From NCBI GenBank assembly GCA_963842525.1, contig CAWJGT010000009.1, forward strand, positions 672,001 to 736,000: a stretch of 64,000 nucleotides of DNA, read 5' to 3'. Positions 1 through 64,000 of the stretch are shown here, in pieces. This DNA comes from an uncultured Holophagales bacterium. Its GTDB lineage: Bacteria; Acidobacteriota; Thermoanaerobaculia; Multivoradales; UBA5704. A model generated the notes under the pieces. The model ran no database searches and was not told the DNA's origin. It saw only the letters and a program-made list of their open reading frames with translations. Position 1 is the first letter of the stretch. Every line of letters starts with the position of its first letter. A program made the position numbers and the translations under genes.

Positions 1-2544
<2,544 letters not shown>

Positions 2545-2556
2545 GGAGGAAGACCA

Positions 2557-6738
<4,182 letters not shown>

Positions 6739-6777
6739 TCTCAGGGGCCCCGGGGCTCTCCCCGAACGCCAGACACC

Positions 6778-6805
6778 AAGGGCGGCCGCGAGGCCGCCCT
6801 TTTTT
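6778..6805 (+). terminator. Rho-independent terminator of rpoBC
   Basis: AAGGGCGGCC-GCGA-GGCCGCCCTT hairpin followed by a T run, 40 bp after the rpoC stop. Confidence 0.9.
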
Positions 6806-6901
6806 CGTTGCCCCCATGGCTCTTGCCACAGGCGCCTCCTCCTGCTATTCTTCGTCACTGTTGAGAGGGAAAAGTCGTGCGGCCAGGATAACTGATGGTC
6901 T

Positions 6902-7309
6902 GTGGCAACCGTTGAGCTGAATGCGATGTCATCGGAACATGCACGCCCGCGCGAAGCCGCGAATGTAGATCGTCTCGCAGCTCTCGAAGGACGAGTCGCG
7001 GCGCTTGAGGAGGAGCGAGACCATCCTCCTCAGTATGAAATGTGGATCCATACTTTCGCCCCCGAGCCGTTTTCTCTCAAGAAGCCCATCCCGATTCTTG
7101 TGCGCCCTCACGACGGCGAATTCCTTGCATCCTTGAGCGACGCCAACATCAACATTTCGGGTGAGACGGCGACGGAAGCATTCACCAGCATCAAGAGTCT
7201 GATCCTGGACATCTGGGAGCGTCTGCAAAAACTCTCCACGACGACCAGTCTGGGTCCCAGGCTCGAAGAGAGGCTGGCGGTTCTGCGCGAGTATATCGAT
7301 GGGCCGTAG
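6902..7309 (+). CDS. HicB-like antitoxin (partial RNase H-fold domain)
   Basis: [40 protein letters not shown] matches the HicB-type G[ED]TxxEA pattern; visibly lower GC than rpoC. Confidence 0.6.
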
Positions 7310-7610
7310 AGGGCCTACCTTGACGAGAGAGCATGCGGACAAGATAACGCGCAAGCTCTCGGCTGAAATCGATACAAGCGGTCGTGCACATGACTTGGCG
7401 ACCGTTTACTTCAAGGGCAAACCAGTCATCCAGTTTTCGATTCGACGCTCGTCTCGAAAGGAGACCGGGCACGGCCACCTGACGGAAGACCTTGGATTGC
7501 CGGCATTTCAGGTGAGACGACTGGCGGATTGTCCCATGAGCTACGACGAGTGGGTAACGAGAATGCGAGCGCTGAAGATCATTCCTGAAGAAGAGGACCC
7601 CGTGGCGTAA
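7299..7610 (+). CDS. HicA-like toxin (dsRBD-type mRNA interferase), putative
   Basis: 103 aa, basic, overlaps the upstream gene. The GRAH-strand-strand-helix pattern and CPMSYDEW tail resemble HicA-like small proteins. Confidence 0.5.
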   Translation: MGRRGPTLTREHADKITRKLSAEIDTSGRAHDLATVYFKGKPVIQFSIRRSSRKETGHGHLTEDLGLPAFQVRRLADCPMSYDEWVTRMRALKIIPEEEDPVA

Positions 7611-7728
7611 AGGCCTGGGCGGCCGAGCTTGATGAGTCCCTTGGAGGTGGAGCGGTGTAGGGTCATATGCGGCGCTTGGTGTTAAGATAGGCAAGCTCCG
7701 CCTCTCTGTGCGGGCGAAAGGACGATCG

Positions 7729-8589
7729 ATGCGGTCCCGGCTCTTTGCCGCCTGTCTCCTGGCCCTTCTCTTCCATGCTCCGGCGCCTGCGGACACCGTG
7801 TACCTGGCCAACGGAAGGACGTTCGAGGGGGTGATTGCGGAGGTGGGGGACGCGGAGGTCAAGATCCGGATGCCCGGCGGCGCCCTCAGCCTGCCGAAGA
7901 GCCACGTGGTGCGGGTGGAGCCGTCCGACTCCGATCTCGCGGCCTATCTGCGCCGCAAGGATGCGCTTGTCCGCGGCGGACAGGTGCAGGCCGCGGACTG
8001 GCTGGCGCTCGCCCGCTGGGCCCGGGCCGAAGGGCTGGCGCACGGCGTCCGCGAGGCGGCGATCCAGGCGGCCGACCTCGACCCGCACCTGCAGGGACTG
8101 GCCCCCCTCCTGCGCGGGCTCGGGTTCGTGCTCGACGAGCAGCTCGACCGGTGGGTGCCCTACAACGACTACATGCGGCGGCGGGGCTTCGTCCTCGCGA
8201 ACGGCCAGTGGATCACCCGCGAAGAGAACGCTGTCCGGGTCCGGGTCCAGGAGGAAGCGATCGCGCGCGAGCGGGCCGAGAGGGCGGCGGCCCGGGCGTC
8301 CCAGGCGACACAGGCGGTCCGCGAGGTCGAGCTGGCGCTGGCCCAGCTTGAGCTGCGGGACCGCGTCCGGCGCGAGGAGCAGCCTTCGGCCTTGTACGGC
8401 ACTGGCATGCCCGTCTACGTCTTCCCGGGCTATTGGCCGCCGTTCCCAGTCCCCGTCCCGCCTTGCCACGGCTGTGGGAACAACCCCGAGCCGCCGCGTC
8501 CGCCTGACCGTCCCGGCACACCGACCGCCCCGGCTCCTCGATCCGGGACGAGGGACGCGGCTCGTACACTCACGTGCCGGGAAGCCTGA
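7729..8589 (+). CDS. Secreted hypothetical protein
   Basis: Signal peptide MRSRLFAACLLALLFHAPAPA followed by DTVYLANGRTFEGVI; coiled-coil segment and Pro-rich tail. Confidence 0.75.
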   Translation: MRSRLFAACLLALLFHAPAPADTVYLANGRTFEGVIAEVGDAEVKIRMPGGALSLPKSHVVRVEPSDSDLAAYLRRKDALVRGGQVQAADWLALARWARAEGLAHGVREAAIQAADLDPHLQGLAPLLRGLGFVLDEQLDRWVPYNDYMRRRGFVLANGQWITREENAVRVRVQEEAIARERAERAAARASQATQAVREVELALAQLELRDRVRREEQPSALYGTGMPVYVFPGYWPPFPVPVPPCHGCGNNPEPPRPPDRPGTPTAPAPRSGTRDAARTLTCREA

Positions 8590-8655
8590 TCCCGGGCCGG
8601 CTCGCGCCGCTTTCCAAGCACGACGGCGGTTAGCCCCACGGGCAGCAGCGGCGGC

Positions 8656-9555
8656 ATGCGGACCGCCATCATCGTCAACTCGGGCTCGGGGACTGTCCAG
8701 AGGGAAGGGATCGACGAGAGCCTCCTGCGCAAGCTGGCGCGGGAGGCCGGCCTCGACGCCGAGGTGTGGCTCGTCCCGGGAGACCGGATCACGGAGACCG
8801 CGCACCGGGCCCTGGAGTCGGGTGCCGGGGCGCTGGTCGCCGGCGGGGGCGATGGGACGATCCGCTCGGTGGCCGCGGTCCTCGCCGGCGGCGACCGGCC
8901 GCTCGGCGTGCTCCCGGTGGGGACGATGAACCACTTTGCCCGCGACCTCGGGATCCCCCTGGACCTGCCCGAGGCCTTGCGGGTCGTGGCGACCGGGACC
9001 GTGCACAGGCTCGACCTCGGCGAGGTCAACGGCGAGGTCTTCATCAACAACTCGAGCCTCGGTTTCTATGCACCCCTCGTGCGGGTGCGCGACAGGGAGC
9101 GGCGCGAGCGGGAGCGCGGCAAGTGGTCGGCGACCTTCGTGGCCGCCCTGAAGGTGCTGCCGCGCCTGCCGTCCCTGCGGGTGGAGGTGGAGATGGAGGG
9201 GCGGACGGTCGTCCACGACACCTGGTTCGTCTTCATCGGCAACAACGAATACGAGATGAGCCTCTTCTCCTACGGCGCCCGCTCGCGCCTCGACAGCGGT
9301 GATCTCTATCTGTACATCGCGAAGCCCCGGAGCCGCCTGGGGCTGGTCGGACTGATCCTCCTCGGGATCGTGCGCGACGTCACGACGACGGACAACTTCG
9401 ACTGCTTCCAACTGCCGCGTTTCACGATCGAGACCGACAAGAAGGTCCTGCACGTCTACCTCGACGGCGAGGTGATGCTCCTCCGGCCGCCGCTCCACTA
9501 CCGGACGCGGGCGCGCGACCTGCCGGTGATCCTCCCGGCGTCTACTTCGACGTAG
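8656..9555 (+). CDS. Diacylglycerol/lipid kinase family protein (YegS/BmrU-like)
   Basis: IVNSGSG, GGGDGT, LPVGTMNHFARDLGIP and LDGE motifs. Confidence 0.92.
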   Translation: MRTAIIVNSGSGTVQREGIDESLLRKLAREAGLDAEVWLVPGDRITETAHRALESGAGALVAGGGDGTIRSVAAVLAGGDRPLGVLPVGTMNHFARDLGIPLDLPEALRVVATGTVHRLDLGEVNGEVFINNSSLGFYAPLVRVRDRERRERERGKWSATFVAALKVLPRLPSLRVEVEMEGRTVVHDTWFVFIGNNEYEMSLFSYGARSRLDSGDLYLYIAKPRSRLGLVGLILLGIVRDVTTTDNFDCFQLPRFTIETDKKVLHVYLDGEVMLLRPPLHYRTRARDLPVILPASTST

Positions 9556-11848
9556 AGGAGAGCTTCTCTTCCAGATCCTGCACCGCCCGCTCCAGCACCT
9601 CGTCGCGGCCCGCCCGGATCCCCTCGATCGTCGGCGCGGCCTCGACATCCGGCCGAAGGCCGACCCGCTGGAGCTGCCGCCCGTCGGCGTGCCGCACGTC
9701 GTGGCCGGTGAAGCGGACCCTGACCCCGCCTGGCAGCGTGAAGTAGGTGATGTCGCCGTTGGCCCCTGCCGAAGGGGTGCCCACGAACCGTGTGCCGTTG
9801 GCTACTTCGAAAAAGAGGCCGGTGTGCTCGGCCTGGCTGATGGTCCGTTCGTCGATCAGCATGACGGTCGGCCCCGCGTACTTCGTACCCCGGGTGGGGG
9901 GCAGGGGCTGGACGAAGCAGAAACGATTGTCGACCATGTCGTTGGCCCGCTGCGGCGAGACCTGCATGCGACAGAAGTAGGCGGCTCCGCGGGCGTTCCG
10001 GACATTGAGCCGGGGTGCGATCGACCACGCCGTGCCGTTGGGATAGCCGCGCATGTCGAAGACGATGCCCCGGGTGTCCTTGAGCGTCTCGAACATGGCC
10101 CCCACCTCGGGGACTGTGAGGCGGGCCAGGTCGACATAGCCCAGGTTGTTCGGCAGGATGCGGACGATCTCCCCTTTGCGCGGCAGATAGCGGCCCTGGA
10201 CCCCAAGGGCCCGCGTCAGCTTCACGTCCCGCGTCGTGCCGTTCGTCCCGCTTACGGTCAGGATCACCGTGGAGCCGGCGGGGCCGCGCAGCAGGTTGCC
10301 GCCCAGGCGGTACATCAGGGTGGCTTCGTGCGAGCCGGCCAGGTAGGGGCGGAGGCGCGCGATGCGCTCCTCCACAGGCTTCCCATCCACAGCGACCACA
10401 ACGTCGCCCCGTTGCAGGCCCGGGACCGGGGCTCCCGAGGCGTCGCCCAGCTCCACGACCACATACCGGCCCTCGATCCAGCGCAGCTCGACCGGCACGC
10501 CCGCTTCGCCCAGGAGGCGGGTCAGGTCGGGATGGCCCTCGACGACCGTGTGGCTGTCCGCCACCCGCACCCCCATCTCGGCCATGGTCAGCGCGTACTC
10601 CTCGGCTCCCCGGGTCTTTTCCATCCGCTCGATGAATTCGGGCAGGACCGCGTCCCAGTCGCCGATCAGGTGCTTGTACGGATAGAAAAAATCGATGATG
10701 TTCCAGGTCCGGAAGACCGCGAGCAGGCGGTGCTCCGGCGAGGGATCGGTCATCTCCTCATAGGTCCGGTCCGGCCGCCAGACGGGGTCCGGCAGGGACT
10801 GGTACGCGGCGGTCGGCGCGGGAGCAGAGGTGCCGCCGGCCCCCGCCTTGACCCAGCGCAGAGCGGCGGCGAAGGCGGGGTCGTCCTGGCCGGCTGCTGG
10901 GACAGGAAATTGCTGGTCGGCGTGGATGCCGGACCACCCGAACATCGGCAGGACCTCGCTCATCCGTACCGTTGCCCGCAGATCCTCTCCCAGGTCGACG
11001 ACCCGCTGGCGGACGACCGACTCTTCGCGCAGAGGGCCGGCGGCGAAGATGGCGCCGTCTCCGGAAGCCTGGAGAGCCAGTGCGATGCCCGGAATATCAG
11101 ACGTGGGCCCCAGCACGAAGGCCACCCGCTTGGGCGTGATCCCGGGAGGCGGCGTGAAGCTCTCGGCGGTCTCGGTGACGAAGGCCGAGGTGTAGCCCGT
11201 GGGCCCCATCTGGGACCGATACCCGGAGTGCTGGAGATAGCGTTGTGCGGGCGCCTGGACAGGCCGGCTGGCGAGCCGCTCGGCTCCGAGCCCCGCAAGG
11301 AAATACGAGGTCTCGATCCAGGGCATCCCCGGCGGCGGCGCCACGCGGAGCTCCACCACGACCGCCCGGGCCTTGGCGATCGCCTCACCGGCTTCGTCCA
11401 TGGCTTTCTGGACGTCCGGCCCGGAGTCGTCGAAGCGGGCCACGTCGACGATCAGGACGTCCTGGTCCCAGCGGATCAGCGGATGGCCAGGGACGGTCGG
11501 AATGCCGCCGCCGGCCGTCTGCTCGTCCTCCTGCAGATGGGTCGCGGGGTCGCCCAGCGCCGCGAGCATCTCCCGCACCGCGGCGGCGTACTCTTCGCGG
11601 CTCGACGCCGTGCGTACCCTGGGGATGGCCCGCAGCAGCGGCGCGTCCAAGTCGATGTCCTTGTAGGCGAGCCAGGGGTGGAGATAGCGCACCGTCCCCC
11701 ACAGCCGGCCGAGCCGGGCCAGCCGCTCGACTGAAGAAGGAGCCGGAGCCTCTTCGGCCGCCCAGAGCGTCCCGCAGGCCGGGAGGGTCCAGAGGACGGC
11801 GAGAGCGGCGAGAACGATCGCGCGAAGGGGACGGCCGGGGCGCGTCAC
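9542..11848 (-). CDS. S41 family peptidase (secreted, PDZ-containing)
   Basis: VFDMRGYPNG, TISQAEH and SAGANGD motifs. The GTG start at 11848 overlaps the upstream stop (GTGA) and is followed by a signal peptide. Confidence 0.88.
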   Translation of the reverse strand: MTRPGRPLRAIVLAALAVLWTLPACGTLWAAEEAPAPSSVERLARLGRLWGTVRYLHPWLAYKDIDLDAPLLRAIPRVRTASSREEYAAAVREMLAALGDPATHLQEDEQTAGGGIPTVPGHPLIRWDQDVLIVDVARFDDSGPDVQKAMDEAGEAIAKARAVVVELRVAPPPGMPWIETSYFLAGLGAERLASRPVQAPAQRYLQHSGYRSQMGPTGYTSAFVTETAESFTPPPGITPKRVAFVLGPTSDIPGIALALQASGDGAIFAAGPLREESVVRQRVVDLGEDLRATVRMSEVLPMFGWSGIHADQQFPVPAAGQDDPAFAAALRWVKAGAGGTSAPAPTAAYQSLPDPVWRPDRTYEEMTDPSPEHRLLAVFRTWNIIDFFYPYKHLIGDWDAVLPEFIERMEKTRGAEEYALTMAEMGVRVADSHTVVEGHPDLTRLLGEAGVPVELRWIEGRYVVVELGDASGAPVPGLQRGDVVVAVDGKPVEERIARLRPYLAGSHEATLMYRLGGNLLRGPAGSTVILTVSGTNGTTRDVKLTRALGVQGRYLPRKGEIVRILPNNLGYVDLARLTVPEVGAMFETLKDTRGIVFDMRGYPNGTAWSIAPRLNVRNARGAAYFCRMQVSPQRANDMVDNRFCFVQPLPPTRGTKYAGPTVMLIDERTISQAEHTGLFFEVANGTRFVGTPSAGANGDITYFTLPGGVRVRFTGHDVRHADGRQLQRVGLRPDVEAAPTIEGIRAGRDEVLERAVQDLEEKLSSTSK

Positions 11849-12561
11849 TTGGAGGGCTTGTACCACTCCTTGGGATGGACGGTGTAGGGGTAGTACCTGT
11901 CGGCCGGGAGCCCGGACTGCTGCTTGTTCTTCCGGCTCTGGTAGTGGCCGGTCTTGTCGTTGTGGCCCACGATCTCGCCGTCGACGATGCCGACCTCGCC
12001 CGCGGCCACGATCTTCTTCTTCCCGCTGCGCCCTTCCGGCGTTCCCGAGGCAATGGAGGGGTGGCTGTCTCCCGGCATGTCGACCGCCTGCCGCTCCGAG
12101 ACATAGACATCGCCGTGCTTCGACATGCGGACGAAGCCGGCGTAGACGGTGCCCGCCTGCTTCACCCGTCCGGTGTCGACGCTGGTCAGCGTGCAACCCG
12201 CGCCGCCGTCGCCGCAGCGCAGGACCTGGACCGGGCGCTTCGGCGGCGGCACCGGCCCGCCGAGGTTCTTCCGGTCGTCGTAGAGCACGACGTCGCCGGC
12301 GGTCTCGGCGGCGTTCTCCTCCGAGGGAGGAGGAGCGGGATTGCGCCCCCGGTTGAGAGCGGCCTGGACGTGCGGCGCGCGCTGCCCGGGCGCGATGGCC
12401 ACCACAGGGCGGGCCATCAACGGCTGGACGGCGGGAGGAGCGTGCAGAGGCTGGACTGCGGCAGGTGGAGCATGCCGTGCCAGGGCTGCCTGGACATGCG
12501 AGGCCCTTCCCGGCGGTGTGCCGGGTGGCGGGCCTCCCTGCGGCCTCTGGCCTGCGGTCAT
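11845..12561 (-). CDS. Hypothetical protein: Pro-rich repeat N-terminus and putative toxin-like C-terminal domain
   Basis: HVQAAL x2 and AVQPL x2 repeats, then a domain containing HPSI...VAAGEVGIVDGEIVGHNDKTGHY. Confidence 0.65.
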   Translation of the reverse strand: MTAGQRPQGGPPPGTPPGRASHVQAALARHAPPAAVQPLHAPPAVQPLMARPVVAIAPGQRAPHVQAALNRGRNPAPPPSEENAAETAGDVVLYDDRKNLGGPVPPPKRPVQVLRCGDGGAGCTLTSVDTGRVKQAGTVYAGFVRMSKHGDVYVSERQAVDMPGDSHPSIASGTPEGRSGKKKIVAAGEVGIVDGEIVGHNDKTGHYQSRKNKQQSGLPADRYYPYTVHPKEWYKPSK

Positions 12562-12574
12562 GGAGACATTGCTA

Positions 12575-12795
12575 CCTCACCCCCTGTCCCCCTCTCCCAT
12601 CGCACTCCCCCCGACCGGGAGACGGGGGACGTAGATCAGGCGATGTGCGACGAGCGGGGGCAGGATACGGGACGGGTAGGTTGGCGGCGCTTGACCGCGG
12701 AGAGATCGAATCGACCTCGCCTCGAACGCCCCGCATGCGTCCCCCCCTCTCCCGGTCGGGGGGAGGGAGATGGGAGAGGGGGACAGGGGGTGAGG
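12575..12795. repeat. Inverted pair of REP-like palindromic elements
   Basis: CCTCACCCCCTGTCCCCCTCTCCCAT...GGGAGACGGGGGAC (12575-12630) and an inverted copy (12739-12795). The same family recurs at 36.6, 39.3-40.0 and 46.5 kb. Confidence 0.85.
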
Positions 12796-12797
12796 CC

Positions 12798-13034
12798 TCA
12801 GGACCGCTGCCAGCGGATCTCCACCTCGTCCCCGTCGCCGAGGGCCTGCCGAAGCAGCGTCACCAGCGCGGGTTCCGCCCCTTGCTCCTCCAGGATGTCG
12901 ACCGTGGCGCGGTTGATGTAGTAATCGTCGTCGTCCGACGACTCTTCCTCGAGCTGATCGACCAGGAACTGGAACTGATCGTCGGTGAGCGTGCCAAGCA
13001 ATCTGCCGGTTTTCTTGTCGAAGATTTCGACCAT
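12798..13034 (-). CDS. Small acidic conserved hypothetical protein (78 aa)
   Basis: MVEIFDKKTG...FLVDQLEEESSDDDDYYINRATVDILE; GGAGG RBS before the ATG at 13034. Confidence 0.8.
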   Translation of the reverse strand: MVEIFDKKTGRLLGTLTDDQFQFLVDQLEEESSDDDDYYINRATVDILEEQGAEPALVTLLRQALGDGDEVEIRWQRS

Positions 13035-13132
13035 GTGCCTCCTCCCTTTCTCCCAAGAGACCGTCATTCTAGGGCAATCCGTGTGCCAGGCGATCTCGCA
13101 ACCCGCGGGCCTGGACGGACGTACACTCTGGC

Positions 13133-14190
13133 ATGCGCAAGACCCTGATCGCCAGCGTCCTCGTCCTCCTCTGTGCGAGCCTGACCACGCCCCGGCCCTC
13201 GACGCCTGCACCACCTTCTGCCTGCGCCAGGGCAGGCCGGTCTTCGGCAAGAACTACGACTGGAGCGTCGGCGACGGCCTCCTGGTCGTCAACAAGCGCG
13301 GCGTGGCGAAGACCGCCATGGCGGCTCCAGGGCAGCGGCCGGCGAGCTGGGCCTCCAAGTACGGCAGCGTCACCTTCAACCAGTACGGCCGCGAGTTCCC
13401 CCACGGCGGGATGAACGAGGCCGGCCTGGTCGTCGAGCTGATGTGGCTCGACGCCGCGCGCTACCCCGCACCCGACGAGCGGCCCGCGCTCGACTGCCTG
13501 GAATGGATCCAGTACCAGCTCGACCGCTTCGACCGGGTCGAAGACGTGGTCCGGCATGCGGAGGAGGTGCGGATCGCGTCCGAGGCGCCTCTCCACTACC
13601 TCGTCTGCGACCGGAGCGGCGCCTGCGCCACCATCGAGTACCTGAACGGGAAGCTCGTGCCGCATACCGGCAAGGATCTGCCGGTCCCGGCGCTCGCCAA
13701 CCATACCTATGCCGAATCGCTGCGCTTCCTCGAGACCGCCGGCAAGGGCCGGGTCCCCGCGGGACGCGGCTCGCTGGAGCGCTTCGCCCGCGCCTCCGCC
13801 CTGATGAAGGGCTACGAGCCCAAGAGCCGGACGACGCCGGTCGAGCACGCCTTCGGCATCCTGGACAGCGTCGCCCAGGGCTCGTACACTCAATGGAGCA
13901 TCGTGTACGACTTGCGGGCCAAGCGGGTGCATTACAGGACGCGCGTGAACCGGGAGGTCCGCTGGCTCGACCTCGCCGCCTTCGACTTCGCGTGCGGCAC
14001 GCCGGTCCGCACCCTCGACATCGATGCAGGCGCGGGGAACGTGAGCGGCCGTTTCGCCGCCTACCGCCTGGAAGCCAACCGGCGCCTCATCGACCGGTCC
14101 TTCCAGGCGACGGACTTCCTGGCGGGCGTACCGCCGGAAGAACGGGCCGCCATCGCGGCCCACCCTGACAGCACCTCCTGCAGGAGGTGA
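13133..14190 (+). CDS. Linear amide C-N hydrolase (choloylglycine hydrolase/penicillin V acylase family), with a 1-bp frameshift near 13190
   Basis: Signal peptide MRKTLIASVLVLLCASL is in one frame and the catalytic N-terminal nucleophile CTTF...GKNYDW, GMNEAGL and SLERF are in another. Confidence 0.85.
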
Positions 14191-14211
14191 GTCCCACGGA
14201 GGGACCGTGCC

Positions 14212-16767
14212 GTGCACAGAGCCCTCGGGTCCGCCGTCCTCCTCCCGTTGCTCCTCGCGGCCGGGCTCTTCGCCCCTGCCTCTGCCACCAGCTACGTCCC
14301 GATGCCGGACGGCGTGCTCGCCGACCAGGCGCCGTTCATGATCGCCGGGACGGTGGAGAAGCTGGGAACGGTCTCCGGGCCGCAGGGCGTTCACGCCGGG
14401 CCGCAGGGCCCGTTCACTGAATACCGGGTCCGGGTGGAGCGCCGCCTCAAGGGTGGGCTCGCGGACAGCACCCTGCGGGTGCGCGTGCCGGGCGGCGAAG
14501 AGGGTGGCCTTGTGTTCCACACCTGGGGCGCGCCTGAATTCGCGACCGGCGACCGTGTCCTGCTCTTCCTCGACCGGCACCGCGACGGGTCCTACCGCCC
14601 CCTCCACCTGATGCTCGGCGCGTTCTACCGCGTGGAGGCCGCGGGCCGTCCGCTGGCTGTCCGCGACCTCGCCGAGGCGCAGGAGATCCGGGTTCCCGGA
14701 CAGGAGCCGGCCGAGCCTTCGGGGCAGGTGCGCGACTTCGATCGCTTCTCCAACTGGCTCGCCGATCGTGCCGCGGGGCTCGTCCGCCAGCCGGACTACT
14801 TCGAAAGCCTCCCCGCGCCGGCTCTGAAGCAGATCCAGGCCAGGTTCACCTATCTCGGCAGGAAGGCGCGCTGGTACGAGTTCAACCGCGAGACGAGCGT
14901 CGGCTGGCGCGCGCACGAGGCGGGGCTGCCGGGGTATCCCGGCGGCGGCTATGTTGAATTCGAGAGATCCCTCGGGGCGTGGAACGACGATCGTGCCACC
15001 AACATCCGCTATCGCTATGAAGGGACCACGGCGTCGACGGCCTCGAGCAGCCCGGCGATCTATTTCGACGACACCAACGGGCTGGTTCCGGGAACCTTCA
15101 ACTGCACCGCGCCCGGCCAGGGCAGCGGCGTGCTCGCGGCCGCTACGATCGGCTTCACGACAAGCTTGGAGCCGGCGGCGATCCAGTTCGTGCGGATCAT
15201 CGTCAACGACGGCAGCGGCTGCTGGTACACCAGCCGGGGGAGGCTGGAGACGGTCCTCGGGCACGAGGTGGGGCACACGCTCGGCCTCGGCCACTCCTGC
15301 GGCGGATCGGTCCCATGTACGGATCCCATCCTGAACGATGCCCTGATGCGCTCCTTCGCCCACTCCGACGGACGCGGCGCGCGGCTCAACGCCGACGACC
15401 GCGCCGGCATCTTCTCGCTGTATCCCGGCGCCACAGTGCCCGACCGTCCCGCGGCCCCCAGCGGCCTCGCCGCGACGGTGGTTTCCAGCAGCTCCATCCA
15501 GCTCGCCTGGCTGGACAAATCGACGGATGAGACCTCGTTCCGCGTCGAAATGAAGACCACCGGCTCGTTCAAGCAGGTCCTGACCACCGCCGCGAACGCG
15601 ACCACGGCGACCCTCACCGGCCTCACGCCGCAGACGGCCTACACCTTCCGCGTGCGCGCGCGCAGCGTGGGCGGCTTCTCGCCCTGGTCCAACCTGGCGA
15701 GCGCGACGACCCCGGCGCCGCCCCTGCCTCCGGCCGCGCCATCCGGCCTCTCGGCCCGGCCCGTCTCCGGCACGGAAATCCGGCTCGACTGGCAGGATCG
15801 GTCGAACGACGAGACCGAGATCCTCGTCGAGCAGGTGTCCCCGGCCGAGGGGTTCCGGCAGATCGCGGCCCTGCCCGCGAACGGCGAGAGCTTCACGGCG
15901 GCCGGCCTCGCGTCCAACACCCCCTACACCTTCCGGGTGCGTGCCCGGAACGCCCATGGGGCCTCGCCCTGGTCCAACCTGGCGAGCGCCACGACTTCCG
16001 CAGCGGCGGGTCCCTGCACGCCGGGAGCGCAGACCCTCTGCCTGCTGGAAGGGCGTTTCGCGGTCTCCGTCCAGTGGCGCAACGGCGACACCCACGGCAC
16101 CGGCAACGCCCTGCCCCTGGCCGGCTCGGACCAGGCCGGGCTCTTCTGGTTCTTCGAGGAGAACAACATCGAGCTGATCGTCAAGATCCTCGACGGCCGC
16201 ACGGTGAACGGCTTCTACTGGACCTTCCGCGGCGGGCTGTCCACCCTGGAGCACTGGATCACCGTGACCGACACGGCCAACGGCGCGTCGAGCACCTACT
16301 ACAACGTCCCCGGGAGCCTGTGCGGCTCCGCGGATGTACGATCGCTGCCGGGCCTCACCACCTCGGCGACCCTGAGGCCCCTGAGGACATTCGAGCTGCC
16401 CGCCGCCTCCGCGCCGGCCGCCATCTCCGCAGACTGCGCCCCCGGCGCGCTCTGCCTCCTGGGGGGCCGCTTCCAGGTGGAGGTGACGTGGCGCCTCCCC
16501 GGCGGCGGCACGGGCGCGGGGACCTCGGTGCCGCTGAACGACGGCACCGGCCTCTTCTGGTTCTTCGACCCGGCCAACGTCGAGCTGGTCACAAAGGTCT
16601 TGGATGGCCGGCCGATCAACGGTAAGATCTGGTTCTTCTACGGCGCGCTGTCGGACGTCGAGTACGACCTGAGAGTTACCGACACGGCGACGGGCGCTAT
16701 CCGCACCTACCACAACGCGCCGGGCAACCTCTGCGGGCTCGGCGACACGAGCGCGTTCGGCGGCTGA
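14212..16767 (+). CDS. Secreted metzincin (matrixin-like) metalloprotease with two FN3 domains and two C-terminal beta-rich repeat domains
   Basis: Signal peptide, HEVGHTLGLGH zinc motif, Met-turn ALM, two FN3 repeats (YTFRVRA), and two LCLLxGRF...FWFF...NxELxxKxLDGR domains. Confidence 0.9.
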   Translation: MHRALGSAVLLPLLLAAGLFAPASATSYVPMPDGVLADQAPFMIAGTVEKLGTVSGPQGVHAGPQGPFTEYRVRVERRLKGGLADSTLRVRVPGGEEGGLVFHTWGAPEFATGDRVLLFLDRHRDGSYRPLHLMLGAFYRVEAAGRPLAVRDLAEAQEIRVPGQEPAEPSGQVRDFDRFSNWLADRAAGLVRQPDYFESLPAPALKQIQARFTYLGRKARWYEFNRETSVGWRAHEAGLPGYPGGGYVEFERSLGAWNDDRATNIRYRYEGTTASTASSSPAIYFDDTNGLVPGTFNCTAPGQGSGVLAAATIGFTTSLEPAAIQFVRIIVNDGSGCWYTSRGRLETVLGHEVGHTLGLGHSCGGSVPCTDPILNDALMRSFAHSDGRGARLNADDRAGIFSLYPGATVPDRPAAPSGLAATVVSSSSIQLAWLDKSTDETSFRVEMKTTGSFKQVLTTAANATTATLTGLTPQTAYTFRVRARSVGGFSPWSNLASATTPAPPLPPAAPSGLSARPVSGTEIRLDWQDRSNDETEILVEQVSPAEGFRQIAALPANGESFTAAGLASNTPYTFRVRARNAHGASPWSNLASATTSAAAGPCTPGAQTLCLLEGRFAVSVQWRNGDTHGTGNALPLAGSDQAGLFWFFEENNIELIVKILDGRTVNGFYWTFRGGLSTLEHWITVTDTANGASSTYYNVPGSLCGSADVRSLPGLTTSATLRPLRTFELPAASAPAAISADCAPGALCLLGGRFQVEVTWRLPGGGTGAGTSVPLNDGTGLFWFFDPANVELVTKVLDGRPINGKIWFFYGALSDVEYDLRVTDTATGAIRTYHNAPGNLCGLGDTSAFGG

Positions 16768-16774
16768 GGTACGT

Positions 16775-16963
16775 GGAACCGATCCAGAAAATTTGGAACG
16801 CGTCCAGAGTCACGCGGGATCGATCCAGAAAATTTGGAAGGCGTTGCAGGTTTTTTGGAACCGGTCCAGAAAATTTGGCAGGCGTTGCAGGTTCCGTGGA
16901 ATCGATCCGGAAAATTTGGAACGCGTTCCCCGTGACCCGAAATCGCATCCAGAAGATCCGTAC
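16775..16963. repeat. 41-bp-period tandem repeat array with a TCCAGAAAATTTGG core (5 units)
   Basis: Cores start at 16783, 16824, 16865, 16906 and 16948 (last one degenerate). Confidence 0.9.
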
Positions 16964-17000
16964 GGGTTCCGCCGATGTCTGGAAGGCACCATTTCATCCT

Positions 17001-18348
17001 TCAGGCCAGTCTCCTGAGGCCTGGCGCCTCGAACCGCAGCTCTGGCCGGTGCTGGGCCTTCTTGAGGAACTCGGCCACTGCTGCAACCACTTCTATCTCC
17101 GCCTTCTCGGACCCGATGGCCTGGCAGAGATAGGTGAGAGCGGCGAGGGCTTCGCGATGGATGTGCAGGGAGGTGAAGATGGGGAGCATCTCGCCCGCCA
17201 GCCGCTTCAGCTCGGCGGTCCGGCCCTGACGGGCGTACAAGGTGGCGAGCTCGAGGGAGACCAAGGCGGTGTCGTAGGGGATGCCCTCGGCGAGGAAGCC
17301 GTCCCGGGCCGCGCGGAGGAGCTGCTCGGCCAGGTCCGGATGGCCGAGGCCGCCCAGGATACTCCCCCGCACCCACGAACGCCGGTTCTGGACCCAGGGC
17401 TCGGCAAAGTCCCGATAGAGAGGCCGAGTCCGCCGGTAGACCTCCCGAGCCTCCTCGAACCGGCCGGCTTCCGTCAGGTAAAAGGTCAGGTTGTGCTGGG
17501 CACAGAGGAGGAGGCGAGGCTCCTGCTCGGCATCCAGGAGGTCGAGGGACTGCCGGAGCAGGGGCATGGCCGTCTCGAGGTCGCCTTCGATGGCATGGAT
17601 GGTCGAGAGCTTGACCAGCGAGCGGCCAGCTCGGTGCGGCTCGCCGTGGCGGCGGAAGATCTCGAGGGCCTGCTGGGAGAGACGAATCGCCTCTCCGAAG
17701 AGGTGCTGGTCCCGTCGCAGGGACGCTTGGAGGTCGAGGTGGACAGCGGTTACGAGAGGATCTCCGGTGCCTTGGCGGAGATGGGAGGCTGCCCGGGCGA
17801 ACGCCTTCTCAGCCGCGCGAAGGCTGGAGCGCACACGGCGGGCATTGCCGATGAAGGCCCAGGCCAGCGCCCGCAGATCCTCCAGAGGCCCGGCACCGTA
17901 GAGGTCTGCATCCAGGAGATCGGCGAGGTGGAGGGCCATCCGGTCCAGATCCTCGGCGTGCCGCGGGTCGCGGGTGGCGGTCTCCAGACTTCTTTCGATC
18001 AAGAGCTCGGCGAGCCCCCAAGTGCGGAGCCGCTGCTCGTGGCGGAGGAGACGCTCTCGTTCCTTGGCCGGCTTCTGGAGAAGCCCGACGAAGAGCTCCC
18101 GGCGCCTCGATCCGCTCCCGGGCGAGGATGGAGGCGAAGGCGAGGGCGGGCCCGCGGAGCGGCGGCGGGGGCTCCGGATCTTCGGCGATCCTCCCGGCGG
18201 CGCCCGGGACGCCGTGGCGCCGCGCGATCCCCGAGAAGCGGTTCTGGCAGTGCGGGCAGGTGCCGAGGTGGAGCAAGACCTCCCGGTCCTCCCCGGACTG
18301 GGCCAGATACACATCCTCCAGGCGAAGATCCGTCGGATGCTTCTTCAA
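17001..18348 (-). CDS. TPR-repeat protein with an N-terminal HxxxCxxC (zinc anti-sigma-like) motif; 1-bp frameshift near 18098
   Basis: TTG start at 18348 after AAGGAG. The N-terminal part HLGTCPHC...ERIEAP continues in the other frame as ELFVGLLQ... with many TPR-like helices (AWAFIGNARRV, AGRSLVKLS, AQHNLTFYL). Confidence 0.8.
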
Positions 18349-18449
18349 GAGCCCTCTCCTTTCCAGGCGCGAGGTCGGCAGCGGATCGCGTCTCTACACT
18401 ATATCAAGTTGCCGCAGACCGGAAAAGAGGGACAAACTTCTCGAAGCAG

Positions 18450-18476
18450 GAGCGCCGGCCTCCGGAACCGGCGCTC
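18450..18476. promoter_or_regulatory. Intergenic hairpin between the peptide gene and the TPR gene
   Basis: GAGCGCCGG-N9-CCGGCGCTC inverted repeat just downstream of the peptide stop, followed on the minus strand by a weak CTGCTTC tail. Confidence 0.45.
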
Positions 18477-18493
18477 GGTCGACTGTCGCGGGC

Positions 18494-18736
18494 CTAGCCG
18501 TCAGGGTCCATGGTCCCTCCGGCATCCACTTGGCTCCCGGCACATCTTCCGTCGGGGTCCATGATGCATCCGGCATCGGTGAAGACGGCGGCCAGCCAGC
18601 TCTCCAGGAGATCCAGCAGGCGCGCCGGACCGGAGGGGGCGGGCGCAGGGCCAAGGGGAAGGGCAAGGGCGGCGCCGGTCAGGAGGAAGGCCAAGGCGAT
18701 CGCCAGGGCGGTCCGGTGGAGGTTCCTTCGAGGCAT
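18494..18736 (-). CDS. 80-aa secreted precursor peptide with two DAGxxMDPDG repeats
   Basis: ATG at 18736 after GAGGAG; signal peptide MPRRNLHRTALAIALAFLLTGAALA; C-terminus DAGCIMDPDGRCAGSQVDAGGTMDPDG-stop. Confidence 0.8.
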   Translation of the reverse strand: MPRRNLHRTALAIALAFLLTGAALALPLGPAPAPSGPARLLDLLESWLAAVFTDAGCIMDPDGRCAGSQVDAGGTMDPDG

Positions 18737-19183
18737 GAGATCGATCTCCTCTCGGCGATCCTCCCGCAGAGGCCTCCTTGGCCCCGCGGGGGACCGTTGC
18801 CGGAAGAGTGGCACTTTCGGGGTGCCTTTGCGCGCTCTTGAAGTGCTTGCGTAACGAGTCCCCTACGGCATAGGCGGTCGGCCGGTCACCGTCTAAGATC
18901 TAAGCCGGCGCACCCAGCAGTGGACCGGATGCTTGTAAGCTCTTTGACCGCAGATCCTTCCGACCTTGAGGCCATGCGCTGCCGCGGCAGCCTTACGGCC
19001 GATTTCAAGTACATAGAGGTATGGCGATGCACCTCGTCTTCGTGGATTTGGAAGCCGGAAGCAGGCCCTAAGTACATCGGCGGGAGGTTGCCGCATAATC
19101 TCAGGTATAGATTGGCTGCAGTAGAGTTATTAACAAGGCAGGAGCTCGGCCTAGGCAAACCGGCCGAGTTCCTGCAGCTCTTA

Positions 19184-20499
19184 GGGCTCGTCACAAAATA
19201 ACTGTCCCAGATTGGACTTCCTCCATTGGGCGGATCGTATAGTTCCATTCACCGTGGAAACTGTCGCAACTGAGGCGCACTTTCTTCACCTCCTGCCGGG
19301 TTATTTTACGTCCTGGCGGATACTTCCTTGTGTCGATCTCCGCACGGACCTTGAGCCCCGTCTTGGTCGTTGTCGCGGCGATCAGGTTAACGATGACCTG
19401 ATGGCTGACGAGGGGCTTTCCTCGCCAATTTTGGCTGATGAAGGAGAACAGCCGATGTTCGATCTTGTTCCACTTACTCGTGCCAGGAGGGAGATGGCAC
19501 ACCGAGATCGGTATCCCAAGCTCATTGGCCAGTTGCTGAAGCTCAATTTTCCACAGGCGGAGACGAGCGCCATTGCTGCCGCCTCCATCAGCGGTAATCA
19601 GAAGACGCCGAGCGTCGGGAAAGGCCTCCAGCCCCATTGACCGCCACCAGCGGCGAATTGTTTCCACCGCGAAACTGGCTGTATCGTGGTCCGTACCCAC
19701 GCTGACCCAGCCTCTGTTGTTCGCCAGATCGTACACACCATAAGGAATGGCGCGGCCCAACTCGGGTATCACAAAGTCATGAACCTTGACCCTTTCGGGA
19801 GTGCCTTGAGGCCGTAGCTCACGGCCTCCATTTTTGAACTCACCCACCAGCTCTTTCTTCTTCGTGTCCACCGAGATCACAGGATCGCCGGTTGCTTGAT
19901 ACTCCTCCACCAGCCGATTGATATGCCCGAACTGTGCATCCCTGTCCGGGTGGCTGGAGCCTTCCAGAGTCTTGCTGTTGGCCTGAAGGCTGTATCCAAG
20001 CTCATGCAGGATCGAGGCAACCATGCGATGGCTCGTCTGATGCCCGATCCGCTTTAATTCGTCGGCCAAACGGCGAACACTTTTACAGGTCCAGCGAAGG
20101 GGCGACTCGGGATCTCCGCGCATGGTGGGATTGACGAGTTGCTCCAGGTCCGTCTTCAACGTCTGATCCACTTCGGCAGTTTTCTTCCTGCCGCCGCCCG
20201 GTCGGCGAGTTCTCCTGGCAGGAGACCGAGGCGCCGAAACCTGCCGTAACTCTTTGAGGCCTCTGTTGATCGTACGGCGAGAAATCCCGGTGGCTCGCGC
20301 CACTACGGAAGCGCCCCCAAATCCAAGTGCTTCCGCTTCTGCAGCGGCGAAAAGTCGGCGCATCCTCTCGTCAAGGTTCTCTTCAAGCAACTCAAACCTT
20401 CGCCGAATCGCCGTTTCGTCGTACATCCAACCCGAGTATACAGCAGAAAACACTTGACATGGACACCCAAATGTGGGACAGTTATTTTGTGACGAGCCC
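19184..20499 (-). mobile_element. Complete ISAzo13-family insertion sequence (1316 bp)
   Basis: Perfect 26-bp terminal inverted repeats GGGCTCGTCACAAAATAACTGTCCCA (19184-19209 and 20474-20499), TTA duplicated on both sides, and a transposase inside. Confidence 0.95.
19191..20426 (-). CDS. ISAzo13-family DDE transposase
   Basis: GDPESPLRWT, HPDRDAQF, ISVDTKKKELVG, ITADGGGSNG, PPGTSKWNKIEHRLF and HGEWNYTI motifs; the stop codon lies inside the IR. Confidence 0.95.
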   Translation of the reverse strand: MYDETAIRRRFELLEENLDERMRRLFAAAEAEALGFGGASVVARATGISRRTINRGLKELRQVSAPRSPARRTRRPGGGRKKTAEVDQTLKTDLEQLVNPTMRGDPESPLRWTCKSVRRLADELKRIGHQTSHRMVASILHELGYSLQANSKTLEGSSHPDRDAQFGHINRLVEEYQATGDPVISVDTKKKELVGEFKNGGRELRPQGTPERVKVHDFVIPELGRAIPYGVYDLANNRGWVSVGTDHDTASFAVETIRRWWRSMGLEAFPDARRLLITADGGGSNGARLRLWKIELQQLANELGIPISVCHLPPGTSKWNKIEHRLFSFISQNWRGKPLVSHQVIVNLIAATTTKTGLKVRAEIDTRKYPPGRKITRQEVKKVRLSCDSFHGEWNYTIRPMEEVQSGTVIL

Positions 20500-20682
20500 T
20501 TAGCACCCGCTGTATTGGGCGCAGTAGGCGTCGCAGGTGTAAAAATCGTCAGGACAACGATCCATACATTGACAGTAAGTTGGTGCTGCAACTGCCTCTG
20601 CTTTCACCTGCTGAGGAAGGAGGAAGAAACTACCCGTAAGAGCTAGGGAAAGAACTAGGAACTTCAACGCGAACTTTCTCAA
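20500..20682 (-). CDS. Small secreted Cys-rich peptide (~60 aa)
   Basis: (M)RKFALKFLVLSLALTGSFFLLPQQVKA signal peptide, then EAVAAPTYCQCMDRCPDDFYTCDAYCAQYSGC. The start could also be 20721. Its TAA stop is the IS target site. Confidence 0.65.
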   Translation of the reverse strand: MRKFALKFLVLSLALTGSFFLLPQQVKAEAVAAPTYCQCMDRCPDDFYTCDAYCAQYSGC

Positions 20683-21302
20683 TGTGGTCTTCTTTCGACT
20701 TAGCGCGCTTATTGCTCGCATGTTTATTGTGCTTGCTAGTGCCCGTTCGCAGCCGGGGAGGGCATCTCCTGAGGTGTGCCTAGGGCCCGCATCTCGCTCC
20801 GCCGGCTGCTACGTTCGATTTGCCGACTACAGGATGTCTTGCCGGGTTGCCGGTCTTTCCTCTTCAACAACAGATTTTGCGGTAGTATTCCTCCAACAGG
20901 TAAAGAGCAAGAGCGCATGTACATCGACCTAAAGCGAAGGCCGGCCAGCCGGGTGTTGCACCGGACGGCTGAGGCTTCTGGTTTTACTGAGGCGTTCGAG
21001 GTAGAATTGGAGCAGCCCAAATAGGGGCTGCCAACTGAGGCGGCGGAGCCAAGCTGCTGATTCCATGGGGCTTGGAAGAAGCGGGCAGGAGCACGGACTC
21101 GGGCTCATGTCCAGCTATCTTGCGGGGGGTAAGGGCCAAATGGGCCTGAAAAGCCCATTCCTGCTGCATTTCGGGCCGTGTCAAGAAATCAGGCAGGGGT
21201 GCACAATCTTTTGCGGTCGACCCAAATCGCGGTACTTCTGAGGGTTTCGAGGGGTGCGACTCGCCGAGGGTACATTGTTCGCTGGTACCTAACCAGTACC
21301 TA

Positions 21303-21590
21303 ACCAGGCTCGGCAAAGTCGCGATAAAGCGGCCGAGTCCGCCGGTAGACCTCCCGAGCCTCCTCGAACCGGCCGGTTTCCGTCAGATAGTAGGTCAGGT
21401 TGTGCTGGGCACAGAGAAGGAGGCGGGGCTCCTGCTCGGCATCCAGGAGGTCGAGAGACTGCCGGAGCAGGGACATGGCCGTCTCGAGGTCCCCTTCGAT
21501 GACATGGATGGTCGAGAGATTGACCAAAGACCGGCCGGCGCGATGGGCCTCGCCCTGGTGGCGGAAGATCTCGACGGCTTGCTGCGAGAC
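21303..21590 (-). pseudogene. Internal fragment of a TPR gene paralogous to 17001-18348
   Basis: Aligns to ~17395-17680 with mostly third-position differences; has no proper start or end. Confidence 0.85.
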
Positions 21591-21752
21591 CTTGGTGCCC
21601 ATAGGGGAGATCGTGGAACCGGAGGTCTCCTGTCACCAACTGGCAGGTCCGTTGTAGAATAAGAGAGGTAGCGCAGTGGAGCCGTCCTGTTCGGCTGGCA
21701 CTTCTGACCTGGGGTTCCCTTCCTGCAGCCCATCGGGCCGCGAGCCCGCTCC

Positions 21753-23078
21753 TCACCTCGCTGGCTGCACGAGGCGCGCGACGGCTCCCGCCAAGCGCTC
21801 GATATCTTCCGCCCGGGGTGGGTTTTCTGCTTTCTGCCAGTGCGACGTGCTGATCAGATACTCCAGCGATCCCGTCGGAGGAATGTCCGCGAGCCGTAGA
21901 GTGAGGACCGGTGTGCGCAAGCTGACAGCGCGCTCCACCTCTCTCTCGACGTAAGGAGAGGCATTGGCGTGAGCTGAGAAAATGAGGACGAGAGCTTTGG
22001 CGGCGCGCAGACCCCGCATGATGGCGTCGGGATAGGAGACTCCCGTTCCGACGTCCCGAGGAGCGATCCAGCATGCCAACCCCTGGCGCTCCAACTCTCC
22101 GCAAACTGCGAAGGCGGTCTGCCGGTCCGGGCTGGAGTAGCTGATGAAAGCATCGATCTCAGCCTGGGGAGGTCGCACGGCATCGCGGCGGCTCTCCGGA
22201 TGTGAAGCCTTGGAGTGCGGCGCCCACCGGAGAATGCCTTCAATCTGCTCGGATCTCACCGACGCCGCGGCGCGCGCCACCGGATCAGACTCTTGGAGCA
22301 TCTCTAGCTGGAAGCCGGTGGCGATCGAATCCTGGAGGAGGTCCGCGGGTTCCTCTTCGAGAGGAGATTCCGTGAATCCGTAGCGTCTCATGCGGAGCGC
22401 GAACTCCTCGTCGACCAGTCGCATGAGGTAATCCCAGGCCTGCTCGTTGCCGCAGCCCACGACCTCATCCAACAGATAGGCAGTCTCGGGAAGACGATCG
22501 ACGATCGATCTCTGCAGGTTGTAGAGGCTTCCGGGAAACGCGTCGTGCAGCTCCATGCGGACGAGCTGCTTCTTCAGCCAACGCAGGTCCTCTCGCGGGA
22601 TCGAGCGGCGGAGTACATTGATCTGATAGGCTACTTTCCATCCTTGATCCAGAGCGGCCAGGAAGAGGGGATCGACGGCCGAAAAAAGGCGAAAGTCGCT
22701 GGCCAGCAGGTATTCTCCGGCACGATAGCAACCTGGCCGCATCCACGCCTGCCGGGCAGGCGGGAAGCCCGCTGAAAGCTCATCGTGCTGGGCCTGCGAT
22801 GAGCTGAGAATCGCGTCCACTCCGGGAAGATTGCACAGCTCCTCGACGAGGGCTTCGAGAGAAGCCCTCTCCGACGCGGGGTAGCTGAGCAGGAGAACCC
22901 GGTTGGTCGTCCGCTCCGCGATCTGAGTCCGGAGCGCGAAGCTCGCGCCCTCGATCAAGCCGGGTAGCAGGACTTCGGACAGATCAGCGGGCGAGCCTGC
23001 GGCTCCGGCCTGCATTGGCAAGCCAAGCGCCGCTTGAAGAATCTCGCCTCCCGGCGCTTCAAACCGCGCTAGATACAC
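21753..23078 (-). CDS. Protein with an unknown N-terminal domain and a C-terminal TIR (TIR_2-type) domain
   Basis: AFISYSSPD...CWIAPRD...LIFSAHANASPYVEREVERA, with the catalytic-position Glu retained; GGAGG RBS; 20 bp after the upstream gene. Confidence 0.85.
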   Translation of the reverse strand: MYLARFEAPGGEILQAALGLPMQAGAAGSPADLSEVLLPGLIEGASFALRTQIAERTTNRVLLLSYPASERASLEALVEELCNLPGVDAILSSSQAQHDELSAGFPPARQAWMRPGCYRAGEYLLASDFRLFSAVDPLFLAALDQGWKVAYQINVLRRSIPREDLRWLKKQLVRMELHDAFPGSLYNLQRSIVDRLPETAYLLDEVVGCGNEQAWDYLMRLVDEEFALRMRRYGFTESPLEEEPADLLQDSIATGFQLEMLQESDPVARAAASVRSEQIEGILRWAPHSKASHPESRRDAVRPPQAEIDAFISYSSPDRQTAFAVCGELERQGLACWIAPRDVGTGVSYPDAIMRGLRAAKALVLIFSAHANASPYVEREVERAVSLRTPVLTLRLADIPPTGSLEYLISTSHWQKAENPPRAEDIERLAGAVARLVQPAR

Positions 23079-23098
23079 TCAGCTCCTCCGCCCGCGGA

Positions 23099-24646
23099 TC
23101 AGGCGACCCTGCGGAACCGCGGGCGCAGCTTCTCCTGCTGTTTCTTGCCAGGCTTTTCTGTCCCGGCGATTCCCTGCCTCGCCTCGCGGACGATGGTGAA
23201 GTCGATTTCCTGGTCGACCTGGTGCTCTTTGAGCGCCTGCTGGACGGTCTTCGTGACGATCGAGTGGATCCATTCGAGCAGGAAGTTGGCGTCGGTGATG
23301 TCGTACTCGTTCGGTGTATGCCACGCGGTAGTGACTCCATAGGCTCGGACAGTCCGGCCGCTGTCGCGCTCCTTCCCGTGCCCCACCATCTTTTCGGTCC
23401 ACGTGCCGCCGTTGATGTGAGCATCCCACCCGACGTAGAGATCATTGCCATAGGGGTAGAGGTGAACGAAGCCGATGGCGCGCCGGAGCCGCACAACGAT
23501 CTGTCGGCGTTCAACCTTGCCATCCACACCCGGGTACCAGATGTCCTCTTCCGCGACATAAAACTTGTCCCGCCCCTCTACACCTTCTTGGGAAGTGATC
23601 CCGGAGCCGGCAGACAGCTCGCGCAGGAGCATTTCCTTCACGGGGCTCGCATGAACGGCAAGGTCGCGAAGCACAGCTTGCCACGAGTCCATCCGTAGAA
23701 GCAGGCGGGGCTCTTGCCAGGGTTTTCCTGAAGACAGGCTGAACACCCGCTTCTGCCGTTCGAACAACCACCATACGACTGCTGCGAGGGCCAGCAGGAG
23801 CAAACCGGCGAGCGGCAAGGCATACAGCACCAATCCCATTGCCACAATCATCAGATACACAGAGACCCTGTGAGAGGGTTTGACCCGAACTATCTTGTTC
23901 TTCGGCCGCCACAGCTGCCACGGGAAGATACGGCAACGCTCCGGCCGCAAGGAGAGCTTTTCGGACTTTTCCGCGAGATACCGGCAGATCGTGGCCGCCT
24001 CCTCGCGGGTGAACTGGATGACCGAGAAATATCTTTTGATCTTGACGCTGTCGTTGACGACGATGGTGAGCTCCTGCTCAAAGCGATGAAACTCGCGTGG
24101 TTGCACTGTCACCGTAGCATGAGCGCGCAACGACAGATCCTCTTCCAGCGGTATCTGCACACGAACTTCGACCCAAACGCTCTCGCTGTAGGGCGGAGAC
24201 TTGAAAACCTCTGCCGCGATGCCCTCTTGTTTGCAGGCGTCCGTGAAGTAGCCGTAGATCTGATCTCGGACAGCTTCGGCCTTGCTGATGCTGTTCGAAT
24301 CGTTGCGGGGGATCATCGAGGTCGCCTGGTCTGACTCAACTTCCATCGCGGGGGCTCCTTTCTCGCCTGGTTTCACCGCACGAGCCTTCCACCAGGCGTA
24401 GGCCGCAAATAAAATCGAGGCATAGCCCACAAGCGCAAGCACCTGAGTGATGGTGCCGAGCGTGTCGCTATATCCGTAGCCGAGGGGCTCGAAGAGAAGA
24501 CGTACAAGCCCTCCTGAGCCCCAAGCCATGAACCCGAGCACGAGCCAACCCCTGCCGGCAAAATAGGGTGCTCTATAGATCAGCAAGGCACCAACAAACT
24601 CCAATACAAAGAAGAATTTACCGAAATGCTCGAAGATGAAATCCAT
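23099..24646 (-). CDS. Membrane protein of unknown function (about 3 N-terminal and 2 central TM helices)
   Basis: 515-aa ORF with clear hydrophobic segments and lower GC; co-oriented and closely linked with the TIR gene. Confidence 0.75.
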   Translation of the reverse strand: MDFIFEHFGKFFFVLEFVGALLIYRAPYFAGRGWLVLGFMAWGSGGLVRLLFEPLGYGYSDTLGTITQVLALVGYASILFAAYAWWKARAVKPGEKGAPAMEVESDQATSMIPRNDSNSISKAEAVRDQIYGYFTDACKQEGIAAEVFKSPPYSESVWVEVRVQIPLEEDLSLRAHATVTVQPREFHRFEQELTIVVNDSVKIKRYFSVIQFTREEAATICRYLAEKSEKLSLRPERCRIFPWQLWRPKNKIVRVKPSHRVSVYLMIVAMGLVLYALPLAGLLLLALAAVVWWLFERQKRVFSLSSGKPWQEPRLLLRMDSWQAVLRDLAVHASPVKEMLLRELSAGSGITSQEGVEGRDKFYVAEEDIWYPGVDGKVERRQIVVRLRRAIGFVHLYPYGNDLYVGWDAHINGGTWTEKMVGHGKERDSGRTVRAYGVTTAWHTPNEYDITDANFLLEWIHSIVTKTVQQALKEHQVDQEIDFTIVREARQGIAGTEKPGKKQQEKLRPRFRRVA

Positions 24647-25164
24647 ATGCTATCCCCTGGGTCCGATTTCGCGGATGGAACCACCCTGACCGGTCGTGTG
24701 GGTCTGGCCTAGGGGAAATCCCATGTACCTTCTCCAATCTATCGATACTGCTAGCTTAGGACAGTTGCTAAGGCACGTCAATGAAATCGACGGCGGTGCA
24801 TATGCAGAACGCGCCCGCCGGGCGGATCGGAGACGGGTTCCAGCTCATCCAGACAGCGGCCACGGATCCCTGCCCTCATAGGTTCCACCTGATTCTGAAA
24901 CCGGTCTTCTCCCCGGGAGACGCCGAAGGACCCGCGAGACGATGAGCTTGCCGGTCTTCCTCTCAACCCGATATGCTGGACCGGAGATGCGCTACGAGAT
25001 TATTCTCTCCCATGTGGCAGTCGCTGATCGTCGCTGACTCAAAGCACACGATCGGGTGGAGAGTGAGGCGACCGGTGGCGGATGAAACGTGGTGAGGGCT
25101 GAGCTGCGGCCCGCAGAACGAGGAGGACAGCGATGGGCTTCCCGGCGCAAACTGTTACACTAGG

Positions 25165-25173
25165 TGATATACT
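25165..25173 (+). promoter_or_regulatory. Extended -10 promoter (TGaTATACT), probably giving a leaderless toxin mRNA
   Basis: TATACT at 25168-25173 preceded by TG, with the GTG start 6 nt downstream and no RBS. Confidence 0.55.
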
Positions 25174-25179
25174 TTGCCA

Positions 25180-25557
25180 GTGAGGCGGGTCTTCAAGACC
25201 CGGCACTTCAGCCGCTGGATGCGCAAGACCGCCCTGACCCAGGAGGCGCTTTGTCTTGCGGTCTCAGAGATGGAAAATGGCCTCATCGACGCCGGTCTTG
25301 GAGGCGGCGTAGTCAAGAAGCGTGTTCCTCTACCCGGCCGCGGAAAGAGCGGTGGGGCGCGGACTTTGCTGGCGACGAACAAGGGCAGTCTCTGGTTCTT
25401 CGTGTTCGGCTTCGAGAAGAACGAGCGAGCCAACGTCAGCATCAGAGAATTGGAAGCCTTGAAGGCGATCGCCGCCGACCTCCTCAAGCTCTCTTCGGCA
25501 GAGCTCGACAGCCTGGTCGACAGTGAAGCGTTACAGGAGATTTGCCATGAGCACTAA
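25180..25557 (+). CDS. higB: RelE/ParE-family (HigB-type) toxin
   Basis: RVFKTRHFSRW...GLIDAGLGGGVVKKRV...GKSGGARTLLA...FGFEKNERANVS; toxin-first gene order. Confidence 0.85.
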   Translation: MRRVFKTRHFSRWMRKTALTQEALCLAVSEMENGLIDAGLGGGVVKKRVPLPGRGKSGGARTLLATNKGSLWFFVFGFEKNERANVSIRELEALKAIAADLLKLSSAELDSLVDSEALQEICHEH

Positions 25558-25870
25558 GAGTAAAAAGACCAGCCGGATCCTGGACGCGGTTCGCGACACG
25601 GCGCGTGATCTCCATGCTGCCGGCTTTGTCTCCAAGCGCAGAATGAAGGAGTACGACGCCTTGTGCCTGGTCCCTATACCGGAATATTCCGCTGAGACGA
25701 TCCGTGCCTTGCGCGAGCGGTACAAAATCAGCCAGGCGGTCCTGGCGTCAATCCTCAACACAAGTGTTTCGACGGTTCGGCAATGGGAGGTCGGCGAAAA
25801 ACATCCGAGCGGTCCTTCGCTCAAGTTGCTCAACCTGCTGGATCGCAAGGGGCTGGAAGCGGTGATCTGA
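25547..25870 (+). CDS. higA: HTH_3/XRE antitoxin (HigA-type)
   Basis: IRALRERYKISQAVLASILNTSVSTVRQWEVGEKHPSGPSLKLL; overlaps the toxin stop. Confidence 0.85.
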   Translation: MSTKSKKTSRILDAVRDTARDLHAAGFVSKRRMKEYDALCLVPIPEYSAETIRALRERYKISQAVLASILNTSVSTVRQWEVGEKHPSGPSLKLLNLLDRKGLEAVI

Positions 25871-26224
25871 AGAGGCCGTCGGCTCTGGCGGGCGGCGTGG
25901 CCTCATAGGGTTAAGAGAGGTGCGACTCGCCGAGGGTACATTCTGCGGCTTCGATTGCGCCCGAATTCCCACTCCCGAGGGACTTTACGGGGCTGAACGA
26001 GCGGACAGCCGCGTCGTTCCTCACAAGGGCTTCGTAAGAAAGCGTAGTAATCTCCAGAAGAGCCCGCGTATGGAAGCTCGTACCCTGGCAAGGCCGGAAG
26101 GTTGGGGGTCAAGAGACACAAGCTGATCACGAAGCGCACGCGAGAGAGCTTCCAGGGCAAGTCTGAGCTCTTCACACAGATGGGCCAGGGCTGTGGCCCT
26201 TTCGATCAAAATGCTGTCTGCCTG

Positions 26225-27160
26225 CTAGGAGGCAAGGGCCGCCTGCACCAGGGCGGCAGTCTCCCGAGCGTTCAGCAGGCCCTTCACGATCCCTGTGGAG
26301 GCTTCGAGATGGCGGACACAGGCAAGTGAGGAAATCTCGGCTCCGAGTCTCCCGGCGAGCTGCTGCCAACTCTCCACGAATCGGGTGAGGGAGGTGGCCT
26401 CTGGCGCCTTGCCGAGTGCCTTCAGCAGCATCCTGGATTCGGTGTGCACATAGCGGATCGAGCTGTGGACCTTTTCCACGATTTCCACCTGCTCCAGCAC
26501 GGTCTTTGGACGTCGCGCCTCCCGGTCAATGTCCTGGGCTAACCGATCCGAAAACTCCTGGCGATCGCGGATGTCCTGTTGGCGACGATGTTGGGCATTG
26601 CCGGCGAACAGGCCTGGCAATGCGCTCAAGTCACCACTCAGTAGATCGCCGGCGCAGCTCCGCAACATCTCAGCGTAGTCATGGATCTCGGCAAGTTGGC
26701 CCTGCCCGGTGCTACGTGAGCGCCATCCAGGGAGTCGCTGATCGAAGAGCCAGTGTGCCGGGAGCTCAACGCGCAAGCGCAGCTCGTCGAGCCTCTTTCT
26801 CACCATGGCTGGCGTCTCGCCAAGTTGGTTCTCATCTCTGGAAAGTGCTGCCCGCATTCGATCGAGCTCAGCAGCCCATTCCGGTTGTTCCTCTACGTCG
26901 CCGGTCTTGAAATAGATCTCGATGGCTGATCCCCACTGAATCCCCTGGACGCAGATCGCGAGCTTGGGCCCCTGGAAACGAGCGCCGAAAGGCTCGCGGT
27001 TTTCAGAGAACACCAGAGGCCCTACGGTGAATCCGTAATCTTCCACTAGATACTTGAATTCTCGATGGCAGGCTCTCTCGAACTGACCGGCGGATGGGCG
27101 CAGATAGGACATCCACACATCATATCGTCCCCCGTCCAGCCGAATGGCGATGCCACTCAC
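26225..27160 (-). CDS. Hypothetical protein
   Basis: 311-aa ORF with protein-like composition in a lower-GC region; start uncertain. Confidence 0.6.
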   Translation of the reverse strand: MSGIAIRLDGGRYDVWMSYLRPSAGQFERACHREFKYLVEDYGFTVGPLVFSENREPFGARFQGPKLAICVQGIQWGSAIEIYFKTGDVEEQPEWAAELDRMRAALSRDENQLGETPAMVRKRLDELRLRVELPAHWLFDQRLPGWRSRSTGQGQLAEIHDYAEMLRSCAGDLLSGDLSALPGLFAGNAQHRRQQDIRDRQEFSDRLAQDIDREARRPKTVLEQVEIVEKVHSSIRYVHTESRMLLKALGKAPEATSLTRFVESWQQLAGRLGAEISSLACVRHLEASTGIVKGLLNARETAALVQAALAS

Positions 27161-27211
27161 CCCTCCCGCGGAGTGAATTGTTCTGAATTGAGCAGCCGTG
27201 ATGAATCCAGG

Positions 27212-27680
27212 CTACGGCCGCTCGCTCATCGCCATCCGGTCGAGAAAGAGGATGGCGTCAAACACCCGTTCCCATCGGGTCTTCATCTCCTTGTACCCGA
27301 TCGGGCGGGCGATCAGGGGCTCCCGAAGCCATCCGGGCAGGCGGCCGGTCCGGCTGAGATCGAGAAAGGCGTACGGCAGGCCGGTGCGGTGGAAGAGATC
27401 CTCCAGGGAGCCGGCGCTCGGTTGCAGGAGCTCGATAGGCTGGCGCTGGGGGACCGAGCCGTACCTGCCCTGGTAGGCGAGGACCGCGACGGTGTACAGC
27501 TCCTCGCCCAACTCGCGTCGGGCCACGGCGCCCATCGGTTGCAAGGTGCGGTAAAGCCGGGTGTGGACCGCCGACGGGACATCGATCCCGGCGACCTCCC
27601 GGGCGGCATGGCCGCTCGCTGCCCAGACCACGATCTTGCGGCCGGCCGGCGGGATCTCGCCGTTCTCGTAGCGACCCTCG
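27212..27680 (-). pseudogene. 3' fragment of an erythromycin esterase-family gene
   Basis: RKIVVWAASGHAAR...MGAVARRELGEELY...GSLEDL...FDAILFLDRM; the 5' part is replaced by the duplicated protease tail. Confidence 0.7.
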
Positions 27681-27715
27681 ACGAAGGTCTTGGACGGCCG
27701 GCCGATCAACGCTAA

Positions 27716-28573
27716 GGGCTCGTCACGAAATAAGTGTCTCATCTGCGGGCTCTCTCGCCCCGGGAAGTCAACGCCGTCTGACGACTGCACCAAAGGTGCG
27801 GCGCGACGCTGGGAGCGCTGGCGTCTCGCCAGCATCATCAAGACAGCGGGCCGAAAGCCGGCCTTCTGGGAAGAACGGCGGGAAGCGAGGTGGGGGTTCG
27901 GGCTGGCTGCGGAGGCCCATCGCCGGCCGCCGTGGCCGCGGGGAGTGTGGGCCGGCGGGACGCCGGCGCTCCCAGTGGGCGATGGCTCGGCCCTTGCGCC
28001 GAAGACAACTGCATGGACGTTCCCCGCGGTGACACGAAGTGGTCCCGCGGGACCAGCAAGATGTCCCGCGGGACCAGCTCCATCCATCGCGGGGAGTCGA
28101 ACCGCTGCCGCGGCGGTGACAACGCCCACCGCGGGACCAGCTCCATCCATCGCGGGGAGTCGAACCGCTGCCGCGGCGGCGACAACGCCCACCGCGGGAC
28201 CAGCTACAGCCACCGCGGGGAGTCGAACCGCTGCCGCGGCGGCGACAACGCCCACCGCGGGACCAGCTACAGCCACCGCGGGGAGTCGAACCGCTGCCGC
28301 GGCGGCGACAACGCCCGCCGCGGGACCAGCTACAGCCACCGCGGGAAGTCGAACCGCTGCCGTGGCAGCGGCAACGCCCACCGCGGCAGCAGCTCCATCG
28401 CGGGGAGTCGAACCAGTCCGCGGGACCAGCAGGACTGCCGGCTTCCCGCCCTAGATCCTACACTCCCGCTCAGCATGACACGATAGACCGGGCTCTGCCG
28501 TGAGAACCTTCCTGGATCGCTGGCGAGCTTCTTTGGAAGACCGAAACTGCGACACTTATTTCGTGACGAGCCC
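27716..28573. mobile_element. Non-autonomous element with ISAzo13-type ends (858 bp)
   Basis: IRs GGGCTCGTCACGAAATAAGTGTC(T/G)CA (27716-27741 and 28548-28573, 25/26 match), flanking TAA duplication, no transposase. Confidence 0.88.
28045..28430. repeat. 63-bp tandem repeat (3 x 21-bp subunits), about 6 copies
   Basis: CGCGGG(G/A)AGTCGAACC at 28088, 28151, 28214, 28277, 28340 and 28399. Confidence 0.92.
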
Positions 28574-28725
28574 TAAGATCTGGTTCTTCTACGGCGCGCT
28601 GTCGGACGTGGAGTACGATCTGAGAGTGACCGACACGGAGACGGGCGCTGTCCGCACCTACCACAACGCGCCAGGCAACCTCTGTGGGCACGGCGACACG
28701 AGCGCGTTCGGCGACTGAGGTACGT

Positions 28726-28954
28726 GGAAGCGATCCAGAAAATTTGGAACGCATCCAGAGTCACGCGGGATCGATCCAGAAAATTTGGAACGCGTCCCAG
28801 GTTTCGTGGAAACGCTGCAGAAAATTTGGAACGCGTCCAGATTTTTTGGAACCGGTCCAGAAAATTTGGCAGGCGTTGCAGGTTTTTTGGAATCGATCCA
28901 GAAAATTTGGAACGCGTTCCCCATCATCCGAAATCGCATCCAGAAGATCCGTAC
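28726..28954. repeat. 41-bp-period tandem repeat array, second copy (6 units)
   Basis: Cores at 28734, 28775, 28816, 28856, 28897 and 28939. Confidence 0.9.
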
Positions 28955-29208
28955 CGGCTCTGCAGCCGGCCGCCTCTTGGGAGGGGCCGGGCCAGCCTCG
29001 ACCGGCTCGTAAACTTCGCCTCCGCCTGGTCCAGATAGACCTGGAGGCGCAGCATCTCTGCCTGTTCGGCGGAGGAAAGAGCAGAGGCGTACTTTTGTTC
29101 CCCGAGCTCCGCGTAGCGGTCACGAGCCTGTCTCTCGATATCCTCCGCCGCTTCCGGATGTGCCAAGTGGGGAGGTGCGTACGTCTTTATTGCTTTCCGT
29201 GAGCTCAT
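28924..29208 (-). CDS. Small hypothetical protein (3' end uncertain)
   Basis: ATGA overlap with the hydrolase stop; helical composition; the C-terminus runs into the repeat. Confidence 0.45.
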   Translation of the reverse strand: MSSRKAIKTYAPPHLAHPEAAEDIERQARDRYAELGEQKYASALSSAEQAEMLRLQVYLDQAEAKFTSRSRLARPLPRGGRLQSRYGSSGCDFG

Positions 29209-30041
29209 AACTTGTCCTGCTGGCCGCCGCGAGTAGCAGGCGCACCAGCCACCACCCCCGCCACCCGCTCCTCCAACCCCGGAAACACATTGTGGCTCGC
29301 CTCCGGCACTTCGACGAGCTTCGCCCCAGCCGCCGCGGCGAGCTTCCGGCCCATGCGGATCGGGACCACCTCATCCCGGGTGCCGTGGAGGATGACCACC
29401 GGACAGCGCACGCGGCCGATCTTGGCCAAGTTGTCGTAGCGGTCCGCCACGGCGAAGTTGGCGAGGGGACCGGCGATCCTCTTGCCCATGTCGACCATGG
29501 AGGTATAGGGGGAAACCAGGATGAGTTGGTGGCAGGGATGGCGGACGGCCAGCTCGGTGGCGATGCCTGAGCCGAGGGAGCGGCCGAGGAGGACGATCCG
29601 CTCCGGCGGGATGCCTGCGGCCTGGAGCGCCTTCAGGGCTCCTTCTCCGTCGGCGTAGAGGTTCGACTCGGTCCTCTTGCCTGGAAGGCCTCCGAAGCCT
29701 CGGTACTCGGCCAGGAAGACGTCGAGGCCCCGGTTGAAAAGCTCTTCCGCGAAGTCCAGGTTCTGGGCCGCCGATTCGGCGTTGCCGTGGAAATGGACCA
29801 CCAGCGGCGCTTGTGATCCCGGCCTCTGGAAGAGGGCTCCCTTCAGCGGGGCTCCGTCCGTTGCCTGGTAGTCCACGAGGCGGGCCTGCGGGAAGCGCCG
29901 GGCCAGATCGGCTTCCGACGGAAAGCGCACCGGCGAGCCGGGATACATCATGGAGCGGGAGATCAGACGGAGAAAGCCGGTCAGCAGGAGCAGGACAACG
30001 AGAGCGACCAGGGCGAGCAGGACCGGACGGGGAAGCGTCAC
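29205..30041 (-). CDS. Alpha/beta hydrolase (Bem46/ABHD-like) with an N-terminal anchor
   Basis: HFHGNAE, EYRGFG, GRSLG nucleophile, HGTRDEVVP and ASHN motifs; GTG start before a hydrophobic helix. Confidence 0.9.
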   Translation of the reverse strand: MTLPRPVLLALVALVVLLLLTGFLRLISRSMMYPGSPVRFPSEADLARRFPQARLVDYQATDGAPLKGALFQRPGSQAPLVVHFHGNAESAAQNLDFAEELFNRGLDVFLAEYRGFGGLPGKRTESNLYADGEGALKALQAAGIPPERIVLLGRSLGSGIATELAVRHPCHQLILVSPYTSMVDMGKRIAGPLANFAVADRYDNLAKIGRVRCPVVILHGTRDEVVPIRMGRKLAAAAGAKLVEVPEASHNVFPGLEERVAGVVAGAPATRGGQQDKL

Positions 30042-30074
30042 GGCGGCAATTCTATCCGCGCTATGCTCCCGCGC

Positions 30075-31286
30075 ATGGACTTCACCGTCCCCGAGCGGAT
30101 CCAGAGCCTGGCGTCCAGGCTGCGCGACTTCCTGGAAGAGGAGGTCGTGCCTCTGGAGCGGCGGCTCTTTGCGGAGGGCTTCGGCGCGATCCAGGGCGAG
30201 CTCGACCGGCTGCGCGCGCGGGCTCGGGAGATGGGGTTCTCGGTTCCTCATCTGCCGCGGGAGCAGGGCGGGGCCGGGTTGTCGCTGCTCGAATTTGCCC
30301 ACTTGAGCGAGGTGCTCGGCCGCAGCCCGCTCGGTCACTACGTGTGCAACTGCCAGGCTCCCGATGCCGGCAACATGGAGCTGCTGCTCACGCAGGGATC
30401 GGAGGAGCAGAAGGAGCGCTGGCTGCGGCCTCTCGCCCGTGGCGAGATCCGGAGCTGCTTCGGGATGACCGAGCCCGAGTTCGCCGGCTCGAATCCGGTC
30501 TGGATGGGGACGACGGCCCGCCGGGAAGGTGACGACTACGTCGTCGACGGCCACAAGTGGTTCACCTCGTCGGCCGAGGGCGCGGCGTTCTGCATCGTCA
30601 TGGCGGTGACCGATCCCGCGGCGCCTCCGCACGGGCGGGCCAGCATGATCCTCTTGCCGTGCGATGCGCCCGGGTTCGAGCTGGTGCGCAATCTGCCGGT
30701 GATGGGCGAGGCGGGCGCTGGCTGGATGAGCCATGCCGAGATCCGCCTCCAGGGGGTGCGCGTCCCGGTCTCTCACCGGATCGGCGAGGAGGGTGGTGGG
30801 TTCGCCCTCGCCCAGGAGCGGCTCGGGCCGGGCCGTATCCATCACTGCATGCGCTGGATCGGCATCTGCGAGCGGGCTTTCGACCTGATGTGCTTCCGCG
30901 CGGCGTCGCGCGAAATCTCCCCCGGCGAGCCGCTCGGCACGCGGCAGATCCTCCACGCCTGGATCGCGGAATGCCGGGCCGAGATCGACGCCGCCCGCCT
31001 CCTCGTCCTGCGTACGGCCTGGCGCATCGACCACGAGGGAGCCCACGCCGCCCGCGATGACATCTCCCTGATCAAGTTCCAGGTCGCGGGGGTGCTCCAG
31101 AACGTGCTCGACCGGGCCATCCAGATCCATGGCGGCTACGGTCTCATCGACGAGGCGCCTCTCGCCTACTGGTGGCGGCACGAGCGGGCGGCCCGCATCT
31201 ATGACGGTCCCGACGAGGTCCACAAGACCTCAGTGGCCCGCCGCATCCTCTCCCGCTACGGGATGCAACTGGGGAAAAAGAAGTAG
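30075..31286 (+). CDS. Acyl-CoA dehydrogenase
   Basis: NCQAPDAGNMEL, FGMTEP, GHKWFTS, AQERLGPGRIHHCMR and RIYDGPDEVH motifs. Confidence 0.95.
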   Translation: MDFTVPERIQSLASRLRDFLEEEVVPLERRLFAEGFGAIQGELDRLRARAREMGFSVPHLPREQGGAGLSLLEFAHLSEVLGRSPLGHYVCNCQAPDAGNMELLLTQGSEEQKERWLRPLARGEIRSCFGMTEPEFAGSNPVWMGTTARREGDDYVVDGHKWFTSSAEGAAFCIVMAVTDPAAPPHGRASMILLPCDAPGFELVRNLPVMGEAGAGWMSHAEIRLQGVRVPVSHRIGEEGGGFALAQERLGPGRIHHCMRWIGICERAFDLMCFRAASREISPGEPLGTRQILHAWIAECRAEIDAARLLVLRTAWRIDHEGAHAARDDISLIKFQVAGVLQNVLDRAIQIHGGYGLIDEAPLAYWWRHERAARIYDGPDEVHKTSVARRILSRYGMQLGKKK

Positions 31287-31296
31287 GCAGGCTGGA

Positions 31297-32691
<1,395 letters not shown>

Positions 32692-32808
32692 GGGTGCCTA
32701 TCTTATAACCTGGGTCGGGTCCGCGGGCGCTCCGGCCTCAACCGTCCGGCCGAGACAAAGTGCCCGGCTTCTTGACTCTGGTATCCTTCTCCCGGAGGTT
32801 CCGCGCAG

Positions 32809-34080
32809 ATGTATATCGAGCGCTTGCGGCTCCGGAACATACGACTCCTCGCAGGACAGGAATTTTCCTTCCTCAGGGAGGACGGGACTCCCCGACCCTG
32901 GACCGTGATCCTCGGGGAGAACGGGGTCTGCAAATCCACTCTGCTCCAATCGATCGCCCTGGCGGCCATGGGGCCGAAGCAGGGCACTCCCCTCGTCGAG
33001 GATTCTCAGCGCCTCCGCAATCTGAATAACACCAAGCCGGCCTCGATCGATGCGATGTTGCGTTCTCCGGATGGAGAACGCTTGCATTCGTCATTGCTGA
33101 TCGAGCCCGACCGCTACGACCTCGTGGAAGGAGACGATCCGTCCGGAGCGCGGTATCTCGACACGGTGCGCGGCCATCGTCGGCGCCAGTGGTTCATCGT
33201 GGGCTACGGTGTGGGCCGGTTCCTGCCGGAGCCGGGCGAAGGTAAGCTCCCGCGGGATCCCACCATCCACCGGGTCCAGGGCCTCTTCAACGCCCAGCAC
33301 AAGATGCTGGGAATCGAGTTCTACACTGCATTGCGCGATCCGCGGCTCGCCTCCCATTTCACAGGCTGTCTGCGCCGCGTCCTCGGAGCCCAGGATTTCT
33401 CTGGCGAGCATCTCCTCCCAGGCTTCCTCGACATCCACCTCGATGTCCAGCCAACCCCACCGATCATTCAATCGAACGCGGTCGAGCTGTGGGTCGGCGA
33501 ACACCCCCTCCGGCTGCCGGCAAGCTGGATGTCGGACGGCTACCAGGCGACTCTCTCCTGGATCGCCGATCTCCTTGGCCATGCCGTGCTGGAGTTGGAC
33601 GAGGAGGCCGACCCCGAGGAGTTGGAAGGTATCGTCCTGCTGGACGAGATCGATCTGCACCTGCACCCAACATGGCAAAGGCGGATCGTCCCTCTTTTGA
33701 GACAGGTCTTTCCCAAGCTTCAATTCATCGTGACCACCCACTCTCCTCTGGTCCTCGCCAGCTTCGATCGCGAGGAGATCATCGCTCTCAAGCTCCAGGG
33801 TGGAGAGGTCGTGCAGGACGCGGCAGGCATCGAGCCCGGAGTCCTCACGGCATCCGAAATCCTGACCAACTTCTTTGAAGTCAACCGGGCGGGCCGGCCG
33901 GAGCTTGTCGAGAAGGAGCGCCGGTATCTGGCGCTGCGGGGCCTCAAGGCTCCCGACAGCCGGCAACAGCAAGAGATCCGGGAGCTCCAGCTCGATCTCA
34001 AGCCGTATTGGACCTCGGCAGGCCCTTCAGAGGACGAGGAGCTCCTCTCCCCCGAGGAGATCCTGAAGCGCGGAGCATGA
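32809..34080 (+). CDS. ABC/SMC-like ATPase (AAA_21), PtuA-like
   Basis: GENGVCKST Walker A, MSDGY signature, LLDEIDLHLHPTWQ and TTHSP. Confidence 0.9.
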   Translation: MYIERLRLRNIRLLAGQEFSFLREDGTPRPWTVILGENGVCKSTLLQSIALAAMGPKQGTPLVEDSQRLRNLNNTKPASIDAMLRSPDGERLHSSLLIEPDRYDLVEGDDPSGARYLDTVRGHRRRQWFIVGYGVGRFLPEPGEGKLPRDPTIHRVQGLFNAQHKMLGIEFYTALRDPRLASHFTGCLRRVLGAQDFSGEHLLPGFLDIHLDVQPTPPIIQSNAVELWVGEHPLRLPASWMSDGYQATLSWIADLLGHAVLELDEEADPEELEGIVLLDEIDLHLHPTWQRRIVPLLRQVFPKLQFIVTTHSPLVLASFDREEIIALKLQGGEVVQDAAGIEPGVLTASEILTNFFEVNRAGRPELVEKERRYLALRGLKAPDSRQQQEIRELQLDLKPYWTSAGPSEDEELLSPEEILKRGA

Positions 34081-34856
34081 TCCGGATCGATCGCACCGGC
34101 ACACCCTGCCCCGACAAGCTCCGCACCGACGGCGAAAACGACCTGCTGCGGTTGCGGGGGTTTCATCCCAAGGTTTTCAAGAGCGCCGACTTCGACGGGA
34201 AGATCTATGGTACGGACGAAGTCAAGGCCTGTCTCTGGACCATGCAGCACGGCAAGTGCTGCTATTGCGAGCACCCATACGAGCGGAGGTACTCGGACGT
34301 CGAGCACTTCCGGCCGAAGGCAGAGGCCGTCCGGGACCGTCACCGGAAGGAGGGCGGCTACTGGTGGCTCGCGTATCGATTCGACAATCTCTACTTCAGT
34401 TGCAACGCCTGCAACCGCTCCAATAAGAAATCGAAATTCCCCTTACGAGCTGATGCGCGCGCTTTGGTTGCGGAAGAAGACCCGCAGAAGGTCAAAGAAA
34501 ACGCACTTCTGATCGATCCCGGCTTCGACAATCCCGAAGAGGATCTGACGTTCGTCTGGATAGAAGACGAACACCCGGGGAAGCGCGGCTACCAGATTGC
34601 TCCGCTCAACCTGTCGGAGCGAGGGGACAAGACCATCAGGGTGCTCGGCCTCGACCGTGACGATCTCACCCGCAATCGCCAAAACTACTACCGGCTGCAC
34701 CTGCAGCCGCTTCTCAAGCGGTTTGCTCAGGCACAGGCGAATGGGGATCCGGAGGCTGAGGAGATTCGCCAGGAAGCGAGGGCTCTGACCGCCCCAAACG
34801 CGCCCTACGTCCTGCTCGCCCGTGTGGCTCTGCGCACCATCCTGGAAGTAGCGTGA
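34077..34856 (+). CDS. HNH endonuclease, PtuB/TIGR02646-like
   Basis: ATGA coupling with the ATPase; [32 protein letters not shown] and LLIDP. Confidence 0.9.
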
Positions 34857-34860
34857 GGCC

Positions 34861-35976
34861 ATGAGCGGGCCCAACACCGCGGCCTCTCTGGACTCGTCCC
34901 GGCCGGTGCGTCCCGGCGAGGAGCTGGACGCCGCGCCGCTGGAGGCCTGGCTGCGCGAGCACGTGCCCGGGCTGCCGGACGGCCCCCTCGGCCATCTCGC
35001 GATCGAGCAGTTCCCGGGCGGGCACTCGAACCTGACCTACCTGCTGCGGCTCGGTGGCACCGCGGACCCCGCAAATTACCGGGAGCTGGTGCTCCGCCGT
35101 CCGCCCTTCGGGTCCAAGGTCAAGACCGCGCACGACATGGGGCGCGAATACCGGGTGCTCTCGCGCCTCTGGACTGTCTATTCCAAGGCGCCTCGGGCCC
35201 TCGCCGGCTGCGACGACCCGTCGGTGCTCGGCGCCCCGTTCTACGTGATGGAGCGGGTGCGCGGCGTGGTCCTCCGCCACCACAAGGCCCCCGCGGGGGT
35301 CGACCTGACGCCCGAGACGATGCGGCGCATCAGCCTCTCGGCGGTCGACGGCCTCGCCGAGCTGCACGCCGTGGACTACCAGGCCGCGGGACTGGGCGAT
35401 CTCGGCCGTCCGGCCGGGTATGTCGAGCGCCAGGTCACTGGCTGGGCCGAACGGTGGCGGGGCTCGCGGACCGACGAGGTCCCGGACGTCGACCGCGCCT
35501 TCGCCTGGCTCGCCGGGCATCTGCCGCCGGAATCCGGAGCGGCGTTGATCCACAACGACTACAAGTACGACAACCTGGTCCTCGCGCCCGATCTGTCCAG
35601 CATCATTGCTGTCCTCGACTGGGAGATGACGACAATCGGCGACCCGCTGATGGACCTCGGCACGAGCCTGGGCTACTGGATGAACGCGGACGACGATCCG
35701 GCGCTGCGGTCGCTGCCGGCCGGACCGACCACGCTCCCCGGCAACCTCACCCGGGCCGAGGTGGCCGCGCGTTACGCCGAGTTGAGCGGCCGGGACGTGT
35801 CGAAGATCCTTTTCTATTACGTCTATGGGCTCCTCAAGATCTCGGTGATCGCGCAGCAGATCTACTACCGTTACAAGCAGGGGCTGACGCACGACGAGCG
35901 CTTCGCCGCGATGATCGGCTCTGTCCGCCTCCTCGGCCGCCAGGCGGTCCGGGTGATCGACACGGGGGAGATCTAG
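34861..35976 (+). CDS. APH-family phosphotransferase (ACAD10/11 N-terminal-like)
   Basis: [37 protein letters not shown] and GDPLMDLG. Confidence 0.93.
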
Positions 35977-35982
35977 ACGTCC

Positions 35983-37242
35983 ATGCCTGCCCCCGGTCCC
36001 GCCGCGGAGCTCTATGCCGTCCTCCGCTTCCATCTCCATGTCGGAGCACGGCTGGCCCTGCGGGCGCTGGCGCCGGTCGTGGCGGCGGCGGTGGGCGGGT
36101 TCATGCTCCTGGGCAACGATTTTGTGAATTCCTTCTCGCGAGTGCTTTTCGGCCCGGGATCGGAGGGCGGCTCGGGCATCCTGGTCGCCTTGGCCTGCCT
36201 GGGCTTCGCCTCCAGCGCCACGCCGCGGGTCTGCCGCGGGCTGGACGGCTGGCTGCGCCATCTGCCGATCGCCGGCCGGGCACACCGCCGCGCCGCCGCG
36301 CTGGCCATTGCAGTGACCCAGATGCCGTTGCTGATCGGGCTCGCGGCTCTCTCCTGGGTCGCCTCGCGAGGGGGCAGCGCGTTCCTGGCGGACCTGCTCG
36401 GCCTGACCGTCTGCGCCCCGGCGATGGCGCTGCTCGCCATGCCCACCGAGCGCCGGCTCCTGACCCGCCTGTTGGCCTTGGCTGCCGCGATCCTCGCGGT
36501 CTCCGGCGGCTGGATGCTTCTCGGGTGCGGAGCTCTCGTGCTCATTGCAGCCGACCTCTGCGCCGGCGCTCTGAGCCCCCTCCCCCTGGCCCCCTCCCCC
36601 GCTAGAGCGGGAGAGGGGGAACGTTTCCTGGAAGTGCGGATTGCGTGGCGGGCGCTGCGATGGCGGCTGGTGAGCGCTTATCTGCTCGGCCTCCTGCCTC
36701 TCGGCGGCGCTGGGCTCTTCGTGGCGAACAATCAGCTTCGGCCGGAGCACGTGCGGCTTGCCGCCCTGCTCGGCGGTGGCTGCGCCGTCGTCTTCCTGTT
36801 TGCCGACCTGGGCGAGGTGTTGGGGGCGCGCCGCCCCGCCTGGCCGTGGGCTCGGTCACTCCCCTGGTCCGCCGGCCGGAGGGTGCTCTTCGACGCCGGC
36901 TTCCTGGCCGCCCATGCCCTGCCTCTGCTCGTCCTGACCGCGCGGATCGACCTCCTGAGCGCCCTGGCGGTCGTGGCGACCGTTCCGTTCCTGTCGGCCC
37001 GGGCCGCAGGGGCCATCCGCCGGGCGCCGGAGCGGCGGACCGGCGCCTCGGGGGAGATCCTGATCGAGGGATCGCTGCTCGCCGCCGCGGTCGCCCTGCT
37101 CCCCTGGATCTGCCTCCTCGCCCTGCTCGCCACCCCCTGGGCTGTGCGGGCCGCAGCGGAGCGGGAGCGCCGCCAGAAGGTCAGCCGGTGGCTGGAGCTG
37201 CACCACCTCGCGGTCGGCGACCCGCAGTCCTGGAGCTCCTGA
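35983..37242 (+). CDS. Multi-pass membrane protein, probable ABC permease
   Basis: About 12 hydrophobic segments; upstream of the ABC ATPase; carries an in-frame REP-like insert at 36576-36620. Confidence 0.75.
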   Translation: MPAPGPAAELYAVLRFHLHVGARLALRALAPVVAAAVGGFMLLGNDFVNSFSRVLFGPGSEGGSGILVALACLGFASSATPRVCRGLDGWLRHLPIAGRAHRRAAALAIAVTQMPLLIGLAALSWVASRGGSAFLADLLGLTVCAPAMALLAMPTERRLLTRLLALAAAILAVSGGWMLLGCGALVLIAADLCAGALSPLPLAPSPARAGEGERFLEVRIAWRALRWRLVSAYLLGLLPLGGAGLFVANNQLRPEHVRLAALLGGGCAVVFLFADLGEVLGARRPAWPWARSLPWSAGRRVLFDAGFLAAHALPLLVLTARIDLLSALAVVATVPFLSARAAGAIRRAPERRTGASGEILIEGSLLAAAVALLPWICLLALLATPWAVRAAAERERRQKVSRWLELHHLAVGDPQSWSS

Positions 37243-37254
37243 GAGGCCCCGTCG

Positions 37255-37974
37255 ATGATCCGCTTTCACGGAGCCGCATTCGCCTATCGCGAGGGAGAGC
37301 CGGTCCTCGGCGGCGTGGACCTGGAGGTCTCGCCTGGGCTTACCCTCCTCCTCGGTCCCAACGGCTGCGGCAAGAGCACCCTCCTCAAGCTGGCGGCGGG
37401 GATCGAGAGGCCGGACGCGGGCCGGGTCGAGGTCGACGGCCGGGACCTCTGGATCGACGAGGTGGAAGCCCGCCGGGGCCTTGCCTATGTGCCCGAGCAG
37501 CCGGACCTGACCCCGTACGCAACGGTCCGCGAGACCCTCCTCCTGGTCTGCCGCCTCCGCGGCGAGCCCCGTTCGCAGGTCAACGAGGCCCTCGGCTTCG
37601 TCGGTCTGGGGGACCTCGCCCACCGCTCCGTCCGTGAGCTCTCGATGGGTCAGCGCCGCCGCGCCGTCCTGGCCGCCGCCCTGATCGGCACCCCGCGGCA
37701 CATCCTCCTGGACGAGCCTCTGGAAGCCATGGACCGCGGCGCCCGCGAGGACATCCTCGCCTGGATCGATCGCCTCCTCGCCGGCGGCGCCACGGTCCTC
37801 ACCGTCTCCCACGAGATCGAGCCCTTCGTCCCCCGCGCCCAGCGGGCCATCACCGTACGCGGCGGGCAGTGCCTGGCCGTGGACCGGCTGCCGGACGACC
37901 CGGCGGACCGGATGGCCCTGCTGGAGCGGATGGCGCGGGGTGAGGTTCCGCTTCGCCGCCATCGCACAATCTGA
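37255..37974 (+). CDS. ABC transporter ATP-binding protein
   Basis: GPNGCGKST, LSMGQ, LLDEP and SH motifs. Confidence 0.93.
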   Translation: MIRFHGAAFAYREGEPVLGGVDLEVSPGLTLLLGPNGCGKSTLLKLAAGIERPDAGRVEVDGRDLWIDEVEARRGLAYVPEQPDLTPYATVRETLLLVCRLRGEPRSQVNEALGFVGLGDLAHRSVRELSMGQRRRAVLAAALIGTPRHILLDEPLEAMDRGAREDILAWIDRLLAGGATVLTVSHEIEPFVPRAQRAITVRGGQCLAVDRLPDDPADRMALLERMARGEVPLRRHRTI

Positions 37975-38049
37975 CCGAGCGAAACGAAAGCCGGGTAGAC
38001 GCAACTCAGGTAACGGTGTATCGTTACCGGTGTTCCGTCTTCCCGCGCG

Positions 38050-41000
38050 ATGTCCTTCTACGCCGATCTCCACGTCCACTCGAAATACTCCCGGGCCACG
38101 AGCCGCGACGCGGACCTCGAGCACCTGGCCCTGTGGGCGCGGCGGAAGGGGATCACCGTCGTGGGGACCGGGGACTTCACCCACCCGGCGTGGCTCGAAG
38201 AGATCCGCACCAAGCTCGTCCCGGCCGAGCCGGGGCTGTTCCGGCTGCGGCCCGAGATCGAGCGGGAGGTTGAGCAGCGGCTGCCCGCCTCCTGCCAGGG
38301 ACCGGTCCGGTTCCTGCTGGAGGTGGAGATCTCGACAATCTACAAGAAGGGGGACCGCACGCGGAAGGTCCACCATCTCATCTATGCCGCGAGCCTCGAC
38401 ACCGCGGCCCGTCTGCGGGAACGGCTCGCCGCGATCGGCAACCTCAACGCGGACGGACGGCCGATCCTGGGGCTCGACTCGCGGCACCTCCTGGAGATCA
38501 CGCTGGAGAGCGGGCCGGACGCCTATCTGGTGCCGGCCCACGTCTGGACCCCCTGGTTCGCGGTGCTGGGCTCGAAGTCGGGATTCGACTCGGTCGAGGA
38601 GTGCTACGGCGACCTCGCACATCACATCTTCGCGGTGGAGACCGGCCTCTCCTCCGATCCGCCGATGAACTGGCGGGTCTCCCGCCTCGACCGCTTCACC
38701 CTGGTGAGCAACTCGGACGCCCACTCGCCCCCGATGCTAGGCCGCGAGGCCTGCGCTTTCGACACGGACCTCGACTATTTCGCGATCCGCCGGGCTCTGG
38801 AGACGGGCGAGGGCTACCGGGGGACGGTCGAATTCTTTCCCGAGGAGGGCAAGTACCATCTGGACGGCCATCGCACCTGCGGCGTGCGCCTGGAGCCGCC
38901 GGAGACCCGGCGCCTGGAGGGCCTCTGTCCGGCCTGCGGCAAGCCGCTGACCATTGGCGTGATGCACCGAGTGGAGGAGCTCGCCGACCGTCCCGAGGAC
39001 GCGCCGCCGGTACGGCCGGTGCCGTTCCGCAGCCTCGTGCCACTGCCGGAGGTGCTGGCGGAGATCCACGGCGTCGGCCCCAAGTCGCGCACGGTGGAGC
39101 AGGCCTTTTCGCAGCTCGTCGGCCGGCTGGGTCCGGAGATCGACATCCTCGAACGGCTCCCGCTGGAGGAGCTGGCCCGGGTGGGGGATGGGCTCCTCGG
39201 CGAAGCGATCTCGCGGCTGCGGGCCGGCCGGGTGCGCCGGGAGGCGGGCTACGACGGCGAATATGGGGTGATCCGCCTCTTCGAGCCGGACGAGATCCGC
39301 GGGCGGTCGGTGGTGGCGCCGCTGTTCGCGGACCCTCACCCCCCGGCCCCCTCTCCCATCCGCCCTCCCGGCCCCCGGGAGAGGGGGAGCAAGATCCTCA
39401 CCCCCGGCCCCTCTCCCATCTCCCTTCCACCCCCCGCCGGGAGAGGGGGGAAATCGGACGAATCATCAATGCCTCCTCTCGGAGAGACTCTTTTTGAATT
39501 TCTCCCCTCTCCCGGGGAAGGGCGGGTGGGAGATGGGAGAGGGGCCGGGGGTGAGGCCCTCGATCCCGAGCAACACGCCGCCGTCGGCATCGTCGACGGC
39601 CCCCTGCTCATCGTCGCTGGACCGGGCACGGGGAAGACCCGGACGCTGACCCACCGTCTGGCCCATCTGATCACCGGTCGTGGCGTATCTCCCGAGCAGT
39701 GCCTGGCCGTGACCTTCAGCCGCCGGGCCGCGGCCGAGCTCGAAGAGCGCCTTGCCGCTCTCCTACCCAACGCCGCGGGCCGTATGCTCGTCACGACCTT
39801 CCATGGCCTCGGACTCACGCTGCTGCGCGAGCAGGCCGGCGAGATCAGCCTGGACAGGGGTTTCCGCGTCGCGACGCCGGAGGAGCGGGTCGAGATCGTC
39901 CGCGAGGTCTGCGGGGTGTCCCAAAGCCGGGCCGAACGGCTGCTCGAAGAGATCTCCCAGGCCCGCCGATTCCCCCCTCTCCCGGCGGGGGACGGAAGGG
40001 AGATGGGAGAGGGGCCGGAGGTGAGGTCCTATGTGGAGGCCCTGGAGAGCCGCAACCTCGTCGATTTCGACGACCTCCTCCTGCGGCCTCTCCAACTCCT
40101 CCAGGAACGGCCCGATCTGGCGGCCGCCTACCGGGAGCGCTTCCGGTGGATCTCGATCGACGAGTACCAGGACATCGATCCCCTCCAGTACGCCCTGATC
40201 CGCCTCCTCGCGCCGCCCGGGGCCAATCTCTCTGCCATTGGCGATCCGGACCAGTCGATCTACGGCTTCCGGGGAGCGGATGTCGGCTTCTTTCTGCGCT
40301 TCCGGGAGGACTATCCCGGCGCCCGCGTCGTCCACCTGACCCGCAACTATCGCTCGACCCGCACCCTGGTCGAGGCGGCGTGCCAGGCGATCCGCCCCGC
40401 GAGCCTCGTTCCGGACCGGCGCCTCGTTGCCGTCCGCGATTCGGGAACGGCCGTCGCCGAGCGCGTCGTGATCCAACCGGCGGCGAGCGAGCGGGCCGAG
40501 GCCGAGCTGGTGGTCCATACCCTCGAGAGGCTCCTCGGCGGCACGACCTCCTTCTCGTTCGACAGCGGCCGGGTTGGCCACGGCGACGCGCCTGAGCTTT
40601 CGTTCGCCGACGTGGCCCTCCTCTACCGCACCGACTCCCAGGCCGCGCCGCTGATCGAGGCGCTCGGCCGCTCCGGCATCCCCTTCCAGAAGAGGTCCGC
40701 ACCGCCCCCTGGCCGAGGACCCGGGCGTCCGCGCCCTCCTCCCGATCCTCCAGAAGGGTCCGGAGGGCCGCGGCGTCGAGGCCCGCCTGGAGAAGGCGAT
40801 CCTGGAGCTGGTCCTCGGTACGGCCGCGGACCCGGCGGTCGTCCTGGCGGGGGCCGAGCTCCTGCGGCCGCTTGCCGTGCGGTTCGGAGACGACCTCGAC
40901 GGATTCCTGGCCGAGGTGGCCCTGGGCGGCGAGGTCGACACCTGGGACCCGCGCGCCGAGCGGATCTCGCTGCTCACCCTCCACGCCTCCAAAGGCCTTG

Positions 41001-41284
41001 AATTCCCGGTGGTCTTCCTGGTCGGCTGCGAGGACGGCTTGCTCCCCCTGCGCTGGCCGGGCGCCGAGCCGGACCTCGCCGAAGAACGGCGCCTCTTCTT
41101 CGTCGGGATCACCCGCGCCCGCTCGCGGCTCTTCCTCTTCCACAGCCGCAAGAGGACTATCCGCGGCGAGGCACGCGAAGCCCAACCTTCCCCATTCCTG
41201 GCAGATCTTGCAGAAGGTCTCCTGGAACGGCGCGATGCGCCGGATCTCGGTCCGCGGCGCCCTGAGCAGCTATCCCTGCTCTAA
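38050..41284 (+). CDS. PHP/endonuclease Q-like domain fused to a UvrD/Rep helicase; 1-bp frameshift near 40698
   Basis: DLHVHS, GTGDFTHP, SNSDAHS and EEGKYHLDGH, then AGPGTGKT, IDEYQD, GDPDQSIYGFRGA and NYRS. The C-terminal LTLHASKGLEF and FFVGITRA are in a shifted frame. Confidence 0.92.
39333..40026. repeat. Four REP-like palindromic elements inside the helicase coding sequence
   Basis: Copies at ~39333-39390 and 39396-39450 (forward), and ~39501-39556 and 39971-40026 (inverted); the reading frame is preserved. Confidence 0.85.
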
Positions 41285-41349
41285 GCTCCGAGCCTCGACC
41301 GTCCGGGTGAAGGGAGCGGCGAAACGTACCCGCGGAGCGTTGGGCGGAC

Positions 41350-41379
41350 TTGACAGAAGACCGCCGAAGGCGATATTTT
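41350..41379 (+). promoter_or_regulatory. Sigma70-type promoter of the vapBC pair (probably leaderless)
   Basis: TTGACA (41350-41355), 18-bp spacer, TATTTT (41374-41379), ATG at 41386. Confidence 0.55.
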
Positions 41380-41385
41380 CTTAGC

Positions 41386-41673
41386 ATGCGTGCCGTGGCC
41401 CTGAAAGAGCTCAAGGAGCGAGTCGGCGAATACGTCCACCTTGCCGAGTGCGGCGAGACGGTTCTGGTGACCGAGCGGGATCGCGTCGTGGCCGAGCTCG
41501 TTCCTCCACGCCAAAAGGCTGTTCTTGTGGCACCTCAGGCTCCGTTGGCAGACGCTGTTCAGAACGGGTGGATCCAACCGGCCGCCTCTGAGGCAGGCAT
41601 TCCCCCACGGCTGCCGGTCACCTCCTTTAACGATCTGCTGCAGGGGTTGCAGCAGGATCGTAGCGACCGTTGA
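41386..41673 (+). CDS. Phd/YefM-family antitoxin
   Basis: MRAVALKELKERVGEYVHLAECGETVLVTERDRVVAELVPP. Confidence 0.85.
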   Translation: MRAVALKELKERVGEYVHLAECGETVLVTERDRVVAELVPPRQKAVLVAPQAPLADAVQNGWIQPAASEAGIPPRLPVTSFNDLLQGLQQDRSDR

Positions 41674-41909
41674 TCTATCTCGACACGTCAGTCGCTCTCG
41701 CGCACCTGCTCGCGGAGGATCGCTGTCCTCCTCCTGATCTGTGGGAAGAGCAGCTCATCTCCAGCCGGCTTTTAGAGTACGAGATCTGGGTTCGAATTCA
41801 CGCCTACGGATTGACCGAGTCACATTCCGAGGCCGTGACAGCCCTTCTTGATCGCGACGGGCTTGTGCAAGCTGCGAGAGCGTTGGGTTTTTCGCTTGCG
41901 GAAGTTTAA
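41670..41909 (+). pseudogene. vapC: VapC/PIN-domain toxin with an apparent internal in-frame deletion
   Basis: MIYLDTS...LLEYE N-terminus and LVQAARALGF C-terminus are present, but the protein is only 79 aa and lacks the central xxDAxHxA segment. Confidence 0.7.
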
Positions 41910-41922
41910 GGATCCAAAACAG

Positions 41923-43321
41923 CTATCCCTGCTCTGACCGGAGGTGGGACCCCGGCCCCAACGCCGCCCGCAGCACCGTATTGAGCGTGATCCCCAGACG
42001 TAATCGCGATGACCACGCCGTTGCTCAGGAAGAGCTGGGCCGCCGGAGGGAGGCTGGTAAGCCACTCCTTCTGGGCTCCGGCGGCGAGCGGCAGGGTGAG
42101 AGCGGCGATCAGCGAGACGGCGGTGGTCACCAGGTAGACCTCGTCCTTGGGACCGCAGGTGAGCAGGCGCAGGCCGGCCGTGGCGATCATGCCGCAGATC
42201 ACCAGGAAGACCGCTCCCACGATAGGCCGCGGGATGAGCACCAGGAGCGTGCCGGTCTTCGGCGAGAGGCCGTAGAGAAGCAGGATCAGCGCGGCCACCT
42301 GGACGACCCGGCGGCTGGCGACCCGGGTGGTGGCGATGACGCCGGTGTTCTGGCTGTAGGTGGTCAGCGGCAGCGCGCCGAAGAGCGGCCCCACCATCGA
42401 GGCGATCCCCTCGACCGTGATGCCGCGGTGGATGTGGCGCATCCGGTAGGGGACGCCGGAGACGGCGCAGGTGCCCGCATAGTCGCCGATCGATTCGCTG
42501 ATCGAGCCGACGTAGCCGATCATGACCCCGAAGATCGCTCCGGCGGCCAGCGTCCACCCCAGGCCGGGGCCTCCGAAGATGAACAGCCGGGGCAGGCCGA
42601 GCCAGGGCGCGCGGGACAGGGCCGAGAAGTCCGCCATTCCGGCGAGGCCGGCCACTCCGACACCGCAGATCAGGAGGCTGAACAGAATTGCGCCGCGGGC
42701 GAGCATGCCCACCCGGAAGCGGTGGCCGATCACGGTCAGCAGCAGGATCAAGACGACCGTGAGTGCCGCGAGGCCGAGCATCTCCGGCCGCAGGTCGGCG
42801 AAGAGCCAGCCCCCCGCCACCCGCGCCAGCGAGATGCCGATGGTCACCACCACGATGCCGCAGACGTACGGCGGCAGGAACCGGCGCAGCGGCCCGAGGA
42901 CGCCGCTCGCCCCCACGATGGTCTCGAACAGGCCACCGAGGAAGCCGGCCATCCACATGGCCGGAGCGCCGAAGATCGATCCCGCCGTGGCCATCGCGCC
43001 GGTATCCGTGGCGGACGGCCCGAGGACCGACGGCAGCCGGTTTCCCCAGGTCGCATTGACGAAGGTCGCGGCTCCCATGAGGACCAGGCAGGCCGAGATC
43101 ATGTACGCGGTCTGCGCGGCCGAGTACCCCACGGCGCCGGCCACGATCAGGGGGAGGACGTAGGGCGAGACGTCGACCAGGGTGTGCTGCCAGGCATAGA
43201 GCAGCGTCTCGGCGGGCGGCGGTACGTCCTCGATCCCGTAGTGCGGCGGCAGGACCTCCAGGTCCTCCTCCCAGACCCGCTCCTCCCCGCGCCCGCCGGC
43301 CCCGTCGACCCCGTCAGTCAT
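41923..43321 (-). CDS. NCS2 (uracil/xanthine) permease; probable 1-bp frameshift near 41998
   Basis: WQH in TM1, ESIGDY, and TTYSQNTGVIATTRVASR (NAT signature). Removing one base restores ITLGITLNTVL...stop at 41923. Confidence 0.9.
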
Positions 43322-44319
43322 TCGCTCTTCTTCTTGGGCTTCGACTTCTTGTACACCGGAGCCATGAAGGTCGCCTCGAGGTCGGGTCCGGCGACCGGGA
43401 CCTTGAGGACGACCTGCCAATAGACGGGGTCGTTCGCATGGAAATCCGTGCCGTGGACATCCGTTGGCAGCTCGAAGGCGAAGTCGAGGAAGTCGAGGGG
43501 CTCGCCACCTTCCAGATGGACGTTGACGGTCTGGGTGTACACGAAGAAGTACCTCCGCTTCTCGCCGGCACTATCTTTGCGCACATCTTCGTTCACGCAG
43601 CGCAGCACCAGTTGCACCGGGCTGTCCGGCTTCACGGGGCGTGCGAAGGAGATCCTCCCTTCAAGGCTCTCTCCGAGGAAGGCAGGGAGGCTCACCCAGG
43701 TCACGACGGGGTGGCGGAAGCGGAGCCACTGCAACAGCTTGCGGACCGAGTCGTAGAGGAGCAGCAGGGCCAGGATGTCCGCGCCGATGACGATGCTGTG
43801 GGTGGCACAACCTCTTTCCCATTGGATCAGGTTGAGGACGGCGACCAGGGCGAAGACTGCCAGGCGGCCGAGGATCAGCCCGCTCCAGGGCCGCTGGTCG
43901 GGCGCCATCCACTCGGGCTGCCAGGGGTAGTCCCAGGTCCACGGCAGGTCGTTGAGGCGTGCCCGCCGCTCCGTCTCGGCCCGGGTCAGGGCGTTGCGGA
44001 AGAGCCAGAGGGAGCCCAGGGAGAAGAAGGAGCCCCACGCCAGGGCGGCTATCGCGCTCCTCCTTCCTTCGGGAAGGTCGTCGATGCCGAGCAGGCCCGC
44101 AAAAGCGATGAGGAGCAGCCAGAGGCCGAGCCCCAGGAAGACGGTAAGGACCCAGGCGAGCGTCTGTTTCTCGCGCAGCCGGGCCAGGAAACCAGGGCCG
44201 AACACCCGTCCGGGGGCCTTGCCCGAGCGTGGCCGCTTGTAGACCTCTTCCCGGGTCCGCACGACGACCGGCTGCTCTTCCGGACCGTTCACGCCCAGGG
44301 TGATCGGGGGCTTTGTCAT
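43318..44319 (-). CDS. Membrane protein, tandem paralog 3
   Basis: PWTWDYPW...WMAPD, LYDS..KL.QWLRFRHP and PVAGPDLEA.F.APVY shared with its two neighbours; ATGA overlaps at both ends. Confidence 0.85.
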   Translation of the reverse strand: MTKPPITLGVNGPEEQPVVVRTREEVYKRPRSGKAPGRVFGPGFLARLREKQTLAWVLTVFLGLGLWLLLIAFAGLLGIDDLPEGRRSAIAALAWGSFFSLGSLWLFRNALTRAETERRARLNDLPWTWDYPWQPEWMAPDQRPWSGLILGRLAVFALVAVLNLIQWERGCATHSIVIGADILALLLLYDSVRKLLQWLRFRHPVVTWVSLPAFLGESLEGRISFARPVKPDSPVQLVLRCVNEDVRKDSAGEKRRYFFVYTQTVNVHLEGGEPLDFLDFAFELPTDVHGTDFHANDPVYWQVVLKVPVAGPDLEATFMAPVYKKSKPKKKSE

Positions 44320-45359
44320 GACACCCTTCTCCAGGTCGCTGGCAACCGGTACACCGGAGCGAGGAAGTCGGCCTCCAGGTCCGGTCCGGCGACCGGGACG
44401 GTGACATGGATCTGCCAGTAGGCCGGCAAGTCCGCACGGAGGTCTGTCCCGCGGGGGCCGTTCGGGATGTCGAAGTCGAAGTCGACGTAGTCGAGCGGCT
44501 CGGCCTTTTCGGCGAGAGGGAACTCCCATTTGTCTTTGTACACGATGTAGGGCTGCCGCACACGCTCCTCGCGGTCTTTGGTCTTCCGGACCGTCCACAC
44601 CTCCTGGACACAGCGGAGGGTCACCTGAAGGGGCCCCTTCGGGAGCAGGGGACGGGCAAAGCTGATCCGGCCCGCGAGCCGGTCGCCGAGGAAAGCCGGA
44701 GACGTCATCCAGGTCACCACGGGATGGCGGAAGCGCAGCCACAGCCCCAGCCTCTTGAGGGAGTCGTAGAGGAGGATCAGGCCGGTCACGTCCAGCAGGA
44801 GGAGGACCCATATCACGCCCAGGTTCCTGCGTTGGTCCGGATCGCCCAAGAGGGCGACATTGAGGACCACCACGAACGCCAGGTACGTCACCCGCCACAG
44901 CGGCGTGCCGCTCTCCCCCCCGGTATAGTCCGGCGCCATCCACTCCTTCCGCCAGGGGTAGTCCCAGGTCCACGGCTCATCCCTCTCCTGCCTGCCATAC
45001 AGGAGCTTTTTCTCGGCATCCTTGAGCACTGCCTCGAGGACCTGCAGGAAGACCAGGAAGAGGCCGGCCCCGATGACGAAAGCGACGCCGGAGTGCTCGC
45101 CCAGCTTCCCCTTGTAGGGACCGAATGTGCCCGCGGCGCCGAAAAGGCAGAGCGCGAGCGCCCCAGCCACCATGCAGAGCGTGAACCACGCCTCCCGACG
45201 AGACTGCCGGAGGCGGCTCCAGAATCCGCGGCCGAACACCGACCGCAGGCCCGGCACGAGCACCGTCGACCGCGGCGGCCTTGCAAGCTCCTCACTGATC
45301 TCCTCGAAGGCAGGTACAGCGCTCCCGGGGCTGCTCTCTCCTGAGGGGGGTGTCGTCAT
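44316..45359 (-). CDS. Membrane protein, tandem paralog 2
   Basis: Same motifs; start MTTPPSGE at 45359. Confidence 0.85.
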   Translation of the reverse strand: MTTPPSGESSPGSAVPAFEEISEELARPPRSTVLVPGLRSVFGRGFWSRLRQSRREAWFTLCMVAGALALCLFGAAGTFGPYKGKLGEHSGVAFVIGAGLFLVFLQVLEAVLKDAEKKLLYGRQERDEPWTWDYPWRKEWMAPDYTGGESGTPLWRVTYLAFVVVLNVALLGDPDQRRNLGVIWVLLLLDVTGLILLYDSLKRLGLWLRFRHPVVTWMTSPAFLGDRLAGRISFARPLLPKGPLQVTLRCVQEVWTVRKTKDREERVRQPYIVYKDKWEFPLAEKAEPLDYVDFDFDIPNGPRGTDLRADLPAYWQIHVTVPVAGPDLEADFLAPVYRLPATWRRVS

Positions 45360-45387
45360 GGGTATGGAGGACCTGGACGTGGAAAGT

Positions 45388-46413
45388 CTATCCTGGATTC
45401 CGGCTGTACACCGGGGCGAGGAACACGGCCTCCAGGTCCGGTCCGGCGACCGGGACGGTGACCTGGATCTGCCAGTAGGTCGGCTCGTCCGCACCGAGGT
45501 CCGTCCCGCGGAGGCCGCGCGGGAGCTCGAGCTCGAAATCGACGTAGTCGAGAGGCTCGGCCTTTTCGGCGAGAGGGAGCTCCCATCCGTCTTTGTACAC
45601 GATGTAAGGCTGCTGCACACGGACCTCGCGGTCTCCGGACTTCCGCGCCTCCCACTCCTCGTGAACACAGCGGAACGTCACCCGCAGGGTCCCTGTCGGG
45701 GTCACGGTACGGGCAAAGCTGATCCGGCCCGCGAGCTGGTCGCCGAGGAAGGCCGGAAACGTCGCCCAGGTCACGACCGGCTGGCGGAACCGCAGCCACT
45801 GCGTCAGCTTGTGGACCGAGTCGTAGAGGACGAGCAGCGCGAACAGGTCCAGGACCAGGACGATCCCCTTGAGGACCCAGCTCGGCGCGCCCAAGGCGAT
45901 GTTGAACAGGCCGATGAAGGCGAGGAACGCCACCCGCCCCAGCACTGTGCCGCTCCCGCCGCCGCTGTAGTCCGGCGCCATCCACTCCCGCCGCCAGGGA
46001 TGGTCCCAGGTCCAGGGCTCGTTCCTGGGCATCCTGTCGTGCCGCCTCTTGTGCGACGCGCCCGTGAGAGCAACCTGGAGGATGCGGAGGGAAAACAGGA
46101 AGAAGACGGTCCCGAACCCCATCATGGCCAGGAAGAACCGAGGATCGCCGTTCTCGCGCAGACCGTCCTTGTAGGGTCCGACCGTGCCGGCGAGGCCGAA
46201 GAGGAAGATCCCCAGACCGATCGTCAGGAAGACGAGGAGGAGCCACGCCCCGCTGTCCCGCAGCCGGCGGGAAAACCCACGCCCGAAGACCGATCCGGAG
46301 CCTGGCACAGGTACCGCCGACCGCGGCGGCAGGAACAGTTTCTCCTTCGTCCGCGAGACGCCTAAAGCGGTTGCAGCGCCGCTCTCGTCCGGAAGGGGCG
46401 GGGTGATGGGCAT
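45388..46413 (-). CDS. Membrane protein, tandem paralog 1
   Basis: Same motifs; start MPITPP at 46413 (or 46446). Confidence 0.85.
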   Translation of the reverse strand: MPITPPLPDESGAATALGVSRTKEKLFLPPRSAVPVPGSGSVFGRGFSRRLRDSGAWLLLVFLTIGLGIFLFGLAGTVGPYKDGLRENGDPRFFLAMMGFGTVFFLFSLRILQVALTGASHKRRHDRMPRNEPWTWDHPWRREWMAPDYSGGGSGTVLGRVAFLAFIGLFNIALGAPSWVLKGIVLVLDLFALLVLYDSVHKLTQWLRFRQPVVTWATFPAFLGDQLAGRISFARTVTPTGTLRVTFRCVHEEWEARKSGDREVRVQQPYIVYKDGWELPLAEKAEPLDYVDFELELPRGLRGTDLGADEPTYWQIQVTVPVAGPDLEAVFLAPVYSRNPG

Positions 46414-46508
46414 GGACAGAGAACCTGGCGCGGGGGAGTCTATCACCGGAGGGTGTCCGGCACTCCCGGAGCGGGGATGGGACTCGCGTCCGTGGCGGCC
46501 GGGAAAGA

Positions 46509-46675
46509 CCTCTCCCCCTGGCCCCCTCTCCCGTGCGTCCCCCGTCCCTCCACCCCGAACGGGAGAGGGGGAATGCTGTGTGGCGGCCGGACGAGGAGAG
46601 AATCGGCTGGGTGGAGGCGCCCCTCTCCCGCTCGGGGGGGTGGTGGTCGCGCGGGAGAGGGGACGGGGGAGAGGG
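46509..46675. repeat. Inverted pair of REP-like palindromic elements (intergenic)
   Basis: CCTCTCCCCCTGGCCCCCTCTCCC...GGGAGAGGGGG and an inverted copy at ~46620-46675. Confidence 0.8.
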
Positions 46676-46684
46676 CTCCGGCGG

Positions 46685-48424
46685 CTAGGGCTGGACGGTT
46701 GCCTGCTCGCGCGGGGTCTCTTCTCGCCGGCGCGGCCGGGCCGCGGGCTCGGCGGCCGGCGGCGAGATCATCTTGTTCTCGGGACCCGCGCTGCGGAACA
46801 GGTCGCGCAGGCGGTCGGCCATCGCTTCGTTGTCGAGCAGCTCGGCCACGGCGACGGCCTGGTGGAACATCGAGGAGATCTGCCAGGGCTGCGGGTCTCT
46901 CGCCAGAGCCTCCCGGTAGCCTTCCAGGGACTCCTCGTCCTGGCCCAGGTACAGATAGGCCTCGCCTTCCGTGGCCAGACACCAGACGTCCCGGAAGGCG
47001 CGCGCGCAGTGGCCGAGGGCGCGCTTCGCGTTCTGCCGCGCCTGGTCCAGGTTCCTGTCGAAGGCGAGGTCCATGAAGGCTACGTTGATGGCGAGATAGA
47101 ACGACTGTGCGGCGTCCTGGTTGGCTTCAGCCGTCGCCAGCGCCTGCCGGTACAGCTCTTGCGCCCGCTGTCCGTCCTCCAGACGGCCCTGCTGGCGCCA
47201 GCGCCGCTTGAAACGCCCGGCAAGGGTGCCCATGGCGTCCGTCGTCTGCTGGCGGGACTCCACGAGCACCTGGATCGAGTCCTCCCGCCGGCCCACGGAA
47301 TCCAGCGCCAGGGACAGGAGGATGAGCGTCGCATCGTCAAGCTCGGCCCGGATCGGCCACAGCTCGTCGATCGCCCGCTGGAAATCGCGCTGCTCCACGG
47401 CGACGCGCGCGCTGTTCCACGGACCGGCCGGAGCGGCCTCTCCCAGGAGCACCTTGAGGACCAGTTGGACGTTCAGGTCCGTCGCCCGCTTCGGCTGGAC
47501 GATGGTGACGTGGTTGCCCGGGATGACGGCCTGGAAGACCTTCGGGAACGCCTCCAGGCTCGAGGTCGAAGGCACCAGCTCGTCTTCGTCGCCGGCGACG
47601 ATCTGGAGCTTGAACGTCGGATGATCGCCGATCCGCTCCCGCCAGGTCTGGCGGAGCTGCGTGACAAAGGGGCTGTCCGACGCCATGTCCCGGACCTGTC
47701 GCTTCCACCAGCGCAGAAAGCCGGCTTTGAGCAACCCATTGCTGGGGGTGCCGAAGCAGATCACGTGGCCGACCCGGGAGAGGAATTCAGGGCCTTCGAC
47801 CAGCGCCTGCTGGACGACCAGGCCGCCCATGCTGTGCGCCACGATCGCCAGGCTCTTGTAGCCGTCGAACGGCGGCAGGCCGGTCAGGGTCCGCAGGTAG
47901 ATCGAGAGCCGCGAGATGGGCGGCGAGGCGGCCCACAGGCCCGCGAGGTCGAGCCACAGGCTGGTCGAATAGCCGACGCTGTAGATGTCCCAGGCGTCCA
48001 GCCTCTTGTCGTCGGCAATGAAGCGGGGGAAATCGAACCACGTCAGCCGCGAGTTGAAGCCGAAGCCGTGAATGAAGAGGACCGCCGTCTCGGTCTTGTT
48101 CTGGCGGTGGACCTGCACGAAGGGCGGCGGCACCTCGGTCGTCTGCGGCCGGGGAGCCGTCCCGCCGGTGCCTTCGATTTCGTCCGTGACGTCGCTGATC
48201 GCCTGGGCCACGGCGCGGGGAAACACGGCGGCGGCCCGCGCCGCGTTGCGGACGGAGTCCACCAGCGAATTTTCGGGGAGGTATTTCAGTGCCAGGGCAG
48301 GGAGCGCCGAAGCCTTGAAGAGAAAACGCATGACGGAACCGAGCAATTCGGCCGTGCTCTCGAGCACGGCCGAGCCGCCCGGCCCTGGGGATCTCGTGTC
48401 CTGCGCGTCCTGCCGATCGCTCAT
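46685..48424 (-). CDS. Alpha/beta hydrolase (PGAP1/DUF676-like) fused to a TPR-S/MAP3K TRAF-binding-like helical domain
   Basis: FIHGF, AHSMGGL, FGTPSNG, GDEDELV and GNH, then DAMGTLAGRFKRRW, YLAINVAF and WCLATEGEA. Confidence 0.8.
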   Translation of the reverse strand: MSDRQDAQDTRSPGPGGSAVLESTAELLGSVMRFLFKASALPALALKYLPENSLVDSVRNAARAAAVFPRAVAQAISDVTDEIEGTGGTAPRPQTTEVPPPFVQVHRQNKTETAVLFIHGFGFNSRLTWFDFPRFIADDKRLDAWDIYSVGYSTSLWLDLAGLWAASPPISRLSIYLRTLTGLPPFDGYKSLAIVAHSMGGLVVQQALVEGPEFLSRVGHVICFGTPSNGLLKAGFLRWWKRQVRDMASDSPFVTQLRQTWRERIGDHPTFKLQIVAGDEDELVPSTSSLEAFPKVFQAVIPGNHVTIVQPKRATDLNVQLVLKVLLGEAAPAGPWNSARVAVEQRDFQRAIDELWPIRAELDDATLILLSLALDSVGRREDSIQVLVESRQQTTDAMGTLAGRFKRRWRQQGRLEDGQRAQELYRQALATAEANQDAAQSFYLAINVAFMDLAFDRNLDQARQNAKRALGHCARAFRDVWCLATEGEAYLYLGQDEESLEGYREALARDPQPWQISSMFHQAVAVAELLDNEAMADRLRDLFRSAGPENKMISPPAAEPAARPRRREETPREQATVQP

Positions 48425-48529
48425 GGAGCCAGTCCGGCACCCTATGCTGCCTTTCCGAGCTTACTGATTCTCGCACACCACGCAAGGGACCGGAGGGACC
48501 AGAAAGGGACTCCTCCGCATCCGGCGGGC

Positions 48530-49699
48530 TCACGACGGATTGATCCCATCCCCTCGCTCGCCCGGGCTTTCCTCGTCGCCCGCCCGCTCGATCAGGAGGA
48601 GGGTGATGTCGTCGCTCACCGGCCGGCCGGCGCAGTGGTCGTGGACGACGGCCAGCAGGGTGTCGAGCGTCTCGGTGGAGGGCAGGTCGCGGCAGCTCGC
48701 GAAGGCTTCCTGCAGACGGTCGAGCCCGAGCTCCTGGTCGGCGGGGTCGAGGGCCTCGTAGGCGCCGTCGGTGTAGACCAGGAGGCGGTCGCCCGGCCGC
48801 AGGAGCACCTCGCGGGCCGGGAGCGGCCGGGTGCGGAAGGCCGGGTGCAACAGGATCCCGGTGGCGCCGAGCTGCTCGGTCCCCGAGGCGGTCTGCCAGA
48901 AGGCCGGCGGATGGCCGGCGCTCGCATAACGGAGCCGGCCGTCCGGCAGCAGGAGGCCGAAGACCAGCGTGGCGCTCCAGATGGAGCCCGGGAAGTCGAG
49001 GCTGGCGAGCAGCTCGCGGGCCATCCGTTCGGGCTCGGGGCTCCGCCGGCGGGCCGCGTCCAGGGTCGAGCGCAACATGCCGGCGAACATCGCCGCCCGC
49101 ACGCCGTGGCCGACCACGTCGCTGACCGAAAAGGCGACGCCTCCGCCGTCCAGCGGCTGCGCCAGATAGAGGTCGCCGCCCAGAGCGTCGCAGGAGACGA
49201 GCCGGCCTTCGAGCCTCCAGCTCTCGGCGGCCACGCAGCCGCGCGGAAGCAGGCTGTGCTGAAAGAGCCGCGCCTTTTCGAGGTCGTCGGCGAGCATCTG
49301 GGCGTACTGCTCCTTGGCCTGGCGCTCGCGCTGCAACCGCAGGCAACGCTCCACGAGGGCCAGCAGGACCCGCCGGTCGAACGGCTTGAAGAGGAAGTAG
49401 AACGCCCCCTCTTCCAGCGAGCGGAAGAGCTTCTCGTCGGGCTCGGAGATGGAGCCTGTGATCAGGATGACGTCGGTATCCGGCCGCTGCTGGCGGATGG
49501 CCTGGCAGAGCGAATAGCCGTCGCCGTCGCGCAGCCGCACGTCGACCAGGGCGAGGTCGAAGGCGGTCGTTTCCAGGCACTTCAGGGCCTCGGTGGCGCC
49601 GGTGACCGCCTCGACGTGGTAGTCCGGGGCCAGGATGCGTTCCAGCGCGCGCCGCGGCCCGGCGTCGTCATCGACGATCAGGATGCGGTCAGACGGCAT
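48530..49699 (-). CDS. Receiver domain + PP2C/SpoIIE phosphatase
   Basis: REC N-terminus; LGGDLY, SDVVGHG, YASAGHP, YTDG and DDIT. Confidence 0.93.
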   Translation of the reverse strand: MPSDRILIVDDDAGPRRALERILAPDYHVEAVTGATEALKCLETTAFDLALVDVRLRDGDGYSLCQAIRQQRPDTDVILITGSISEPDEKLFRSLEEGAFYFLFKPFDRRVLLALVERCLRLQRERQAKEQYAQMLADDLEKARLFQHSLLPRGCVAAESWRLEGRLVSCDALGGDLYLAQPLDGGGVAFSVSDVVGHGVRAAMFAGMLRSTLDAARRRSPEPERMARELLASLDFPGSIWSATLVFGLLLPDGRLRYASAGHPPAFWQTASGTEQLGATGILLHPAFRTRPLPAREVLLRPGDRLLVYTDGAYEALDPADQELGLDRLQEAFASCRDLPSTETLDTLLAVVHDHCAGRPVSDDITLLLIERAGDEESPGERGDGINPS

Positions 49700-51383
49700 G
49701 CTCGAGCGCCCTTTCCTCCGCCCCCGCGCCGAGCCGCAGACCGATCGTCACGCGCGTGCCCTCTCCCGGCGCGCTGGCGAAATCGAACGAGCCGCCGTTC
49801 TGCCAGGCCATCGAGCGCACGATCGCGAGCCCCAGCCCGGTGCTGCCGGTCTTGGTCGAGAAGAACGGCTCCTGGACCTTCTCCAGCAGCTCGGGGTCGA
49901 TGCCCGGGCCGTCGTCGGTCACGGCGAGCAGGGCCTGGCCGTCGCCGTCCCGGCGGGTCGACACCACGATCCTCCCGCCGCAGCTCGACTTGGCCTCCAG
50001 CGCGTTGAGGACCAGATTGAAGACCACGTGCTGGAGGTCGTTGCGCGAGAAGCACACGGCCGGCAGGTCGGCTGCGAGGTCGACGACCACCTCGACCCCC
50101 TGCCGGCCGGCCTGCCCCTGGAGGAACGGCAGCGTCTCGCGCACGATCTGGTTGACGTCCACCGGCCCGTCGTCCCCCACGCGTCCCGAGCGCGCCACCC
50201 GCAGCATGTTCGAGAAGATCCGCCGGCAGAGGCGCGCCTTCTCCTCGATGACCGCCAGATCCTCGGCGAGCCTCTCCGGATCGACGTCGCCGCGGCGCAG
50301 CTCGGCGCGCATCTGCTGCGCGAGCGGCAGGATCGAGCCCACGGCGTTGTTGACGTCATGTGCCACGGCGCTCGCCAACGTCACCAGAGTGGCCTTGCGC
50401 TCGGCCTGGATCGCCTGCCGTTCGAGCGACATGTTGACTCGGGCGTTGCGGATCGACACCGCCGCCGCGGGCAGGAAGCGCTCGACCACGGCGAGGTCGT
50501 GCCGGTCGAAACGCCGGCGTGTCCCGGCCGCGATCTTGAGAAGGCCGAGGAATTCGCCGCCGAAGAACAGGGGCGCGCAGAGGACGCTCGCGACCGCGGG
50601 AGCCCGGTCCTCCCGGTGATAGTCCAGGAGACCCCAGACCCCACTCCCTGCGCCCTCGTTCCCATCGTCCCCATCGTCCCCATCGTCCCTGCCACTGCGG
50701 CAGAGGATCTCCGGAACCCGGCTGAGGGCCGCGGCCTGCTCCGGCGTCACCGGGATCTCGCGGCCGACGAACGCGCTCTTGCTCTTCCGCCAGACGATCT
50801 TCTCGGCCTCGATGCGGAAGGCGCCGCCGGCCGGCTCGTAGGTCAGGAAGGCGGACGAGTGGTCGTAGTCGACGAGCTGGTGCAGGCCGTCGAGGATCTG
50901 GTAGGCGAGGTCGCGAGGCCGCAGCTCCGAGACGATCTTGCCCCGGATGCGGTCGAGCACGCGCGCCAGCCGCGCCTCCTCGCGCCGGGCGAGCTCCGTG
51001 GCCAGCACCCCGCACAGGCGGTCGAGGGCGCGCCGCGAGGTCTGCCCGAAATCGCGCCCGTGCCGGGCCGCGCCGACCAGCGCCACCTGCCGGCCGTGCA
51101 CCCGCAGGCGCGCCACCACCATGGTCCGCGGGATCGCCGGCCGCTCCTCGCGCAGGAACGCATGCATGACTGCCTCGTCGCACAACGCGGCCTCGCCGCG
51201 CAACAGGCGGGACTCGACGGCGTCGCCGCGGAGCGTGAAGAGCCACGCGGCGTTGGCATCGAGCCGCAGCCGCACCGCCTCCAGGAAGTGGAGGTAGAGC
51301 TTGCGCACCGGCCCCACGTCCTGGAGGTTGCTCTCCAGGACGTGTGCGAACAGCTCGGGCGGGACTTTCCTCAGGTCGATCAT
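49689..51383 (-). CDS. GAF-domain sensor histidine kinase
   Basis: VAHDVNN H-box, NLVLNALEA, DDGPG, PFFSTK and GLGL; start MIDLRK at 51383. Confidence 0.92.
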   Translation of the reverse strand: MIDLRKVPPELFAHVLESNLQDVGPVRKLYLHFLEAVRLRLDANAAWLFTLRGDAVESRLLRGEAALCDEAVMHAFLREERPAIPRTMVVARLRVHGRQVALVGAARHGRDFGQTSRRALDRLCGVLATELARREEARLARVLDRIRGKIVSELRPRDLAYQILDGLHQLVDYDHSSAFLTYEPAGGAFRIEAEKIVWRKSKSAFVGREIPVTPEQAAALSRVPEILCRSGRDDGDDGDDGNEGAGSGVWGLLDYHREDRAPAVASVLCAPLFFGGEFLGLLKIAAGTRRRFDRHDLAVVERFLPAAAVSIRNARVNMSLERQAIQAERKATLVTLASAVAHDVNNAVGSILPLAQQMRAELRRGDVDPERLAEDLAVIEEKARLCRRIFSNMLRVARSGRVGDDGPVDVNQIVRETLPFLQGQAGRQGVEVVVDLAADLPAVCFSRNDLQHVVFNLVLNALEAKSSCGGRIVVSTRRDGDGQALLAVTDDGPGIDPELLEKVQEPFFSTKTGSTGLGLAIVRSMAWQNGGSFDFASAPGEGTRVTIGLRLGAGAEERALEHAV

Positions 51384-51467
51384 AGGGGTACGGGGGAACC
51401 GCGAGGCAGAGCAGATCAGAGAATACCACGCGCGGAGACGTGACCTGGGGTCGCATAGACTACGCAC

Positions 51468-52218
51468 GTGCCGACCTCCCCTACCGAACCGGCGCTCGAA
51501 ACCGATCGGGTCACGAAGACCTACGGTGACGGCACGGTCGCGCTGGAGGAGGTCTCCCTGGCTGTGGCGCCCGGCGAGACGGTCGCCCTGGTGGGCGAGA
51601 GCGGCAGCGGCAAGACGACCCTGCTGCGGATGTTCAACCGCATGGTCGAGCCCACGGCCGGGAAGGTCCGGGTCGAGGGCCGGCCCACCGCCGAGATCGA
51701 TCCCTTCGCGTTGCGCCGGGGGATCGGCTACGTGCAGCAGGACGGCGGCCTGCTCCCCCATTGGCGGGTGGAGCGCAACGTCGAGCTCGTGCCGCGGCTC
51801 CTGGGCTGGGAGCCGGCGCGCCGGCAGGACCGGACGCGGGAGGTGCTGGAGCTGGTGGGGCTCGCCCCAGACGTCCACGGCCGGCGCTACCCGGCCGAGC
51901 TCTCCGGAGGGCAGCGCCAGCGCGTCGCCTTCGCCCGCGCCCTGGCCGCCGATCCGCCGATCCTCCTCCTCGACGAGCCCTTCGGCGCTCTCGACGCTCT
52001 GACCCGCCTGGAAGCTCCAGCGGCAGTTCCTGGACCTGCAAAGCCGGCTGCGCAAGACCATGGTCCTGGTGACCCACGACCTCGCCGAGGCCTTCCGCCT
52101 CGCCAGCCGGGTAGGCGTCATGCGCAGCGGTCGTCTCCTTCAACTCGGTCCCGCCGAAGACCTCCGCGAGCGTCCGGCAGACCCCTATGTGCAAGCCCTC
52201 CTGGAGGTGGTCCGGTGA
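51468..52218 (+). CDS. Osmoprotectant ABC transporter ATP-binding protein (OpuBA/OsmV-like); 1-bp frameshift near 52012
   Basis: GESGSGKTT, LSGGQRQR and LLDEPFGALD; the shifted frame continues LQRQFLDLQ...VTHDLAEAF to a TGA at 52218. Confidence 0.9.
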
Positions 52219-53789
52219 AAGGGCTTTGGGTCCTTGTCGTCCTTGCTGTCCTTGTCGTCCTTTTCTCCGCCTCCCCCGCCCAAGCCGCCCCCGACCGCAT
52301 CGTCATCGGCTCCAAGAACTTCGAGGAAAGCCGGCTGCTCGCCGAGATGTTCGCGCAGCTCCTGGAAGCCCGCACCGACCTCCGGGTCGAGCGCCGGCTC
52401 GGGCTCGCCGGCACCCAAGTCTGCTTCGAGGCCCTGCGCAACGGCGCGATCGATATCTATCCCGAATACACGGGCACCGGCCTGGTGACCCTCCTCGGCG
52501 AGACGGCGTCCGGCGGGGCCGCAGAAAAAACACTGAACCGGGTGCGGGCCGAATTCCTCCGCCGCTGGGACCTCTGGTGGGTCGCCCCGCTCGGCTTCGA
52601 GAACTCGTGGGAAATCGCCGTGCCGAAGGAGCTGGCCGAGCGGGAGCGCCTGCGCACAATCTCCGACCTGGCGCGGATCTCGGACCGGCTGCGCGGCGGC
52701 TTCGGCCACGAGTTCGTCGGCCGCGAGGACGGCCTGCCGGGTCTCGAGAAGGTCTACGGCCTCCGCTTCGCCTCGGTCGAGCACCTCCAGCAGGCGCTCC
52801 AGTACCAGGCGGCCGGAGCGCGCCGGATCGATGCCATGGACGCCTACACCACGGACGCCGGCCTGCTGCGCTACGGCCTCGTGGTGCTGGACGACGACAA
52901 GGGGTTTTTTCCACCCTACGAGGCCGCGGCCCTGGTGCGCGGCGCGACCCTCGCCAAGCACCCCGAGGTGGGGACCGTCCTCGGCCTCCTGGCCGGGGCC
53001 TTCGACGAGGAGTCGATGCGCCGGCTCAACTTCCGGCTCCAGGAGGGGCACGAGAAAGAGACTGTCGTGGCCCGCGACGCTCTGCGCGAGCTCGGGCTGG
53101 TCGGCCAACAGGTCGGCGGTCCCGAGGCGGAGCGGCAAGACGATCAGAGCTTGATCGGGTACTTCCGGGCCGAGCGGGGCGACTTGGCTCGGCGCACTGT
53201 CGAGCATCTCGGGCTGTCGGCCGCCGCCCTGCTGCTCGGCGTCCTGGTCGCGGTCCCACTCGGCCTCTGGCTGGAGCGGCAGCGGCGCGGCGCCGAGTCG
53301 GTCATCCGGCTCCTCGGCCTCACCCAGACCGTCCCTTCGCTGGCCTTGCTGGCCTTCATGGTCCCCTTCCTGGGCGTGGGCGTGGTCCCCGCGCTCGTCG
53401 CGCTCTGGATCTATGCGCTCTTTCCGATCGTGAGAAACACCTACACCGGTGTGCGGGACGCGGATCCGCGGGCCGTCGAGGCGGCCACGGCTCTGGGGAT
53501 GACGCCTGGACAGGTGCTGCGGCAGGTGCGGCTGCCCCTCGCCGCGCCGATCATCCTCGCCGGGGTCCGGACGGCCGGCGTGATCACCGTCGGCACGGCC
53601 ACGCTGGCCGCCTTCATCGGAGCGGGCGGCCTGGGCGAGCCGATCGTCACCGGCCTCCAGCTCGCCGACGCGCGCATGATCCTCTCCGGAGCCATCCCCG
53701 CCGCCCTCCTCGCCCTGCTCGTGGACGGCGTCCTGGGTCTCGTCGAGCGGATCGTGCGGCCGGCCCTCAGCTCGGCCGGACCGTCTTGA
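52215..53789 (+). CDS. Glycine betaine/choline ABC transporter, fused substrate-binding protein and permease
   Basis: GTGA overlap; signal peptide; IGSKNFEE, YPEYTGT and FFPPY, then QTVPSLALL, EAA..LGM and IGAGGLG. Confidence 0.92.
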   Translation: MKGLWVLVVLAVLVVLFSASPAQAAPDRIVIGSKNFEESRLLAEMFAQLLEARTDLRVERRLGLAGTQVCFEALRNGAIDIYPEYTGTGLVTLLGETASGGAAEKTLNRVRAEFLRRWDLWWVAPLGFENSWEIAVPKELAERERLRTISDLARISDRLRGGFGHEFVGREDGLPGLEKVYGLRFASVEHLQQALQYQAAGARRIDAMDAYTTDAGLLRYGLVVLDDDKGFFPPYEAAALVRGATLAKHPEVGTVLGLLAGAFDEESMRRLNFRLQEGHEKETVVARDALRELGLVGQQVGGPEAERQDDQSLIGYFRAERGDLARRTVEHLGLSAAALLLGVLVAVPLGLWLERQRRGAESVIRLLGLTQTVPSLALLAFMVPFLGVGVVPALVALWIYALFPIVRNTYTGVRDADPRAVEAATALGMTPGQVLRQVRLPLAAPIILAGVRTAGVITVGTATLAAFIGAGGLGEPIVTGLQLADARMILSGAIPAALLALLVDGVLGLVERIVRPALSSAGPS

Positions 53790-54018
53790 CCTGTTCGGCC
53801 CCGTCCGCCGTCAGGAAGTACCAGGTCCCGGCGGCGTTCGGCTTGAGCCAGCCCTTCTCCACCATCCCCTTCAATGCCTGGTCGAGGTCGACGCCGGGGG
53901 GCTGCACGTAGCGGATCGCCTGGGCACGCATCCCATATCCAGGCTGGACGCCCCCTGCACGGTGGCACCTCTCGTGGAACCGGGCGAGGATCGCCTGCTC
54001 AGCCTTCGAAAGCTCCAT
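53767..54018 (-). CDS. Small hypothetical protein (winged-helix-like)
   Basis: 83 aa; AAGGAGG RBS; LKGMVEKGWL...WYFLTADG. Confidence 0.7.
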   Translation of the reverse strand: MELSKAEQAILARFHERCHRAGGVQPGYGMRAQAIRYVQPPGVDLDQALKGMVEKGWLKPNAAGTWYFLTADGAEQVKTVRPS

Positions 54019-55179
54019 AGCGCCCCTCCTTGAAAAAGCGTGCGGATTGTACCTTAGTGTGCCACTGCGGCCCGATCAACGTCCCCCCAGACCCGGGCGC
54101 TGCGTGTAAGTTGTTTGTTTTCAGCGGCTGCACTTTTCACTAGCGCTCCCGGGTCACTTGGGGGTACCAAAGTGTCAACAAAGACAGCTTGCCCGGGGGC
54201 ACCGCGCCGGCCGTTGAGCCCTTGGGGTCACGGCCTCTTGAAGGAGAAAACCCGAGACCCTCTCCCGAGTATGCCATCGCCGGCTTGGGTCGGCTCGCCT
54301 CGGCCCTGCACTCCCGTGAGCAAGGCGTCTGCGCCATCGCCGGCCGGCGCGGTTTCCCTCGCCTCTCACCCGTTGCTCGCGATCTTGATTTTGCTCCAGC
54401 AGCCAGATCAACGCCAAGCCGTCTGACAGCTCCTCTGAGCCTGGGGCCGCTTGGGCTGTCCCGTACCCCTGCCGCCGGCCGGGAAAACGCCATAGAGGGC
54501 CTTGCAGAGGCCCTGGAGCCGCCTGGATCGCCAGCAACTCAGCCGCGGCCAGCGAGTGGCCCAGCCGCTTGGCTCGCCAGTCGGTCCGCGCGCCTGGCCC
54601 GCCAGCAGCCTACATCGGCAGCCTACCATCTAGGGTCCCGCTCGCCACGGTACCTTGAGCCCCGGTTCTGGGTGAAGTGGGCGGCGGGGTGGCTGGCAGC
54701 GGTGCGCTGTTTCATCCCTGGATCGCCGGAAGGCAGGCCGACAAGTCCCCGCTTTGAGATCTAGTGAGAAAATTTTAGATCGTCACTCCGAGATTTCTGA
54801 GGTTTCGTTCCGTTCCTCTGAAATTTCCATCCGCGAGAGAGCTGAACCGAAGGGGGCGGAGGGGGGTGGGGGCCGCAGGATTTGCCGCGCAAAGCCGCAC
54901 GCAAGTCCGCACGCGGCTCTGGGGAGCTGCGCGCAGGTCTGCACGCAAGTCCGCACGCGGCTACGCAGGCCTACACGCAGGCCTGGGCGGGCTTGGGGCG
55001 GCTCTGCAACTCACTTGATATAGTCAAATGTCTATATAAATCCCCTATGGCTCCCCATCGCCCCGTCTGCGCTGGACGCAAACGGCCCGTCGCGAAGCTC
55101 AGGCTACCGCGGGGATGCCCCTCCCGCCCACGGCTCTCTGGTTAGCTTCCATGACGACGGCAAACCTTCCGCGCCACCA

Positions 55180-56105
55180 CCCGCGTCCCGGAGCTCATTG
55201 AAGGCGGGCTCTTACGGTCTGTTGACATAAGAGATATGCCCCGCGCCAGGCACCCTGGCTGGGATGACCACGCCACCCGACCACCTCTCGCCGCCCAGCT
55301 CCAGGCCGGCGATGCAGCTCCCGGTTTCGCTTCCCGAAAGGTTGCCCGACTCCCGCAGCCTGAGAGGGGAGGGCGCCACCCGCTCACCTGCGCGAGCGTC
55401 CCATCCCGCCGCGGTGGTGGCAACCTTGCCGCCATCCACCCGCGTCCTCGGAACTCCCTCGAAGGCGCGCACCTCGCTCTCCCTCGCCCCCATCCACCGC
55501 CGCGCTTCGCGCGGGATGATGCTGCCGACCCATGGTCCAAATTTCTACGGATTCAGGTGATCGGCAACTCACACCATCACTCCGCGCGCCAGGGCGATAG
55601 CAGCGCCACCACCTCGCCCTCTCGTCGGCCAACTCCCGTGGTGATGGCAGGCGCAGCAGGTTTCATAGTTATTCGACCGCGGTCGCCGCGGAGATGGCAG
55701 CGTCCATCCCCGTGCGCCAAGCAGGCGCCGTAGGGACGACTACCCCCCCGCCACCCCTTCGCCGGCCAGCTCCCGCGCCGATGGGCAGCGCCCCACCCCC
55801 ATCCCGCAGCTCAGGTGCGCCTCTTGTATGTTGACGAAAAGACATTGCCACCCGCGCTCCGGAGCTGCTCGCGAAGTCCCACCAGCCCGCTGACGCACAC
55901 GCCCCCCGCGCGCCAGGCAGCAGCCGCCGCGGCGATGACCACGCCCCCCGTCCGCCTCTCACCGGCCAGCTCCCGCGTCGTTTCCGGAAACGATATCCGG
56001 CTCCCGCAGCCCCAGGCGGGGACGGCGGCGCCCCGCCGACCACCCGGGCGAGGTCGATCCGCCGCGGCGACGGCAACGTCCCCGCCACCCACCCGCGTCC
56101 TCGGA
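55180..56105. repeat. Two diverged ~300-bp direct repeats preceding the main array
   Basis: GTTGAC (55221/55830), GATGACCACGCC..CC...CCTCTC.CCG.CCAGCTCC (55263/55934) and CCACCCGCGTCCTCGGA (~55436/56089). Confidence 0.65.
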
Positions 56106-56109
56106 GCTC

Positions 56110-58925
56110 CCGGGGGCGCTCCGCCGAACTGCTCCCACCCTCTATACGCTCAGCCTCTTCGCAGCCGGAGCCTCCATCCTGCAAGGCCGGGTGGCCGCCC
56201 CGGAGCCTACGGTCGTGAACGCCGGCCTCCGGTCCTCCGGCGCGCCCGCCCAATTCCCCTGCCCCCGCCCATTTGATGGGGAGGGCCTGCGAGCATTCGT
56301 GCCCCGCCAGAGTAGCTCCGGCTCGGCCCACCTATCCGACCGCCCGCTCCGCCGACCGGAGCTACTCTGGCGGTAGAGCCATCGTGGCTCCCGCAGCTTT
56401 CCGCCCCGCAGATCGGCTCCGCGCGGGGCGCTCCGCCGAACTGCTCCCGCCCTCTCTGCGCTCGACCTCTTCGCAGTCGGAGCCTCCATCCTGCAAGGCC
56501 GGGTGGGCGCGCCGAAGCCTGCGGTCGTGAACAGCCGTCCTCCGGTCCTTCGGCGCGCCCACCCAATCCCCGGCCGCCCACCCATTTGATGGGGAGGGCC
56601 CGCGAGCTGTCGTGTCTCGCCAGAGAAGCTCCGGCTCGGCCCACCACCCGCCCACCCGCTCCGCCGACCGGAGCTACTCTGGCGGTAGAGCCATCGTGGG
56701 TCCCGCAGCTTTCCGCCCCGCAGCTTGACTCCGCTGGCGCTCCGCAACCTGCTCCCACCCGCGCGAGGTCCGCCCGCCGGCGGTGACGGCGGCCGTCTTT
56801 TGAAAAGGTCGGGTGGCCGCGCCAGAGCCTGCGGCCGTGAAAGGCCGTTCTCCGGTCCTCCGGCGCGCCCACCCAATCTCCCGGCCGTCCGCCCATTTTG
56901 ATTTCCCCCGCGCGCGGGATCGGCACAGTGCGCGTGACCACCGGCCGGCCGCCCACTCACGAGCACAGTGCGCGACCCGCTCCACCCACCAGACAAGGTC
57001 CGGCAGCTTGGCTCCGCAAGCTCCACCAACCTGCCGAATCCATTTCGATCTCCACCGACGCAGCTTGACTCCGCTGACGCTCCGCAACCTGTCCCACCCG
57101 CGCGAACCTCATCGGCGGGCGGTGACGGCGGCCGTCTTCTGAAAAGGCCGGGTGGCCGCCCCGGAGCCTACGGCCGCGAACAGCCGTCCTCCGGTCCTCC
57201 GGCGCGCCCACCCAATTCCCCGGCCGCCCGCCCATTTGATGGGGAAGGCCTGCGAGCGTTCGTGCCCTGCCAGAGAAGCTCCGGCTCGGCCCACCTATCC
57301 GCCCACCCGCTCCGCCGACCGGAGCTACTCTGGCGGTGAGCCATCGTGGTCCCCGCAGCTTTCCGCCCCGCAGATCAGCTCCGCGCGGGGCGCTCCGCCG
57401 AACTGCTCCCACCCTCTCTGCGCTCAGCCTCTTCGCATTCGGAGCCTCCATCCTGCAAGGCCGGGCGGCCGCCCCGAAGCCTACGGCCGTGAGCAGCCGT
57501 CCTCCGGTCCTCCGGCGCGCCCACCCAATTCCCCGGCCGCCCACCCATTTGATGGGGAGGCCCGCGAGCTGCCGTGCCCCGCCCAGAGAAGCTCCGGCTC
57601 GGCCCACCACCCGCCCACCCGCTCCGCCGACCGGAGCTACTCTGGCGGTAGCCATCGTGGGTCCCGCAAGCTTTCCGCCCCGCAGCTTGACTCCGCTGGC
57701 GCTCCGCAACCTGCTCCCACCCGCGCGAGGTCCACCCGCCGGCGGTGACGGCGGCCGTCTTTTGAAAAGGCCGGGTGGGCGCGCCAGAGCCTGCGGCCGT
57801 GAACAGCCTGCCTCCGGTCCTCCGGCGCGCCCACCCAATCTCCCGGCCGCCCGCCCATTTGATTTCCCCCGCGCGCGGAATCGGCACAGTGCACGTGACC
57901 ACCACCCAGGCCGCCCACTCACGAGCACAGTGCGCGACCCGCTCCACCCACCAGACAAGGTCCGGCAGATTGGCTCCGCAAGCTCCGCCAACCTGCCGAA
58001 TTCATTTCGATCTCCGCCGACGCAGCTTGACTCCGCTGACGCTCTGCAACCTGCTCCCGCCCGCTCAAGCTCCATCCGAAGGTGGGGGAGGGCAACGTAT
58101 CCAGCGGAGCTCCCGAGAAGGCGCGCCCCCACAAAGACGCTGGCGCAAAACCCACCACCCCGCGCGCCGGGCAGCCGCCGCGGGGATGGCAGCGTCCCGC
58201 CACCCGCGCAAGGCCCAGCCAGCCGTGGGGATGGCAACGTCCCTCCACCCACCCGCGTCCTCGGATCTTTCCTCGCAGGCGCGCCCCCACAAGACGCTGC
58301 GCAAAGCCCGCCGCCCCGCGCGCCGGGCACCGCCGTGGGAGGGCAGCACCCCGCCACCCGACCCTCTCAAGGTCCATTCCGCCGTGGGGATGGCAGCCGT
58401 GTTTCAATAAGGCCGGGTGGCCGCCCCGGAGACTGTGGTCGTGGAAAGCCTGCCGTCGATCCGCCGGTGCGCCCACCCAATCCCCGGCCTCCCACCCCAT
58501 TTTGATGTCCCCCACCCTCCGGCCCGGGAGCTGCCCGCCCCTGGCTCCGGCGGGGGCGGCTCCCCCTCCCACCGGGCGAGGGTCCGATAAATGAACGACT
58601 TTATCCGACCCTCGCCCTGCGCCACTCCCCGCCTACGGGCTTCGCCTTAACATAATGAACTGCACTATGTTAACCAGGGGGGGCACCTACCCGGGCCTCC
58701 CCCCGCAGCAAGGTCCGGCAGATTGGCTCCGCAGGCCGCTGGGAGCCATGTCTTCGAAGCGCTCCGCCAACCTGCCGGGTTTATTCGACCACCCCGCCCC
58801 GCCCATCCCCCTCCGGCCCCTTCCAGGGGCCTCGGCCGAAGGCCGGGTGGCCCCGCTAAGCCTGCGGCCGTGAGAAGTCGGCCTCCGGTCCTCCAGCGGG
58901 CCCACCCAATCCCGAGCCGATTTCA
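56110..58925. repeat. Modular array of ~310-bp hairpin-rich repeat units (8 core copies), apparently non-coding
   Basis: Core hairpin GGGTGG...CCACCC starts at 56189, 56501, 56811, 57150, 57463, 57773, 58415 and 58845. Confidence 0.92.
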
Positions 58926-59028
58926 TCCCCGCCCGCCACCCCCAACCGCCGCCCGGCGGGGCCGTCCACCACCCTTCCTGCGAGTGTTCAGCTACAGCGG
59001 CTTAAATAAGACGGTTTCGCCCCCTCAA

Positions 59029-59458
59029 AAATCGCGGAAAACCCAATCCCGGCGGCCCTTTTCCCTGTGGAAAAAACGGAACTGGGTTTCGTTTTTGGAG
59101 CTGTGCAGGGAGGCGGGGGGGTCTGCGCGACGGATGAGCGCGGCCAAAACCAAGCTGGACGGGCGTTTCCGCGACGCCGCCCGGCCGGAAAAAGCACTCA
59201 GCAGAAGCGGACTTTTGTTGAATCCTCCCGCCGCTCCCTCTACGGCCTGAGCGGGCTCGACCGCAGCATCATTCGCTGCACCCGCGCCAGCCGCCGCGCC
59301 CCCCTCCCGAACCTCTCCCGCCCCATGGTTTTAACTACCTTCCTGCGGTTGCCTTTCTGCGCCGGTTAGAACCGGCTTTTTGATCTCCCCAAATCGCGGG
59401 AAACTCAATCCCGGCGGCCTTTTCCCCTGTGGAAAAAACGAAACCAGTTCCGTTTTCC
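59029..59458. repeat. Pair of ~70-bp AT-richer direct repeats
   Basis: AAATCGCGG.AAAC.CAATCCCGGCGGCC.TTT.CCCTGTGGAAAAAACG.AAC at ~59029 and ~59391. Confidence 0.85.
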
Positions 59459-59636
59459 GTAGTGGAGGCGGCCGAGAGAAGGTCTGGACGACGGTTCACC
59501 ACAGCCAAACCCTTGCCAGACAAGCACTTCCGAGATGCCACCCAGCCGGAAACCGCGGTGATCAGAATAACGTTTTTGGTCACTCCGCACCAGCGGACGC
59601 ACCTGTCTCTGCGACCCTGCCCAGGACGGCGATCGG

Positions 59637-60686
59637 CTACGGCCGGATGGCCACCTTGAGCACGCCGTCCCGTCGCTCCCCGAAGACGTCATAGGCCTCG
59701 CGATCTGGTCGAGCGGGAAGGTGTGGGTGAGGAGAGGCGTCAGGTCCACCGTCCGTGACGGACGATCTCCATCAGCCGCCGCATCCGCTCCTTGCCGCCC
59801 GGGCACAGGGTCGTCACGATGCGGTGGTCGCCCAGCCCGGCGGCGAAGGCGTCGTATGGGATCTGGAGCTTGCCCGAGTAGACGCCCAGGCTGGAAAGCG
59901 TCCCGCCGGGCCGCAGGCAGCGCAGGCGTTCTCGAACGTCCCCTGCGTACCGAGCGCCTCGATCGCCACGTCCACGCCGCCGCCGGTCAGCCTCTTGACC
60001 TCGGCGACCACGTCCACCTTGCGGTAATCGAGGACCACGTCCGCGCCCATGCGCTTCGCCATCGCGAGGCGGGTCTCGTCGCCGTCGACGCCGATGACCA
60101 GCGACGCGCCCATGAGCTTCGCGCCCGCCGTCGCGCAGAGGCCGATCGGCCCCTGGGCGAACACGACGACCGCGTCGCCGATCTTGACCCCGCCCGATTC
60201 GGCGCCGCTAAAGCCGGTGGACGCGATGTCGGCCAGGAGGACGACCTGTTCGTCGGTCAGACCGTCGGGGATCTTGGCGAGGTTGGCCTGGGCATAGGGA
60301 ACCAGCAGGTATTCGGCCTGCGCGCCGTTGATGGTGTTGCCGAAGCGCCAGCCGCCGATCGCCTCGTAGCCTGTGCCGTGCCCGCACTGCGACGGGTGGC
60401 CGCGAAGCAGCCATGGCACTGGCCGCAGGGCGTGATGGCCCCGACCAGCACCCGGTCGCCGACCTCGTACCCGGTGACGCCCGCGCCGAGCTCCGCGATC
60501 ACGCCGACCGGCTCGTGGCCGATGAGAGACCCGGGCGGACCGGATATTCGCCGCGCACGATGTGCAGGTCGGTGCCGCAGATCGTGGTCAGCGTGACACG
60601 GATGACCGCCTCGCCGGGGCCGGCCTCCGGCCGCGGGACCTCGTCGACTCGAATGTCGCCCGTCCGTGAAAGACGGTCGCCTTCAT
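59637..60686 (-). pseudogene. Zn-dependent alcohol dehydrogenase, several frameshifts (pseudogene or read errors)
   Basis: TTICGTDLH, GHE, AITPCGQC, LADIASTG, QGPIG and VLKVAI pieces are spread over different frames. Confidence 0.88.
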
Positions 60687-60899
60687 GGCCTTCCTCTTTA
60701 GGGTCCTGGGAACTCAGGGCGATCTCTTCGACGGGCGGCAGGAACGGCCGGGCCGGCGCGTCTGTCATGGGGGAGAATCCTCCCTTCCTACGTTCCCTAA
60801 TCTGACAGGCGGGTCTTGCGATGAGTGACACCCTGAAGAAGAGCGGAGCACATAGTACACGGGAGGGCGGGGAGACCCCCGCCCTGTGGGGTGGGGGCC

Positions 60900-63533
<2,634 letters not shown>

Positions 63534-63667
63534 CGAGCCTCCTCACCGTACGCTTCTCGCGGCGATCCTATCCGGCCGTTTCCCGCCAGAAGGCCACCCT
63601 AGGGGGTAGGGACAGCCCTGCCCCACGACAGGTTGCGCCTCGCCGGAAGTCACGGGATGATCCCCCA

Positions 63668-64000
63668 ATGACGCACGCAGAGCCCTTGAAGACCGACGAT
63701 GTCAGGACCGACCAGGACCGCGACTGGCTGCAGACGCCCGAGCAATGGACGCGCTTCCTCTCCGCGCTCATGCATGAGCTGCGGACGCCCATCGCAAGCC
63801 TCCGGATGCTGGCCGATCTGCTGGCCGAATCGTCCCAGGGACACCTCGGCGGCCAGGAAAGACGCTACACCGAAAACATCCAGGAAGTCGTCCAGGACAT
63901 CCAGTCCCTCGCCGGCGACGTGTCTGACCTGGCACGGCTGCTGGCCGGAAGAGCCCAGGTCCGGTCTGAGGAAGTCACCCTGGAGCAGCTCGTCGGTCAG
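63668..64000 (+). CDS. Sensor histidine kinase (HisKA), 3'-partial
   Basis: FLSALMHELRTPIASL H-box; the frame stays open to the window end. Confidence 0.8.
   Translation, partial: MTHAEPLKTDDVRTDQDRDWLQTPEQWTRFLSALMHELRTPIASLRMLADLLAESSQGHLGGQERRYTENIQEVVQDIQSLAGDVSDLARLLAGRAQVRSEEVTLEQLVGQ

Follow-up and report, generated by a model that had tools for sequence, protein, structure and literature searches.

The array of hairpin units analysed here, found in a window of 64,000 nt (the whole stretch of DNA that was studied), is not a free-standing chromosomal locus but belongs to an integrated mobile element, whose non-coding left arm (window 54060-59590) it forms. This element is a roughly 40.8-kb island (G000 C9:726060-766822) in an Acidobacteriota genome of roughly 10 Mb, G000, in which the array is one of 11 with about 66 cores by BLAST. 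The pairs of the 86-nt hairpin that forms the core of the units covary, and pairing is better on the G-rich minus strand, so that the proposal of a preliminary description of this DNA, namely selection on a folded minus strand that acts either as a processed multimeric RNA or as a substrate of ssDNA recombination, is partly supported. Paralogous arms stand beside a recombinase and genes of phage packaging, and for this reason a role in cis for the element was considered first. Our best guess, tentative and at somewhat below even confidence, is that the cores are predicted to serve as transcript-level terminator or insulator stem-loops at the element edge, multiplied by unequal recombination.

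The window array has eight cores (Table 1). Their start-to-start distances (312, 310, 339, 313, 310, 642 and 430 bp; repeat families D3 and D7) agree with those given before, and TRF reports a period of 312 with 5.6 copies at 56106-57863. BLAST of the modules reproduced the order L1R1, L1R1, L2R2, L2R1, L1R1, L2R2. The 18-nt inverted repeat of R1 was recovered in perfect form (56304-56321 / 56356-56373) and the GCACAGTGC pair of R2 was confirmed by eye in the sequence. The R1 hairpin occurs in 14 copies in the sequences searched; one of its pairs covaries (A-T/G-C), and only one of 17 arm-pair forms has a matched central position, palindromic matches being counted on both strands. L2 contributes a terminator-like hairpin which stands back to back with the core, with TTTTGAAAA between the two.

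The core hairpin itself exists as described, but its perfect GGGTGGGCGCGCC arm is a minority form present in two of the eight window copies, perfect 17-nt arms being found for instance at 56501-56517 / 56548-56564. Most window cores are mismatched at stem position 7, C.C on the plus strand and G.G on the minus strand. The compensatory stem changes that had been claimed are present (GAAG/CTTC at 56514/56548; GCT/AGC in the unit at 58839). Wrong was the view of the last two units as decayed: they are distinct terminal unit types, T1 and T2, which close most arrays of the genome with 87-96% identity. The T1 core ends the arrays at C4, C9, C12, C19, C20, C23 and C25 (88-96% identity) with an extra copy inside a remnant cluster at C8, and T1post is the portion of T1 retained in other genera. 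The T2 stem variant is found also at C4, C8 (two copies) and C23.

Table 1. Features of the island arm in the window; array units are entered as minus strand because pairing is better there.
Feature	Position (nt)	Strand	Basis
Left junction, attL-like core ACGTCCCCCCAGACCCGG	54060-54077	plus	similarity to same-genus genomes stops at about 54000-54057
LS, left-terminal non-coding segment	54060-54780	plus	sharp common start in six loci
M1/M2, non-coding spacer segments common to other array loci	54781-56105	plus	BLAST
Six regular units (L module, 86-nt core, R module)	56106-58055	minus	repeat search, TRF, BLAST, covariation
Cores of the six regular units	56183-56268, 56495-56580, 56805-56891, 57144-57230, 57457-57543, 57767-57853	minus	
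R1 hairpin, 18-bp arms, ~34-nt loop	56304-56373; more copies 56617-56685, 57267-57336, 57580-57648	none	
L2 terminator-like hairpin with T-run	56774-56792; second copy 57736-57754	plus	consensus scan only
Terminal unit T1 (T1pre, T1 core 58409-58494, T1post)	58056-58838	minus	BLAST
Terminal core T2, stem variant GGCCCCGCT / AGCGGGCC	58839-58925	minus	
RT, right-terminal segment (two copies, 58926-59390 and 59391-59590), ends ...ACGTTTTTGGTCACTC	58926-59590	plus	
Island cargo, first part: split ADH gene (minus), HAD and P-type ATPase fragments; island continues to G000 C9:766822	59591-64000		

Each 86-nt core consists of a G+C-rich stem of 18 bp in which one mismatch is conserved, a helix of two pairs, a conserved internal loop (GGAGGA.CGGAGG) and a small terminal stem-loop of variable length, the core loop of relatives being 5-6 nt shorter or 2-4 nt longer. 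Of the 1957 cells in the core alignment, 91.8% are paired. Evidence of selection for pairing comes from 11 of 24 pairs which change on both sides (73 cells), a score that none of 500 shuffles reaches; slid registers of the alignment attain at most 0.054 vs 0.162. Of the 82 aligned cores, 64 come from a single genome as paralogues, and the number of covariation events is therefore smaller than that of the counted cells. A G.G mismatch (columns 27-87) is kept in 63 of the 82 copies, and other genera have a bulged base instead.

As had been noticed for several mismatches, wobble pairs favour the minus strand: with the terminal pair left out we counted 59 G.T pairs there vs 18 on the plus strand, an asymmetry which could partly reflect strand-biased mutation. 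RNAalifold gives -21.9 kcal/mol for the minus and -7.4 for the plus strand. However, the whole unit folds better than shuffled sequences on both strands (z -3.7 minus, -4.9 plus) and therefore energy alone picks no strand. The described strand bias is real, the plus strand being C-rich with a GC skew of -0.18 to -0.22 over 55001-59000.

That the arm belongs to an insertion can be seen from the empty site. The island is absent from three to four same-genus genomes, and similarity to these picks up again at G000 C9:766820. In G001, G004 and G005 an ABC-transporter gene is followed within about 20-40 bp by the G000 C9:766820 sequence, while the empty site of G002 aligns poorly. The right junction is an imperfect direct repeat of the left one (13 of 18 positions match by manual count), and the empty site bears the related sequence ACGTCTC(G/C)CGCCACCC. 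Among the loci this test succeeded at the one in the window only; at the C1 prophage it failed because the relatives differ there. The 40.8 kb could also be two adjoining elements.

The cargo of the island is respiratory and metabolic. No integrase had been seen near the array, which is true inside the window; the integrase of the insertion lies about 35 kb further on, past the window end. It is a P4-type tyrosine integrase at the far end of the island (C9:765312-766609), split over two frames, with the domains Arm-DNA-bind_3, Phage_int_M and Phage_integrase. Seven copies of this integrase type were found, and for five of them an LS-bearing array of constant relative orientation stands 30-45 kb away on the contig. 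A search next to the six other P4-type integrases did not recover the att-like core of the window island, and the conserved right ends of the six corresponding islands stop at a REP-like hairpin and then diverge.

On the array side, BLAST matches of LS start at 54060-54080 in C12, C25, C4, C23 and C19, with alignments rich in 1-2-nt indels, and M1a lies left of the arrays also at the prophage loci C1, C8, C9 and C20. Each RT copy holds a AAAACGGAAC...GTTTCGTTTT palindrome (59073-59096 and 59433-59456). RT ends at the same point at all loci; in the prophages the Xer-like gene comes after it, separated by a variable stretch. The RT right-terminus motif is restricted to array loci and absent from the prophage far ends; the search with the left-terminus motif was too loose and mostly caught an unrelated REP family.

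In G000 the core arrays are confined to 11 loci, all of them arms of mobile elements, and within each array the cores are directly oriented. Unit sizes range from 227 to 340 bp, and all four L x R combinations are found across the cores of the genome. A search with a covariance model detected the core in 13 of 92 family genomes, belonging to three of 11 genera, with at least 48 cores in G000 and 1-10 in each of the others. In other genera the arm is one unit (L1, core, T1post, RT); in this genus it has multiplied to 4-11 units, which include several module variants. Paralogous arrays differ in copy number and module order, and so do soil contigs.

At four other loci the same arm precedes an Xer-like recombinase, a terminase and a portal gene, and these elements are prophages (integrase phrog_1, 1.8e-33; TerL phrog_2, 1.6e-9; portal phrog_113, 5e-57); at a fifth the recombinase gene alone follows. 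The arm of the prophage loci sits between the element end and the Xer-like gene, with phage genes beginning after RT about 0.7 kb past the last core and left boundaries in M1a or LS, and it has the same C-rich strand bias as the phage. The Xer-like gene has five full copies in G000, each at 0.4-4 kb from the end of an array, and in G010, which belongs to another genus, all five such genes lie within about 1-4 kb of a core. A contig of IMG/VR has its start within the arm, followed by int, terS, terL and portal; the exact core pattern was not found in this database. Among 22 loci from a TerL search of IMG/VR, L022 holds arm segments and one closer relative, L023, none. Two types of elements with different integrases carry the arm, the P4-type tyrosine integrase on one side and a large serine recombinase at the C1 prophage on the other. 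Comparing the array side of the C1 prophage with its far side revealed no att duplication but only chance-level matches of 12-19 nt.

If the cores are stem-loops of the element edge, the hairpins would act single-stranded in transcripts leaving the element on the minus strand, which is also how the ADH gene of the window and the Xer-like gene at the prophage loci are oriented. The hairpins may stop, insulate or stabilise these transcripts. In L2 units the core and the second hairpin would flank the TTTTGAAAA tract like back-to-back terminators, and the array form could be a by-product of unequal homologous exchange between long, similar cores. In favour of termination, the L2 hairpins with their T-runs score on the plus strand in the consensus scan, whose stem and loop limits exclude the core itself. 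On the minus strand a short T-run follows the core in L2, T1 and 'GAAAT' unit types. GGCC and then four U come after the core in L2-type units only, while the runs are weaker in T1 types and there is none in L1; the L1-type units without a U-tract count against the terminator view. So does a promoter scan, which returned no site. Furthermore, neither the mismatch kept in 63 of 82 copies nor the conserved internal loop would be required in a plain terminator, and 8-11 terminators in series exceed what insulation needs.

A known counterpart is the sib/tI region of phage lambda, a single stem-loop beyond att and about 0.2 kb downstream of int, which terminates or destabilises int transcripts. The likeness is one of layout, with a stable stem-loop in non-coding DNA downstream of a recombinase gene, on its coding strand and near the element end. 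Here, in contrast, 1-11 hairpins are found at 1-4 kb distance, and the arm is also carried by islands without the Xer-like gene.

The main rival, which we regard as unlikely, takes the cores for folded-DNA sites (hairpin or cruciform) of the Xer-like tyrosine recombinase beside the arm. Exchange between direct cores would then excise, re-insert and reshuffle the modules, as in a gene-less integron- or NIME-like cassette system. It has in its favour that the Xer-like gene adjoins the arm in every case in both G000 and G010, and that this recombinase, which lacks an arm-binding domain, is XerC/XerD-like over its full length (full-length matches to the XerC and XerD models, also under the cut-offs; PDB matches XerD 1.7e-19 and IntI4 3.4e-9). 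The core presents a 6-bp box, a partly unpaired 5-nt centre (stem positions 7 and 11 are mismatched; other genera have a bulged base), a second 6-bp box and a loop of variable length. This geometry would resemble that of folded attC sites, and as in attC one strand pairs better. The direct orientation of all cores within an array, the varying copy number and the occurrence of every L x R combination fit as well.

However, six arrays have no adjoining Xer-like gene, and the integron-integrase model TIGR02249 matches the recombinase with 61.9 bits vs a cut-off of 265, over residues 230-289 (the last 60) only. The R''/R' boxes of attC have the consensus RYYYAAC / GTTRRRY; no box of the GTTRRRY type was seen in the core, the arms of which read GGGTGG.../...CCACCC. 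An exchange point at a fixed nucleotide was not seen either, and the 86-nt core with about 90% identity suffices for homologous exchange, which explains the module mosaic equally well. The single broken core, a shortened one, is a microhomology deletion, and the prophage junctions fall outside the cores. In its most specific form, which appears to us somewhat less credible, the recombination reading would make the cores a second, independently evolved folded-strand site: a phage-borne Xer-like recombinase that lacks the insertion specific to integrons would read the mismatched 18-bp hairpin on the G-rich strand and excise, capture and reorder non-coding modules. Such a system would be an attC/integron-like machine on Acidobacteriota phages and islands which builds its own arrays.

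Compared with integrons, attC sites and CALINs, the array shares directly repeated imperfect hairpins whose helix has a conserved irregularity and whose terminal loop varies, one strand that folds better, a spacing of a few hundred bases, and an Xer-clade tyrosine recombinase beside some arrays. It differs in having no cassette ORFs, in modules between the cores that belong to a few repeated families and not to diverse cassettes, in a core without the GTTRRRY box, and in a recombinase that fails the integron-integrase model and points with its 3' end toward the array. [quoted passage not shown] A conserved inverted repeat with few interchangeable modules, a variable unit number and the tie to prophage and recombinase are common to both, and design and recombination hypothesis of the NIMEs match the main rival here. 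However, dRS3 measures 20 bp and RS about 50-150 bp, whereas the core has 86 nt with an 18-bp stem in units of 227-340 bp, and NIMEs are chromosomal and stand beside surface-protein genes, whereas the arrays here lie inside mobile elements. In NIMEs the conserved repeat is a target of phage integration (PMC1797815); phage integration into a core was not seen here. The NIME and core sequences are unrelated.

Unlikely as well is a neutral satellite, in which only the single terminal unit would be functional and the extra units, arisen by slippage or unequal crossing-over, would hitch-hike with stems kept matched by gene conversion between arms and copies. Consistent with it, loci of other genera carry a single unit or two, the number of cores in G000 is far above that of any other genome, and unit number varies between paralogous loci. 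Between genera, the first 138 residues of the phage TerL share 93% identity, and therefore an identity of 80-89% in the non-coding arm need not mean constraint. Against it, three stem variants with several double changes coexist and each is internally paired, the mismatch position is constant across the variants, with a bulge in its place in other genera, and the wobble intermediates are one-sided. Selection on the pairing of each copy explains these features more easily than conversion alone.

An RNA role of another kind would be a multimeric minus-strand transcript whose GGA/GGAGG loops titrate a protein or the ribosome, like a sponge of the CsrB/RsmZ type, or which is cut into units of about 310 nt; we consider this improbable. 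The minus strand of 56110-58925 holds 118 GGA vs 74.7 +/- 7.2 in mononucleotide shuffles (26 vs 32.9 on the plus strand), an excess inflated because it was measured on repeated units against a simple shuffle. The internal loop GGAGGA.CGGAGG, which is among the best-conserved unpaired parts of the core, and the better pairing of the minus strand would also suit such an RNA. On the other hand, the promoter scan found no promoter-like site and the single-unit versions of other genera would sponge poorly.

It is very doubtful that the arm is a DNA site for replication, partition or packaging of the element (origin iterons, a centromere-like array, a shared pac/cos). Such a site would agree with the position of the arm 1.5-4 kb upstream of terS-terL in the prophages and with its occurrence in two element types with different integrases. 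However, no packaging genes were seen in the respiratory and metabolic cargo of the islands, a more distant phage relative (TerL 62%) with the same gene order has no arm, and protein sites in double-stranded DNA predict neither one-sided wobbles nor compensatory changes in both arms.

The weakest reading, an assembly artefact or a frameshifted repeat protein, is barely tenable: the assembly may be error-prone, with genes next door split, and no read set spans the array (four DNA runs gave pieces of it as contigs of 118-520 nt), but the identical ordered architecture occurs at 11 loci in large contigs, homologous arms were found in 12 other genomes, and pieces were found in soil contigs from four studies. 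As stated before, there is no consistent ORF, for none at 53789-59814 passes the codon-position G+C filter. The coding reading was rejected on this ground and because the lengths of indels between the copies do not fit a multiple of three, as the alignment and the spacings of 310 and 313 show; the unit lengths of 310, 312, 313 and 339 nt, together with many 1-2-nt indels, exclude a reading frame.

If the hairpins serve the element as RNA or DNA structures, they would represent an undescribed cis-acting module common to at least two kinds of mobile elements, a tailed prophage and 30-45-kb islands with respiratory genes, whose hosts are abundant, uncultured soil Acidobacteriota. A full-text literature search returned nothing on such arrays in Acidobacteria, and is too thin to call the module unpublished. 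The system is compact and testable, with one 86-nt hairpin of fixed mismatch, an Xer-like neighbour and natural copy-number variation between loci and populations. Should the recombination reading be true, recognition of folded-DNA sites would reach beyond integrons. Should the terminator reading be true, an edge signal of an element can inflate into kilobase arrays that mimic a novel RNA locus, which calls for caution in genome scans.

The array had been set apart from CRISPR, rRNA and tRNA, and indeed the whole window has no Rfam match at gathering score; searches by E-value threshold produced no usable match either. A CRISPR identity was rejected, as the sole match (CRISPR-DR16) reaches 24.6 bits vs a gathering score of 35 and the 'spacers' are the repeated modules themselves. 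Neither is it a tRNA, tmRNA or other Rfam family, judged by covariance models at gathering score; in the 11 loci ARAGORN called just two pseudo-tRNAs, both with two-letter anticodons and each at a different locus. REP/BIME elements of enterobacteria are mosaics of extragenic palindromes and short motifs, with alternating palindromes of 20-40 nt in hundreds of copies throughout the chromosome. The arrays resemble them as mosaics of palindromic units and other motifs, whereas the cores are direct repeats, three times longer and limited to 11 mobile-element arms. Besides these arrays, G000 also has a separate, truly REP-like family.

The array in the window (C9:672001-736000) belongs to a family of the source genome (G000; 9.95 Mb, 34 contigs, 67% G+C), in which BLAST finds the ~86-nt hairpin core in 11 clusters on nine contigs. 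All 11 share one architecture: in some a left-terminal segment (LS), then the spacers M1/M2, 4-11 units (a left module L1 or L2, the core, and a right module R1 or R2), the terminal unit type T1, in some also T2, and a right-terminal segment (RT). Unit spacings fall into classes of ~227, 289, 312 and 320 nt. The entire gene-free stretch of the window is also found at other array loci; the start of this arm is sharp at six loci, and at every locus it ends with ...ACGTTTTTGGTCACTC.

As the preliminary description had it, the window holds eight cores spaced 312, 310, 339, 313, 310, 642 and 430 nt apart (TRF period 312), R1 contains a perfect 18-nt inverted repeat, and module-wise BLAST recovers the succession L1R1, L1R1, L2R2, L2R1, L1R1, L2R2. 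The last two units, which had been regarded as decayed, are distinct terminal unit types found with 87-96% identity at the ends of most G000 arrays. The description of the core needs amending as well: perfect 17-nt arms do occur, but as a minority form, since stem position 7 is a C.C mismatch in six of the eight cores of the window. The G-rich minus strand is borne out by a plus-strand GC skew of about -0.2 over 55001-59000 versus about 0 elsewhere, and the lack of a consistent ORF by the finding that none at 53789-59814 has the codon-position G+C typical of the genome's genes. A reading frame is excluded by how long the units are and by the frequent indels of 1-2 nt that distinguish the copies. 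CRISPR, BIME and Rfam families were likewise rejected as identities of the array; Rfam gave no match across the whole window, and its permissive mode only a sub-threshold CRISPR-DR16 match and a chance miRNA match. The segment M1a of the M1/M2 spacers contains two copies of a 44-nt tandem repeat rich in ACGCA/GCACGC that is common to other loci, and T1post, the part of T1 right of its core, a near-perfect 18-bp hairpin (GGGCGAGGGTCCGATAAA / TTTATCCGACCCTCGCCC) with an A+T-rich loop region.

Coordinates of the arm, the island and other features in the source genome
Feature	Location	Strand
Arm (gene-free stretch)	window 54060-59590	
Core starts	window 56183, 56495, 56805, 57144, 57457, 57767, 58409, 58839	
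Perfect 17-nt core arms	window 56501/56548	
44-nt tandem repeat in M1a	window 54897-54985	
T1post hairpin	window 58574-58617	
Fused ABC-transporter ORF	window 51468-53789	+
Split alcohol-dehydrogenase gene, HAD and P-type-ATPase fragments	window 59638-60939, 61501-63087	-
Island and its cargo	C9:726060-766822 (window 54060 to beyond window end)	
REP-like element at island right terminus	C9:766730-766815	
Prophage structural genes and the 48-60% G+C block after them	C1:573000-592000	
ORF in the variable stretch between arm end and Xer-like gene	C9:~34200	
Large serine recombinase copies/remnants	C8:103041-103940, C1:~597990, C1:551962-552786	

For G000, 66 cores of at least 60 nt each were aligned. 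The structure alignment, made of minus-strand sequences, leaves out one copy truncated at its 5' end and comprises 82 distinct cores, of which G000 supplies 64 and other genomes 18. The structure tested, an 18-pair outer helix, a two-pair helix and a four-pair terminal stem, is paired in 91.8% of 1957 cells. The compensatory changes noticed earlier are upheld: both sides have changed in 11 of 24 pairs (73 cells), counted over cores that are mostly paralogues of one genome, so that independent events are far fewer than cells. The covariation score was reached by none of 500 shuffles, and slid registers score at most 0.054 versus 0.162 for the tested one. Three stem variants coexist, each internally paired. 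The column pair 27-87 is G.G in 63 of the 82 cores, where other genera have a bulged base, and a second mismatch four positions on is frequent; the internal loop GGAGGA.CGGAGG is conserved, the terminal loop variable in length. With the terminal pair excluded, G.T wobbles number 59 on the minus versus 18 on the plus strand, and RNAalifold gives -21.9 versus -7.4 kcal/mol. The R1 hairpin echoes the core (18-bp arms, a mismatched centre, one covarying pair), and for whole units either strand folds more stably than shuffled sequence (z -3.7 and -4.9). The earlier claim of selection on the folded minus strand stands as regards pairing, with that strand preferred, while the structure data are compatible with RNA and DNA alike.

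Searching the left flank of the window copy for empty sites within the genus, we found in three relatives (G001, G004 and G005) the ABC-transporter gene and, starting some tens of bases beyond it, sequence equivalent to C9:766820; the alignment of G002 is less clean. Because the flank continues directly into that sequence, the intervening DNA of G000 is, on this comparison covering the window locus only, an insertion of ~40.8 kb with the array arm as its first 5.5 kb; it could also be two tandem elements. The junctions carry an imperfect direct repeat (ACGTCCCCCCAGACCC left, ACGTCTCCCGCCACCC right), and the empty site reads ACGTCTC(G/C)CGCCACCC. At the far end, adjoining a uracil-DNA-glycosylase-family gene, lie a P4-type integrase split over two frames (Arm-DNA-bind_3, Phage_int_M and Phage_integrase domains) and an 83-residue ORF without Pfam match, which by eye looks like a small AlpA/Xis-type DNA-binding protein. 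The cargo is metabolic, with respiratory and stress genes: cytochrome c552 (NrfA-like), NapC/NirT, other c-type cytochromes, an MtrB/PioB porin, two Usp proteins, a YkuD transpeptidase and an acetyl-CoA hydrolase. Of the seven integrase copies in G000, five share a contig with an LS-bearing array, at a distance of 30-45 kb and oriented relative to it as in the window; a sixth LS array is at the end of its contig. There are six sister islands with the same ends; at the end of these the REP-like hairpin is conserved, divergence follows, and the junction core of the window island was not found there. This REP-like element (half-site ACGTCCCCCCTCTCCCGG, in inverted pairs ~100 bp apart) has hundreds of copies in G000. 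It makes up the conserved right end of each of the seven P4-type-integrase islands and is present in inverted form to the left of three LS loci, in their flanks, which suggests that the islands exploit or imitate the REP family at their termini.

The same non-coding arm is found on a second type of element. At four loci (C1, C8, C9a, C20) a tyrosine recombinase lies downstream of RT on the opposite strand, followed by a small protein, the large terminase and, where the contig continues, the portal (PHROG matches: integrase 1.8e-33, TerL 1.6e-9, portal 5e-57); at C23 the recombinase alone follows the array. The small protein has no PHROG match; its position alone makes us regard it as the small terminase subunit. 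The recombinase has five full copies in G000, each of them 0.4-4 kb from an array end. It is XerC/XerD-like along its whole length, domain and model searches found no arm-binding domain in it, and the integron-integrase model matches the last 60 residues only (61.9 bits versus a cut-off of 265). There are therefore two element types: prophages, in which the Xer-like gene adjoins the arm, and a family of P4-integrase islands, which carry the arm at the end away from the integrase. The C1 prophage is ~40 kb long, with a gene strand as C-rich as the array (GC skew -0.2 to -0.35 on the coding strand of the structural genes); its tail genes are followed by a ~9-kb block of 48-60% G+C, and its far end carries a large serine recombinase of full length. 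Such a gene, 34% identical to this one, has also left remnants that abut the left side of the arm at C8 and C1, which points to tandem or successive integrations. Between arm end and Xer-like gene a 2.5-kb stretch differs between prophage copies; an ORF in it beginning MASKATYDVFLSHASQDK resembles, by eye, a TIR-domain protein.

Among relatives, the exact core pattern was found in 11 stretches of five assemblies, MAGs titled Holophagales, Thermoanaerobaculia or Acidobacteriota. The 315-nt unit is matched in 10 of 41 related genomes (G000 included) and the Xer-like protein in nine; both occur in five genomes besides G000 (G001, G004, G005, G010, G018), strong repeat matches without the protein in G020 (88% complete), and the protein without the repeat in G002, G008 and G021. 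In G010, of another genus, each of the five Xer-like genes has a core within ~1-4 kb that is oriented the same way. With a covariance model the core is detected in 13 of 92 genomes of the family, in three of 11 genera, G000 being by far the richest in copies. In other genera a single unit of ~1 kb, L1 - core - T1post - RT, makes up the arm, and T1post is its best-kept part. One IMG/VR contig (TerL 77% identity) has its start within the arm, after which come int, terS, terL and portal; in another, more distant contig (TerL 62%) the phage genes are present and the arm is missing. Short contigs from four soil studies carry arm pieces 90-99% alike in other module orders.

The array is an arm of mobile elements made of non-coding mosaic repeats, and neither as free-standing nor as mysterious as on first reading. 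The data show an arm built on a hairpin selected for pairing, preferentially of the G-rich strand, and multiplied in this genus; it is an apparently undescribed, well-supported structured module whose mechanism is testable. Tentatively, and at somewhat less than even chances, we favour cores that would act in the transcript as stem-loops stopping or insulating transcription leaving the element, a direction shared by the Xer-like gene and the window's alcohol-dehydrogenase gene. L2 units contain a second hairpin, and TTTTGAAAA lies between it and the core, an arrangement like that of back-to-back terminators; unequal exchange would then have inflated the array. Four features speak against this reading: the mismatch is fixed, the internal loop is conserved, L1 units lack a U-run, and the copies are very numerous. 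Rather unlikely, yet the main rival, are cores serving as folded-DNA sites for the Xer-like recombinase in an integron- or NIME-like system, which predicts core-to-core circles and fixed exchange points. In hairpin geometry attC arrays are closest, but here there are no integron integrase, attC boxes or cassette ORFs; in design it is the neisserial NIMEs (PMC1797815), but here the phage junctions lie away from the cores. The arrays thus lack defining features of both. Neutral satellite expansion of one functional unit, which overlaps with both the stem-loop and the folded-DNA readings, we consider improbable as the explanation.

Beside the arm the alcohol-dehydrogenase gene is split into two ORFs followed by HAD and P-type-ATPase fragments, either decayed cargo or assembly frameshift errors. 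On the other side a 773-residue ORF fuses an ABC ATPase, an OpuAC substrate-binding domain and a permease domain.
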